Positions 1-64,000 of a stretch of 64,000 nt of DNA are shown here, in pieces; within the stretch, counting starts at the first letter, position 1; each line of letters starts with the position of its first letter. This DNA comes from Callorhinchus milii (Eukaryota): the NCBI RefSeq assembly GCF_018977255.1, contig NW_024704742.1:50160001-50224000 (forward strand), in the 5' to 3' direction. The notes beneath the pieces are model-generated. The model worked only from the letters and a program-made list of their open reading frames with translations, searched no databases and was not told where the DNA came from. The translations under genes were made by a program, and so were the position numbers.

Positions 1-39
1 CAATTAAAAAACAAATTTGGCATCAAATGTGTTCATGTT

Positions 40-1089
40 ATGCCTAGGTTCCCAGTGCGCAACCTAGGTGTCCAGTTCGTCCTCCAACTGTCCTTCTCTG
101 ACTATCACTGCCTTCTTCCACCTCCGCCACATTGTCTGCCTCCGACCGTACCTTACCCCAAATGCTGCCGAAACCCTCCTGCATGCGTTTGTCGCCTCCC
201 GCCTGAATTACTCAAACGCACTCCTCGCCAGTCTCCCCAGCTCCACCATTCACAAGATCAGCTCATTCAGAACACTGCTGCCTGCATACTGACCAGGACC
301 AAACCCCATACCCACATTTCACCAGTTCTGACCAGGCTCCACTGGCTCCACATCACCGAACGGATCGAAGTAAAGATCCTCACACTCGTATTCAAATCCC
401 TTCACTCCCTGGCACCTCCCTCCCTCTCCGACCTCCTCACTCCCCAATCCACCATCCAGCGCCTCCACTCAACTGGCAACCAACTCCTGCTCATCCCTCG
501 CACGCTCTGCCCCACCATTGGTTGTGCTTTCAGCCACTACACCCCAAAACTCTGAACACTCTCCCTCAATCCCTCCACCTTGTCCCCTCTCTCACCTCTT
601 TCAAGTCCTGCCTGAAAACTTTTATGTTCGACCGTGCTTATGGCCACCTCTCCACTCCCTCTGGCTCAGAGACAGGCTCTGCCACTGTTAAGCACTTTGT
701 AATGCTACCCTGCATGGAGGGTGCTATATAAGGAGGAGTTCTGTAGCTCAGTGGTTAAAACACTCGCTTTGCAAGTGAGAGACCTGAGTTCAATTCCTGG
801 TAGGGCGAAACCTTGGGCAAGTTTCCTTACTCCACACGCCTAATAATAATCCCTCCAACAAACAAAACAATAATAAATTGGTCATTTTCAATCCACGACT
901 GTTTGTGGGACATTGCTGTGCGCAATTGGCTGCCGCGTTCGGCCACAAATATACAGTCAATTCACTTTACAGTATATTCTGTGAAGCGCTTTGGGACATC
1001 TAGAAGACGTGAAAAGCGCTATATCAAATGCAAGGAATATTATTATTATTATTATTATTGTTATTTATAAGAGCAAGTAGTTGTTGTTG
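40..1089 (+). mobile_element. L2 LINE 3' fragment (decayed ORF2 end plus 3' UTR), with its tail split by a SINE
   Basis: Translates to ...PVRNLGV, HAFVASRLNYSN and LHWLHITERIEVKILTL. The tail GCTATATAAG...AGCAAGTAGTTGTTGTTG resumes after the SINE. Confidence 0.9.
733..1065 (+). mobile_element. tRNA(Ala)-derived SINE with Deu-like core and L2-type tail
   Basis: A box TAGCTCAGTGG, B box GAGTTCAATTCC, anticodon-loop-like CTTTGCAAG, core GTGGGACATTGCTGTGCGCAATTGGCTGCCGCG, (ATT)n tail and a TATAAG TSD. Confidence 0.9.
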
Positions 1090-1139
1090 GCCAAAGTAAC
1101 TACTGAGAGTTGCACAAATCTCAATTTGTTTAACAGTGT

Positions 1140-1370
1140 GAACTGTGTAACAAGTGAAACATGCAGTATCTGAACATTTGATACTCACAATACCTGGACG
1201 AGTCATACACAGAATATCTGAACAATTGATACACCCAAGTCAAACAAACAGTCCCTGAACAATTAATATACACCATATCTGAATAAGGGATTCACACATT
1301 ACCTACACAAGTGATACACAACATAATACCTGAACAGTGATACACACTGTACCTGAACAATGAGACAATA
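1140..1370. repeat. Degenerate minisatellite, unit about 24-25 nt (TACCTGAACAAGTGATACACA-like)
   Basis: About 8 imperfect copies of ...ctgaaca.ttgatacac... are visible. Confidence 0.65.
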
Positions 1371-1371
1371 C

Positions 1372-1572
1372 AATACAAAATTACATTTGTAAAGCGCCTT
1401 TCACGTTGGGAGGATGTCCTAACGCGCTCGACAGGCAGGGATTAGGACCTGAGTTGGTGGTGGTGGGGTGGGAGGAGATCAGGAGGGGCTTGAGGGTGCA
1501 ACTTTAAGAAGGCAAGGAGGGAGCGAGGCAAAGGGAATGTGGGATGGAGTTCCAGAGGGTGGGGGCAGGACA
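1372..1572 (-). mobile_element. L2 3' end fragment
   Basis: aagcgcctttcacgttgggaggatgtcc...gagttccagagggtgggggcag matches the other L2 tails in the window. Confidence 0.75.
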
Positions 1573-2490
1573 AGGTAATAATAGTAAAACAAGAAGCTAT
1601 GGGAGGGGGAAGTTCAAAACTTAATGTTCCAATCTGCCCTGGTGATAATTATCACATTTGCAGTATGCGATCTGATCACAAGATCAGTTCAGATGAAGCC
1701 CTTCAGCTCATTTGATCTTATCCTTCTAGAACACCCACCTTATGGTGTTCCCATTATATCAACCTTTTCCTTTGCCTGAACCACTCTTCCTACTAACTCA
1801 GTCCAGTTGGTAATCACAATCTTTGTAAAGAAACAGATACTGGATTAATCAGAAAAATAGGAGACAAAGTGGAACATGGAATTTATATTGCTTTGGCAGA
1901 CAGTCATCTAAAATTCTAAAATCAAACAAGCCATTGCAAACAAACTAAAGTGCTTGAATCTTTAACAAAAAAAATTGATCCAACACTGAATGACCTGGAA
2001 AGAGAACTATTCTCCAGAAGTCAGAGGTGTGATTTAATCCACTTGTTAAATAATTAACAAAAACAACCTCAAATACTGTACCTTGTGATAATTATTATCA
2101 GTGACAATTCCCTGCACTAATTACAATCACATCACGTTCTGCAAGTCTGCTCCTATAAATTACAATTGAAAAATAATGAGTGTGCATTAAAAATATTACA
2201 ATTATACTGTCAATGGTTACATATGTGCTTCTTAAAAATATGACCGTGTTAATAAGAAATACTTTAGCCTATGGATGCATTCATTTGGTATCTTTGAATT
2301 ATGGACAGTACTCCTCAACTTCGCTAACAACAATAATCCTTGCATTTGATATAATATTTAATATTTGATTATTACACCATCGAAATGTCGCGATACAGTT
2401 CAGAGGATTTTTCTCTAAAATTTAGTGACTGCATTATAAGGGAATTAATGAATACAGACTATGAAGATATTTGTAAATTAGAATTACTAG

Positions 2491-2783
2491 ATAATAATAA
2501 CCCTTGCATTTGATATAGCACTTTTCACATCTTCGAGATGTCTCAAAGTGCTTCGCAGAATACACTGTAAAGTGAATTGTGGGTGAAACGCGGCAGCCAA
2601 TTATGCACAGCTGTGTCCCACAAGTCATGGGTTGAAGTGACTAATTTAATATTTTTTTTCTTGAGGGATTATTATCAGGCATCTAGAGTAAGGATATTTG
2701 CCCAAGGTTTCGCTCTGCTGGTAATCGAACCCAGATCTCTCGCTTGTGAGGCAAATGCTCTAGCCACTGAGCTACAGGACTCC
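2491..2783 (-). mobile_element. tRNA(Ala)-derived SINE
   Basis: Reverse complement of the 733-1065 family, ending ...ccactgagctacaggactcc. Confidence 0.9.
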
Positions 2784-3542
2784 ATATTGAGATATTACTG
2801 AAACGGGGCCTTTGATGACACATATTCAAGTATTATTTCTCCCTTAATAAAATAGAATTAAAGTGGATATATATCTTGTACCATTTCTGTTGCTTGGTTA
2901 TAAAATTCTGTTGCTGATTTTTAATGGAGATTGGATAGCTGTCATCCAAATAAAAATATCATAATTTAAATTGAGGTAATAGAACAGAAATTGACAGTCA
3001 AGTTAGAAGCTTCTTTATTGGATTTTTTGTAAACTATCTTAGTCATATACCCAAACTGACAATAATATAATATGGTTCAGTTGATGGTATTCTAAAATTC
3101 TTGACTATCTGTCAGGTTCATGATAACGTTCAGCTCTTTTCCTCAGCAAGTGTTTCTGAGAGATACATATCACAGTATTTGTATATCTAAAATGAGGTTT
3201 CAAGACTTCAGTTCATTTGATTTTAATGTATTTCTCCAAATCAGAAATGTGAAATATTTGCAAGTGAATCTTCACTGAAAGAACTATTTATGTTTTGCTG
3301 CTAAATCAATCATGAAGACTGATGTGCACTCCATTGGACTTTTATGGAAGCGGATTAAGATGATGCTTCTGGTGACAGTGCCTTGCTTCTCAATCCAGTG
3401 ATATAATGTATGGCTTTATGAATCAGAAGGTTGTAGTTTCAAGATCCACATGGAGGCACTGACCTCAAAGATCAGACTGATACACCAAAGCAGTTTCATG
3501 TTTAATGTTCAAAATCAAAGCCTCTGCTAGTCTCAAGGCCTC

Positions 3543-5150
3543 AACAACAACAAAATTACATTTGCATAGTGTATTTCACGTTGGGAGATCCGAAGGTGCT
3601 GGACAATTAGTGTTTTGGGGATCGGGGAGAGCATGGGGAGGAAGGATGGTGAGTGAAGGCACGGTCGAAGGGGAGGTTCTGGAGTTGGGTCTTGAAGGAG
3701 GTAAATGAAGAGGCGAGGCAGAGGCACTGTGGGATGGAGTTCCAGAGGATGGGGGCAGAGTGGCTGAAGGACCACACTCCAATGGTGGGGCGGGCGAGGT
3801 GGGGGACATGAAGCAGGCCAGAGCCCGCTGTGTGGAGCGAGTAGGCAGATTGGTAGGGTGTTAGGAGCTTGCAGAGGAAGGAGGGAGCAAGGCCATGGAG
3901 AGCTTTGTAGGTGAGAACCAAGATCTTGAACTGTATCCTCTGTGTGATGGGAAGCCAGTGGAGTCAGGTGAGAATGGGGGTGAAACGGTCATGGAGCCTG
4001 CTGCAGGACAGGACACGGGCTGCAGAGTGCTGGATGATTTTCAGCCTATGGAGGGAGGAGCTCGGGAGGCCGACAAGCAAGGAGTTTGCATATTCGAGCC
4101 TGGATTTTATGAATGCGTGTATGAGGATTTCTGTGGCCTGCGGTATGAGACAGTGGCAGAGCCGGGCCATGTTGGAGCGGAGGAAAGGCGGAGCTGGTCA
4201 TGGCACAGATGTGGGGTAGTAAGGATAGTTGAGGGTCAAACAAGATGCCAAGATTCCAGACTGGCTTAATAAGGTGGAGTTTGCATCCTTGGATGGTGAT
4301 GCTGTCAGAGCCTGAGGTGAGGAGGCGCTGACAGGAACCAATCAGGAGGGCCTCAGTCTTGTTTACATTCAACTGAAGAAAGTTAGCTCTCATCCAACAC
4401 TTGATGTCTGACAAACATTCTGTCAGGACAGCAGTGGTCCTGGAATCAAGGGTGGAGGAAGAGAGGTACAGTTGGGTGTCATCCGCATACATGTGGAAGT
4501 TGACCCCATGTCTGCGGATGATGTCACCAAGAGGGAGCATACAGATACTGAAGAGGAGGGGACCAAGGACAGAGCCGTGATGAACGCCACACGAGACGGT
4601 GCGGGGGCTAGAGGAGAAACCATTTGTGGAGATGAAGTGGAGACAGTGTGAGAGGTAGGATCTGAACCAGTCAAGGACAGAATCATGAAGGTTGAAGTGA
4701 GAGGAGAGGTGGTGGATGAGGATAGAGTGGTCGCCGGTGTCGATGGCAGCAGAAAGGTAAGGAGGATGAGGAGGCAGATGGAGCCCTAGTCACAGATGGG
4801 CAAAATGTCATTTGTCACTTTGACCAAAGTTGTTTCTGTGCTGTGGGCGGCCCGGAAACCTGATTGGAGGGGTTTGTGAAGGGAGTGGTGGGAGAGGAAG
4901 GAGCAAAGCTGGGAAGCAATAACTCATTCCAGGACCTTGGAAAGGAAATGGAGGTTGGAGATGGGATGGTAGTTTGAGAAAAGGGATGAGTCCATGGAGG
5001 GTTTTTTAAGGATAGAGTGAGGACGGCTGTTTTTAAAGGGGTGGGAACGGTGCCAGTGGACAGGGAAAAGTTTATGGTGTCTGTGAGTAGAGAGGCAAGG
5101 AGGTGGAGCTGAAAGTTAAGGAGAGGGGTCGGATGTGGAACAGGTGGTCG
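3543..5150 (-). mobile_element. L2 LINE, about 1.6 kb and 5'-truncated, with a disrupted RT domain
   Basis: Translates to YHPISNLHFLSKVLE, GSVLGPLLF, FHMYADDTQLYL and NFLQLNVNKTE, followed by the C-terminal region and (GTT)n tail. Frameshifts are present. Confidence 0.95.
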
Positions 5151-5342
5151 GTTTCATGTGGTTATCTCAAACTTGATCATGAAATAAAATGTTCGCTGCT
5201 CTTCTAAAAATCCAGTGCAGAAAATACGTATTAAACCCCCAAAACATTACCACACTATTTAAGGGCTAAAAACATAAAAATCTCTCACCTACTGTATGAA
5301 GAATAAAAAAAAGGTGGCTGATCAACTTTGAAAAACTGGATT

Positions 5343-5942
5343 AACAACAACAACAACTTGGATTTATATAGCGTCCTCCACACTGGACGGCGTCTCAGAG
5401 CGCTTCACAGTAACGGATCCCGGGGCCAAGCCAGGGGGAGGGGGAGGAAGGTGACCAAAGGCGCGGTCGAAAAGAAAAGTCTTCAGCAGAGACCTGAAAA
5501 TAGGAAGAGAGGGGGGCGAGGCGAAGGGAGTGAGGAACAGAGTTCCAGAGTCTCTGGGTGTAGTGGCTGAAGGCACGGCCGCCGAGGGTGGAGAGGAGGA
5601 CTCAGGGGACAAGGAGGAGGCCAGACCCGGAGGAATGAAGGCAACGGGCACTATTTTGAGGAGAGGAGGTCGGAGAGGTAGGGGGGTGCGGAGGAGTGGA
5701 GGGATTTGAAGACAAGGGTGAGGATCCTGAAATCGATCCTCTCTGGGACAGGCAGCCAGTGCAGTCTGGCAAGGGCTGGGGTGATCGGGGAGCGGAGTTT
5801 GGTGCGGGTGAGAATGCGGGCGGCAGAGTTTTGAATAATCTAGATTTTATGGATGGTAGTGGAGGGGAGGCCGGCGAGGAGGGCGTTAGAATAGTGAAGC
5901 CGAGAGGTGACAAAGGCATGGACCAGGGTTTCAGCGGCTTTC
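5343..5942 (-). mobile_element. Young L2 3' fragment (same subfamily as 15854-16794)
   Basis: High identity by eye to the 16.2-16.8 kb copy, including the 3' UTR GGCCCCGGGATCCGTTACTGTGAAGCGCTCTGAGACGCC. CpGs are retained. Confidence 0.93.
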
Positions 5943-7119
5943 AGTGGATTAAGGGTGAGGGGGCAGAGGATGGGGTAGGGGGTAGGAGGGTGTACTTCTG
6001 ATGTTTTACACCAGCTTTAGAGCAAATCCAGCAATGTTATTTTATGTTGAACACTTCAAATTGTGGCTATAATTAGATTCACAGTACATTTATAGAAGAT
6101 ACAGGTTTACTTATAACTTTGTATTGCACCTTTACAAACTGTTCCTGTACTGCATATCAAAGATCACTGTGTCACTTATGTAAGGACTGTTGTTATATAT
6201 CATTCACCAAATTGAAACTTGGGGCCTATTTTCTCTGTCAAAAAAACGAAAGGAAATCGTAGGGAAAAATGTAACACAAAACACACAGTTAAATTCAATG
6301 AATATCGGGCTTTATTTTAAAAGATCCCTTTAACATGTGCATCTCAAAACTGGATGAAGCACAATGCTGGCTCTGGGAATGCAGACAGTTAGCCAGTTCC
6401 AGCATTGCAATGCCCAAATCAACTCTCTGTTCATGCATCACATTATGTGCCCATTGTTGGAACCAGCATTGCAGGTAGGCACAGTCTAGGATATGCACCC
6501 ATATAGTGTGCAGACCCCAAAATAAATCAATGAATTTGGGTTTAAAAAATTAAAAAATTAAATTCTGTTGAAAAATCACATTTGTACAGATTAACTCATA
6601 AACAAAATGGTGAAAACTGGTAAAATAAAACTTTGATGATCCTCATTCTTACTTTTCATCTGCGAAAAATCTGTAACACATCTATATGTTTGGCAAATGA
6701 ACACGTTTATTAAGATGGCAGCAAGTTTATGTAATAGAATCCCTATTACCAAATCCTGCTTTAGATTCCAACCACATGTATAGCAGTGGTAGTTCCAATC
6801 TAGAAAAAAAAACTTACTGGAATTTCTGCTACCTGAAGGAGAGTCTTAATCACTCCTTTTCAACATATGTTAAGAAATGGGTGATTGTGCTTTTCTGATC
6901 ACCCAGTGGCCAATGGTAGCATTGTTGCAGAGCAGAAACCATAGATTTGAATCTTGTGTCAGGATGGTCTAAGCTTTCAGCTGCTGAGGGCCAGATGTCC
7001 TATTTGACAAACATAAGCAATATTTTTGTGTTTCCCTTCCAGAAACATAACATTTACTGGTTATGGAGGGAGCAGGTGGGCCAGATGTAATGGAGGGTGA
7101 GGGAGTGGATGAAATCGAC

Positions 7120-7375
7120 CTACAGGCCACCAGTTATCTGATGTCAGCCATAAGAGGAATTTGGGCACTTCAACTGGCCTCATCTATCCCTGGGCTAGAA
7201 GTGAAAAAATTAACAAAGAGATCCCAGTCTTGGTCACTAACTCTGGTCGAAATTGGAACTCACTCATGAACAACTGGGCACTGGCGTAAGGTATTGGAGA
7301 TGTGCTGGTGCCTCTGGAAATGTACTCCATTACTCCATCAGAAGAAGAGGAGGGCAGAAAAGGAGAAAAACATTG
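7120..7375 (+). mobile_element. Old SINE-like repeat (same family as 56530-56880, fragment near 53860-53920)
   Basis: Shares a core of the form gggcact.caa.tggcctca...ctgggctag..g.gaaaaa with the 56.6 kb copy. Confidence 0.5.
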
Positions 7376-8634
7376 ATAATAAATGAGAGGCTTAAAAAAG
7401 AAATAATTAGGAATTAGCGGAGGAATTTCTCATAGGGAAAGTCCATGGCTGCCCTTTGATTGATTTATGTGTGTTGAAGATATATTAGAAAAAAATTCTG
7501 CTGAATGTGGGCTGAGCAAGTCTAAATGTAGGCACAGGTCCCAATCATATCATGATAATTTCTATTGTAATTTTCTATTGAAGTTAAAACAATTCTGTCA
7601 ACTGTTTTATTTAAAGGATTATATTACAGTGCAGGGACAATAAAATATCAATATCAAGAATCAGAAAGAAGAATCAATACAATACAATGATGAAATACCA
7701 TAAAAATAGTAATCCTTACATTTCATATTAAGCCTTATCACATCATCAAGATGTCTCAAACCAATGCACAGGAATTTCTGTAAAATATACTTACTATGTA
7801 TTTTGTAGGCACTATATGCTAGAGAGTTTGCTTAGAAACAGTATAACCTACAAAATGCAGTTGAGATCACCAGTCTATCATTCTTAAATGCTGCCACCAA
7901 TAATATGTCCTTTATCTCAGAGGATACTTTTTCTGTTTCTTTGTAATATCATCCAGTTATAATCCAATAATAAATACAACAACTGTGTACCCACAGAGGA
8001 ATATTTGCTATTTCTTCCATATTTCGCTTGAAATGTTTCTTAACATACTATTAGAATTCAAGCATTCCCCCATTTTAACACAACAGCATTGGGAGACAAG
8101 GGCATGCTATGCTGATCTCAGCTTCCGGTTCAGAATGCTGCTAAGTTGTACAAAGTATTACTCTCGTTCCAAAGCAGCAATGAGGGAAGTACACCAATCG
8201 ACTGACGACACTGGAGGACTTTCTTAATTTCATTCCAGTTATATTGGATTTTTCTGTCATTGAGCCAGTCACCTCTTTTTGAAAGATATCCAGTCAGTCA
8301 CTGTCGCTGAATAATAGATGGTCATTTAACTCCTTGTGGCACAGCGACCATAAAGATTAAAAAGCAGAACAAAGTATTTGCATTCTCAACTGAGAGCCAC
8401 AGAACAATAACCAGCATGAAAACTGGAGCCGAAAAGTAATAATAGCAATAAAATGCACCATTAGATCAGGAATCTATTTCAAAATCTTGATCCTGAAAAA
8501 GCTATTTGCCTTAACAGTGTTTGAGTTTGCACAAATCTTTCTAAGATGTTCTCTTTACTGATCTACTCCAAATATATCAGTGGATTTCCAAAGGAAACAA
8601 CAGCACCAAGACATTGAGCTATCCACAAGACTCA

Positions 8635-8882
8635 AGCAGTACCCCAACACACATTCTGGGATCCCCAAGCCTTGGCTTTTGCCAACCTGCTCCTAAAACT
8701 TTCCGGAATTAAGTAAGCAGGATGCGTTCCTCCAGGGAGAGAGTGTGCATTCGATTCCAACATCTATCTCTGAGATTTCCATGTGTAGGTGGAATGCATA
8801 GAAATGCAACTTGGTTTGGAAACTCTTAAGCATGACGATGGGTTTCCGCATGTGTCACTCATATGGCTGAGCAAAAAAAAAC
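8635..8882 (+). repeat. Unclassified A-tailed interspersed repeat, 3' part (family X)
   Basis: gcagtaccccaacacaca...ccccaagccttggcttttgccaacctgc...ggctgagcaaaaaaaaa aligns with 38686-38933. Confidence 0.85.
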
Positions 8883-9149
8883 AAGAATGAGGTCAAAATC
8901 TGACCTGATAACACCAGTACACCCACTGCCAATTTTGCCAAAGTTCATGGAAATCACAGTGATTGAAACACTCAGCGGTAAAATCACATTCACAAAAAAT
9001 TGCAAAACTTTCTATTTGGTCTTTGGCTTTTTCCAGTGCAATGAGTAAACTTGTACACGCTCAACCTTCTGTCCAGAAATGAATCAATTCTCTTGGTGCA
9101 CAGAGTAAAATTAAACCAACGATCCTTGGTCTTTCCAGAGAGTACGACA

Positions 9150-9900
9150 TCTCAGCCTGACTGAGTAACTGGCCTTCTGTGGCATATCTGGTGAAGTACT
9201 AAAGTGGATACATAACTTCTTCACAGGATGCAAATATTGGGTCATGACCTATGGGGGCGTTCGTCTTCTGATGGCAACAGTTTTGCAGCAGAGCCCTCAG
9301 TGAAGTGTGCCTTGCTGTTTGTTGTCTCGATCAATGATCTGGTGGAGGTCATCAAAAGTGATGCAGTTCTTTTTTGCTTGATGATACCACCCTCCAAGAA
9401 TGGTTAAATCCCCATCTGAAAGACAAGTGGCAACCGAATCACTGCAGGAAGATACTGAAAGAATTGGACAGTGGGTGAAAAAAAATGGTGTTATCTTCAG
9501 TGCGGAGAAGATCAAGTTAATACTCTGTTCAGAAAGATGGACTGTGATATAGCCCCTCCAATACAACTCTAAAAGGGTTGCAAACACTCTTCAGAAACAA
9601 ACTTTCAGCTTCTTGATTTGGTAATCACATCTGATCTATGCTGGTGCAAAGAAGTGGCAGATGGCAAGAAAAGTTCACAGAAGAGTTGGAATCCTCAAGA
9701 AAGCTTGGTTCTAATTGTCACCATCAACACCTTCAGTGATATGCAAAGCTTTTATCAATCCAGTGATAGAATACCGTCGCGCTGTTTGGCAAACTGCAGA
9801 GAAAACCCATTTCTTGCCCCAGACTCAATGTAGTCTAAAGCCACAAAGAACGGCGGACACGATGAGAATGGGTTACTCCATACCAGAGTCTACCCACTAA
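9150..9900 (+). mobile_element. Ancient CR1-superfamily non-LTR RT relic
   Basis: Broken frames give LKWIHNFFTG, LLFVVSINDLVEVIKSDAVLF/.DDT, LVITSDLCW and KAFINPVIEY..AVW in the expected RT order. Confidence 0.75.
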
Positions 9901-10929
9901 AACAGTGAATAAATAGGGCTGCACTATGACCCCTCTATAAGGTGATGGCACACAAGGGTTTCTAACGTTCAAACTTTTCACGCCAGAAATACCAGAGTTG
10001 TTGCATTTGAGTCTCAACACTATGTATCAGTTCAGAAAGCCTGCAAGGAATACTTGCAGGAATGTTTCACCAATTATGCTTGCTCCCTGTGTTGCTCCAT
10101 CCCAGAAGCTATCATCCCTGGAATTCTGGCCCTATTGTGCAGACTCTGTACATAGATAGGTAACCATAGATTGACTCAGGGATACCTGAGCAATCATTAG
10201 ACTTTGCAGCAGTTGTTAATACCCCAGTGCAACTTCTCCATATTTTCTTGTGGATCCATTAACAATCAGGATCATGAAGTAATAATGGCCCTTATTGTCA
10301 TTTCTACTTGCACTCTGTTCTTATGCTGTCTAACATGCAAAAAATTTAATAAAATATTTACACTCATATTTCTGTTCATAAAGTAAAAACAATGTGTTGC
10401 AACAATTTATAGATTACAACTGATGTCCTTGATTTTCATAGTTTCCTATACATGGTCCAGGTACAAAAGCAAAATAATGTATTTACTCATTCTGTCCTTT
10501 CTTTACACAAGAGTAAAACCTTGTACTTTTCTGAAGATGTACAGCGTATAAAGATTAGAGTGATGAATAGCCATAACAATAAGTCTGTATAGTGTTTATT
10601 AAAGCTAATTAAATACTATTAATAATTGAAACCTGCTTTATAGGTGACCTGGCTTCCATAAATTTCTATTCCTATATATCTAGAATGATCATATTCATAA
10701 AAAACACAATTGTTTTACATCAAGAATGTTATTCACACTCAGTTTGGTTTATTTTAGTGAATGAACGTAATAATTCTGCATTAGGCTTCAAAGTACAATT
10801 TCACATTCCTCCACAGCAACATAGGAAACTGCAGACTGGGAATGATTATTGTAGTATATATCTGACAAATCAATCCACAAAGATACAACAATCTTAAACT
10901 ATACTATTTCTCTTTGACTGCTCTATTGA

Positions 10930-12150
10930 TCTTCAAAAACAGCTATGTAATTCCCTCTTGAACTTGTAATTACAGAGGAATTATAGCTGTTTGCCTTTAA
11001 CTCCTTCTTAGGTACTCTGTTCCATGTATTCACCACTCTGAAAAATAATTAAATCTGAACAGTCTATATTCAATTTGGGACTGAATCCATATCTTGTTCG
11101 AGATATTTTTGAACGTGATAAACATATAATTAGATTTCAGTTTATCCTATACCTGTTAGGATCATCAGTAAGTTCTCTCTTCAGCCTTCTCTTCTTTAGT
11201 GTGAACATTCTTAGCTTCTGGTGTCAGCCTGGCTCAGTTGGCAGCATCTCTGAGTCAAAAAGTTGTGGGTTCAAGCCCCATAGTCTAGGCTGAAACTCCA
11301 ATGCAATGCTAGGGGTGTGATGCATTGTTGGAAGCGCCATACTTTGGATGAGATGTTAAACTGATGTCACTTCTGTCTGTTCAGGTGGACGTTTAAGATC
11401 CTTTCACTGAGTTTCTCCCAGTATCTGTAGTGACCAACAATCCCCAGATAAAATTGATCACTGATTTCATAGCTGTTTGTGGGACATTGCTGTGAACAAA
11501 TGGGCTACTGCATTTCCCTACAGATACACAGTCACTAGACTTTACAGCAAATCCTGTGAAGCACTTTGAGATGTCTTACCGACATGAAGTGGACTATATA
11601 CCAACTACTTCATTGTTTTTATAGCTTGTCCTTATAACTGAGGTGAATAACTCCAGCTTTCTATCTAATTGCCCATCACTATTCTTTATCTAATACCAAG
11701 ATGTCCTTACTGCAACACCAATACATTATTCCACTTTCCCATTTCAATGTTTCACTCTGTCTCAAACTTGATCTTGCTCGCTATACTAACAGTGTGCTCA
11801 CTGTGCTAATGGTTACAGTAATCTGTTTACCATTAACCTCAAATCATGTTCCTGTGTTGAATCCAGTAGAGTTAAACCATATAGTTTATATTCCAAACTG
11901 TTTATTCTGCTTCTCTAATCTCACCATTCTGCAATAAAACATTTGCCATTAATCAGACCAATTCCTTAATCTATTCAAATCCCTTATTATATGTTTAGAT
12001 GATTTATTGTTTCTTATGCTACAGCAATTGTCAATCCTCTTCGGAATCTCCCACCCTCGTCCAAGCTTTTTGAATCTTATAGACCAATCTTCCTTGTGCA
12101 CTATATCAAAAGCTTTCCTAAAATCCAGACATATATCATTATATAATCTC
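10930..12150 (-). mobile_element. Decayed CR1 LINE fragments interrupted by a Deu-SINE
   Basis: CLDFRKAFDIVH and DLNRLRNWSD motifs are present, with CR1 3'-type sequence ttccatgtattcaccactctg. Confidence 0.7.
11221..11600 (+). mobile_element. Deu-core SINE (SacSINE/AmnSINE-like core, tRNA-like head)
   Basis: Head GTGTCAGCCTGGCTCAGTTGG..GGTTCAAGCCC, core GGATGAGATGTTAAAC..TTCAGGTGGACG, L2-type tail. Confidence 0.8.
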
Positions 12151-12824
12151 ACAGATTCTTGCTTTTTTACACGCATTGTCACATAAGTGGAATCTATACC
12201 ATACACCAATACAGCAAAAGTGAATAATGACCTTTGTTTGTATAACGCAGAACTATCTGTATGTATTTCAAACATACTAACATTTTTATATGAATAATAT
12301 TCAATACGGATTTGGGGAATACAATATTTATTCCAGGCATGAAGAATTTTATATTATGGCAGCCATGAGTTTTACATTTCTCTGATTATCTATATATGAA
12401 ATAGAATCCTGTTAGGTTTAATTCACTGCTGACATTTGAAACTTAGTAAGAAATCAATGGCAGGTAGTGTGCTTGTCAAAATATCATGTTAAATGGCACA
12501 TTATTGAAATCAGGAAGACCTTTGGAATGAAATTCCATGGGTCAGTTACATTACCAACCTTGCTTACATGCATTTATAAAACATAATCTAATTTTAAGTG
12601 CACATTGTCAAAGCCAGAAACTTTAGTGACCATCAAATATCCTCACCTGTGTTCTGTTTTTGTTATGATATAGATGGCTGATTTGACATTTTAAGATAAT
12701 GTGGATTATGACAAAGTGGATAATAAAGTGCAAAAAAATTTGTATTTACTACTTTTGGTAATTGTGTTTGAAAGTCAAAATGCATTTATCCTTGTCAATT
12801 CGGTTTATTGTGTTGTATCATTAG

Positions 12825-13240
12825 GTGTCTACCTGGCTCAGTGGGTAGCACTCTTGCCTTGGAGTCAGGAGTTGTAGGTTTAAGGCCCACATCAGGACTT
12901 TGATCTCATATCATATTGACTGACAGTCAATGCTGGGGTTATGCTGGATTGTCAGAGATGCTGTCGTTCGGATGAGACGTTAAAACAGAGATCTGATCTA
13001 CCTTTTCAGTGGACATTAAAGATCCCACAGCACTACTTAAAAGGATAATGAAGTTTCTCCCAATGTCCTGGCCAACAATAAATTTGGTCATTTTTTTTGT
13101 GGGACAATGCTGTGTACAAACTAGTCACTGGTTTGGTTACAAAATACACAGTTACTTACACTTATATCCTATAAATTGCTTTGAGACATACTCCTGACAT
13201 ATGAAAGGTGTTATATCAAAAGGAAGGATTATTATTATTT
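12825..13240 (+). mobile_element. Deu-core SINE
   Basis: CTGGCTCAGTGGGTAGCACTCTTGCC..., CGGATGAGACGTTAAA and GTGGACATTAAAGATCCCA, with an (ATT)n tail. Confidence 0.8.
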
Positions 13241-14064
13241 TTTTAAATAGTCTTTTTAAATATGTTCTGTGAATCAATTTGAGACATCTCAATGACAAGA
13301 TAAGGCCCTATATCAAATGCAAGGATTATTATTATTTACTAAGATTTTGGGGATATTATGTGTTTAGTTCACATAAACATGATCCTCCAAAACCTTGACA
13401 CTGCAATAAAAATATTCCATATAGTTCATTCAGCCAAGCAATAGGCTAGAATCATAATGGGTCTTCTCAGCCTTTCACCCTTGTAAGGTAGATAGAATTA
13501 GGCCAAATGTGTGTGTGTAAAAAAAAATTATCTGTGAAGGAAAGAGAAGCAGGGTCTCTTTTGGTTGAACTTGTGGTGAGNAAAAAACCTTAATGACCTT
13601 ATGGTTAATCAGCCTGCCTGGCTCATCAATTAGACTTGGAAGTTTAGACATCTTCTGAATCATAGCAGCCAAAGCCCAAATGATTAGCGAAATCTCAGCA
13701 GTATAAGTACCGTGAAATGTATTGCATAGGTTACCACTTCTTTTGACACACAACAATACTCCAGAGATCAATGCTTAAAATATGCAGCTCTTAAAATCCT
13801 TACTCATAATGCATTACTCTATTCTATAAGCAAAAAATTTTGAGTGGAATGAAACTGTCATGAGTTCAGCGAGGTTGCTTCCTAAATGTACTCCATGTAT
13901 AAGTCAGCACATGGTTGAGTCTTGCATCACCACAATTGTTAAATGGACCGTAGTCTAAAATAGTTTCCAGCATGTACCAAAACACTGACCTCTTGTCAAG
14001 TATTTGAAAATGTCTATGGAAGTTAGTCTAAGGATTTTGGGCAATATAACTATACTACACAATA

Positions 14065-14430
14065 TAATTTACATTTATATAGCAGATGTCTGGAGAACAT
14101 CTCAAAGCACTTAATACTGCTGGTTCAGCATCCGAGCTTGGGATAGGAGCTGAATGGGATGGGGAAAGGTGATCAAAACTACGGTCAAAGACACAGACCT
14201 TGAATAAAGTGAAGGAGCAAGTGAGTCAGAGGTACTCCATAATCAAGTTCAGAGACCAGGGGTAGAATGGCTGAAAGCTTTTCCCCCGATGCTGGGAAAG
14301 ATATGGTGGGGGATATCAAGCAGGCTGGTTTACAATGACCAAAAGAAGCAGCCAGCTCAGTAGGGTTGAAGGAGGTCATAAAGTGGAGGGGGTGAGACCC
14401 TGGATGGATCTGAAGGTAAGAATCTTGAAT
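14065..14430 (-). mobile_element. Old L2 3' fragment
   Basis: Divergent match to the L2 3' region (gagttccagag..ggctgaaagc..gaatcttgaa). Confidence 0.55.
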
Positions 14431-14921
14431 TTATATCAGTATGAAGCCTTGGTAACTCTCTTTGTACTTTTACAGCTGGGACTACACTAATCCATTAAAG
14501 GCCAAGTCATGAATGCAACGCCAACTCTCACTGATGACCCACCAGCAATGCCTGCAGGTGTGTCTCCTCAGAGTCAATTTTACCTCAAGGTCACTCTTGC
14601 CGATCTCCCTCCCTGCCTCTTCTCAAAAGTGAATCCAACAGGAATTGAGGATAGAACCCTTTGACTCCAAATTACTTGCTCATTCCAAGATGACTGGAGC
14701 AATATTAGTGGGGTAGAAAAATAACAGAAGATAGCAGAAAAGCAGAAAAAATGGCCCATCATAAACTCCTATACGCAAATTGACCCCGATATCACACAAT
14801 CATCACGCTGTCAAACTACAGCTTTGTTAAGCTCAGTAATGTCTGTTTAACGCATTGCAAACAATTTAAGTTCAGTAAAATAATTAGTAGATCTACATGT
14901 GAATAATACATTAGCACTTAC

Positions 14922-14989
14922 CATGTCAGTGTCTGAAACAGGGCCAAAGCTTGTGACATAGATGTCTGTCTCCACTTCGGTTACTCTCT
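14922..14989 (-). CDS. gabra2: gabra2 coding exon (68 nt): (E)[22 protein letters not shown]
   Basis: Minus strand reads ttattatatcag|AGAGAGTAACCGAAGTG...ACTGACATG|gtaagt. The 68-nt size and phase 1-to-0 match the conserved alpha-subunit exon. Confidence 0.96.
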
Positions 14990-15812
14990 CTGATATAATA
15001 AAAACATTATTTAAGAAGTCTGCAAACTAATCTGGTTCAGCTTAAACTCTATGCAAAAAAGTTCCATTTATTTATATACTCCAGCATTCCCATCCACACA
15101 CTGTGAGCTTTTCCACTGAATTCTGCTCATGCTTCGCTTGTCCTATATTTCATGCCATGTTATGGGACAAGTTGTCATTATACACAAAATGCTTGAATTG
15201 AAGATCACAGAACAAGTAATCCTTGTGTTTGATAAAGGGCCTTATCGCATCATTGAAATGTCCCTACGAGCTTCACAGGATTTATTGTAAAGTGCAAAGA
15301 CTGGGTATTTGTCGACCAATTAAGAAGGATGTCTTCTGGTTGTGATTTTCAGGTGAAATTACGATGTTTCATAAAATATATTGTAGTTATCAAATCTGTT
15401 ATAAAATATCACAATTTACTATTCATTCATAAAGATTGGCTTCTGGGGGAATCCTCGCAACAATTTACACACAATGGTTGAGTTGAATTATTTCCATATT
15501 GTTTTATTTTTTTGATTGGTAATCTTCAGAATAGCTTCATAAGAAATGGGCTTAAATCATTCAGGATGTGGTATTCAATTAGCAAATGTAGTATTCAAAT
15601 AGCAACGCTGGGGTCAAACGATTGTAGTTCACGTGCTGGAATACAAGATGGCTCAATACAAAAGACAGCGCGAGCTTAAGACACAACCATTGTGGCAATG
15701 TCGTGTGATGTTCAAACTGTGACCTCTCTATAGGCAGAGATGGTAAAATAAATTGTTTCATATTCGATATGATGACATTTCACTTTTCTTGTGTATTAAA
15801 TTACAAAGCACT

Positions 15813-17190
15813 AGGTCAGCCTGGCTAGGTTGGTAGCATTCTCACCTCTGAGTTGAGCAGACGACACCCAACTCTATATTTCCACCTCACATTGCGACCA
15901 CCAGTCCCTGATGTTCTGTCAGCCTGCCTGTCTGATATCAGGAGCTGGATGAGTGTGAATTTCCTTCAGCTGAATGTTGGCAAGACAGAAGCCATACTCT
16001 TTGGCTCTCGTCAACATCTAAAATCTCATGATTCTCACCTCCTCCACTTACCCGACCGCCCCTTAAAACTCTCCGAACCCATACGCAACCTAGGCTTCAG
16101 GTTCGACCCCCAATTATGCTTCCTCCCCCACATCCGGTCCCTTACCAGCACCGCGTTCTTCAACCTCCGACACATGCCCGTCTCCGCCAATACCTCACTC
16201 CAAAAGCCGCTGAAACTCTGGTCCATGCCTTTGTCACCTCTCGGGTGCACTATTCAAATGCCCTCCTCGCCGGTCTCCCCTTCACTACCATTCACAAAAT
16301 CCAGGTCATCCAAAACTCTGCCGCCCGCATTCTTACCCGCACCAAACTCTGCTCCCCGATCACCCCAGTCCTTTGTAGACTGCACTGGCTGCCTATCCCA
16401 GAGAGGATCGACTTCAAGATCCTCACCCTTGTTTTCAAATCCCTCCACTCCTTTGCACCGCCCTACCTCTCTGACCTTCTCTCTCCTCACAACATTGCTT
16501 GTTGCCTTCGCTCGGGTTTGACCTACTCCTTGTCCTTCGAATCCTCCGCTCCACCCTCGGCGGCCGTGCCTTCAGCCACTACGCCCTGAGACTCTGGAAT
16601 GTCCTTCCTCACTCCTTTCGCCTCGCCCCCTCTCTTCCTATTTTCAGGTCTCGGCTGAAGACCTTTCTTTTCGACCGTGCCTTTGGTCACCTTCCTCCCC
16701 CTCCCCCTGGCTTGGCCCCGGGATCCGTTACTGTGAAGCGCTCTGAGACGCCGTGCAGCGTGGAGGGCGCTATATAAATCCAAGTTGCTGTTGTTGAGTC
16801 AGAAGGTTGTGGGTTCAAGCCCCACATCAGGACTTGGAACTCACATAGTTTAATGTAACACTACAATTCAGTGCTGGGGGAGCGTTCTCAGTGGTGCCAT
16901 CCTTTGGATGAGATGCCAAGCTGAGCTCTCATCTGCGTGATCAGGGGATGTTCAAGGTTCCATGGCGCTATTCAAGAAGCCATTTGCTCCTAGTGCCTGG
17001 CCAACAATCCCCCATATAAAATTGGTATTTCATTTCATGGCTGTTTGTGGGATACTGCTGTACACAAATTGGTTGCTACATTCACCTACAAAATACACAT
17101 TCACTACACTCTTCAGTCATTCTTGGGATGCGCCACAAAAACGTTTTCCAGGCATGAAAGGTGCTATAACGAATAATAACATTCCTTGCA
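15813..17190 (+). mobile_element. Deu-core SINE split by an L2 insertion (pieces 15813-15853 and 16795-17190)
   Basis: The head GGTCAGCCTGGCTAGGTTGGTAGCATTCTCACCTCTGAGT continues as TGAGTCAGAAGGTTGTGGGTTCAAGCCCC after the L2. Confidence 0.85.
15854..16794 (+). mobile_element. Young L2, 5'-truncated at the (Y)ADDTQL motif
   Basis: Starts GCAGACGACACCCAACTC and encodes CLSDIRSWMSVNFLQLNVGKTE and LHWLPIPERIDFKIL. It has a complete tail and a TGAGT TSD. Confidence 0.95.
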
Positions 17191-17744
17191 TTTAATGTAG
17201 GAATCATTGTTATCATCATCACAGAAATGGGATATACCAGAAAAAAAATGTTTCAGTTTGCTTATATGTTTCCCTATATGGCTCATTGAGAGCGCAGTGT
17301 ACCCATATTTAGTAGAGACAGGCAATAAAGTTTCTACATTAAATACTTTGGATAGCTTCAGCCCATTCTTGCAGTGGCAGTTTGATACAAATTGGCACTA
17401 AATTGGCAATAACACTTAGGGAAGCCATAATTATGGTGGGAAGTGGAAAAATCTACTCTGCTGTAAGTAGGAGGTGTTTTTCAAACTATTTGTCTGACTT
17501 TTGTGAGGTCGTGAGGTAATAGCTCTCACTTAGATCTGCAGAAGCTGAGCATTATTTTTCGACACTGTGGGGTTGAAAAGCACTCTTCTTGAAAGCAGGA
17601 CCATTACAAGTGCCTCATAGTCGAGAAAGCCTTTTGCAATGTAAACTATATTTTCCTCAGAGGAATCCCATCTACTTCATGACTTTGACCCCAGCTCATG
17701 AGACTTTGGCTCTGATGAGATCTTGGGTCAGAAGCAATTTAAGA

Positions 17745-17995
17745 TAGTTAGTAAGCAAGGAAGAGGGAGGTTAGGAGAATGTTTTTCACACACAGAGTAG
17801 TTAGGTTATGGAAGGCCCTGCCGGGAGAGGTGGTTGATGCAGTGACCATCTTGGCCTTCAAGAAGGACCTAGACAAATACTTTGGAAAGACTCAGCTGCA
17901 GGGATATGAGGAAAAGGCAGGTAAATGGAGATGAAAGGATTGCTCAGGATGGAACCTGCGTAGACACTTTCTTCTGTGCCATACATTTCTATGCT
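17745..17995 (+). mobile_element. CR1 3' end
   Basis: Encodes FFTHRVVRLWKALPGEVVDA..FKKDLDKY, followed by a short CR1 3' UTR ending ...tttctatgcttc. Confidence 0.8.
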
Positions 17996-18044
17996 TCCAT
18001 GGAACCGCGGTCCCACAAATTGAGGTGACATATCAATACATTAA

Positions 18045-18375
18045 AAAATTATATTTGTATAGCACCTTTCACATTGGGAGGAAGTCCCAAGGCGCTGGAC
18101 AGTCAGGGATTTGGACCCGAGCTGGAGATCGGGATTGGGGAGGGTGGAGGGCAGGGCAGGTGAGAGGGTGGCCGAAGGCTCGGTCGAAGAGGAGGGTTTT
18201 GAGACACGCTTTCAAGGAGGCAAGGGAGAGAGTGAGGCAAAGAGAATGTGAGTTTCTTAGGGTGGGGGCAGAAAGGCTGAAGGCCTGACCACCAATGGTG
18301 GGGCAGGCCGGACCGGGGACGTGGAGAAGGCCACAGCCTGCTGAGCGGAGGGAGCAGATAGGGTTTAGCAGGTAG
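18045..18375 (-). mobile_element. L2 3' fragment
   Basis: TIGGQAFSLSAPTL..LKTLLFDRAF plus the tail. Confidence 0.85.
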
Positions 18376-19939
18376 AAACGTGACCGCCTCAGTGAAGATG
18401 GGGTCCACTTGTTTGATGCCCAATGAGAACATGACAACTTGAAGTGGTGCATCTGTTCCATTTAAATGCACTAAATTTCCATATGTTACTGGGTACAGTT
18501 GTGACCATGATTTTTCAAATCAAAACTCCATTTACGTTTTGGCTGCAGGTGTTATTGGCATCTCTGAATATTCTGAAGCAATAATTTAGCAATGTATATC
18601 AGAAGTCAATATTTGCTTATTATTCATCAAGCACTTTTGCTTCTCACAACCCACTCGTCACTTACCATAAATTGTAAAACTAAACAGATGTTAATCCCCT
18701 TGATTTCATGCCTGCAAGACATGCATTAATTACCTAACAACCTATATTCTATGTATGGAATACAAAGTAACCAGAATTCATGGATTTAATAGCAAGAGAC
18801 TCTAGTTTGTTCTACAAATGGTGTGCAATTTTCTGCAACGCCATTTTATTCAATTGGGCCATTTACAAAAGTCAGCAAATACAGATCAAGCATCGTCTTT
18901 GTCAAGGTTCTTTGTAAAAACCCCATATCCACTCCAGAGGCTCCAGGTGCGATACATTGTCTAAACATTCATGAACTCGTAAAGTATTATATTTTGTAAA
19001 ATATACTTTCTTTTTAAATGCTTTCCAGTTTGTTTGCTAAGTTAATTGAAAGATGTGTTTGATGCATTAAAATGGATTTAACAGATACTGGGAGTTATTG
19101 TATGCTTGTCAGTAAATTTAATGATCTTGACATTGAGTGGATATTATTTTCTACTCGCTGACAAAATTACCATTCTTACATAAGCGTACAATACCAGTTC
19201 AGCCAATTCATCAACACGTGGGGAATCTTTTACACTGAGAACCAAGGTTGGGATATCCTGACGTGAAAGGCACTATACAAATGTAATTTTATTGTTGTTG
19301 TTACTATAATTGTCTTTTTTTGCAAGATAAGGAAAGTCTTCCTTTCATAGGAATAACCCAAGAGAAATCTTCTTCAACCAGCAAGAGAATGGGGTTTGAT
19401 TTTCAATATTCATAGCAGGAACATTATATAAAGGATTGTATAGATACTCAGGCTGACTCTGAAACTCCAATCAGATATCAATATCTGTCAGGTTCCATAA
19501 GCCTCATTTAATCTTAAGTTGTCTTTATGGAAATCTAACCAAATATTGGAGCTCCCGAGTGTCAGCTTCAGACACATCCGATACCTCCAGGATTTGCTAT
19601 TTACAAATACATTTGCAAAAATCGCAAATTAGATCCCTATATTTCCAAAGTACAGAAATATACATTAATAATGAAGTGGTCTGAAACAAATCTCAGTGTG
19701 ATAATTTTATGTGTATTAGAGAATACATTGAGATGGGGTTAGTAAAAAATAATACTCTGTACAATATATGGTGTTTTCTCCTGTGGTTTTGAAAGGTAAT
19801 GCATCTGTCTGAATTTCTCAATCTTATCCTGCTCCAGATAATTGTTCTCAATTATTTTAATTCCTCTTTCTTTCATCTTACATTAACTCTGCAACATTGG
19901 TACAGGATGAGGCCATTCAACCCAGAGAGCATGTTCCAC

Positions 19940-20390
19940 TACAACAATGCAATACAAATTTATATGTTGCCTTTCACATCAGGAGGACATCTCAAGCCCC
20001 TTGTCAGTACTGACTTGGCACCCGAGCTGGGTTTGGGAGCCGAGGAGGTGGGGAGGGGAAAGATAACAGTCAAAGAGGAAGATCTTGAGATGGACATTGA
20101 AAGATGTGAGGGTCTAAGTCAGAGAGATTCTGAGATTGAGTTCCAGAGGGTAGAGTTTTATCGGTTGAAAGCCCAAAAGCTGATGAGGGAACGGTTGGGT
20201 GGGGAGCATGAAAACAGGCTGTTGCCCGCTAAGCAAACAAAGATACGGTTTGAGGAGGTTGCAGAGGTATAGTTGGGCAAGACCATGGAGAGATTTGAAG
20301 GTGAAAATGAGGATCTTGAACTTAATCTGCTGGGAGATCGGGAGACAACTGAGCCAGACAAAGATGGGGGTGATAGTCTTGTGTTCTACT
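19940..20390 (-). mobile_element. L2 3' fragment (older)
   Basis: LPISQQIKFKILIFTFKSLHGLA plus the tail. Confidence 0.8.
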
Positions 20391-21734
20391 GGCTTAATAA
20401 AAGATGGCAATTTTTAAAAATCCCATTTCACCGCCTTTCCCCATAGCCCCTTGTAATCTTACTTCCCAAATATTTACCTATCTCTCATTTAAATATCCAA
20501 ATCATTCTGCCTCGACAGCCTTCTGGGGCAGTGCATCTCACATTCTCAAAACCCTTCTCCATTTCGTCTTTCTCTACATAATGGTAAAACTAGTTTAAAA
20601 ATAAAGGCTATATTATAAACAGTCATCAATTAGATGTTAATTTTATCAATGGTTCAGTAGGTTAGACCATATTCCTTTTTGTTTTAGGGCCTGGATATGA
20701 ATAGAGCTCAGACCAATAGAAGGAAGTCTCCTCACTCTGCTGGTCGTGTGGATCCTTAAGTGAGTCTGGAAAACTCAACACTTCGCGGATTCAAATCAAT
20801 AGCACAAAACTGTCTCTAATTTGACACTAATTGAATAAAATTGTTCGTCACATTCAAAGAAGCCACAAGGAGTGTTAGATGCTGACACAAGGTCCTGACT
20901 TTTATTCTTCAGCAGTGACATGCCTCTCACTCATTTACTCTTGTGATGCTCATCCATTTGACACTGATCCATTTGATTGTTAAAAAGTGCAGTAGATACC
21001 TAACAGTGAGGTTTTCAAGTTGCTATTCAGTGTGGGGCTTTTGCTGACTTTCATAAATCACTCGAATGTCATCCAGACCTTTCGACTGAATTATTTCAGT
21101 GCACCTCTTCCATCCCTTCATTATACAATATTTAGTGCCTAGAAAATGCTTGATATTACATTAATCCTTTGGTAGAGCAAATTTCCTTCTCAACCACATT
21201 GCTAATGCACCTTGAAATTCAGTGGAATCTACATTCCCACAAGTAGCCATCAATAAATTGTGAAGATCTAAGATAAGCAAAAGAAACCCCATGAATTCCA
21301 TTGTCCCTACCTGGTTTTTCTACATGGATCATAATCACAATGTGTGGTGTGTTAATTGAACACCACTGAAAAAGAAACCAGTTGATGTGTTGGTCTGTGT
21401 GTGTTGGAAGCAGAACCTCTTTCCCTCCTCCTCCCTCCTATAAATGACCTGGTTAGCAATGGTTGTGCCCAGAAGATGGAAACACCATCCATTAGACTCC
21501 TGGCTCATGGCACTGAGCGTGATATTGGTTTATCTAAGAAATGCCAGTTAATCTGAATTATTACACTACTCAGCAACCATCATATTGGTTTAACTAAGAA
21601 ATAATATCAATTCAGTCACTATTCTTCTAACCAGCAGCCTAATTCCACTATCAGCAGTCCAATACCATTAACAGGGAGTCCAATGCTGTGAGCCGGCAGA
21701 CTGACATGCACTTCTATTGGCTACAAGACTCAAC

Positions 21735-22255
21735 TGACTCCAGACTCGACTACTCAAATTCACCAACTCCTGCCTTCATAAGCTTCAGATCGTTCAGAAC
21801 TCTGCAGTTTGTGTATTCTTCAATCCCAGTCTTCACGAGCCTATCGCCCCCATTCTCACATGGCTTCACTGGCTTCCCATCCTCCAGTGGATTGAATTCA
21901 ACAATCTTGTCCTCACTCCACAATCCCCCCACTCCCTACCAATTCAACCACCTGCAACACTACTGACCCACCTGTTTCCTCCATTAAGTAAACACTACCC
22001 TGTCCACTCTGCTCCACCACTTGTACATGAGTCTTCAGACGTTCTGTCACTGCTTTCTGGAACTTCATTCCCCTCAGTCTCTGCTTTTAAAACCTACCTA
22101 AATCTTATCTCATTGACCGTACCTTTGGGCACCTTTCTTCTCTATTCCTCAGCTTCTCCCACGCCCCCATTCAAGATTCCAATCAGCTGTGTAATGTGCT
22201 TTGAGGTGTGCTTCAGCTGTGAAAGGTGCTTTAGAAATGTAAATTGTTGATGCTG
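21735..22255 (+). mobile_element. L2 3' fragment (older)
   Basis: SRLDYSN and cactggcttccc (HWLP) motifs; tail gtgaaaggtgcttta..gttg. Confidence 0.75.
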
Positions 22256-22532
22256 TTATGAAAGTGCCTGTCTCCAGCAAACCCATGGAGCAGCTATCCA
22301 GTTAACACATTGACTGATTGTTTTTTTCAACAGCAACAACAATAACGTGCATTTATATACCACCTTACAGATCGCGATGACATCCCAAGATGCTGGGAGT
22401 TAGATTTGGGAGTGGAGGGGTGGGGACAAATGGGGTGGAAGGTGGGAAGATGACTGAAGGCATGGTCAAAGAAGAAGGTCTTCAGATGGACTTTCTCTAT
22501 TGCTATTTTTCAACAATTAGCACACCATACAA

Positions 22533-22826
22533 CATAATAATCCTTGCATTTGATGTAGCGCCTTATCACGTCGTTGAGACGACTCAAAGCGCTTCACAGA
22601 ATATACTGTAAAGTGAATTGACCTGGTATTTTGGGGTGAAATTATTTAGTGGCAGCCAATTATGCACAGCAATATCCCACAAATAGCCATGGATTGAGTA
22701 ACCAATTTTTTCTTGTGAGATTATTACTCCCAGTTTGAGATCCGTCAATCGACTAATACTCGGGTTCCTACTTACCGCTAGGTAAACAGAGTGTGTGGAG
22801 TAAGCAAACTTGCCTAAGGTTTCGCA
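22533..22826 (-). mobile_element. tRNA-derived SINE (head truncated)
   Basis: Tail and body match the 733-1065 family. Confidence 0.85.
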
Positions 22827-23759
22827 TTGCTCTATATTATGCAAGGATATTTTAAATTAAACTAAACAATTCCATTTAAAAAAAGAATCAGCTTAATAGA
22901 GAATAGAAAACCACTGAGGTTTACTTTACTCAACCATTAATGTCCAGTAATTTTAACTCACCCCTTCCAAAGATATTTTCAAGATGATGACCAGTTTCAC
23001 TTTAAGAAAATATGCAAGGTACTAAGTTATGAACCATTTCCTATGTTCGCAATAAATTATATTGGTAAAAAAAGTAATTCATTTTTAAACCCATAAATGG
23101 AAATTAAATATGCTGAATTTGGACTGCAATATATTTTAATTTTTACTAAACAGTTTAAATCATTTAAATGTAACTGATTGAAACAAATGTAAGCATTCCT
23201 TTCCTAATTTCAAGTATTCCTAATAATATTGCAGAAGGTTATAAGAAATAAAATCCATAAACATCTTTAGTACGAGCATAATGATCATTTTCTGTAAATG
23301 ATGCCAAATGCTAATTTCTTTTGTAGTTTATATGATAATGGCAGGTCTAATGTATCATTCCACACAAAAACTGTTGTAGTTAGCCATGTGTATATCTGTG
23401 CTGCAAGTATTTTAGGATGTGAAAATATGAGCACGTTGATCATGTGTCAAATCTTCTTCATATCAGTAAAGATCATATCGGTAAAAAAAATCAGCTATGT
23501 GTATGTTACCATTTCAAGCCTTGGCATCTCAATGGTGCCTCCAGCACACATGAGGGAGAAGGGGAACTGAGGAGAATGGGAGAAGGAATGGGGAAGTGTG
23601 GAGGATCATGTAGAGTACAAACACTAGCATGGACTAGGTGAATCGAACTAATTGTTTCTATGCTATATAGTCCAAATAATTCTATGTATAACTTTTTTTT
23701 TTAAAAAACCCTCGTCTCTTTGACAACTGATATTCCTTTGCTCGGCTCTGGGGGGGACT

Positions 23760-24420
23760 GGAGCTTGTGTATGGAGGAGCTTAGGTGTCAAGCGAGCAAA
23801 GCATTCAAATAGTCAAGCCTGGACATAATGAAGACATGTACAAGGGTCTCGGCAAACCGGGAGAGCAACCAATGTTGCAAAGGTGAGGGAAAGCAGAGCA
23901 AGGGAGAGCCCAGATGTAGGACTTAAAGGTCAGTAAGGGTCAAAAACGATATTGAGATTTCACATTGGCTCCATGAGATGGAGTGTGTATCTGTGCAGAT
24001 CGATGCAGTGAGTGGCTGGGGTGTGATGATGTTGACAGGAGTCAAGCAGGAGAACTTCAATCTTGCTGACATTCAGCTGAAGAAAGGTAGAACTCATCAA
24101 GGACTTAATGTCTGACAGGCAATCGGTCAGAACAGCAGTGGTCGAGAGTAGAGGGAGAGAGATGAAGTTAGGTTCATCTATATCACATGTGGAAATGGAT
24201 CCCACACTTACGGATGATATAACCAAGGGGGAATGAATAGGAGAAGATTGAGGATAAAGCCCTGAAGAATGTTTCGAGTCACTATGCGATGCAGGAGGAA
24301 ATCCATCTGAAGAGATGAAGTGAAGACTCTGGGATAGTTAAGAGTACAACAAGGAGAGTACAGAATTATGGAGAAGAGAAATATTGAAGAAAGATAAAAT
24401 GATAGATGGGGAGGGTGTAA
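23760..24420 (-). mobile_element. Old L2 internal (RT) fragment
   Basis: AVLTDCLSDIKSLMSSTFLQLNVSKIE in the ORF track. Confidence 0.75.
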
Positions 24421-25189
24421 TGGAGAAAGAGGCAGCTGAGCAGATCCTGCTCAATTTCGGATCTAAAGAGGTACTTGAAGTCCTAGTATTTGAAGTTGGA
24501 GGATGAAAGGAGCATAGGCTGGAGGGCAGAGGAGATGGTGGAGAAGAGGATATGGATATGGAAAAAAGGAAGGTAAATGGGACTTAGAGAATTGTTCTTT
24601 ATAAGAGTCACCACAGAAATGATGGGTCAAATGGCCTTCTGTGCTATACATTTCTGTTTCTATTGTCTTTGGTCTCCAGGCCAAAATATACTTTGAGTGC
24701 TGAGTTTTTTTTTTGTGCTCAGATAATAAACATGGTTTTCCCATTTGCCTGTTGTGTCATATTAATCATTATCGGAACTTTACTGCCACAGTAATTATCA
24801 TTTCCCTTGCATTTGATATAGCACCTTTCTCGTGAGGAGGTTATCTCAAAGCACTTCACGGCATATTTTTTAAGTAGTGTATTTTGTGGGTGAACATTTA
24901 TTATTTATTATTATTTATTTAGAGGTGACGTCCAAGCACCTTGGGTCTTCCTCCCAACATGAATGGGCTATACAAATGTAATTTTGTTGGTGTGATGTTT
25001 AACCTGTATAAATCGTTAGTTAGACAACAACAACAAAATTACATATGAATAGCACCTTTCACCATAGTTAGCATAACGGGTTCCAGGTATCCGGAATTCT
25101 AACCTAGCCAGGCCAGGCCCAAAACCTAATTTTTTAAAAAATCTGAAGACCAAAAATGTTTGCAGGTCCACGTGTAGACTGTTTCTATC

Positions 25190-25505
25190 TCTCCATACTC
25201 ATCTCTCCTCACAGCACTACCTGCTGTCTCCACTCTAGTGGCTCCAGCTCCTCCATGTCCCTCGAATCCTCTGCTCCACCATCGCCAGCCATGCCTTCAG
25301 CCACTCCGCCCCGAGCTATGGGACGCCTTCCCTCAATCCCTTCCCCTTGCCTCCTCTTTTCAGGTAGCACCTGATGGCCTTCCTTTTCGACCGTGTCTAT
25401 GGTCACCTTCCACCTCCCCAGCTCAGCATCAGGTTCCATCATTGTTAAGTGCTCTGACGCAGCCAACATGGAAGGAGCTATATAAATACAAGTTGTTGTT
25501 GTTGT
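25190..25505 (+). mobile_element. L2 3' fragment
   Basis: Matches the L2 3' region and ends gctatataaatacaagttgttgttgttg. Confidence 0.85.
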
Positions 25506-25769
25506 AGACTCCCTATCTCTCCTATCCTAACTTTCATAACGTGTACCAACTGAGCAGCCTCACCATCCTTGTTGGCCTTCACAGTGGCCAGGGATATTGA
25601 CTTTGACTCAGATCGTTTGAATTCCATGAACAGAAAATAGCTTATTCACTAACTTCTGCTCACGGGATTCAAACAATTTGAGCGTCAGTACCGGTATTGT
25701 AATTAGACTTAGCCGGAAGTTTAAATATATTGTGTCAAGTTTTGTCACCGAACTTTAAGAAAGATGTTA

Positions 25770-26051
25770 ACAATAATAATAATCCTTGCATTTGATATAG
25801 TGCCTTATCACGTTGTCGAGACATCTCAAAGGTCTTCACAGAAAATACTGTAAAGTGGACTGTATATTTTGCTCAACAGCTAATTATGTACAGCAAAGTT
25901 CCACAAACCAGCGTGGATTGAGTAACCAAATTATTATATATTTTTTAAATGGATTATTCCCCCCAGAAAGCGATCTGCCAATTGACTAACAACCAGGAAT
26001 CAAGCCCAGGTTGCGAGACAATTGCTCTAAACAATACCCTGCAGGACTCCC
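25770..26051 (-). mobile_element. tRNA-derived SINE (internally deleted)
   Basis: Tail aataataatccttgcatttgatatag through head ...gcaggactccc. Confidence 0.8.
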
Positions 26052-26940
26052 AGGGTACTAAGGAGATTATCCCAGAGATGATTTACTGGACCTGTGAGCA
26101 CAGACCAAACAAACTGGGCCCATTTTCATTGGAGCAGAGAAAATTGTGATGAGATCTGTTAGAGCTTTTAAAATAAGGAGCGGTTTTGATAGAATGAATA
26201 GGGACACATTATTCCCCTTGGTCAGTGAGGAGTCATTGACTGGATGGCAGCAATTTAAATTAATTGAGAAGGGTGCAAAGGAGGATGATTAAGCAGATTT
26301 TGTTTTACACAGAGTTATTAGAATATATAATAATAATGATTCTTGCATTTAGTATTGCACCTTTCACATTGGGAGGATGTCCTATAGCTCTTCACAGATT
26401 TAACTGTGAAGTGAAGTGACTGTGTCTTTGTAGGGGAATTCACCAGCCAATTTGGCACAGCAATGTCCCACAAACAGCCGTGAAATGAATGACCAGTTTT
26501 ATTTGGGGGATTGTTGGCCAGGACACTGGGAGAAACTCAATTCTCTCTTCGAATAGTGCCACGGGACCTTTAACATCCATCTGAATAGGCAGACAGCATC
26601 TCGGTTTTAATGTCTCATCTGAAGGACGTCACCTCCGACAATGCACATCCTCAGCACTGCATTGGAGGGTCATCTTAGACTATCTGAGTTCATGTCCCAA
26701 CATACAATTTGAAGCCAGAAACCTTCTGACTCAAAGGAGAGAATTACCACTGAGCCAGGCTGACACATGAATATCCTGCTGTATGCAATATTGAGGCAGC
26801 ATCTATATTAATTTTAAGAGTTGACTCAATACGTATCTAAAAAGGAGTAATTTGCAGGGGTTTGGGGAAAAAGCAGGTAAATTAGATTGAATGGATAGCT
26901 CTGTCAAAAGAATGGATAGCTCTGTGCTACAAAGTTCTAT
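26052..26940 (+). mobile_element. CR1 3' fragment interrupted by a Deu-SINE
   Basis: LGPFSLEQRKL..DL..FKI motif and ttttacacagagtt; the CR1 3' UTR resumes after 26770. Confidence 0.7.
26328..26766 (-). mobile_element. Deu-core SINE, full length
   Basis: Reverse complement runs from GTGTCAGCCTGGCTCAGTGG through the core to an (ATT)n tail. Confidence 0.85.
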
Positions 26941-27117
26941 GGGTCCAGCTAACATACTGGACATTAACCCATGTAATTCAACAACAGGTCTTATCGATTA
27001 GAATTATGTTCATCCTTTTCTTCATGGCTTCCATTTATCGAGTAGACATTTGCATTTTGTTCAGAATATCATGTGAGTTTCCAAATTAAAAAGAGAAAAC
27101 ACTTGATAATCACTGAC

Positions 27118-27233
27118 CTCCTAATCCTGGTCTCAGGCGGTTGTCATAGCCATCCAGGAGTCTGTCGAGAATTCTGGTGAAGATGGTGATATTGTTCTTT
27201 GCTTCATCTTCCAATGAATCAGATTGTCCCAAT
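27118..27233 (-). CDS. gabra2: gabra2 coding exon (116 nt): [38 protein letters not shown]
   Basis: Minus strand reads aaattcag|ATTGGGACAA...GGATTAGGAG|gtcagt. It encodes the N-terminal helix and the GYDNRLRP motif, with an N-I-T sequon. Phase 2-to-1 fits both neighbouring exons. Confidence 0.96.
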
Positions 27234-28939
27234 CTGAATTTAAAATTGTACCAATTAAAAATGCATATTATAATTCAAAATGGCTGAAGTTAACGTATAC
27301 AGGTATGTTATAATAATAATCCTTGCGTGTGATGTAGCCCTTTTCTCGTCAGGAGGATATCTCAATACATTTCACAGGAATTGTTGTAAAGTGTATAACA
27401 ATGTAATTTGTAGGTGAACATGTCAGCTAATTTAAGAACAGCAATACCTTCTAAACAGCTATGTTTCATTGATGATACAAGAAGGTTTTACAATGTTATT
27501 AGACTGCAATGTGTCTCTGTTATTGTTAATTTATTAAAATGATCAGAGGTGACACAGCTAAAGTATTAAAGTATCCATTTGCTCTTAATAAAACCACATA
27601 TCTTAAAATACTCTTACGTCAACAATCCCTCCCAAGAAACACCGTGTGTCAATGTGGATAAAGTATATAATAATTATAATAATAATAATTCTTGCATTTG
27701 ATATAGTGTCTTATCACGTCTTCTAGATGTTTTAAAGCATAATGTTAGAATTAAACATCTGGCAAATATCATACCAAGGTTGGGAGCAGATTATAGAACT
27801 AACAATAATAGTAATCCTTGCATTTGATTTAGCTCCTTAGCATATTGCTGAGAAGTCTCAAAGTACTTCACAGGATATACTGCAAAGTAGTGTTACTGTG
27901 TATTTTATGGGTGAAGTCAAGTGTTTTAATCAGGCTTATAATTCCACCATAAACAAGCTAAATATTCTTCATTATTGTTAGTAGAGACATACTTTGACAC
28001 TAACTATTACACAGTGCCAGTTAAACTGGTTCTATGAACTAAAATTTCTTTTTCCACTGACGGCTATTAAGACACATTAGATAGTAGTAAGTGTATGAAC
28101 CAGCCACAGACAACACATCCCAATGCAATGTAGAACAACCAATTGCCCCACATATAGTACAGAGTCAATTGACAGGTTCTAGGCACATTCCTTATCATAT
28201 GTTGAGCAATTGGTTCTGCATGTTTTCAGCTTGGTGACACAAGGTGATGCAGATGAAACAGTAGCTACTGAAACATTAGTTTTTTTTACTGTAATGATAA
28301 AGACTGGCTCTACAACTACCCCCACCCTCCACTTTCAACAAAATGGTTTGGTCGAAAGCTCAATTTTAAAACATTTCAGCACGTATCAAAGTTACTTTTT
28401 AGCCGTGGCAGTATTTTAGTGCTGATTCACAGGAATCCTATTCAGTTCAGTTGGTATCCTCTTTAACGTCACTCAAAAGGCGATGTGATTGGGAACAGAA
28501 CTGGACCCGTCATCTACAGACTGGGTCGGGGTGGGGGCAGAAGGGGGGCAGGGGCCGCGGGAGGGGAAAAGGCTTGTTTTAAGGTCTGAAAGATGCTGAA
28601 TTGAGCTTTGGGCCAAACCATTGAACCAAAGTCAAGGGGTTGTTTTGAATCATGCCCAGGCTTTAGGACTGCATGAAAAAATGTGATTTCATAAAGGATT
28701 CAGTGTGATAGTCACATTGTTTCTGTTGTGAACCATCACATGTTTCACCCCATCTTTTCACACAACACTCTGTTCTCTGTAACACTAACCCAGAAGCAGA
28801 GTAATGTAAGTTGTGTGTCTTCACAAATATCAGCACAGGAGCTCTAAATTGCAAACTCATATCTGTTATTCAGATGTACTGGTTCTCAGTGACAAGTTGC
28901 ACTTCTTTTTGCTGGTTAAACTCTTAACCCATTGCATAC

Positions 28940-29150
28940 TCTGCAGTCCTCAAGTCTCCTGGCAATCTGTGCCTAATACTTTCCGGGATTAGGTTAGCAA
29001 GGTTGTTAGCAATTGTTCCTCGAGGAAAGAGTGTGTACTCCATTCCAAGTAAAAGGAATTCCTGTGCACATGTGGAAACTCACATGCTTCGTATACTTTT
29101 AAACAATGGTCCAGGGTTTCCACATGTGTGAAACACTTTGGCTGATCATT
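28940..29150 (+). repeat. Family X repeat, diverged 3' part
   Basis: ttccgggattagg..gaaagagtgtgtactccattccaa..ggtttccacatgtgtgaaacactttggctga aligns with the other copies. Confidence 0.6.
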
Positions 29151-30715
29151 TAAATGCCGTGGTCAGACCAAATTTGAACTGGGAGGTCAATCTGGGGTAT
29201 CTTAGCACAAAATCACACTCTGTAGTTCCATAAGATGAGGTACAGAAAATAAGACATTTCTAAGAGCAATGATCTATAAGGAAAAAACAATGATCTTAAT
29301 CGTTATAGTCCAGAATGAAGGCAGTAAAAGGAAGAAGGAAAACTTCATTGAATTATCTAAAATATTACTGGTCCAGATAAAGTGAATCTAGACTAAGTCA
29401 AGAAAGAATGCTTAAAGTATGCTAATGGAAATTAATGAAAAGTACATTTAGAACAGATATCAGGAAAATATTTTTTTAGTCAATCAATGGCAATTGTTTG
29501 GAATAATCTATCAAGCAATGTAGTAAAATTTATTCAAAATTTAATTGGATGCTGTGATATGAGAGAAATGTTTTTTTTCATATCCCTGAGGTTTCTTGCA
29601 CTTGTGTAATATTATAGCGATAAAGCTACTTCTTTTATTTGGATAGTTTTATTGTTTCAATCTTGAGGTCTAAATTGCATGACTAACACAGGAGTTATGA
29701 ACAGCGAATCTCAGACGGGTCAGGACCCATCCTCTGAAGATCCACATGCAATTTGACATTACAGAAGTTAGAACTGAGTTTGGCATCTGAGCAAATTGAA
29801 AATGTAACACCTTTATGGAGCTGCTTTTTGGGTAAAACATCAATAATATTTACATTGGAAGATCTAACACCTGGAATCAATAACAAATTGGCTATTTTTC
29901 ATTTTTTCCAATGAATCCCAGGCTTGAAACATTGATACAGTCACAACCAGGGTTTATGGAAGATGAGGAGTGATACATTTCAATCTGATGCTGTAGGAAA
30001 TCTTTACACAATCAAATGGCTGGGAGCACTTATGACTCCAGAAGCTATATGGTCTGAGATACAATCAGAGTAATTTCAGGGCATCTAGCAAATAGTTTAT
30101 TGAGGGATTAAATGAATGCACATTGAAGCACTTAAGAACTCATATGTTCTTATCCTTTGTGTTCTTGTTGTTTTTCATTCATATTTCCGATTCTGCAGGT
30201 AAACGGAAAGTAAATGTTGAAACGTTTAATGTTGCAAAGTTTTACAAATGCCACAGGATTTTAATTTTTCTATCTGTTGCTGGTGACCACACAGTTTGTA
30301 GGGCTTGTTTTACATCATAATGGTCCAAAAACTCTACCACAGAAAGCCCACAAGCACCATGAACGCTCGGACATGCCATTAACCTTTTAATATTTAGCTC
30401 TAGTAGGTTCTCATTCATGTCACTTGCAGTATTCCTTCAAACTCACTTTAACTTATGCCTGTAAAAAACAAAATGAGCTACTTTGATTCTTTTAATTCTT
30501 CACTAAAAGATCAACCACTAAGGATTCTCACCCTTTCTTAATTACTGCTTTTATGGATTTATATAAAAAAAACTTGCAGTAACTGTTTATGGTGACTCTC
30601 TGTGCTTTTCATACTCTCCTTAAAGTTTTTTATTCTCCCTTTTTACCTCTAATTTTCTTTTGGATTGTCTGATGTATAATCATATTTGGACCCGACATTC
30701 CTTTACACAATATTC

Positions 30716-32098
30716 CAACAACAACAAGATTGTATTTGTATAGTGCCTTTCACGTCGGGAGGATATCCCAAGGCGCTGGACAGTGTAAACATTTCAGACC
30801 AGAACTTGGGTCAGGGTGGGAGAAGGGAAGGGAGGGGAAGGGGTGCAGCCAAAGGTATGGTCGAAGAGGAGGGTGTTGAGGCGGCACTTGAAGGAGGCTA
30901 AGGAGGGGGCGAGACGGAGTGAATGGGGGATGGAATTCCAGAGGTTGGGGGCAGAGTGGCTGAAGGCTCTCCCGCCAATGGTGGAGCGGGTGGGTCGGGG
31001 GATATGGAACAGGTCGGAGCCGGCTGAGTGGAGGGAACGGGCACAATGGTAGGGAGTTAGGAGGTCACAGAGGTAGGGTGGGGCGAGGCCATGAAGGGCT
31101 TTGTAGGTGAGGACCAGGATCTTGAACTGGATCCTCTGAAGGACAGAGAGCCAATGGAGTCAGGCGAGAATAGGGGAGATGGGGTCACGGAGATTGGTGC
31201 AGGAGAGGACACGGGCTGCAGCGTTCTGGATTATCTGCAGCCTGTGGAGGGAGGAGTTGGGAAGGCCGACAAGCAGGGCATTTTCATAGTCGAGCCTGGA
31301 GGTGATGAAGGCATGAACAAGAGCTTCAGCGGCCTGAGGGGTGAAGTAGTGGCTGAGTCGGGTGAAGTTACAGAGGTGAGGGAAGGCAGAGCGGGTCATG
31401 GCTTGGATGTGGGGAAGAAAAGACAGTTGAGGGTCGAACAAGACACCCAGGTTCCTGACTGGCTGGTGAGTTGTAGTGTGCAACCATGGAGGTTGATGTT
31501 GCCAGAGCCTGAGGTGCTGACATGAGCCAGTCAGGAGGGATGCCAGATGTGACAGTGCGGGGGCTGGAGGAGAAACCATGAGAGGCAACAAAGTGGAGAC
31601 AGTGAGAGAGATAGGAATCGAACCAGGCAAGAGCAGGTCCGCGAAGATTAACAACAACAACTTGGATTTAGTAAAGAGGAGAGGCGGTGTATGAGGATGG
31701 AGTGGTCGACAGTGTCGAAGGCAGCAGAGACGTCGAGGAAGACAAGGAGGCAGAGGGAGCCCTGATCACCAATGTTCCGAATGTCATCAGTGACTTTGAC
31801 CAGGGCTGTTTCCATGCTGTAGGTAGTGTGGATTGGAGAGGTTCAAAGAGGGAATGGCGAGAAAAAAGGAGCAGAGCTGGGACGCGACAACTCATTCCAG
31901 GACCTTGGAGAGGAATGGGAGGTTAGAGATGGGGCGGTAGCTGGAGAGGAGGGATGGGTCCGGGGAAGTTTTTTTAGGATGGGGCTGATGACGGCTGTTT
32001 TCAGGGGGGTTGGAACTGACAAGGAGAGGTTGATGACATCGGACAGGAGAGGGGCCAGAAAGTGCAGCTGGGCGATGAGGAGAGAGATGGGGATGGAT
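30716..32098 (-). mobile_element. L2 LINE, about 1.4 kb, with an internal deletion of the YADD region
   Basis: SYRPISNLPFLSKVLE and HAFITSRLDYEN are present. Sequence corresponding to about 4350-4590 of the 3.5-5.1 kb copy is absent near 31540. Confidence 0.92.
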
Positions 32099-32919
32099 AA
32101 AAGCATACAACCTTACAGAACAGTGGCTATTTAGTGTGTTTTGTCTGTTCTGGGTCTTTGAAAGAGCGATGCATTCATTCCCATTTACCCGTACATTCTG
32201 CAGCAACCACTTTTATATTCATCGGGGTAGCATCTCAGAACACTTAACAGTGGTTTGGTTTGATTCACAATTCTCTTGCAAATTACTGATTTTTAGATAT
32301 TTATCTAGTTCCCTTAAATTCATAGTCATAATCATTGTATTTGATATAGCACCTTTCATATCAGGAGAACATCTCAAAGTGCTTCATAGATTTTACAGCT
32401 AATTACACATAATAATATCCCACAAATAGGCATGAAGCGATTGACCAATTTATGTCAATGACTCACCGACCAGGGTAAGTAAGATGTGAATGAACAGGAG
32501 TGAAATATCTGGAGAAGGAAAATGTATCTGTATTTAGTGCTATTGGGATTTCAAATAGGTTTCTTTAAACAAAACATATTAGTACATCACACTGACTCAC
32601 GGGAACTCCATCCGATGTGATCAATTTTGGTAGCAGTGTTTCCTTTCAAATTCACAAGGACCAAAATTCCAATTAGTGAGACCATTCTGTTTTACAATTT
32701 AAAATGTGCTGAATAGTGTAAACATTTTTGAAATCCAGTCTCAATTTGCAAACTGGTTTCAGCAGTTCTTAAATGAAATCAGCTTCCAAATTAATATTTT
32801 AAAACATTTCGTAAAATCCTGCACAATCTTCTATTTTAAGAGAAAATAGTCTTACAGGCTAATGCGAGGTGGAATTATCTGGGACAATAACGTAGTTGAG
32901 GCAGAATCCATATCGCCAT

Positions 32920-33190
32920 TTGAACTATCTTCCTTGAGGGGAGGTAAGTGGGAGCTGAGGTGGCTCCAAGGTGATAGGCTTGGCAACGGATTATCAGAAT
33001 CGAGCACTCCCTCTGTGGAGATCTCAGCAGTCCAATTCCTGAGCCAGTTGTCGCTCACAGTACTACAGTGCCCTGCTGATGACAACCCAATCATCGTCAC
33101 TCAACGGGAGGACTTGGAAGGGCAGACTGGTCACTGGGGGCAGGGACTCTTCCCACTCAGCGTCTTTTAACCCTGCAAGCTAAAGTCTGA
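32920..33190 (+). repeat. Family X repeat, 5' part
   Basis: ggagctga..tggctccaaggtgat..tggcaa.gga.t.tc.gaatcgagc..ccctctgtgg..ctgctgatgaca aligns with 38372-38640. Confidence 0.8.
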
Positions 33191-33320
33191 CAAAGAGGGT
33201 GGCCCTATCTGCACAAGCAGCAGGAAGCTTCCCACACAGTGCTGTTTATTTAGCATCTTTCGTTTAGTTGCATTTACTCCTTTTCCAGATGATAGTCCAG
33301 ATCATTGTTAAAATTCCTAC

Positions 33321-33690
33321 AATAATAATAATCCTTGCATTTGATACAATACCTTATCACGTCTTAGGGTCGTCTCAAAGTACTTCACAGAATATACTTA
33401 GAGTTACTACAGTAAAGTGACTGTATATTTTGTGGACACAATGCAGCAGCCAATTGCGCACAGCAGTGTTCCACAAACAGTCATGGATTGAAGTGACCAA
33501 TTTTACTATTTTTTTTAAAGGAATTATTCCCCCCGGAAAAGCGATCCGCCAATTGACTAACAAACAGGTTCCTATTTACCACGAGGTGTGTCGAGTAAGG
33601 AAAGTTGCCCAACATTTCGCTCTGCCGAGAATCAAACCCAGGTCTCTTGCTTGAGAGGCAAGTGCTCTAACCACTGAGCTACAAGACTCC
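33321..33690 (-). mobile_element. tRNA-derived SINE, full length
   Basis: Complete head (A and B boxes), body and tail. Confidence 0.92.
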
Positions 33691-34199
33691 ACAGTACTAC
33701 AATATTATTATCTTAATCTCCATTATGTAAAATATGAACAAAACATTTGCTAATCTGGCCAACAAAGTACATGGTAAGAAGACAGGGAGAGGCAGAGAAG
33801 GGGAAGGTTATCGTTCGAATAAGAGGCAGAGTTATAGGAGAAGCAACAGCCTAGTGATGTCAGTATTCACTGATGCAGACAGAAAGCATGATAGAGGAAG
33901 GACTCTGAGAGACAAGATAGGTTGAATAACTATAGGGCAACCTCATTATAATGCACCCACCCCAACCCAAATTCCAGGTTATCAGGTTCCTGTTTATTTT
34001 ACTTATTGCGCATTGTGAATGTGCACTGTGTGAAGTAAGTGATGTCAGCGGCTCTTCCTGTGCATAGAATGCAATGTGCAGGAAGTGACAGGTAAATAGT
34101 TTGGGACACAACATGTCAAGCGACTGGCAGGACGGTGGAAGGCGAACTAGATGGACCTTGGTCTTCTTTCACCTAGCAAATTCTTATCTTCTTATGTTC

Positions 34200-34455
34200 A
34201 TAAACAGTCATGAAGTGACTGACCAATTTATCCGGAGGATTCCTGGCCAGGACATTGGAAGAAATTCCCTTCTATTTTCAAATAATGCTTTGAAATCTTT
34301 AACATACACCTAAAGAGGCAAAGACGACACCTTCAACAAAATAGTACTACACTGGAGTCTCGACCTAAACTGTAAATTCGAACGCCCGACGAGGGTCTTG
34401 AACTCAAAATCTTCTATCCAAGAGGGGAGATTGCTACCAACTGAGTCAGGTTGAC
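34200..34455 (-). mobile_element. Deu-core SINE (decayed)
   Basis: tggccaggacattggaagaaa..atctttaacat..ctaccaactgagtcagg matches the Deu-SINE in reverse. Confidence 0.6.
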
Positions 34456-35019
34456 TCCTAAATGGATAAAAACAGCTTCTTTAGACAATTTACGATTTGT
34501 TGGCTTGAACTACAATAAATCCACACCACAATTTACTGCATTGCTCTTTGCTTTCAGTTTGATTGTGAGTTAAAAGTTTCCCATGAGACAACAGAATAAT
34601 TAATCCTGTAGGCATTTTGTTTAGAAAGACAAATGTAAGTTCCCACATAACTGCTGTGAGAGTGATACTCTGAAGTAATTATTGCTAATATAGAATTTCT
34701 CTTTCTGATCAATGTACACCACTGCAGTGCAATAACTACAAAACTGGGTGCCACAATCTGAACAGGAATACCAATAAAAGCATTGCCTTGATAATGCATT
34801 ATTTCTACACATTGTTGACTTCACATTCCACCACGAATAACAATAGTATATCATTTCCCGTCATGGCCAGAGTACGTTATGCTTTGTGATTCACTGTAGT
34901 TTTGTTTGTGTCTGAATTATGTTCAGGCAATTCTCTCTACCATTCGGATTATTTATACCTATCACTGAAGATCTGATGTCTACTAGAACTGGTTGCCAGA
35001 AATAATAGTATTATAAAAA

Positions 35020-35345
35020 CTCTTCACAGAATATACTGTAAAGAGAATTGACTGTATATTTTATGGTGAAATACAGTAGCCAATTGCGCACAGCAGTGTC
35101 CCACAAACTTGAATGGATTGAGCGACCAAATTATTATTATTATTATTCTTTATTTATTTAGATGAGATTATTACCATCAGAAAAGAGATCCACCGATCGA
35201 CTAACAACCAGGTTCCTACTTACTGATAGGTAAACAGATGCATGTGGAGAAGAAAGCTTGCCTAACGTTTCGCCCTGCTCGGGAACTGAACCCGGGTCCT
35301 TTTGCTTGCGAGGCGAGTGCTCTAACCACTAAGCTACAGGACTCC
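35020..35345 (-). mobile_element. tRNA-derived SINE
   Basis: Body and head (...gcgagtgctctaaccactaagctacaggactcc) match the family. Confidence 0.88.
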
Positions 35346-37619
35346 ACTGAAATAGTGGTTGAGGCTAGAATGCTGGACTCATTTAAAAAAAACACACAGC
35401 GTGATACAGTGGAAGGAGGATGGTAAGATTCGTGTTCTGGAAGATTAAGATCATATGAGCCAAAGGAACATAGGAAACTTGTCTTGTCATTTTGTGATCA
35501 CCGAGTAAGAGATATTGTCATTATATGCACCTGATGTGAAGGTAACTGTCTCACAGACTGAACTGTAAGTATCAAAATTAGGAATGATTAAGGAGCAGTT
35601 CTTCCGGAAGCTTAGTCGATCCAGGCAACCGTTTACAGATTACTTTGCACTATTAGAGCCAGGGTACATCCATATATTTTACAGCTTCTACAATCATTCC
35701 AGTTACTGTGATGATAACCACTGTATTCAGCCTCCACTGGAACCTTAGCAGGTGTATCTATTTCCAATATAGACCAACATCCCTACTGCTTTATTCTGAG
35801 TTGCTTTACAATTCATGTTATCTGATGATGGACGTAAGCAGCAAACTTCAAGGAAGCAAAGATCTCCTCAAGTTGCCAGGTTTTCAACAATCCGGGAGTT
35901 ACTGACTGTACCCATGTAATTCGAGCTTCAGCCATCAACGCACTTGCTTTCTACAACAGAAAAAGTTATCATTTGATAAATATACAGAGACAGGAACAGA
36001 ACAATTATGTCCCTAATTGCCTATGTGAGCGAGAAGGGAATAGAGAGCATTTGAGAAGGGATTAGGAGGGATGGAGGCTCAAGTGGAGTATAAACAGAAG
36101 CACTGTGACTACTTTAACCTTCTATATCATTACAGATTGTAAAATAGACAATCTTCACATGATGCATGCACATTAATGGCTGAAGAAGGTGTTGCTTTAT
36201 TTGCTGCTGTGTTACTGGAGCCCTGCATGGATTTGGGGAGATATTGGGTTTCTCATCTGTCTTTACCGCAGCACTTGTCACTGCACAGCAGGAATTCGAT
36301 TCCAAATAGTCAGATACGTAAGCACAAATGCATTAGTTTACACTGGGCATTTCATTTCTTTGGATACAAAGAGCTACTTGCCAAATTAAGTGGTAGAATT
36401 CCCTGTCATAATGAACTCCATCTGCCCAGAAGTTGTAGTGCTGACTCTATAAGCTCCACGATGAGGTGTATCTACCACATTGGCCGACTGTCCAGATGAT
36501 ACTACTGAAGATGCATTTCTCTTAATCTCAGCCTGTATGGATGTAATCCTTGTTCACTGCATAGATCTTTTTCTCCCCACTTCCCTACTAGTATTAGGTA
36601 TCGCTAGTAATATAATCTAATGTCCCCAGATTTCCCAAATAATGAGGAATAGACAGTGGTGTGCAACTGGTCTGATTTCGTAGCCTGATCCATCAATTTC
36701 CACAAAAGATACATCCAATCTAGCTAGATTAATCTTGGTCCAGAATGGACATTATCAAGGCCTTCACAGTCGTAGCCTTGTCCACAACTGGGAAGGCAGC
36801 TACAGAACCTATATCCTCTTCCTTTCCAACCAAATGCCTACTTCCTCTTTCTCAACCATGTAACCCCTCACCTAAATCTACACTGTCCTGAGAATGGTAA
36901 CGTAAAACAGCAGTGGTGGCTGTTGGGATGAGGCAATGGATAAACTACATTTAATAGGGGGAGTGGGAGAAGAGTTATACTGCTGCCTCTGGAATCCTGA
37001 GGCTCTGGAGCCAATACAATCGGAAAAAAGAAAAGCAACTATTGCAAACACACTCTCCTCTTGAAAGTGGTAAATCAAATGGCCTTCTTCTATGCTGCAA
37101 ATTTACATGGTTCTATGGTATTGGAAATACAATTAAGGACTTGACACAAAGCTGAATTAGATATGTATCATTTACCATCTTTGCACATACAGTACACACG
37201 TTCTTACCAATGACATAGCTTAAACTCCAAAAGCCATGTGATGCTCATGGATTTTAGCTGCTTTAACCCTGGAAGATCCCTCCTGTGCTCCTTCATGAGT
37301 ATTATTATGCATTTTCACCTGTGCATTTTGAGAGGTCAGAGAAAGGTATAGATTTGAAGTTCATCACATAATGATTCTTAGCTACTAATATTTCAGGAGT
37401 TTGTTTCATGTAAATTTCAAAACATTTCATTATCTTAAATTTACAGCAGTTATCATTCAAGATCTAATCGATAACGTTCAAAGTATTGAATGGCTAAACT
37501 AAATTATCTTCATTTCAGGACAGAAATATTTAACCACTCAAAAAAGATCACTAACCTTTCTTGAAATCATAAAATTTCTTCTGCATTTCCATCTTCCTGG
37601 TAAAGCATTGTCCATCGCG

Positions 37620-38050
37620 TTCATCTGTAGCTACTTCCAACCTCTTCGTTCTGTGGGCCAATTGTTGCCATTCCATCAAAGGAGACAGGCTTTATGCCTC
37701 TCCATAATAGCCTTGATAATGACCATGAGTCAAGATTTTCGTTTGATCCAAAAATTCATTCCCACAATCTCCCAGTAACATATTAGTCCATTCCTAACAT
37801 TCCACATCCTCGTTATCTTATTCACAACTCTTTCAGGAGTACTGGTCTTGGTCATCTTCCATTAGCTACTGAACATTCGGCAATCTTAGCAAACGGTTAA
37901 TCCACAGGCAGTTCCGAGCTCTTTCCGAAACATATTTCCCCATTTTCTTTGCTTGTCTCATTCCAATTTCTGTAATTATCTCATATTTTACTCCATCTGC
38001 CCATGACAGATCACGATTGAGACTATTAGCAGTTTTGCCAGACAGCAATG
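37620..38050 (-). mobile_element. Possible ancient RTE-clade LINE C-terminal relic
   Basis: LSWADGVKYE..LWINRLLRLP and WQQLA....W resemble the RTE ORF end pattern (W.D.V.N.E / W.GHV.RM / W..LA.DR..W). Confidence 0.4.
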
Positions 38051-38371
38051 TCCTCAGTTGTGTACATCATTTTTTACTTTACTGGGGATATTTTATTTAT
38101 TCAGATCTAAGATGCCCCCAAATCTACAGCAGATTTTACAGAATTTGGGGAGGAAAAAAAATAAACTTTACTGAAATTTTAAAACACCGTTTATTCTAAA
38201 GCACACCAATGCCTTAGATTCAAATAAATATGATAACCTGAGATGAACTGTAGATGAAAAATTAAATGCGTCTCCGTTCATAGAGCTAAGACTTGATTTA
38301 TTTACCATCTTCACATTCTTTCCCCATAAAACATTGATTCAGAGAATGTTCTTCTCACTCCTAAAAGGTAC

Positions 38372-38933
38372 GTGAATATCCTCCTTGGGGTGACAAGATG
38401 GTCTCCTTGGAGCTGAACTGGCTCCAAGGTGATGTGCCTGGCAATGGAATGTCGGAATCGAGCCAACCCTCTGTGGCGTTCTTGATAGTCCAGTTCCAAA
38501 GCCAGGCAGATCTGCAGTATTCCAGGGCACTGCTGATGACAGCACAGCCAGTCTGGCTCATTGGCAGAACCCGGCAGAACCTAGTCACTGGGAGCACGGA
38601 GTCATCCCGCTCAGCTTCTGTTAATCCTGCGTGCCAAAGCCTTAACATCAATGGCAAGCTATGCGGTTTTAGCTGGTTAGACTCCAGCAGTACCCCAACA
38701 CACACTCTGGGGGCCCCAAGCCTTGGCTTTTGCCAACCTGCACCTATACAATCTGGAATTAGGCAAGCAGGATGTGTCCCCTGGGGAGAGAGTGTATATT
38801 CCACTCAAACAATCTACCTCTGGGATTTCCATGTGTAAGTGGGATGCATGGAGTACTCAGCTTGGTTTGGTTACGCTTAAGCATGGTGATGCGTTTCCGC
38901 ATATGTCAGACACCTGGCTGACCAAAAAAAAAT
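38372..38933 (+). repeat. Family X repeat, longest copy (about 560 bp, A-tailed)
   Basis: It overlaps all four other copies in sequence and ends ctggctgaccaaaaaaaaa. Confidence 0.85.
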
Positions 38934-40324
38934 TGTCAAGAAATGCTAACTAGAAAAGCAATAGACAGGTTAATTTCGTTTCAGTTCCACATTTTGGCAC
39001 TGTAAAGGCCAAAAATCAATTACAATTGCTTTCAACATTGTAGACAATTCAAAGGGAAAGAGTATGGATATGAACCTTTAAGTCAGTTGAACTTGTACTA
39101 TTTCCAAAAATGTATATTAGTATATCCTGTGAAGCACATTGAAACGTCTTGACGACCTGATAAGGTGCTTTATCAAATGCAAGCATTATTATTAGTTGTA
39201 GTTTACATCTCAAATCAAAATACAGTAAATTGCTGATAACTCGACACTTCAAGGAAAAGTGACTCAGCAACCAGTTATCCACAGTAGCTGCGACATAGGT
39301 CTTCCCGAGCCAAAAGTGTGTGCTGTGTTTGGTGTTAGAGCTCGCGGAGGTTCGGCATGCAAGCTCAGATACATTGGAGGACCATGCTCTGACCTCCCAC
39401 CATTTCCTGTCACAGGATAAGGCAGGAGGCCATGGCGCGGCCCTCCAATAGACCAGAGGACTCTGCGACGCTTCTGAGCAATCACCCAACCTCTGCCGAG
39501 CACCCACACCAGTCACAGGATCAGACGGAAGGCCTCTGTGATGCATGATGCCATCTAATAGGACTACTTATCCAATGAATTTTACATTGTAAGTACTCAA
39601 GAATTTCTAGAATGTCACTAGTTAATTGTTAATCAGAGTGACAAGTAAAGCAGAGTCCCTTATTAACATTTGCGTGAGATATTGATAGCATGGCGCCTTA
39701 AGTGACAAGTTAAGCCAGTATCTTGTTATCAGGAGTTTACTATACTTCAATAGATGAGATAATTATGCTATGTAGAGGAACCTTTAACACATGATGCAAA
39801 TAATTCCTAAAAGTAAATGGGATGAAAATGATTCCCCAAGAAAATTGCTGGAACAGCACCTGGAATACATGGGAATATTTTACCCCAGGGAGCTGTAGAG
39901 ATGGAATTCAATAGGGATGTTTAACTGAAAGATATTTGGATAGTCGGGGTATTAACGGATATGGTGAGAGAACAGAACATTGGGATTAGTGGAACATTCT
40001 CAAAGGGTTGGAAGGCCTTCCTGTTCATGTTTTCCTATGTTCATATATGCATATAGGAAACTAAAGAGGCTACATGTCTAATTGATAAATACGTATAAAC
40101 CTGGCTAGTATGTTAAAAAAGTGGTAGTGAACAACCTATATTCAGTTTATTGGGAACAAAAAGACCACATAAGGAATATTAATTCACATCAATTGGTATT
40201 ACAATTGTCTAACCTTTATCTTTATAGGAAATCAATGGCTGTGGAATGGTAATGACAAACAGTTAAAAAAAACTAATATAATACCAAAGAAATATTGAAA
40301 GACCTGGAATATTGCAATATGCTA

Positions 40325-40690
40325 TCCTATATCAAATAGTATGAAAAGCATGACATCTTTATGCTAACTACAGAAAAATGAGAAGGCAACCTTTACCAAC
40401 GAGGATGTCCAAAAGACTATTGCTGCGGTCATCCAGGCCAAATGTGAACTTGGCTACAATAAGTATCTGTGGAGTGTGGACTGGAATAATCAACTTGGAA
40501 ATTATTTTTGTAGAATTATTATATTTCCCAAGTATGTAAGGATCTAAGGCGATGCAAGCTCAGCAGAAATTGTTCTTCTACTTCACTCATGGCATGATCT
40601 TGAACAGGTACATAATGCACAACATGTGTTCCCCAAAGCAGCACAATACCAGTTCCATCTGAAGCTGACAAAGGAGCTTGCATCTTGGAG
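40325..40690 (+). mobile_element. piggyBac-like (PGBD) transposase relic
   Basis: Broken frames give IK*YEKHDIFMLTT, AKCELGYNKYLWSVDWNNQL, QKLFFYFTHGMILNRYIM and QFHLKLTKELA. These follow the piggyBac motif order W.D.R.V.MLST / YN..MGGVD..DQ / KKLFF.L....NAYI / FR..L..EL. Confidence 0.65.
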
Positions 40691-41939
40691 CCAACATGTT
40701 TGAGTCCTACAATGTCCTCACAAAGAAGATCTGCTGAAGGAAATCAACAAGTCACTAGGCTTCAGAAGAAACATATATCTAAGCTACATTATGAGAAATA
40801 AACACAAAGCTTCAGCCAACATGGTGATGTTGTACCAGGTATCCATAGTGTTGTGTTGCTGTTTATGCCTCACATTTCAATGAACTCCGGAAAATTAACA
40901 TCTGGTAACCCTTTGAATATCTGCCCAAATATACTTACATTCCATGAGTCATATCCCATGGGTATTATTAGCAAGTTAAACTAAACTAACAAGATATAAT
41001 GCGATTGACTCCTGCATTATTTTGTTCAATGTTATTTCTTTTGGTGGTACTGCAGATTTATTCTACACTACTGAGATTTAATTTGCATGCAACATACGTA
41101 TGTTGTAGCTCTGTTGTCATATTTTAAATATTTCCTTCATGTATGGATTACTCCAATAGATACTGCACTATGAAGGTGCTATAATGACAAAAGCATCTGA
41201 CCTGATGGGTAAGAAACACAGAGATGAAGACATCATAAATATATAAACACAAATAGGGTCTTATGTTTCAAAACATGCTACATTGGTCTAGATTTATTTA
41301 TTTAATTTTACATTTTGAGCATCTAGAATTTTGAAAATTCTTAAATGCAGCCTTAATTTTGAAGTTGGTTTTCCACATTATTTTAAGAATGACAGAAGAT
41401 ACAAAAGAAACAAATACGAAGATAAGACTGAATCAACAATTTGCCAAGTGCTCAAAATGGAAGCTCAAAATTCTGCATAAATAGAGTAAATCTAGATCCA
41501 TGTACATTCTTTCCCAACCAGAACATTGGATATTGATACTAAAATAACTATGGTAACAACAATATTTGTGGCCTACAACTAAGTAAGGAGGAGCAGGAAA
41601 TGATTTATGGGTGATAATTCCATGTTATCACATTGCGCTACAAATAGGAAATCAGGTTAGATTGGTATGTGCAGTACAAGCTAAAATAAATAATGACATT
41701 AGTGGACTTTGCTGGCTGGTATTATACAGAATTTATAAAGCAATACAGAAGTTTTAGAAATGATTTAATGAACAACTAGGCTGTTAAAATTTGATACTAG
41801 ACCTTTGATCATTGAGCTATCAAAAAAGTCTGCTGGAGATCTGTTTGCTTGCATTTAAAAACTTGAAGGAAAGTTGAACAATTCAAGCTTTTAAAAACTT
41901 AACAATATGAATAAAGAGATTTTTTTTTCAGAAACACAA

Positions 41940-42300
41940 GAACCATAGCAATCATGACAGAATAAGAAGAGGCTATGCTGCTTTGTCTAACCCGTGCTGG
42001 TGCTAAATCCTTCACTCTAAGCCTAATTCCCTGCTTTTTACCCATACCCTTTTACATTGTTCCCTTTTAAATGTTGATCTAATTCTCTGTTAAATACTGT
42101 GACTTTAGTTTCAATCGCTACTTGCTGCAAAGCATTCCATGTTCTAAAAATCCTCTACATGAAAACATTCCTTTCAATTTTTCCTTAATAACAGCAGTGA
42201 TTTCCTGATTTTCTATGTCCCTTGCTATTGATTCCCCAAATACCAGGTATAATCTTTCACTGTCTATCCTTTAGGGCTTTCAAAATTTCAAAGACTTCTA
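41940..42300 (-). mobile_element. Old CR1 3' fragment
   Basis: aaagcattccatgttcta..ccctct and cccataccc motifs are typical of the CR1 3' end read in reverse. Confidence 0.5.
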
Positions 42301-43469
42301 TCTAAAAATAAGACAATCTACTTAAGAAACAAAATCTCCCTAATATCCCAAATGAACTTTCTATTGATGATCTTGCACTGCTTGCTCTTTGAGTGTTGCT
42401 TCAGCACAAAAATGACAATGGATCTCTTCAAAAAAACGGATAAATCAGGTTTGAACCACAAGGTTCGAAAAGAACCAGATAGTCAAGATAAGCTGGTTTT
42501 GTCGGGACTTCAATTCATACCACTTGGAAGTCAAAAGCCCATATTTAATGTTAATACAGCGCCAGTTTAAGTTGTGTTTCTGTAAGATTCTTCTTACTCC
42601 TTGGCTGCAACTACGAGTAATTGCAAGCAGAGAAGTATAAACCAGGCTTCCCACTCTCAATCGTTCAACAGCAAGAAGTGATAATGTACTGCTTTCAGTG
42701 CTACAAACTGGACATTATTATTACTTCCAATTTGAATGCAAACTTACAACACTGCAGAATAAAACAGGAGCATTATGACAATATGCATAAGGGATGAAAT
42801 AAATAGTGAAATAAAGTGATGGAGGGTTGCTGCAAAATATTACTGGACTGGCATATAAACTATAGATCTATCCAATGTGAAAGGCGTTATACAAATGTAA
42901 TTTTGTTGTTGCTGTAAACACAGCAATTAGATTTATTTTTGCGCAAATGAATACATGTATCTAATAAGACAGAGCAAATCATGCTTGGGTCAGGCATGAA
43001 AAGGTTTTGTTTAATTTGTGTATTAATTACAGTTTAATTGCCGTTATGTGAGGTGCTTTGACCCGGGAGATTTATAATGGTAATCAGGTTCTATTATGAG
43101 TTAAAATAACACTGGGGTAAACTAGCAAAATGAGTGACAAAAAAATTGTGCTACAACATAATGATGCAGAATAATAAAAATGTTTCACTTTAATGATAAT
43201 AACTGAGAAAAGCAAATTGATTATCCCACATCCTTGAAGAAATTTGGTATAAAAACATCAAAACTAAACAAATCAAAGAACAAAAAAATGCAAAGAATTT
43301 GGGCATATGTGAAAACACTAACATGCTCCATGTGTAGAAGTCTGAGAGTAGCCTTGTATACTAACACAACAGAACTACCATTTGGTGCTACTGCAGTGAA
43401 TGTGCAGAAATAGCAAAATCTATAGAATTCACTAGTAATATGCAAGAGCCAGAGACTATATGACCCATC

Positions 43470-45420
43470 GATCTCTGCACTATATTATTAGATCATGGCA
43501 AATATTGTATATCTTTATAATTCTATTCTACTCCTTTTCTCCATATCTGTTAATACCCTTACATCCCAATTACTTACCCATCTCCCTCTTAAACACCTCA
43601 ATTAATTCTGCATCTATGGTCTCAGGCTGGTCATCCTAGGTTCCAGATAACTAACCAATCTTAACATTTAAGATAATATCCCCTTGTTCTGGATTCCCCA
43701 CTAGAGGGAAGACTTGTTCTCTATCTAACTGATCAATTCCCATTATTATGTTAAACGTCTCAAATCACCTCTTAAGCTCCTCAACTCAACTGGAATTATA
43801 ACCCAAATTTATCTAATCTCTAATCACAGCTAAATGCATTCATTCGGGCATCAATTCAGCGAATCTTGGTGAATAGTGGATGGACTTCCTGCAAACCTAC
43901 TATGTCCTCTCTATGTGTGACACTCAAAATGTAGCCCAATATTCCAAATATGGTTAGTCTGCCACTCTACAGTTACTTGCCTGCTTTTATATTATAGATT
44001 TGTCAGGATCAATCCAGGCATCTATTAACATTTCTGATTGTTTTCTGCACTAAAAACTAACATCTGTATGGGGAACCCTAAATCTAGAACTCTCTCCCCC
44101 ACTGTTTGCCCATTTCAAAAATATAGCTATTTGCCATTCTTAAATCCAAAGTGGACTGCCTCACACTTTGCTCATTGAAGTCAATCTGTTGGAAAAGATC
44201 AGTCCCAGCAGGCAGCACATGCATGCTTGGCACAGGTAGTCTTGCTGACATTATTTTGTCAAGGAAGTGACATGAGAAAAACTTTATTCCAATAGCATGC
44301 TTGAGCACAATATGTGGCAACTAACGTCAGAGGCGTCCGTTACTTTTTCTCACTTTACTTTTACACAACTACAGAGATATTGGACACAGAAGATCCAGCG
44401 TTGTCCTGTACACCCTTTTCCAATATTCTGTTTCCTTCACAATTCACTACAGCTCTTAGCTTGATATCATTTACAAACTTGGATACACTTATGAATCTCT
44501 TATGCATAATCTTATCAAATACTCTCTCAACATCCATATATATTACATACAATGATCCGCCTCTGACTACCACTTCAATGGGTTCTGTCAAAGAACTCCA
44601 TTTGGTTTGTCAGAATTTCTAAACACACCAATTCTATCTAGTCAGTGTACACTTATCCAAGTGCTTAGTTATTCTGGTATAAACACAGAAGTTGCTGGGA
44701 ACACCAGAAGGTCAGATAGCATCCATGGAGTGTGGAAAATTAGTTAACGTTTCAGGTTAATGACCTGTTGTCAGATGCCCTTTCGGACAGTTCTGCCGAA
44801 TGTCATTGACTTGAAACGTTAATTCATTTTCGTCTCTCCATGGATGCTGCCTAACAGGCTACGTGTTTTCAACGTTTGTGTTTATACCAGATTTCCAGCA
44901 TCTGCAGTACTTTGCCTTTTGCTTAGTTATTCTCTCTGGTGATGGATTATAGTGTTTTTTCTACATCTGATGTTAAATTTTAATAACTCTGGTACTTGCT
45001 TCTTTAATATTCACGTGATGTTTGCTACTTTTAAATGATCTCGTATTTTCCCAGAATCTATGAAGGTTTGTAAGACAATAACTGCTGTATCATCAGTTTT
45101 TTCATTTATTTAACACTCTTGGGTGGAAATCATCTGGGCTGATCATTTGTCTCGCTGCAGTCCCATTAAGGTATCCATTTTAATTATTTTATTTATGCTA
45201 ATTCCCGTAAATTGTTTTTCTCCTTCAATAATCGTTAATCTTTCCTGTGCTTTGGTACAGTACCTTCCTTTTCCAATGTGAAGACCAGAGCAAAATATTC
45301 ATTTACCATGTCTGCCATATCTTTATCCTCTGTTATTGTCACACACAAATCTGTTTTTAATGGACCCAGCCCCTCCTTCACTATCTATTTCTTGATATAC
45401 TTAAAATAACACTTCATCCG
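43470..45420 (-). mobile_element. Decayed CR1 LINE, about 2 kb, with internal deletions and insertions
   Basis: VIYMDVERVFDKIMHKR and SKFVNDIKL correspond to CR1 YxDFxKAFDKVPH and SKFADDTKL. A KS.GPD.FHPRVL-like segment lies near 45115-45145. Confidence 0.75.
44676..44919. mobile_element. Palindromic Penelope-like (pLTR-derived) non-autonomous element with a 14-bp TSD
   Basis: Inverted arms span 44674-44890 (CTGGTATAAACAC..GTGTTTATACCAG). TGCTTAGTTATTCT is duplicated at 44662-44675 and 44920-44933. Each arm has a hammerhead-like core. Confidence 0.8.
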
Positions 45421-46024
45421 AACATAGAAACTCAGACAATGTTTCCAACCAAGGAACTACAGAAAGAAACCAAGGAGAACGGTGTCCAATCCACATACTT
45501 ACATCTCTCTGCCTACACATATAAAGTACCTCTCCAGACCCAAGCTCTACCTTTTCCAACCTCTCTTCTTTGTTTTTTTATTTCACTCTTTCATTCTTTT
45601 CATGTGAATTCTCATTTTTTGATTTTGTAGATTTAATTTTACTTCCTTGAAAATACAAATATAAATGTAATGTATTCCTGGCCAATAGACCTGCCATGTC
45701 TAAATTCACACCACAAAATTCGGAGAAATTGGCTGTTCCACTCGTCTCACTGTTGTTCACAGGACTTTGCTAGTTGCAGATCCGCTGCTGATTTTGTCGA
45801 TATAACAATATTTACTACAATGCAGATTAACTCTTTTTTGAAAAGCACTTTGAGATTTTATTTGACAAGGTAAAACACTATATTTAAATGCAAACATTAG
45901 TAATAATTCTTATTTACTATTTCTCTTGGTACAATTTGCAAGTGGTACAGATGTAGAATGTGCTTACTTTACAGTGGTGGCATGACATTAAGATGGCTCC
46001 ATCATAGTGTTATATTTGGGACTG

Positions 46025-46335
46025 TATGTCAGGCTGACTCAGTTGGCAAGATTCACAACTCTGAGTCAGAAGGTTGTGGATTCAAGTCCATGTCGAGACT
46101 TTGAACTCACAATCCATGTTGACACTCCAATGCAGTGCTGGGGATGCAACACATTGTTGTTGGTGCAGTGTTTTGGTTGAGACATATGCCTGTTCAGGTG
46201 GACTTCAAAGATCCCTTGGCACTATTCAAAAGAGAATGGAGTTTGTCCAACAATCCTCAAATAAATCCTGTGAATTCTAAACACTCCGAGACACTACCTG
46301 CCTGAAGGACGCTATATAAATGCAAGTTACTGTTG
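46025..46335 (+). mobile_element. Deu-core SINE
   Basis: ctctgagtcagaaggttgtgg.ttcaagtcc..ttcaggtggac..aaagatccc.tggcactatt. Confidence 0.78.
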
Positions 46336-46425
46336 TTGAATCTTTTGATATATTTCAACAGCATGAAAAGGTATTGTATCAAATGCAAGAATTATAATTA
46401 TGATAATACCACAATGTCAGAGCAG

Positions 46426-46775
46426 TAATAATAATAATAATCCTCACATTTTATATAGCACCATCAATTCTTCGAGAAGTCTCGAAATGCTTCACAGAAT
46501 ATACCGTAAAGTGAATTGACTGTATATTTTGTGGGCAAAATGCGGCAGCCAATTGCGCACAGCAATGACCCACAAACAATCGTGGATTGAAGTGACCATT
46601 TTTTTTTAAAAAGGAATTATTACCCCCGGAAAAGCGATCCACCAATCGACTAACAACCAGATGCCTACTTACTGCTGGGTAAATAGAGGCATGTGGAGTA
46701 AGGAAACTTGCCCAACATTTCATCCTCCCGGGAATCGCTTGCAAAGCGAGTGCTCTAACCACTAAGCTACAGGAT
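46426..46775 (-). mobile_element. tRNA-derived SINE
   Basis: Near-complete copy of the 733-1065 family in reverse. Confidence 0.9.
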
Positions 46776-46957
46776 CTACCGTACATTAATACCGTAGTCT
46801 ATTTTAGTACTAGTGCATTGCGTAACAGAATCATAATTCATAATAAGTCATAGAATCCTAGAATGTTTCACACAGAAGAAAGCCTATCGACCCATGTTCT
46901 GTACCACCTTTCTCCTGGAGCTATCTGTTCTAATTATGTTTCAGCCGATCATGGTAA

Positions 46958-47762
46958 TGTGCACTTGTGTTCCGATATGCTACCCTGCGTGAAGGGTGCT
47001 ATATAAATGCAAATTGTTGTTGTCCGGAATATCGCCAGATTACGGCACTACCTCACCCCTCACGCCGCTGAAACCCTGGTTCACGCCTTTGTCACCTCAA
47101 GGCTGGACTATGGGAACTCTCTCCTCGCCGGCCTTCCCGCCACCTCCCTCCACAAGCTGCAGGTCATTCAGAACTCTGCAGCTCGTGTACTGTCCCGCAC
47201 CAGGCTTCGCGACCACATCACTCCCACCCTCGCTCGCCTCCACTGGCTCCCCATCCCCCAGAGGATTGATTTCAAGATCCTCATCCTCACCTACAAGGCC
47301 ATTCACGGCCTTGCTCCCTCCTACCTCTCCAACCTACTATCCCCCTACCTACCTGCCCGTACCCTCCGTTCCTCTGGCTCCGGTCTGCTCCACGTCCCCC
47401 GCCCCAACCGCCCTACCATCGGTGGTCGGGCCTTCAGCCTCTCAGCCCCCAGGCTCTGGAACTCCATCCCCCAGTGCCTTCGCCTTGCTTCCTCCCTTTC
47501 CTCCTTCAAGGCCGGTCTCAAAACCTTTCTCTTTGACCGTGCCTTCAGCTCCCCTCTCGACTCTCTTCCTCCTCCTCGCTCCCTCCCTTCCCTCCCCTCA
47601 CCCTGACCATTTCCCCCCTCCTCTCTCCCTCCCTTCCCTCCCCTCACCCTGACCATTTCCCCCCTGCTCGGGTCATGACCCAACTGTGCAGCGCCTTGGG
47701 ACGTCCTCCTGACGTGAAAGGCGCTCTATAAATGGAATCTTGTTGTTGTTGTTGTTGTTGTG
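46958..47762 (+). mobile_element. Composite L2 insertion: 65-nt L2 tail plus a young L2 3' fragment (47023-47762), inside one 9-bp TSD
   Basis: Uninterrupted frame RNIARLRHYLT...LKTFLFDRAF, a tandem duplication in the 3' UTR and a (GTT)n tail. TCATGGTAA occurs at 46949-46957 and 47763-47771. Confidence 0.92.
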
Positions 47763-50700
47763 TCATGGTAAATTGACATTAAATAGTGCATATAATTACA
47801 TCAGAATAGTATTGTGGAGAGGGGCCATCTTAGCAACACGGTCCAAAGGGTAGTGAAATAATATTGTCCTTATGTAGAGCATAGTAGTGCAGTTATCTTT
47901 CAGTGCACACCATCTGTGTGATGGTGATCACTACTCTGTTCTACTACTAGATTGGTTGTATGGATTCATTACCTTGGACAATAGCCAATTCCATCCATAA
48001 AGCAGGAAATGTAATACACTTAGGCCATGGGATGGGCAGGGGAGGTGAAAGGGAAGTCTTCTAACCACCCCATGATTGTCATAAAGTTTGATGAACTGGT
48101 AGAATGTGGTGTAACTGCACCTAACCACATATCTGGAGTATTTTCTTTGGACTCCAATAATGAAGTGAACTCTGAGTAGCAGGCAACAAATTGTAGTTAC
48201 ACACATGGGTGTGAGGTATCTAGGTTTGTATGCGCTCCGGGACACTACCCCATGTGAAGGGTGCAATATTAATGTTGCATTTTTTCCTTACTTTGACAGC
48301 ACAAGGTGGAGAGATCTGATTCAGATAAGTACAGGAATAGAAAAAACACACACACATACACGTACATACGTACCCACTGATTCAGAAAGACAGAGAGCAA
48401 GGTACACACACCTGATATCCACCTGTTTGCATATTCACAATGGGCTAGTAGTATAAGTATTGCGTTCTCTACTATAATTGCAAAATTCTGTTTCTATTTG
48501 TGTTTGGGATTATTTGTGATTATACATCAAAATGTATAAGTTTACCTAACTTTTTTAAATAATTATTTTATAATATTATGTTACAGGATCAGCACAGTAT
48601 GTTATCTATTACAGCATTTATATTATGAACAAAGAAAGCTGCCAGAAGTCAACGGCATACAACTGAGAGACTGCTGGCAGTTACATTTCACTCCTTCCTC
48701 TACCCTCTGTAAAAATGGCTGATGAAACTTTATAGACATGAAGTATTACATTAACAGAAAGCAATTACCACCAGTGACCTATGCATAGTGTGGCATGCAG
48801 ATAAAATATTATCATATTTATTGAAATGTATGATATACCACGAGTCCAGATGATGCAATGAGCACTGACAATGGTCGTTACCACTGCTCATCACTTCTGA
48901 AGAACTAATTATGAATCTGTTCCAAAGACAGTGATTGAATACCTTACTTAAAATTAAAGACTCTCCACACTCCCAAGTGAACTGTGCTTGATATATCCAC
49001 TTTAGTTCCCAGGGAGCACAGTAGACACCTGTATAGAAATGCTAGGGGTTCTTTCAATCTAATTTGTAGACATGAAAGAATTCTTTCTTTCTACTGAGCA
49101 ATTTTAAGTTTGATCAGAAACCAGAACAGCATTTGGATGCTGTAAGATCGACCACTGCTCCAAAACCTTTCACCTCTGGTTCATCATACTATTTTAAGAC
49201 ACGGTAGTTCCCAAAAATAATTATTAATAAAATACAGAAGAGCAGTAGATTCCACTTGTTATTCTGTGTGTGTGCTTTTACAATCTCACAGGGTAATCCA
49301 CAGTAGGAACAAATTTACAGCTACAAATATGGTGCAAATAGAAAACAAAAACAAAATAATGAAGTTGACTATTTTAAGGTAATCACTGAGCAGCCAATTG
49401 AAAAACATTGTAATTTCAATTCTACATCAACGCTTAGTGTTCCTAGCGGTGGCACCTTGAGTCAGTGTTTAATACATCAGCAAACTCATTGCAGATTGCC
49501 CAAAAAGCTACCAAAATAGACCCTAAAAAATTTAATCTTAGCATACTTTAACACAAAAGAGACAGTTAGAATATTTTTAACAAATAACTGCTGTTCCCAT
49601 AATCTTACAGCAGTGAAGAAAATGAGTTGCAGCTTTCTGCTGCTTTCTACACACATTGGTAATTACTTCACTGGTTTAGGGTTACAACTCAGCCCTGAAG
49701 TGTACATTAAATCACATGTCTGGTACTTTTAATGTTTATGCCATTTAAAGAGATGACTGCAATTGTAGTTTCAGCTGAGTTAAAACTTAGATGATATCCT
49801 TTTAATACAATCCTGGCTTTTTATAAGAACAATACAATTTTGCCGCAATTTCTAAAAGAAGTAACTCTGGATAAAACCGTAAAAAACAAGCTAACACTGA
49901 TCACGTTACGATCATTTCTCAGTTTCCAATAAAAGTATTTAGGAAAACAAGTGTTTATTGTAACTCTTTTAAATAGGTCTAAATTTTTTTTAACGTGATA
50001 ATTTAAAAAATGACGATACAGTTTAAAAAGGACTTGTCATTTTAACAGCTAGATTATGAATCTCACCTTCATTTTTTCATGACAAATATTCAATCTAGTC
50101 ATCACTAGAAATATTTTTTATATGTTATAACAACAGACTCATAATTTTCCATTTAATATATATTTTTCTTGTTGTTAGTTGCCTCAGGAATGTTATTGAA
50201 TTTTATGCTTTGCCCAAATAAATATAAACACAATTACAAATGACTGTAAAATGCTCGATAATTAGCAATGACCAATGCTTGCTAATTTGCAAATTTCATC
50301 CATAAAGTCTTCTTCTGTTAAGAATTTTAGCAAAACCTTAACCTTCTTAAGTGTTAGGAAATGCTACATGTTTAAAAAGACAGATAATGTTAAAAGGGAA
50401 ATTAGGAGCAATTTAATTCAGCAGGCAAGCAACCAAAAAGGATGCCCTCACTTTAAATGGCACTTCCAGTGGATGTTTCATCCTTCATTTGGTTTAATGT
50501 ATTGAAGAATTAATCACTCCAGATAATTACATTTGCATTGACTAGCAAGTTGAATCAATGCAGACCTGCGCAAAGGTAAAATGCAGACTTAGCTATTTCA
50601 ACCCGATATAAAATCTAAGCCACGTTTAATTAGCAATTAAATGCACAAGTGTAATAGGCAATAAGGTTGGTATCTGTCAATATCACCAAAAGCTAAACCA

Positions 50701-51589
50701 AAGCAAATTAATTAAAAATATCGTTTAGATTTCACTGAGTTTTTTTCTAAACCAGCTTTTGTTGTTTTGCTATTAATTGAAAGACAGAGCATACATTAAA
50801 TGCAGGACATAGTAGGTTTACAGCAATCTAAAATGTTAAACCTTCGATGTCAGCCAATTGAAAATTGAAAATAAAAGGCATCTCCGAATGTTCATGGCCC
50901 CTTTGAAGTCAAAGCCTCAGAGTAGAGAAGATCCCAGAGCAAACTGCTGATACACTGAATTTCAGCTTCTTGTAAATGAGATGATTTATTTAACCCTTTA
51001 AAGGGAATTCAGAACAAGGAACAAACAGGGTGTCCAACAAATGTCAATAGCTATCTCATTCATCACTGCATATCAAGTTATTATGCATTGACTTCCTTAC
51101 TGTTTGTGGGACATTCCTGTGTGCACATTCGTTGCCGTGTTCACCTTCAAATACACAGTCACAACACTTTCAATAAATCCTGTGAAGTGCTTTGAGGATT
51201 TAAACAATGTAATAAGGCTCTATATCAAATGCAAGGATTACTATCATTGTTTCTGCATTTAGTATACTGTGTGTAAATAAACAAACAAATCAAATCCAAA
51301 GTGAAAGTAAAACCTGAATCGAAAAAAAAACGTCCTCATGGCCTTGAAATGCATCTTTGTAGCTGGGAAGCAAAATATTTATTTTCTATATAAAATGTGA
51401 GTTTTCTGCATTAAAATAGCATTGACATTGTACTGTTTTTAGATTGACAGGCTGTGGAGGTTCAGAAGACAAAATGGACAGAAATATTTTGTATTGTTAC
51501 ATGATTATGAATTTAGAAAGGAATATGGAAGAGAGAAATGTTTTTAATCTAAAAAAAATTCTATGTAGAAAATAATCTTAATCAAATTG

Positions 51590-52050
51590 TTTTATTTGGT
51601 TTGCTGATATCTGCAGAAACCCATTACTGTGCTTAAGAGTATCCAAACCAAACAGTTCCATGCATCCCATCTTTACATAGAAATTCCCGAGAGATTTATT
51701 GGAACAGAACGCACACTCTCCCCGGAGGGACGCATACTCCTTATCTAATCCTGGAATGTATTAGGTGTATTAGGTGCAGGCTAGCAAGTGCCAAGGATAA
51801 AAGATCCCAGAGTTTGCACTGGGGTACTGCTGAAGTCTAACCAACTAAAAATGATTGCTTGCCATTGAGATCACTGCTTGGCAAGTTTTCTCATTGAAGG
51901 TCCAGCTACGACCACCCAAATTATTAGGACTTGGCTTGCAGGATTGACAGGAACTGAGTGGGAAGAATCCCAGTGACTGGTCTGCCCTTCTGGGGTCTGC
52001 TGCAGAGCCAGGCTGGCTGGGCTGTCATCAGCAGTATCCTAGTAGCTATA
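51590..52050 (-). repeat. Family X repeat, reverse orientation
   Basis: The reverse complement contains ctgctgatgacagcccagccagcctggct, cagcagtacccc, ggggagagtgtgcg and gggatgcatgga, as in the 38.4-38.9 kb copy. Confidence 0.8.
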
Positions 52051-55000
52051 AAAAGCATGAACTGCCTTTACCGAGGAATTGCCTCAGCAGGATAGGAAAG
52101 CCGCAAAAATGAATCAACAAAGATCTTATCAATTTATTAACTTAATTGAGAAATCAGCAAATATTTTCTTCACCTGAAGGTGCAATGCTTTCGTGCAAAG
52201 GTAAGTCTTATGCAGTGTTACAAAACATTGTTCGTTCTGCAAGGTTGAGATTTCTCCACGTGCAACGGAGGAATGCACACAGCAAGAGCCTAGCTGACGG
52301 TGCAATCCCAACACATTCACAGGGGTTTACTACCATTTGGCACATTACGTGTACTATCTTCAAAATAAAGACTGGATAGTTCAAAAGCATCAGCACTAGC
52401 TTTTTAAGCATTCCAAAGCATAGCAAAAGAACGCAAAATCATGAGAGTTATGAACAAGTTGTGAATGATCTCAATGGTTATGTCTAAGGGGACGCCTATG
52501 AAAAACCCACTAAAATATTGAGTCATCAGATACAAAACTTCCTCCTCGTCAACCGTTCCTCTCAGTAATGCATTGTAAATCTAAACCACTTGGCATACAA
52601 GCTTTTGCCCCACATGTTAGGTCATCATCGATCAGTTTGTTCGCCAAGATTTCCCAAAAAAGCCTTTTTTTCTTAGAATTCATAGACCTGCCAAAGTGTC
52701 AGTCAATGCTGCCTTAATCCTGTCATTTATTTGTTGGGGAAAGACTCAAGCATTTACTCTCTCTTCACAAAACTGCCCCCAATGAAAATGTAGTTCACAA
52801 ATGCTGTGATCTTCTTTGAAATGATTCAGCCAACTTATAACTAGCTGTCAAAGCCTTGGGGTCACTATCAGGCTCAGACCAATACGCTTTCTAATTAGAA
52901 ATGCTGGCTCGCTCACAAGTAATGACAGCACCGATCAGTGTGCTGTACAATCTTTCATGTACAGACAGTGCCATACTGCTTGATCTGGTGCTGTATCATG
53001 AACTGGTTGCGACATGTCCTTTATTGCATTAACCGATTCCCTGGTTTGGTTGAATGACTGGTGCCTGTAGCTGCATTCTCCTGACATTGGTAACAGTCCA
53101 TTCACCACTGTCATACACATTCACTCAATTTATCAGATTGTTACAACTGTAAGTACTTTCACATACGTCAGGTTTACATTCTGAAGATGATATTTACTGT
53201 TCTGTACACTCAACCTCGCCGTTTTGCAGCAGGAGGTGCCCAGCCTAGCTAGTGTTCAAATAGGACTAGATGTGATGTTCTCTGCACATGACTGTGCATG
53301 GTTCATTGATGGTTATGACAATTCCTAGAGAGACTCACGCAGGGTTCAGTCAATTTGGATCAACGGTTTATATAGCCTTTCAGTGTTCCACTGTAATAAA
53401 CAAAGACTTCACAGTACATGTATTGCAAAACTGAAGGAGGAACCCAAGTATTATTTATGACAGGCCCCACATGAGTACATTAAGCAGAGAACACTGGGCA
53501 TATACCAGCAATTTAAGACATTGTAATCTGTTTAGGAGGTTTAGAAATCATTATAAACTGTGAAAGTGGAGCAAAAATGGTTTATGATTGTCATTGGACC
53601 CTGATATTAGATTACTAAACATTCACTATCCTATTTACATTTGGAAAACAATGAGTTTTTTTAATATTATTTTACCCTCCACTTTGCTCTCCTCTTCGCT
53701 TGGCAGTACTGACTCTTGCTGGTTCCACAGCAAAGACTACTCCCCAAGTAACCAATGCAGAGTCTAGATAGTGAGCACAACTTCAGGACATAGAACAGAC
53801 AAACAAAATTCTGTGCTGACCTGACATCCACACACATGTACTTTCCAATAGCGTTCATCAATAGTGACCCACATCAGGAATTCTAATGATTTCCACCTCC
53901 CTAACCTAGGGCTGAGGGTAAGTGTGCCATACGTGGATCAAACATGGGACTTCCTAAGCCTGATTCAATTCTACACAGGATAATACCTGTCAGAATCGAG
54001 TCATTAGGAAGCTCTGAATATGTTTACCTGATGGTATCTGATTATTTGAAACCACAGCTGCTTTGTTAAACTAACGGTGCTTTGAATTTTTATGGCATTA
54101 GAAACTCATGGCATATAATCGAGAACCTGACAGAATAGCCAGTTATTTTTACACTGAATTGCACAAAACTCCATCCTCATTTTATTTTACTGCACACTGT
54201 CCACCAAATTTGATATCAATGTCTGTGAAGCTCTTTGAGGCATTCCAATGTGATACAACATTATAAACATGCAAGTTTGCCCTTTTTCTTAGTGTAATGT
54301 CTCCCAGAAACAGATTGAATCTTCAAACAAGGAGGAAACAAAAAGAAATCCAATGGTGTTGCTTGGTAATTACAAATAACCTTTAAGGAGCTCCTTCATG
54401 ACATATACTACACCCACCAAACTAAATACAATTCCACTCACTTCTTGGAGAAAAGGATATAGGAACATTCCAATTACAATAGGTTTATGAGTGGATTCAA
54501 GTGGCTTGACATATAAGGGTTATCTTTTTGATACTTATGATTCACCACCTGCGACTCTGCCAAAGGAAAATTCTTTTCGAGACAGGTTGTAAAAAGGGCA
54601 CCTATATGTCACCTACACTTAATAGCATTAGTCTTTTCTTATTGCTCAGTGACATTCTCCAGCAAGTTTGTGACTTGAAGATACTATTGTCTGCTGCATG
54701 TCAATAATTGTTTTTGACAGATGATTGCCAGTCATCCCACAGTCATCATAAGCCTCTTAAAGTCAAATCATAATTGATAAGTTCATCACTAATTTTAACT
54801 GGCAGATACAAGAGCTATTTTGAATAGTATTTTAATTCTTTATATTCTCTCTCAGGCCTTTTCTTATTTCACAAAACGTTGCCTAAGAATGGATGTTTGG
54901 GTCTCCTGGTTATGAGAACTTCCAATGTGTGCTCCTGGAAGGATAGTAATAAAAATGGTAAGTGTGGGTGGTATTTGTGAGCTTATGTTTCTATAGCTAA

Positions 55001-55509
55001 AGAAGTGCAAATGGGAGAAAGGATAGGAGTGCTGTTTTGCTTGGCACAGAGGTATAGGTGTAGGCTGCTATCGCCCACATGTTTAGTGAATAGCTGCCCT
55101 GTGTTGAGCACAGATGGCAGAAGCATGATCCACTAGACAGTAATTTTGACTCTGATACAAACCGTTTTGATAATTTTGTGATTGTCGTAGTTCTTTGAAA
55201 CTCACATCACTCCTAATTCACTGGTTGAGAACTGAAACCATATATTCAATTTAGGAATTTATTTAGTTTTCAACTTCAAATACAAATAGAAATTCAAAAC
55301 AATTATTGTTCATCAGAACAAAAATGTATAAGCCAGAAGTCATTTTTTTAAAAACATGATCAGACATGATCAGATTCCTTACAAAGGCCTCTCTGTTCTT
55401 ACCAGAAAATTTGAATGCAAAATGTAGACCAGACCTTTCCCCATTGCACACTAAACAAATCATTAAATATTACCAGCAATGTGGCTGTTAATTCTAACCA
55501 TGATGTGCA

Positions 55510-55940
55510 TGGGTCAACCTGCCTCAATTTGCAGCATTCTTGGCTTTGAGTCAGAAGGTCACAAGGTCAAGCCTAACATCGGGATTTTGAACATACAGTC
55601 TAGTCTGGCACTCCAGATCAATGCTCTGGGAGATCAGCATTGTCAGAGATGCCATCTTTCAGGTCAGATAGAAATTTAAACCATGGTCTTATCTGCCTGT
55701 TTAGGTAGATGTTAAAGATTCCATTGGCACTCATCAAAAAAAGAAAGGAGGTTCTCCTGGTAACTTTACTTAAAATATCCCAAATACAATTGGTCATTCA
55801 TTTCATGATTATTTATGGGTCAAATTGGCTGCCCCTTTTACCTCCAAATACACAGTAACTATATTACACAGTAAATCCTGTGAAGTACTTTGAGACGTCT
55901 TGATAACATGATAAGGTGCTATATCAAATGCAAGGATTGT
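55510..55940 (+). mobile_element. Deu-core SINE
   Basis: gagtcagaagg..., ggtagatgttaaagattcc, and tail gtgaagtactttgagacgtc..gctatatcaaatgcaagg. Confidence 0.8.
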
Positions 55941-56529
55941 TAATTGCATCACTAACGTGATTCTGAAAGGCTTAATCTAATTCCACTCCTGCTCTTTGAA
56001 TTATTTGTACATTAGAGAAAAAGAGCATATGCAATAGTTTGTCTATGGTATGTAACTTCCCAATATTCTTTGTTTCACATATTTCTACTGAACTACTGTA
56101 CTATGTTTGCAAGACTGAAAATTAATGCTCAATAATGAATTGGTTTACTCTGCGTCCTACACTCTATGCAGAGAATACCTTGCTAAATGGGCTCAGTGTT
56201 ATTCTGCTCTGTTCCTTACATTTAACACCTGTGAACCTGTGCATAAATAAATAGTGTAATTCTAAATGTATAATCTTATTTTGCCTTATAATTTCATACA
56301 TTTTATAATTTAGAACTGGTATACAGTCGTTTATTTATAAACATACAGATTACTTTTTAAAATTTTCTATTTTTAATAGAATAGGTACTTTGTTTCACCC
56401 CCAAAATACATAGTCAACCCACTTTACGGTATATTCTGTGAAGTGCTTTGAGACATCTTGACAACGTGATAAGATACCATATAAAATAGAAAGATTATCA
56501 TCATTATTATCATTATCATTACTAGGCTC

Positions 56530-56880
56530 GCTGATGGCTCAGCAAGTATATTCAGTGAGCAGCTGCGTAGAGAGATTGGAAGGGTCCCAGGTTCAATTCT
56601 TTGGCCAGTGTGGAGTCAGCTGATTTCAGTCAGAGTGGCACTAGGAGCACTACAATTAGTTTCAGCACACTGGGTTAGGGAGGAAGCAAATCAGCGAGGT
56701 CCCACTCCCAATTGCTTTCTATTAACCTTTCAGTGTGAACACAGGATGAGGATACAATCAGATTGTGTTGTCCCATACAAATAGCCTACCAATGTTCACT
56801 GACAACCCTCACACATTATTAATAATATCTTCAGCAAGGTACCAGAGACAGTCAACTCCTGTGAAGCCATGTCCTGATTA
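56530..56880 (+). mobile_element. Old tRNA-like-headed SINE of a third family
   Basis: TGGCTCAG..CCCAGGTTCAATTC A/B-box-like head; core shared with 7120-7375. Confidence 0.55.
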
Positions 56881-57858
56881 GAAAGTAACTACAAGACTTA
56901 TAGAAGAAAGGAAGAATCATGATGGTTAAAAATGTGTTACTTGAACTGAAAGAAATATCTATCTTTCTGGAAGATACTCCTACTGGTTATGCTGTTTTCA
57001 GAAACACTTAAGATTTGCTCTCATGTGGTTTATGATGACACCTCAAAAACATTTGAGTCATAGCACACTGTGAAATTATTCAATTTATACTTAACCTACA
57101 GCCTACAGAGTAAGTTTTCAAAAGAAGATTATTTTTAATGCAGTTTATGCATTTGATCTATCTACCAATAGCTGATTTATTACTTTCTGAGTGTGTATTT
57201 TTGAGCTCATTGTAATGACTGAGTACTCCTGTTTGTACACCCCCTTCTCACCCAGGGTCAATGTTGCTCAGTCAACAATCAAACAGCCCCAGTGACTGAC
57301 AGTTTGAGAGATGATTTTGCTGTGACCCTAACATAAGAAGAGCATTGCAAATGTTTTGCAGTAACATAACTGCTTTATGCTGCTAATAAGGGCTTTTTCA
57401 TATGTTTAATCTTATTTCCCAAATGTATATATCACCGTGTTAATCAAGCGGACAAGCAATATCACATTTTTAAGTATTATTAAAATGCCTTGTTGGTTGG
57501 CTTTGCTGGACGTGCTGTGTTTTATGAAGTTGTGTACTGACTCCACCTAGAGGTTTTACATCAGTAGTAGCTTTTAATTTCTCAAAGTAGCCCAGGTGAA
57601 AAACAACCTTTCATGTTCTATAAACTACAGCTGGTAGCATCTAAGAACTTAACTACCCCCTCCCTAAAGACATCCCAAAAACTGGTTACCTTTGCACCAA
57701 ATATTTTGCTCACTGTGGGCTCTGTTTACTCCCTGCCATTTTGGAATTGACAAGTCTTCAACATGGCAGCTGTTCTGGAAACCTTTTGCCTTGAATTCAT
57801 TGATATTTTCCAATTCACATGAAAGTATCAACAAAGCAACCAAGTAAGCCTATTGTCA

Positions 57859-57959
57859 ATTATATATAAAATGCATTTAATAACAAATGGGCAATTGATA
57901 ACCCTGTTATATATATATATATCAATTGCCCATTTGTTGTTAAATGCATTATATATAAT
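57859..57959. repeat. Near-perfect inverted repeat (31-bp arms, 19-nt spacer)
   Basis: AATGCATTTAATAACAAATGGGCAATTGATA (57870-57900) against TATCAATTGCCCATTTGTTGTTAAATGCATT (57920-57950) gives 30/31 complementary positions. Confidence 0.95.
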
Positions 57960-58514
57960 ATATAATACACACATAAATATCTACTCTTGTCTTTCATACA
58001 AAATATATTTCACATTTTGGGGAGGTCCTGAAAGGGCACGTTTCAGTCGCTGATAATACTACACCTATTGTACACTCGCAATTTCTTTTTACGATAACTA
58101 CAATATATAGATGTCCCCCCAAAATAAAAACTTGCGTAGTGAGTGCGTGTTATATAAAATGCAGTGTCTTAATACTAACTGCTTGCATGTGTTTGTATGG
58201 CATACACCTCAGTTTACATTGCCATCTCTCTCTCTCTTAATGGATAAGCTGAACATTGAGCAGATATGCGGGTCTCGTGTAGCAGAATGCCTTGGAATAA
58301 GAATTTGCTTCAGACCCTCATTTGAAAGGCGTTCACGGTAGAAACACCGCAATTCGCGTAATGGATCAGTGAGAGTATTTGGTTTGAGTCAGACACGTTC
58401 CTGCCTGGTCTTGCAGAATGAATGAAGTTTTGCAGAAGGTCAGCGTGAAAAGAAGAATAGAAAGAGGTTTGACATCCACCCCCACCCCCTCCCCTCCCCT
58501 CCCACCCTACTCAC

Positions 58515-58591
58515 CCTGCCAGCCAGCACACCACCAGCACCGCACTCACAAGGGCTGAAGATGGCAATTTGCTCATCAGTTGCCTGTTCAT
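58515..58591 (-). CDS. gabra2: gabra2 first coding exon, signal peptide MNRQLMSKLPSSALVSAVLVVCWLA(G); whole exon 58515-58599 including 8 nt of 5' UTR
   Basis: Strong acceptor ttcaacttttcttcag|GACCAGACATG and donor GG|gtgagt. It encodes a hydrophobic stretch. The phase-2 end (GG+A = Gly) joins the 116-nt exon in frame. It lies about 0.95 kb from an upstream donor, near the CpG-rich region. Confidence 0.75.
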
Positions 58592-59547
58592 GTCTGGTCC
58601 TGAAGAAAAGTTGAAACACAGCGTTGAGATCGGGCGTCGGGGAGGGGGGGGAAAAAAAAAGCAGCAGCAGCAGCTTTGGAACTGCGAGACACCTCTACAA
58701 GTGTGGAATTGAACTGGATATGTTTGACTGCGACTCGCTGGTACCCAACAGGCGGTGGAAATGTGCACAGTCGGTTTTGCCACATTCAGTGCAATCTCCA
58801 AAGTAGCGCTGTGGTTTGCACAGTGCTGTCTGCATTACACCAGAGCAGGGAGGACACATGCATGTGAAATAACGTGCAGACTATATACCCCACCCCCCAC
58901 ACAAACACACACACACACACACGTATGTGTGTGCACATGTGAGATGTGTTCATGTGGTTTGTGACAGTGTGGCTCTCAGTGCTGCTACAGCAGTGCTGTG
59001 CAGCTCTCGGTGGCTATCACCAAAGTGACAAGACCAGGGATGGCCAGTGATCAAACACAGACTTCAGGACGATCCAGTGTTCCCAACTCGGTTTTTTTTT
59101 TTCTCTCCCCCCTCCCCCTCCCGATCTCAATGCTGACAGCTCCGATTCGGGAATCGGAAACAAAAACCCGGGCAAAAAAAAAAAAAAAATAATAATACTA
59201 CTAATAAAAAAAAACTACAGTAACAACCCCAACGACGGCTTGAACACATCTTCCCTGAAACCAGGACGATCTGTTGAGCGGAGACGAGCTGCGGTGGGCA
59301 GGGGATTCATCCACCAGGGGGGGGGGGGGGGATATAGTTTAATATCCTCTCCCACAGTCCTGGTTGAGGGCAGGAAAGGAGGCATCGTTTATAGCGGGCG
59401 AGTGCTTGTCTTTTTTTAGAGGGAGAAAATCACACAGGTAACGTTTGGGAAGGAGTGGGTGGGTGAGTGGGTGAGGAGGGATGGGGATGGGGATGGGGAA
59501 GGGGGGGTGGGGGGGGGGGGAGAGAGACAAGTGGACCTCTTGCTTAC

Positions 59548-59640
59548 CTGGGTGTTTGGAGGTGATGTGATGATCCGATCCGATGTGATCTCAACGGCTG
59601 GAGTCCGGCAAAGCCTGAGATGTGAAAGTTGTAGCACAGC
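59548..59640 (-). other. gabra2: Probable non-coding exon 1 (5' UTR) of gabra2; 5' boundary unknown and may extend through the repeats to about 60150
   Basis: Consensus donor CAG|gtaagc at 59547, in unique sequence between the promoter repeats and the ATG exon. Confidence 0.55.
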
Positions 59641-59649
59641 CCCCAGTGC

Positions 59650-60130
59650 TGCAGCCACAGCCACACACACACAGAGCCACACACACACACACAGCCACAC
59701 ACACACACACACACACAGCCACAGCCACACACAGCCACACACACACAGCCACACACACACACACACACACACCACACACACACACACACCACACACACAC
59801 ACACACACACAGACACACACAGCCACACACAGCCACACACACACAGCCACACACACACACAGAGCCACACACACACAGCCACACACACACACACACAGAG
59901 CCACACACACAGCCACACACACACAGCCACACACACACACAGCCACACACAGACAGCCACAGCAGAGAGAGCACAGCAGAGAGAGCAGAGAGAGAGCACA
60001 GCAGAGAGAGCAGAGAGAGAGCAGAGAGAGAGCACAGCAGAGAGAGAGCACAGCAGAGAGAGCAGAGAGAGAGCAGAGCAGAGAGAGAGCACAGCAGAGA
60101 GAGCAGAGAGAGAGCACAGCAGAGAGAGCA
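59650..60130. repeat. Compound microsatellite: (CA)n with CAGC interruptions, then a CAG/AGAG repeat
   Basis: Directly visible in the sequence. Confidence 0.97.
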
Positions 60131-60420
60131 GCGCTTGGCGGGGGTTAGAGCAGGCGGCGTGTGCGCAACACGGGAACGCGCTTTATGCTAACACAACCTC
60201 CGTTAATTTATGCTGATCCACAGTGGCACCCGAGTGATGACCGTACACTACCCATAGTCTGCGTCAAACTGCCGGCAGAGCGGCTCCCGACACGGCACTC
60301 GGCGCACTCCTGGTTCGGTGCAAAGCAGAACGCCGCTGACGGTCAGTCCCGAGCACAAGTGTGGTGGGGGGTTCAGCCCCGGGACCACCGGCTCCCCTCA
60401 AGGTCCTAGCGCTCGCCAGG
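60130..60420 (-). promoter_or_regulatory. CpG-rich putative gabra2 promoter
   Basis: Local CpG enrichment in an otherwise CpG-poor window, with GC-box-like GGCGG motifs. Two minus-strand GCATAAA TATA-like elements lie at about 60182-60188 and 60207-60213, upstream of the putative exon 1. Confidence 0.5.
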
Positions 60421-60429
60421 CTGCAATAC

Positions 60430-61376
60430 ACCACCCACACACACTCACATGCACACCCACCCACACACTCACTCACATGCACACACACCCACACACTCAC
60501 ATGCACACCCACCCACCCACTCACATGCACACCCACCCACCCACACACTCACATGCACACACACCCACACACCCACACACACACTCACATGCACACCCAC
60601 CCACACACCCACTCACATGCACACACACCCACCCACTCACATGCACACCCACCCACACACCCACTCACATGCACACACACCCACACACCCACCCACACAC
60701 TCACACATTCACATGCACACCCACCCACACACTCACCCACCCACCCACTCACATGCACACCCACCCACTCACATGCACACCCACCCACACACCCACCCAC
60801 ACACTCACCCACCACCCACTCACATGCACACCCACCCACTCACATGCACACCCACCCACACACCCACCCACACACTCACCCACCCACCCACTCACATGCA
60901 CACCCACCAACCCACCCACCCACTCACATGCACACCCACCCACACACCCACACACTCACCCACCCACCCACCCACACACTCACCCACTCACATGCACACC
61001 CACCCACCCACACACTCACCCACTCACATGCACACCCACCCACCCACACACCCACCCACACACTCACCCACCCACTCACATGCACACCCACCCACACACC
61101 CACTCACATGCACACCCACCCACACACTCACATGCACACACACCCACCCACCCACTCACATGCACACCCACCCACCCACCCACCCACTCACATGCACACC
61201 CACCCACACACTCACATGCACACACACACACACACCCACTCACATGCACACCCACCCACACACCCACCCAAACACTCACCCACCCACCCACTCACATGCA
61301 CACCCACCCACACACTCACATGCCCACCACCCACCCACACACTCACATGCCCACCCACCCACTCACATGCACACCA
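60430..61376. repeat. CA/CACC-rich minisatellite with a recurring CACTCACATGCACAC motif
   Basis: Directly visible, with dozens of variable-length units. Confidence 0.97.
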
Positions 61377-61974
61377 CGCCAATAAATGGCGCTAGGCTTC
61401 AATCTGCGATCTGCACTCGTGTTAATAATAATTCCATTCCCCTCCTCTGTGTATATTTTTCCTCCCCCCCCATCATTGCTGGCTTTGCTGTCTGCCTGTC
61501 AGTCGCTGTGTGACTGACTGACTGACTGAATGGGTTATCAGGTGCTCAGAGGGTTCAGCTCTGCAAATGCAGAATTATGTTTTGATTTTCTGTGGTGAAA
61601 AACAAACAACATCCCCGAGTGTGTTTGAGTGGAAACGTGTTGATCAGCTTTCCCAGTCAGTCTGATCTGTGCCTTTTCATCACTTGCAAACCGCTGTCAG
61701 TGCGGTCAGGAACAGCCCTGTGTTTGCAGCGCTCCCCCGGACTCTGCCTATTCTCTGCAATGTTCTCCCCATTTACTGAGCAATACTCCAGAGGATCCTG
61801 TGATCGCTTCTCTTGCATCAATAGCAGTTCGGTTCATTTACAATCCCCTATTACTTTCATTAAACATAAAACGATGTTAATGCCCGATTGATGTACGTTT
61901 TAATCTGTAAGATATTTGCAAACACGATGTTGTTTAATTCGCATATTGTTACGCATCTGGTTTGGATTTCACCG

Positions 61975-62325
61975 AGTGTGTGTGTGTGTGTGTGTGCCTG
62001 TGTGTGTGTGTGTGTGTGCCTGTGTGTGTGTGTGTGTGTGTGCCTATGTGAGTGTGTGTGTGTGTGCCTATGTGAGTGTGTATGTGTGTGCCTATGTGTA
62101 TATGTGTGTGCCTGTGTGTGTGTGTGAGTGTGTGTGCCTGTGTGTGTGTGTGTGTGCCTATGTGAGTGTGTATGTGTGTGCCTATGTGTATGTGTGTGTG
62201 CCTGTGTGTGTGCCTGTTTGAGTGTGTGGGTGTGTGAGTGTTGTGGGTCCGTGTGTGTGTGTGCCTGTGTGAGTGTGTGTGGGTGCCCGTATGTGTGTGT
62301 GTGTGTGTGCCTGTGTGTGTGTGTG

Positions 62326-62360
<35 letters not shown>

Positions 62361-62437
62361 CTGTGTGTGTGTGTGCCTGTGTGAGTGTGTGTGCCTGTGT
62401 GTGAGTGTGTGTGCCTGTGTGTGTGGGTGCCTGAGTG

Positions 62438-62469
<32 letters not shown>

Positions 62470-63404
62470 AGTGTGCTCGTGTGTATGTGTGCCTGTGTGT
62501 GTGTGTGTGTGCCTGTGTGTGTGTGTGCCTGTGTGTGTGTGTGTGGGTACCTGTGTGTGCCTGTGTGAGTGTGTGTGTGTGCCTGTGTGTGAGTGTGTGT
62601 GCCTGTGTGTGTGTGTGCCTGTGTGTGTGGGTGGGTGCCCGTGTGTGTGCCTGTGTGAGTGTGTGTGTGTGCCTGTGTGAGTGTGTGTGTGTGCCTGTGT
62701 GTGTGTGTGCCTGTGTGAGTGTGTGTGTGTGCCTGTGTGTGAGTGTGTGTGCCTGTGTGTGTGTGTGCCTGTGTGTGTGGGTGGGTGCCCGTGTGTGTGC
62801 CTGTGTGAGTGTGTGTGTGTGTGAGTGTGTGTGTGTGTGCCTGTGTGAGTGTGTGTGGGTGGGTGCCCGTGTGTGTGCCTGTGTGAGTGTGTGTGTGTGC
62901 CTGTGTGTGAGTGTGTGTGTGTGCCTGTGAGTGTGTGTGTGTGTGCCTGTGTGTGTGGGTGCCCGTGTGTGTGCCTGTGTGAGTGTGTGTGTGTGCCTGT
63001 GTGTGAGTGTGTGTGCCTGTGTGTGTGTGTGCCTGTGTGTGTGTGTGTGCCTGTGTGAGTGTGTGTGGGTGCCCATGTGTGTGCCTGTGTGAGTGTGTGT
63101 GTGTGCCTGTGTGAGTGTGTGTGTGTGTGCCTGTGTGAGTGTGTGTGTGTGCCTGTGTGAGTGTGTGTGTGTGTGTGCCTGTGTGAGTGTGTGTGTGTGC
63201 CTGTGTGAGTGTGTGTGTGTGTGCCTGTGTGAGTGCCTGTGTGTGCCTGTGTGTGAGTGTGTGTGAGTGTGTGTGTGTGTGTGCCTGTGTGAGTGTGTGT
63301 GTGTGCCTGTGTGTGTGTGTGCCTGTGTGAGTGTGTGTGTGTGCCTGTGTGTGAGTGTGTGTGCCTGTGTGTGTGTGTGCCTGTGTGAGTGTGTGTGTGT
63401 GTGC
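61975..63404. repeat. (TG)n-based minisatellite punctuated by GCCT and GAG
   Basis: Directly visible, about 1.4 kb long. Confidence 0.97.
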
Positions 63405-64000
63405 TGTCTAACACTGCAAGGTTTTGATCGTGTTATTTGACTTGAGTGATTTTGATTTCGTCTTTGCCCATATTTTGAGACAGACAGTTGTGATCGAGTG
63501 CATGTGTTTAGATTCTACTTTGTGTAGTGTATAAAGTATGAATAGCAATACATGACTGAACTACCCTCATCAGTTTTTTTTCGAAAATAAAGGGGCAAAC
63601 TTAATACACCAAACCTGGTCAATGGAATAATTCGGCCTCGGCCCCCCACCCCATCCATAATCTGCTTTACAGCACTTAACACAAGCATAAAGCACTTCAA
63701 GTTGCACAGATCAGTCATTTATATTCTGTCTATGTACACTTCCTATGAATAATTAAATACCTGTACTTTCACAAGCTTCCCTTGAGAAGAAAGATAGGGA
63801 AACTGCAGAAGAGAAGAGACAAATATTGTGAATGTGTTGACTGCTATTCCAACACTTTTACGCTCAGCCTCTATTGTTTCATTCCTCGAAGAGTTTTAAT
63901 TGCAATCTGTACGTTTTCCAAGTGCCTCACTCGGCATTTTCAACCCATGTAACTCACTGCACGTTTTATGTACACTAAATATGGTTATTATTATACTGCC

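What the first reader, a model, noticed from the sequence alone, without database searches (positions are those of the whole stretch)
44662..44933. Palindromic mobile element carrying two back-to-back fossil hammerhead ribozymes inside the gabra2 intron
Seen: a 244-bp insert in a CR1, with an exact 14-bp TSD (TGCTTAGTTATTCT) and arms of about 100 bp forming a long hairpin. The + arm (44789-44824) reads AGTT-CTGCCGA-ATGTCATTGACTT-GAAAC-GTTA. The - arm (44742-44776, sense to gabra2 pre-mRNA) reads CTGACAA-CAGGTCATTAACCT-GAAAC-GTTA-ACT. Known: Penelope-like elements carry minimal type I hammerheads (CUGANGA, short stem II, GAAA, palindromic stem III) in their pLTRs, and inverted pLTR arrangements occur. 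Inference: the ancestral core was CTGACGA and each arm has one core mutation, so both are probably inactive now. The family looks like a non-coding, self-cleaving-RNA-based mobile unit. An intact copy in an intron could cleave the host transcript, so selection for inactivation in sense introns is testable.
Basis: partly seen in the sequence, partly recalled or inferred. Interest (0 to 1): 0.7.

Follow-up and report, generated by a model that had tools for sequence, protein, structure and literature searches.

The report
Fold-back Penelope-like retroelement stub in intron
This 244-base hairpin is most likely two mirror-image, decayed end pieces of a very common Penelope-like jumping gene, each with a broken self-cutting RNA motif, which makes it old genomic debris of a described kind that is unlikely to cut the host gene's RNA.

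Summary
A 244-bp insert (44676-44919) lies between exact 14-bp direct repeats and folds as a hairpin (z about -10). It sits in a LINE fossil in an intron of a GABA-A alpha gene (best match alpha-2).

Its anatomy is an inverted arm, a 4-nt loop, a direct arm and a one-sided 28-31-bp tail. This is the published 'inverted pLTR + tail + TSD' pattern of endonuclease-bearing Penelope-like elements (PLEs).

Public contigs show a high-copy family with a shared 3' end, AT-rich flanks, different centres in other copies and one intact CUGAUGA core. The insertion is also in a run labelled as another species. So these are old PLE stubs, not a fixed palindromic unit.

Cleavage of the host RNA is unlikely, and a sense-versus-antisense test is ill-posed for fold-backs.

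The partner RT/GIY-YIG element was not found: no genome is held. One lead: in 6 of 10 other junctions the inverted arm reaches further 5' than the tailed arm, which suggests two independent primings. The scan has noted this family before, here and in other genomes.

The parts
44662..44675 (.). Left copy of the 14-bp target-site duplication; its last 3 bases are also complementary to 44889-44891 (junction microhomology)
44676..44780 (-). Inverted, tail-less arm (5'-truncated pLTR-like end, 3' end pointing outward)
   Evidence: family contigs laid along it
44742..44774 (-). Decayed minimal hammerhead, sense to the GABA-A pre-mRNA: G8->A, helix II mismatch, helix I reduced to 1 bp
44781..44784 (.). 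4-nt loop at the head-to-head junction; 44776-44789 folds as a 5-bp mini-hairpin on the - strand (-1.4 kcal/mol as DNA)
44785..44888 (+). Direct arm (5'-truncated pLTR-like end)
44789..44824 (+). Decayed minimal hammerhead: A6->C, helix II mismatch, no base between core and helix II, helix I 4 bp, palindromic A-C-G-U helix III, GUU site at 44818-44820
44889..44919 (+). One-sided tail (31 bp, or 28 bp without the microhomology); the family's common 3' end lies at about 44920-44925
   Evidence: tables 2 and 7
44920..44933 (.). Right copy of the 14-bp target-site duplication
43650..45400 (-). Host: broken LINE ORF2 fossil (RT-like; limits approximate; the CR1 label is recalled and unconfirmed)
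58515..58591 (-). Inferred signal-peptide coding exon of the GABA-A alpha gene, upstream of the insert
   Evidence: no database hit
27118..27233 (-). GABA-A alpha exon (best match alpha-2), downstream of the insert
14922..14989 (-). Next GABA-A alpha exon

Best explanation
An old, dead insertion made in one event by an endonuclease-bearing Penelope-like retrotransposon. The element's endonuclease cut the two strands of an AT-rich site in a LINE fossil 14 bp apart (inferred from the TSD). Only the terminal ~105-135 nt of the element RNA, which carry the minimal hammerhead, were copied, twice and head to head: once with the tail and once without. The two pieces met at a small template palindrome. 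I favour two independent target-primed cDNAs started at the two start sites that bound the tail (about 0.55) over snap-back self-priming of one cDNA (about 0.3); this step is inferred. The arms were alike at birth and then decayed separately. The hammerheads are passengers of the pLTR: mutated, masked by the hairpin, and not expected to cut the GABA-A pre-mRNA.
For: Shown: TSD, arm-loop-arm-tail anatomy and microhomology. The same layout (adjacent inverted pLTR, 31-bp one-sided tail, 9-bp TSD, palindromes at the junction) is described for Adineta Penelope (PMC3846280, passages and Discussion) and as general for PLEs (PMC8557442, passages). Dual minimal hammerheads on opposite strands ~100-700 bp apart are described in PMC4209133. 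High copy: 1936, 2122, 656 and 449 contigs laid in the 4 of 4 runs; summed depth 5-9 in the flanks against 83,540 (X1) and 124,048 (X4) at 44900-44918, which is not a copy number. A shared 3' end with unrelated AT-rich flanks: loose ends at 44920, 44921 and 44925, agreement 0.38-0.45. Variable centres: the 12 'skip' joints among the 15 shown of 34 skip 73-183 bases. Independent decay: at 6 of 7 left-arm positions where most X1 contigs read another letter, that letter is the right arm's. For the right arm it is 6 of 10; 2 more depend on gap placement, 1 is a change shared by both arms and 1 faces a gap. Age: contigs of X8 (organism B) and X6 (unlabelled) bridge the left junction over 44553-44753 with 17 substitutions and 5 gap letters. 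Masking: forcing the hammerhead fold costs 33.7 (+) and 20.5 (-) kcal/mol, helix II pair probability below 1e-5. Two primings: in 6 of 10 distinct junctions with known intervening letters the inverted arm reaches further 5' than the tailed arm, in 2 the reverse, 2 undecided. The Anolis PLE protein extends both strands in vitro from two start sites that bound the tail (PMC11167929).
Against: No RT/GIY-YIG ORF linked to this terminus was found: no genome is held, and the DNA pattern scans and protein searches were empty or spurious. The hammerhead descriptor is weak against chance alone, and Rfam found none. No alignment of full copies was possible, so covariation is essentially untested. The junction evidence comes from clipped local alignments with 20-49 letters on the short side, only 15 of 34 joints and 12 of 14 between-letter rows were shown, and later deletions in hairpins could also shift centres. 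This copy's own symmetric centre fits snap-back equally well. One X8 contig resembles this copy's left arm in both of its halves (table 5c), which a mobile palindromic master could also give.
Confidence: 0.85

Rival explanations
1. A dedicated non-autonomous palindromic unit: a rod-like RNA with hammerheads of both polarities (viroid- or retrozyme-like) that is copied as a whole by a PLE.
For: A very stable rod fold with hammerhead motifs on both strands. The arms share subfamily letters. One X8 contig carries left-arm-like letters in both halves (table 5c).
Against: Centres differ among copies. Arm differences resolve to one family majority rather than two fixed arm types. There is no head-to-tail repeat, so no pair of same-strand hammerheads could release a unit. 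The hairpin masks both motifs.
Confidence: 0.06
2. A DNA-transposon MITE or foldback element whose hammerhead-like words are coincidental.
For: Long inverted arms, non-coding, high copy. Relaxed hammerhead hits occur by chance (mean 1.2 per shuffled window).
Against: The ends are not inverted repeats, because of the 28-31-bp one-sided tail. A 14-bp TSD is longer than those of cut-and-paste superfamilies (recalled). Arm lengths vary on both sides among copies. Another copy has an intact core heptamer in register with helix II and GAAA (table 5c).
Confidence: 0.03
3. A single PLE-end insertion whose mirror arm arose later, by local fold-back repair or a second insertion into the first.
For: PLE endonucleases can cut their own pLTR (PMC11167929). 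The centre is a small self-complementary site.
Against: One TSD frames both arms, with no second duplication. Both arms carry similar numbers of majority-differing positions (7 and 10). The same inverted layout recurs in other copies.
Confidence: 0.06

Closest known systems
Insertions of EN+ Penelope-like elements with inverted pLTR, one-sided tail and TSD (Arkhipova et al. 2013, PMC3846280: passages and Discussion read; Craig et al. 2021, PMC8557442: passages read)
   Same: Head-to-head inverted end pieces, a 28-31-bp tail on one side only, one TSD around the whole unit, a palindrome at the junction, strong 5' truncation, insertion into another retroelement.
   Different: No ORF and no direct pLTR pair; the whole insert is 244 bp. 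The TSD is 14 bp against 8-10 bp in the rotifer examples. The partner element and clade (Poseidon or Neptune) were not identified.
Minimal hammerheads of metazoan PLEs (Cervera and De la Pena 2014, PMC4209133: parts 1-2 of 4 read; 2 supplementary files searched, 1 not searchable)
   Same: Type I order, CUGANGA-like core, a base between positions 9 and 10.1 (in the - arm), 4-bp helix I, palindromic positions 15.2-16.2, pairs on opposite strands.
   Different: Both cores are mutated here. Helix II is 5 bp and closes with A-U, not the conserved G10.1-C11.1. The two cores lie only 18 bp apart inside one hairpin. No shark or skate term was found in the two supplementary files searched.
PAc, Poseidon element of Anolis carolinensis (Frangieh et al. 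2024, PMC11167929: passages and part 2 of the main text read)
   Same: A tail bounded by two positions about 30 nt apart, AT-rich targets, a hammerhead in the pLTR about 100 nt from the insertion end.
   Different: PAc is an active full-length element. No coding frame could be tied to this terminus.
Animal non-LTR retrozymes (Li, Clavereau and Pollet 2026, bioRxiv 10.64898/2026.07.22.740005: parts 1-3 of 5 read)
   Same: Non-coding, pLTR-related, hammerhead-bearing; found in the one chondrichthyan sampled; reported as depleted from introns in Xenopus.
   Different: Retrozymes are head-to-tail tandems with at least two same-strand hammerheads. This is a head-to-head pair with a TSD and a tail.

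Membership tests
EN+ Penelope-like element insertion | Family master encodes a PLE RT plus GIY-YIG endonuclease and shares this terminus | not testable with these tools
   No genome held; pattern scans empty; protein searches empty or spurious. These collections are not built from animal genomes, so the blanks carry no weight.
EN+ Penelope-like element insertion | Inverted 5'-truncated copy adjacent to the direct copy (head to head) | tested here: met
   recurs in other copies (table 5)
EN+ Penelope-like element insertion | 30-40-bp tail on one end only | tested here: met
   31 bp (28 without the microhomology)
EN+ Penelope-like element insertion | TSD around the whole unit, AT-rich targets, shared 3' end, variable 5' ends | tested here: met
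   14-bp TSD; loose ends and joints (tables 5 and 7)
PLE minimal hammerhead (min-HHR) | Intact CUGANGA / helix II / GAAA-NN'-UH in the family | tested here: inconclusive
   Not intact in this copy. Among 10 distinct junction rows, one shows an intact heptamer, one shows UGAUGA cut at its junction and one shows UGACAA (table 5c). No consensus of full copies was available.
PLE minimal hammerhead (min-HHR) | Helix I and II covariation across copies | not testable with these tools
   No alignable set of copies could be fetched; clips alignments in this region.
PLE minimal hammerhead (min-HHR) | Self-cleavage as a dimer or with the element's protein | not testable with these tools
   Bench test. 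Computation only: the isolated - arm forms a helix II hairpin (register shifted by one pair) and an intermolecular palindromic helix but no helix I; the isolated + arm does not take the hammerhead fold.
Non-LTR retrozyme | Head-to-tail tandem with two or more same-strand hammerheads | tested here: not met
   Arms are inverted; no other family copy in the window
MITE / foldback DNA transposon | Both termini are inverted repeats | tested here: not met
   One-sided tail
MITE / foldback DNA transposon | Uniform unit length and centre | tested here: not met
   Joints skip 73-183 bases; arm reach varies on both sides

The most novel reading that the evidence does not exclude
These short fold-backs record that a Penelope-like element primes reverse transcription twice, once at each nicked target strand, from the two start sites that bound the tail, and joins the two independently truncated cDNAs at a microhomology. 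This differs from the self-priming on an antisense template proposed in PMC3846280. If so, the many short TSD-bounded copies in this lineage are a ready-made data set for the open question of how PLE inverted structures form. The fold-back would also be a built-in off switch for the hammerhead, so any selection against intronic cleavage should act on solo arms but not on fold-backs.
Probability: 0.4. Interest if true: 0.45.

Novelty: new member of a known kind. Interest (0 to 1): 0.17.

Why it matters
As a single locus it matters little: it is an old, inactive stub about 14 kb and 17 kb from the nearest identified exons. Its value is as one of many natural records of PLE insertion. PMC8557442 says the inverted structures come from still undefined features of the transposition cycle, and junction statistics over these copies could separate two-primer from snap-back models. 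For annotation, such hairpins should be read as PLE debris, not as MITEs, microRNA precursors or active ribozymes.

Tried and rejected
Whole genome: not held, so there is no copy census, consensus or intron/intergenic comparison.

DNA pattern scans found 0 matches each: viral contigs 3 scans, metagenome contigs 2, genome contigs 2. These are uninformative for an animal repeat.

Within the window there is no second family copy, by blastn and nhmmer. A 12-base motif scan gave 6 matches against 4.1 expected.

Rfam: no hammerhead at gathering or at E up to 10. The MIR869 hit (29 bits against a gathering score of 330) reflects only the hairpin.

Partner ORF: frame 44815-44949 had no candidates among longer proteins. 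Frame 44823-44921 gave one hit, P0001, a tandem-repeat protein with 10 of 25 identities and no family above cut-off, rejected as spurious.

Host LINE class: no Pfam hit above cut-off for 7 of 7 fragments, PDB RT hits only at E 0.5-0.9, none of 74 candidates passed, no tblastx match elsewhere in the window.

Expression: no RNA holder listed. No RNA run was laid.

Empty-site allele: none among the 15 joints shown of 34; inconclusive.

Faster evolution of the arm than of the flank in the orthologue: Fisher p ranges from 0.001 to 0.6 depending on how many unlisted differences lie in the flank; not claimed.

Literature searches found no paper on this family in sharks and, from the listings alone, none applying twin priming to PLEs. 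The library lacks most subscription papers and Repbase, so this is not proof of absence. One supplementary file of PMC4209133 and the bioRxiv supplements could not be seen and may list this family. PMC6155905 and PMC4350176 were seen as passages only and added only background.

Full report
Observation. The window has an exact 14-bp direct repeat at 44662-44675 and 44920-44933 framing 244 bp. Either strand folds as a long hairpin: -112.9 and -105.2 kcal/mol, z -10.5 and -10.9, with 0 of 200 shuffles as good. The left arm (44676-44780, read on -) and the right arm (44785-44888) align over 108 columns with 79 matches, 22 mismatches and 7 gap columns, around a 4-nt loop. The last 31 bp (44889-44919) have no partner inside the insert, although their first three bases complement the end of the left TSD. 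An X1 contig covers 44678-44904 without a difference, so the centre is real.

Setting. Two - strand exons match GABA-A receptor alpha subunits: 27118-27233 (31 of 31 aligned residues identical to alpha-2) and 14922-14989 (best match alpha-3 on a 22-aa query). A hydrophobic ATG-led stretch at 58591-58515 ends in a GTGAGT donor in phase with the first of them. I infer that it is the signal-peptide exon, which puts the insert in a ~31-kb intron with the left arm sense to the pre-mRNA. The flanks are a broken RT-like frame on the - strand (atlas 0.88, a lead only). 'CR1' is plausible from recalled motifs but was not confirmed. That the host is a cartilaginous fish is my recall-based guess and comes from no call.

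The hammerheads. A descriptor modelled on PMC4209133 finds both arms with one core change and one helix II mismatch each. The + arm has a 4-bp helix I; the - arm has only 1 bp, because of a 2-bp deletion beside the core. Relaxed hits are not rare: 5 in the window against a mean of 1.2 in 40 shuffles, and none passes the strict descriptor. Rfam finds no hammerhead. The case for a true ancestral ribozyme therefore rests on context and on other copies. Among 10 distinct junction rows (table 5c), one shows an intact CUGAUGA heptamer in register with helix II, one shows UGAUGA followed by an extra base and the start of helix II, and one shows UGACAA like the - arm here.

The family. No genome is held and seven collection scans were empty. 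I therefore laid contigs of 4 of the 24 listed runs on 44520-45080 at 80% likeness. In all four runs contigs pile on the insert and not on the flanks: 1936, 2122, 656 and 449 laid, with summed depth 5-9 in the flanks against 83,540 and 124,048 over the tail in X1 and X4. The tool warns this is no copy number. Loose ends cluster at 44920, 44921 and 44925 and continue into unrelated AT-rich sequence (agreement 0.38-0.45), so the family has a common 3' end. Other copies join left-arm to right-arm sequence at many points (12 skip joints of 73-183 bases among 15 shown of 34). Where most X1 contigs differ from one arm, the other arm usually has the majority letter: 6 of 7 left-arm positions and 6 of 10 right-arm positions, with 2 more gap-dependent, 1 shared and 1 facing a gap. 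Both arms thus decayed from one sequence. Contigs of X8 (organism B) and X6 bridge the left junction with 17 substitutions and 5 gap letters in 201 bases, so the insertion predates that species split.

How it most likely arose. Shown: TSD, head-to-head arms with 3' ends outward, one-sided tail, microhomology, variable centres. Inferred: a PLE endonuclease cut 14 bp apart and the RT copied only the element's end, twice. PMC11167929 shows that a PLE protein extends both target strands from two start sites that bound the tail. That would give one tailed and one tail-less cDNA, joined where the template is self-complementary; the centre here is such a site. PMC3846280 instead proposes self-priming on an antisense template. 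Snap-back of the tailed cDNA cannot make the inverted arm the longer one. Yet in 6 of 10 distinct junctions it reaches further 5' even if all intervening letters are given to the other arm; 2 go the other way and 2 are undecided. These rows are clipped local alignments with short sides, the outer ends of those copies were not seen, and later deletions could do the same. I put two primings at about 0.55 and snap-back at about 0.3. This copy alone does not decide.

Effect on the host gene. In a read-through RNA each motif is paired with its antisense arm. Forcing the hammerhead fold costs 33.7 kcal/mol on + and 20.5 on -, and helix II pairs have probability below 1e-5. On the gene's strand the antisense arm is transcribed first. 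Minimal hammerheads did not cleave as monomers and cleaved weakly as dimers (PMC4209133), and the Anolis one needed its protein. Even an intact fold-back should therefore be silent. Depletion of related repeats from introns is already reported in Xenopus.

Comparison and membership. It works like, and has the structural signature of, an EN+ PLE insertion (inverted copy, tail and TSD met). The coding partner could not be tested, so membership is probable, not proven. It fails the tests for a retrozyme (no tandem) and for a MITE (asymmetric ends, no fixed unit). Earlier notes of this scan reach the same class for other copies in this and other genomes. I had the PLE reading before opening them, and I treated them as leads, not support.

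Verdict. A correct observation of an ordinary kind of retroelement debris: new member of a known kind, interest 0.17. The part worth keeping is the junction asymmetry in sister copies as a handle on how PLE inverted insertions form.

Noticed in passing
window 44553-44753 against the X6 and X8 contigs: Only 4-5 of the 17 substitutions in the orthologous contig are listed in the 123-bp flank, which would leave 12-13 in 78 bp of the arm. Faster hairpin decay, gene conversion or unlisted flank differences are all possible (Fisher p 0.001-0.6).
   Followed up: partly
X8 contig, joint 44703->44808 (table 5c): A copy in organism B matches 16 of 16 letters of this copy's left arm (44732-44747), including letters rare in the family, and has the same G8->A core in its other half. 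It may be a close sister copy, a rearranged allele or chance.
   Followed up: no
X4 contig, joint 44754->44881 (table 5c): Its intervening letters, read on the - strand, suggest one G-C to U-A change and one wobble in helix II; a single contig at a junction, so weak.
   Followed up: no
window 44651-44661 against 44909-44919: The target just upstream of the left TSD loosely resembles the element's own 3' end (80% over 25 nt including the TSD). It could reflect site preference or chance.
   Followed up: no
window 737-808 (+), 2710-2781, 33617-33688, 35270-35343 (-): Four tRNA-like heads of a dispersed SINE family (Rfam tRNA 35-54 bits; self-matches).
   Followed up: no
window 95-731, 3542-5941, 15829-16796, 30716-32084, 46993-47751: Several 70-90% identical LINE 3' pieces, one with RVT_1 (4049-4789, E 5e-16); an L2-like class is my recalled guess.
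   Followed up: no
window 59419-63514: Long CA/GT-rich simple-repeat blocks just upstream of the inferred signal-peptide exon.
   Followed up: no
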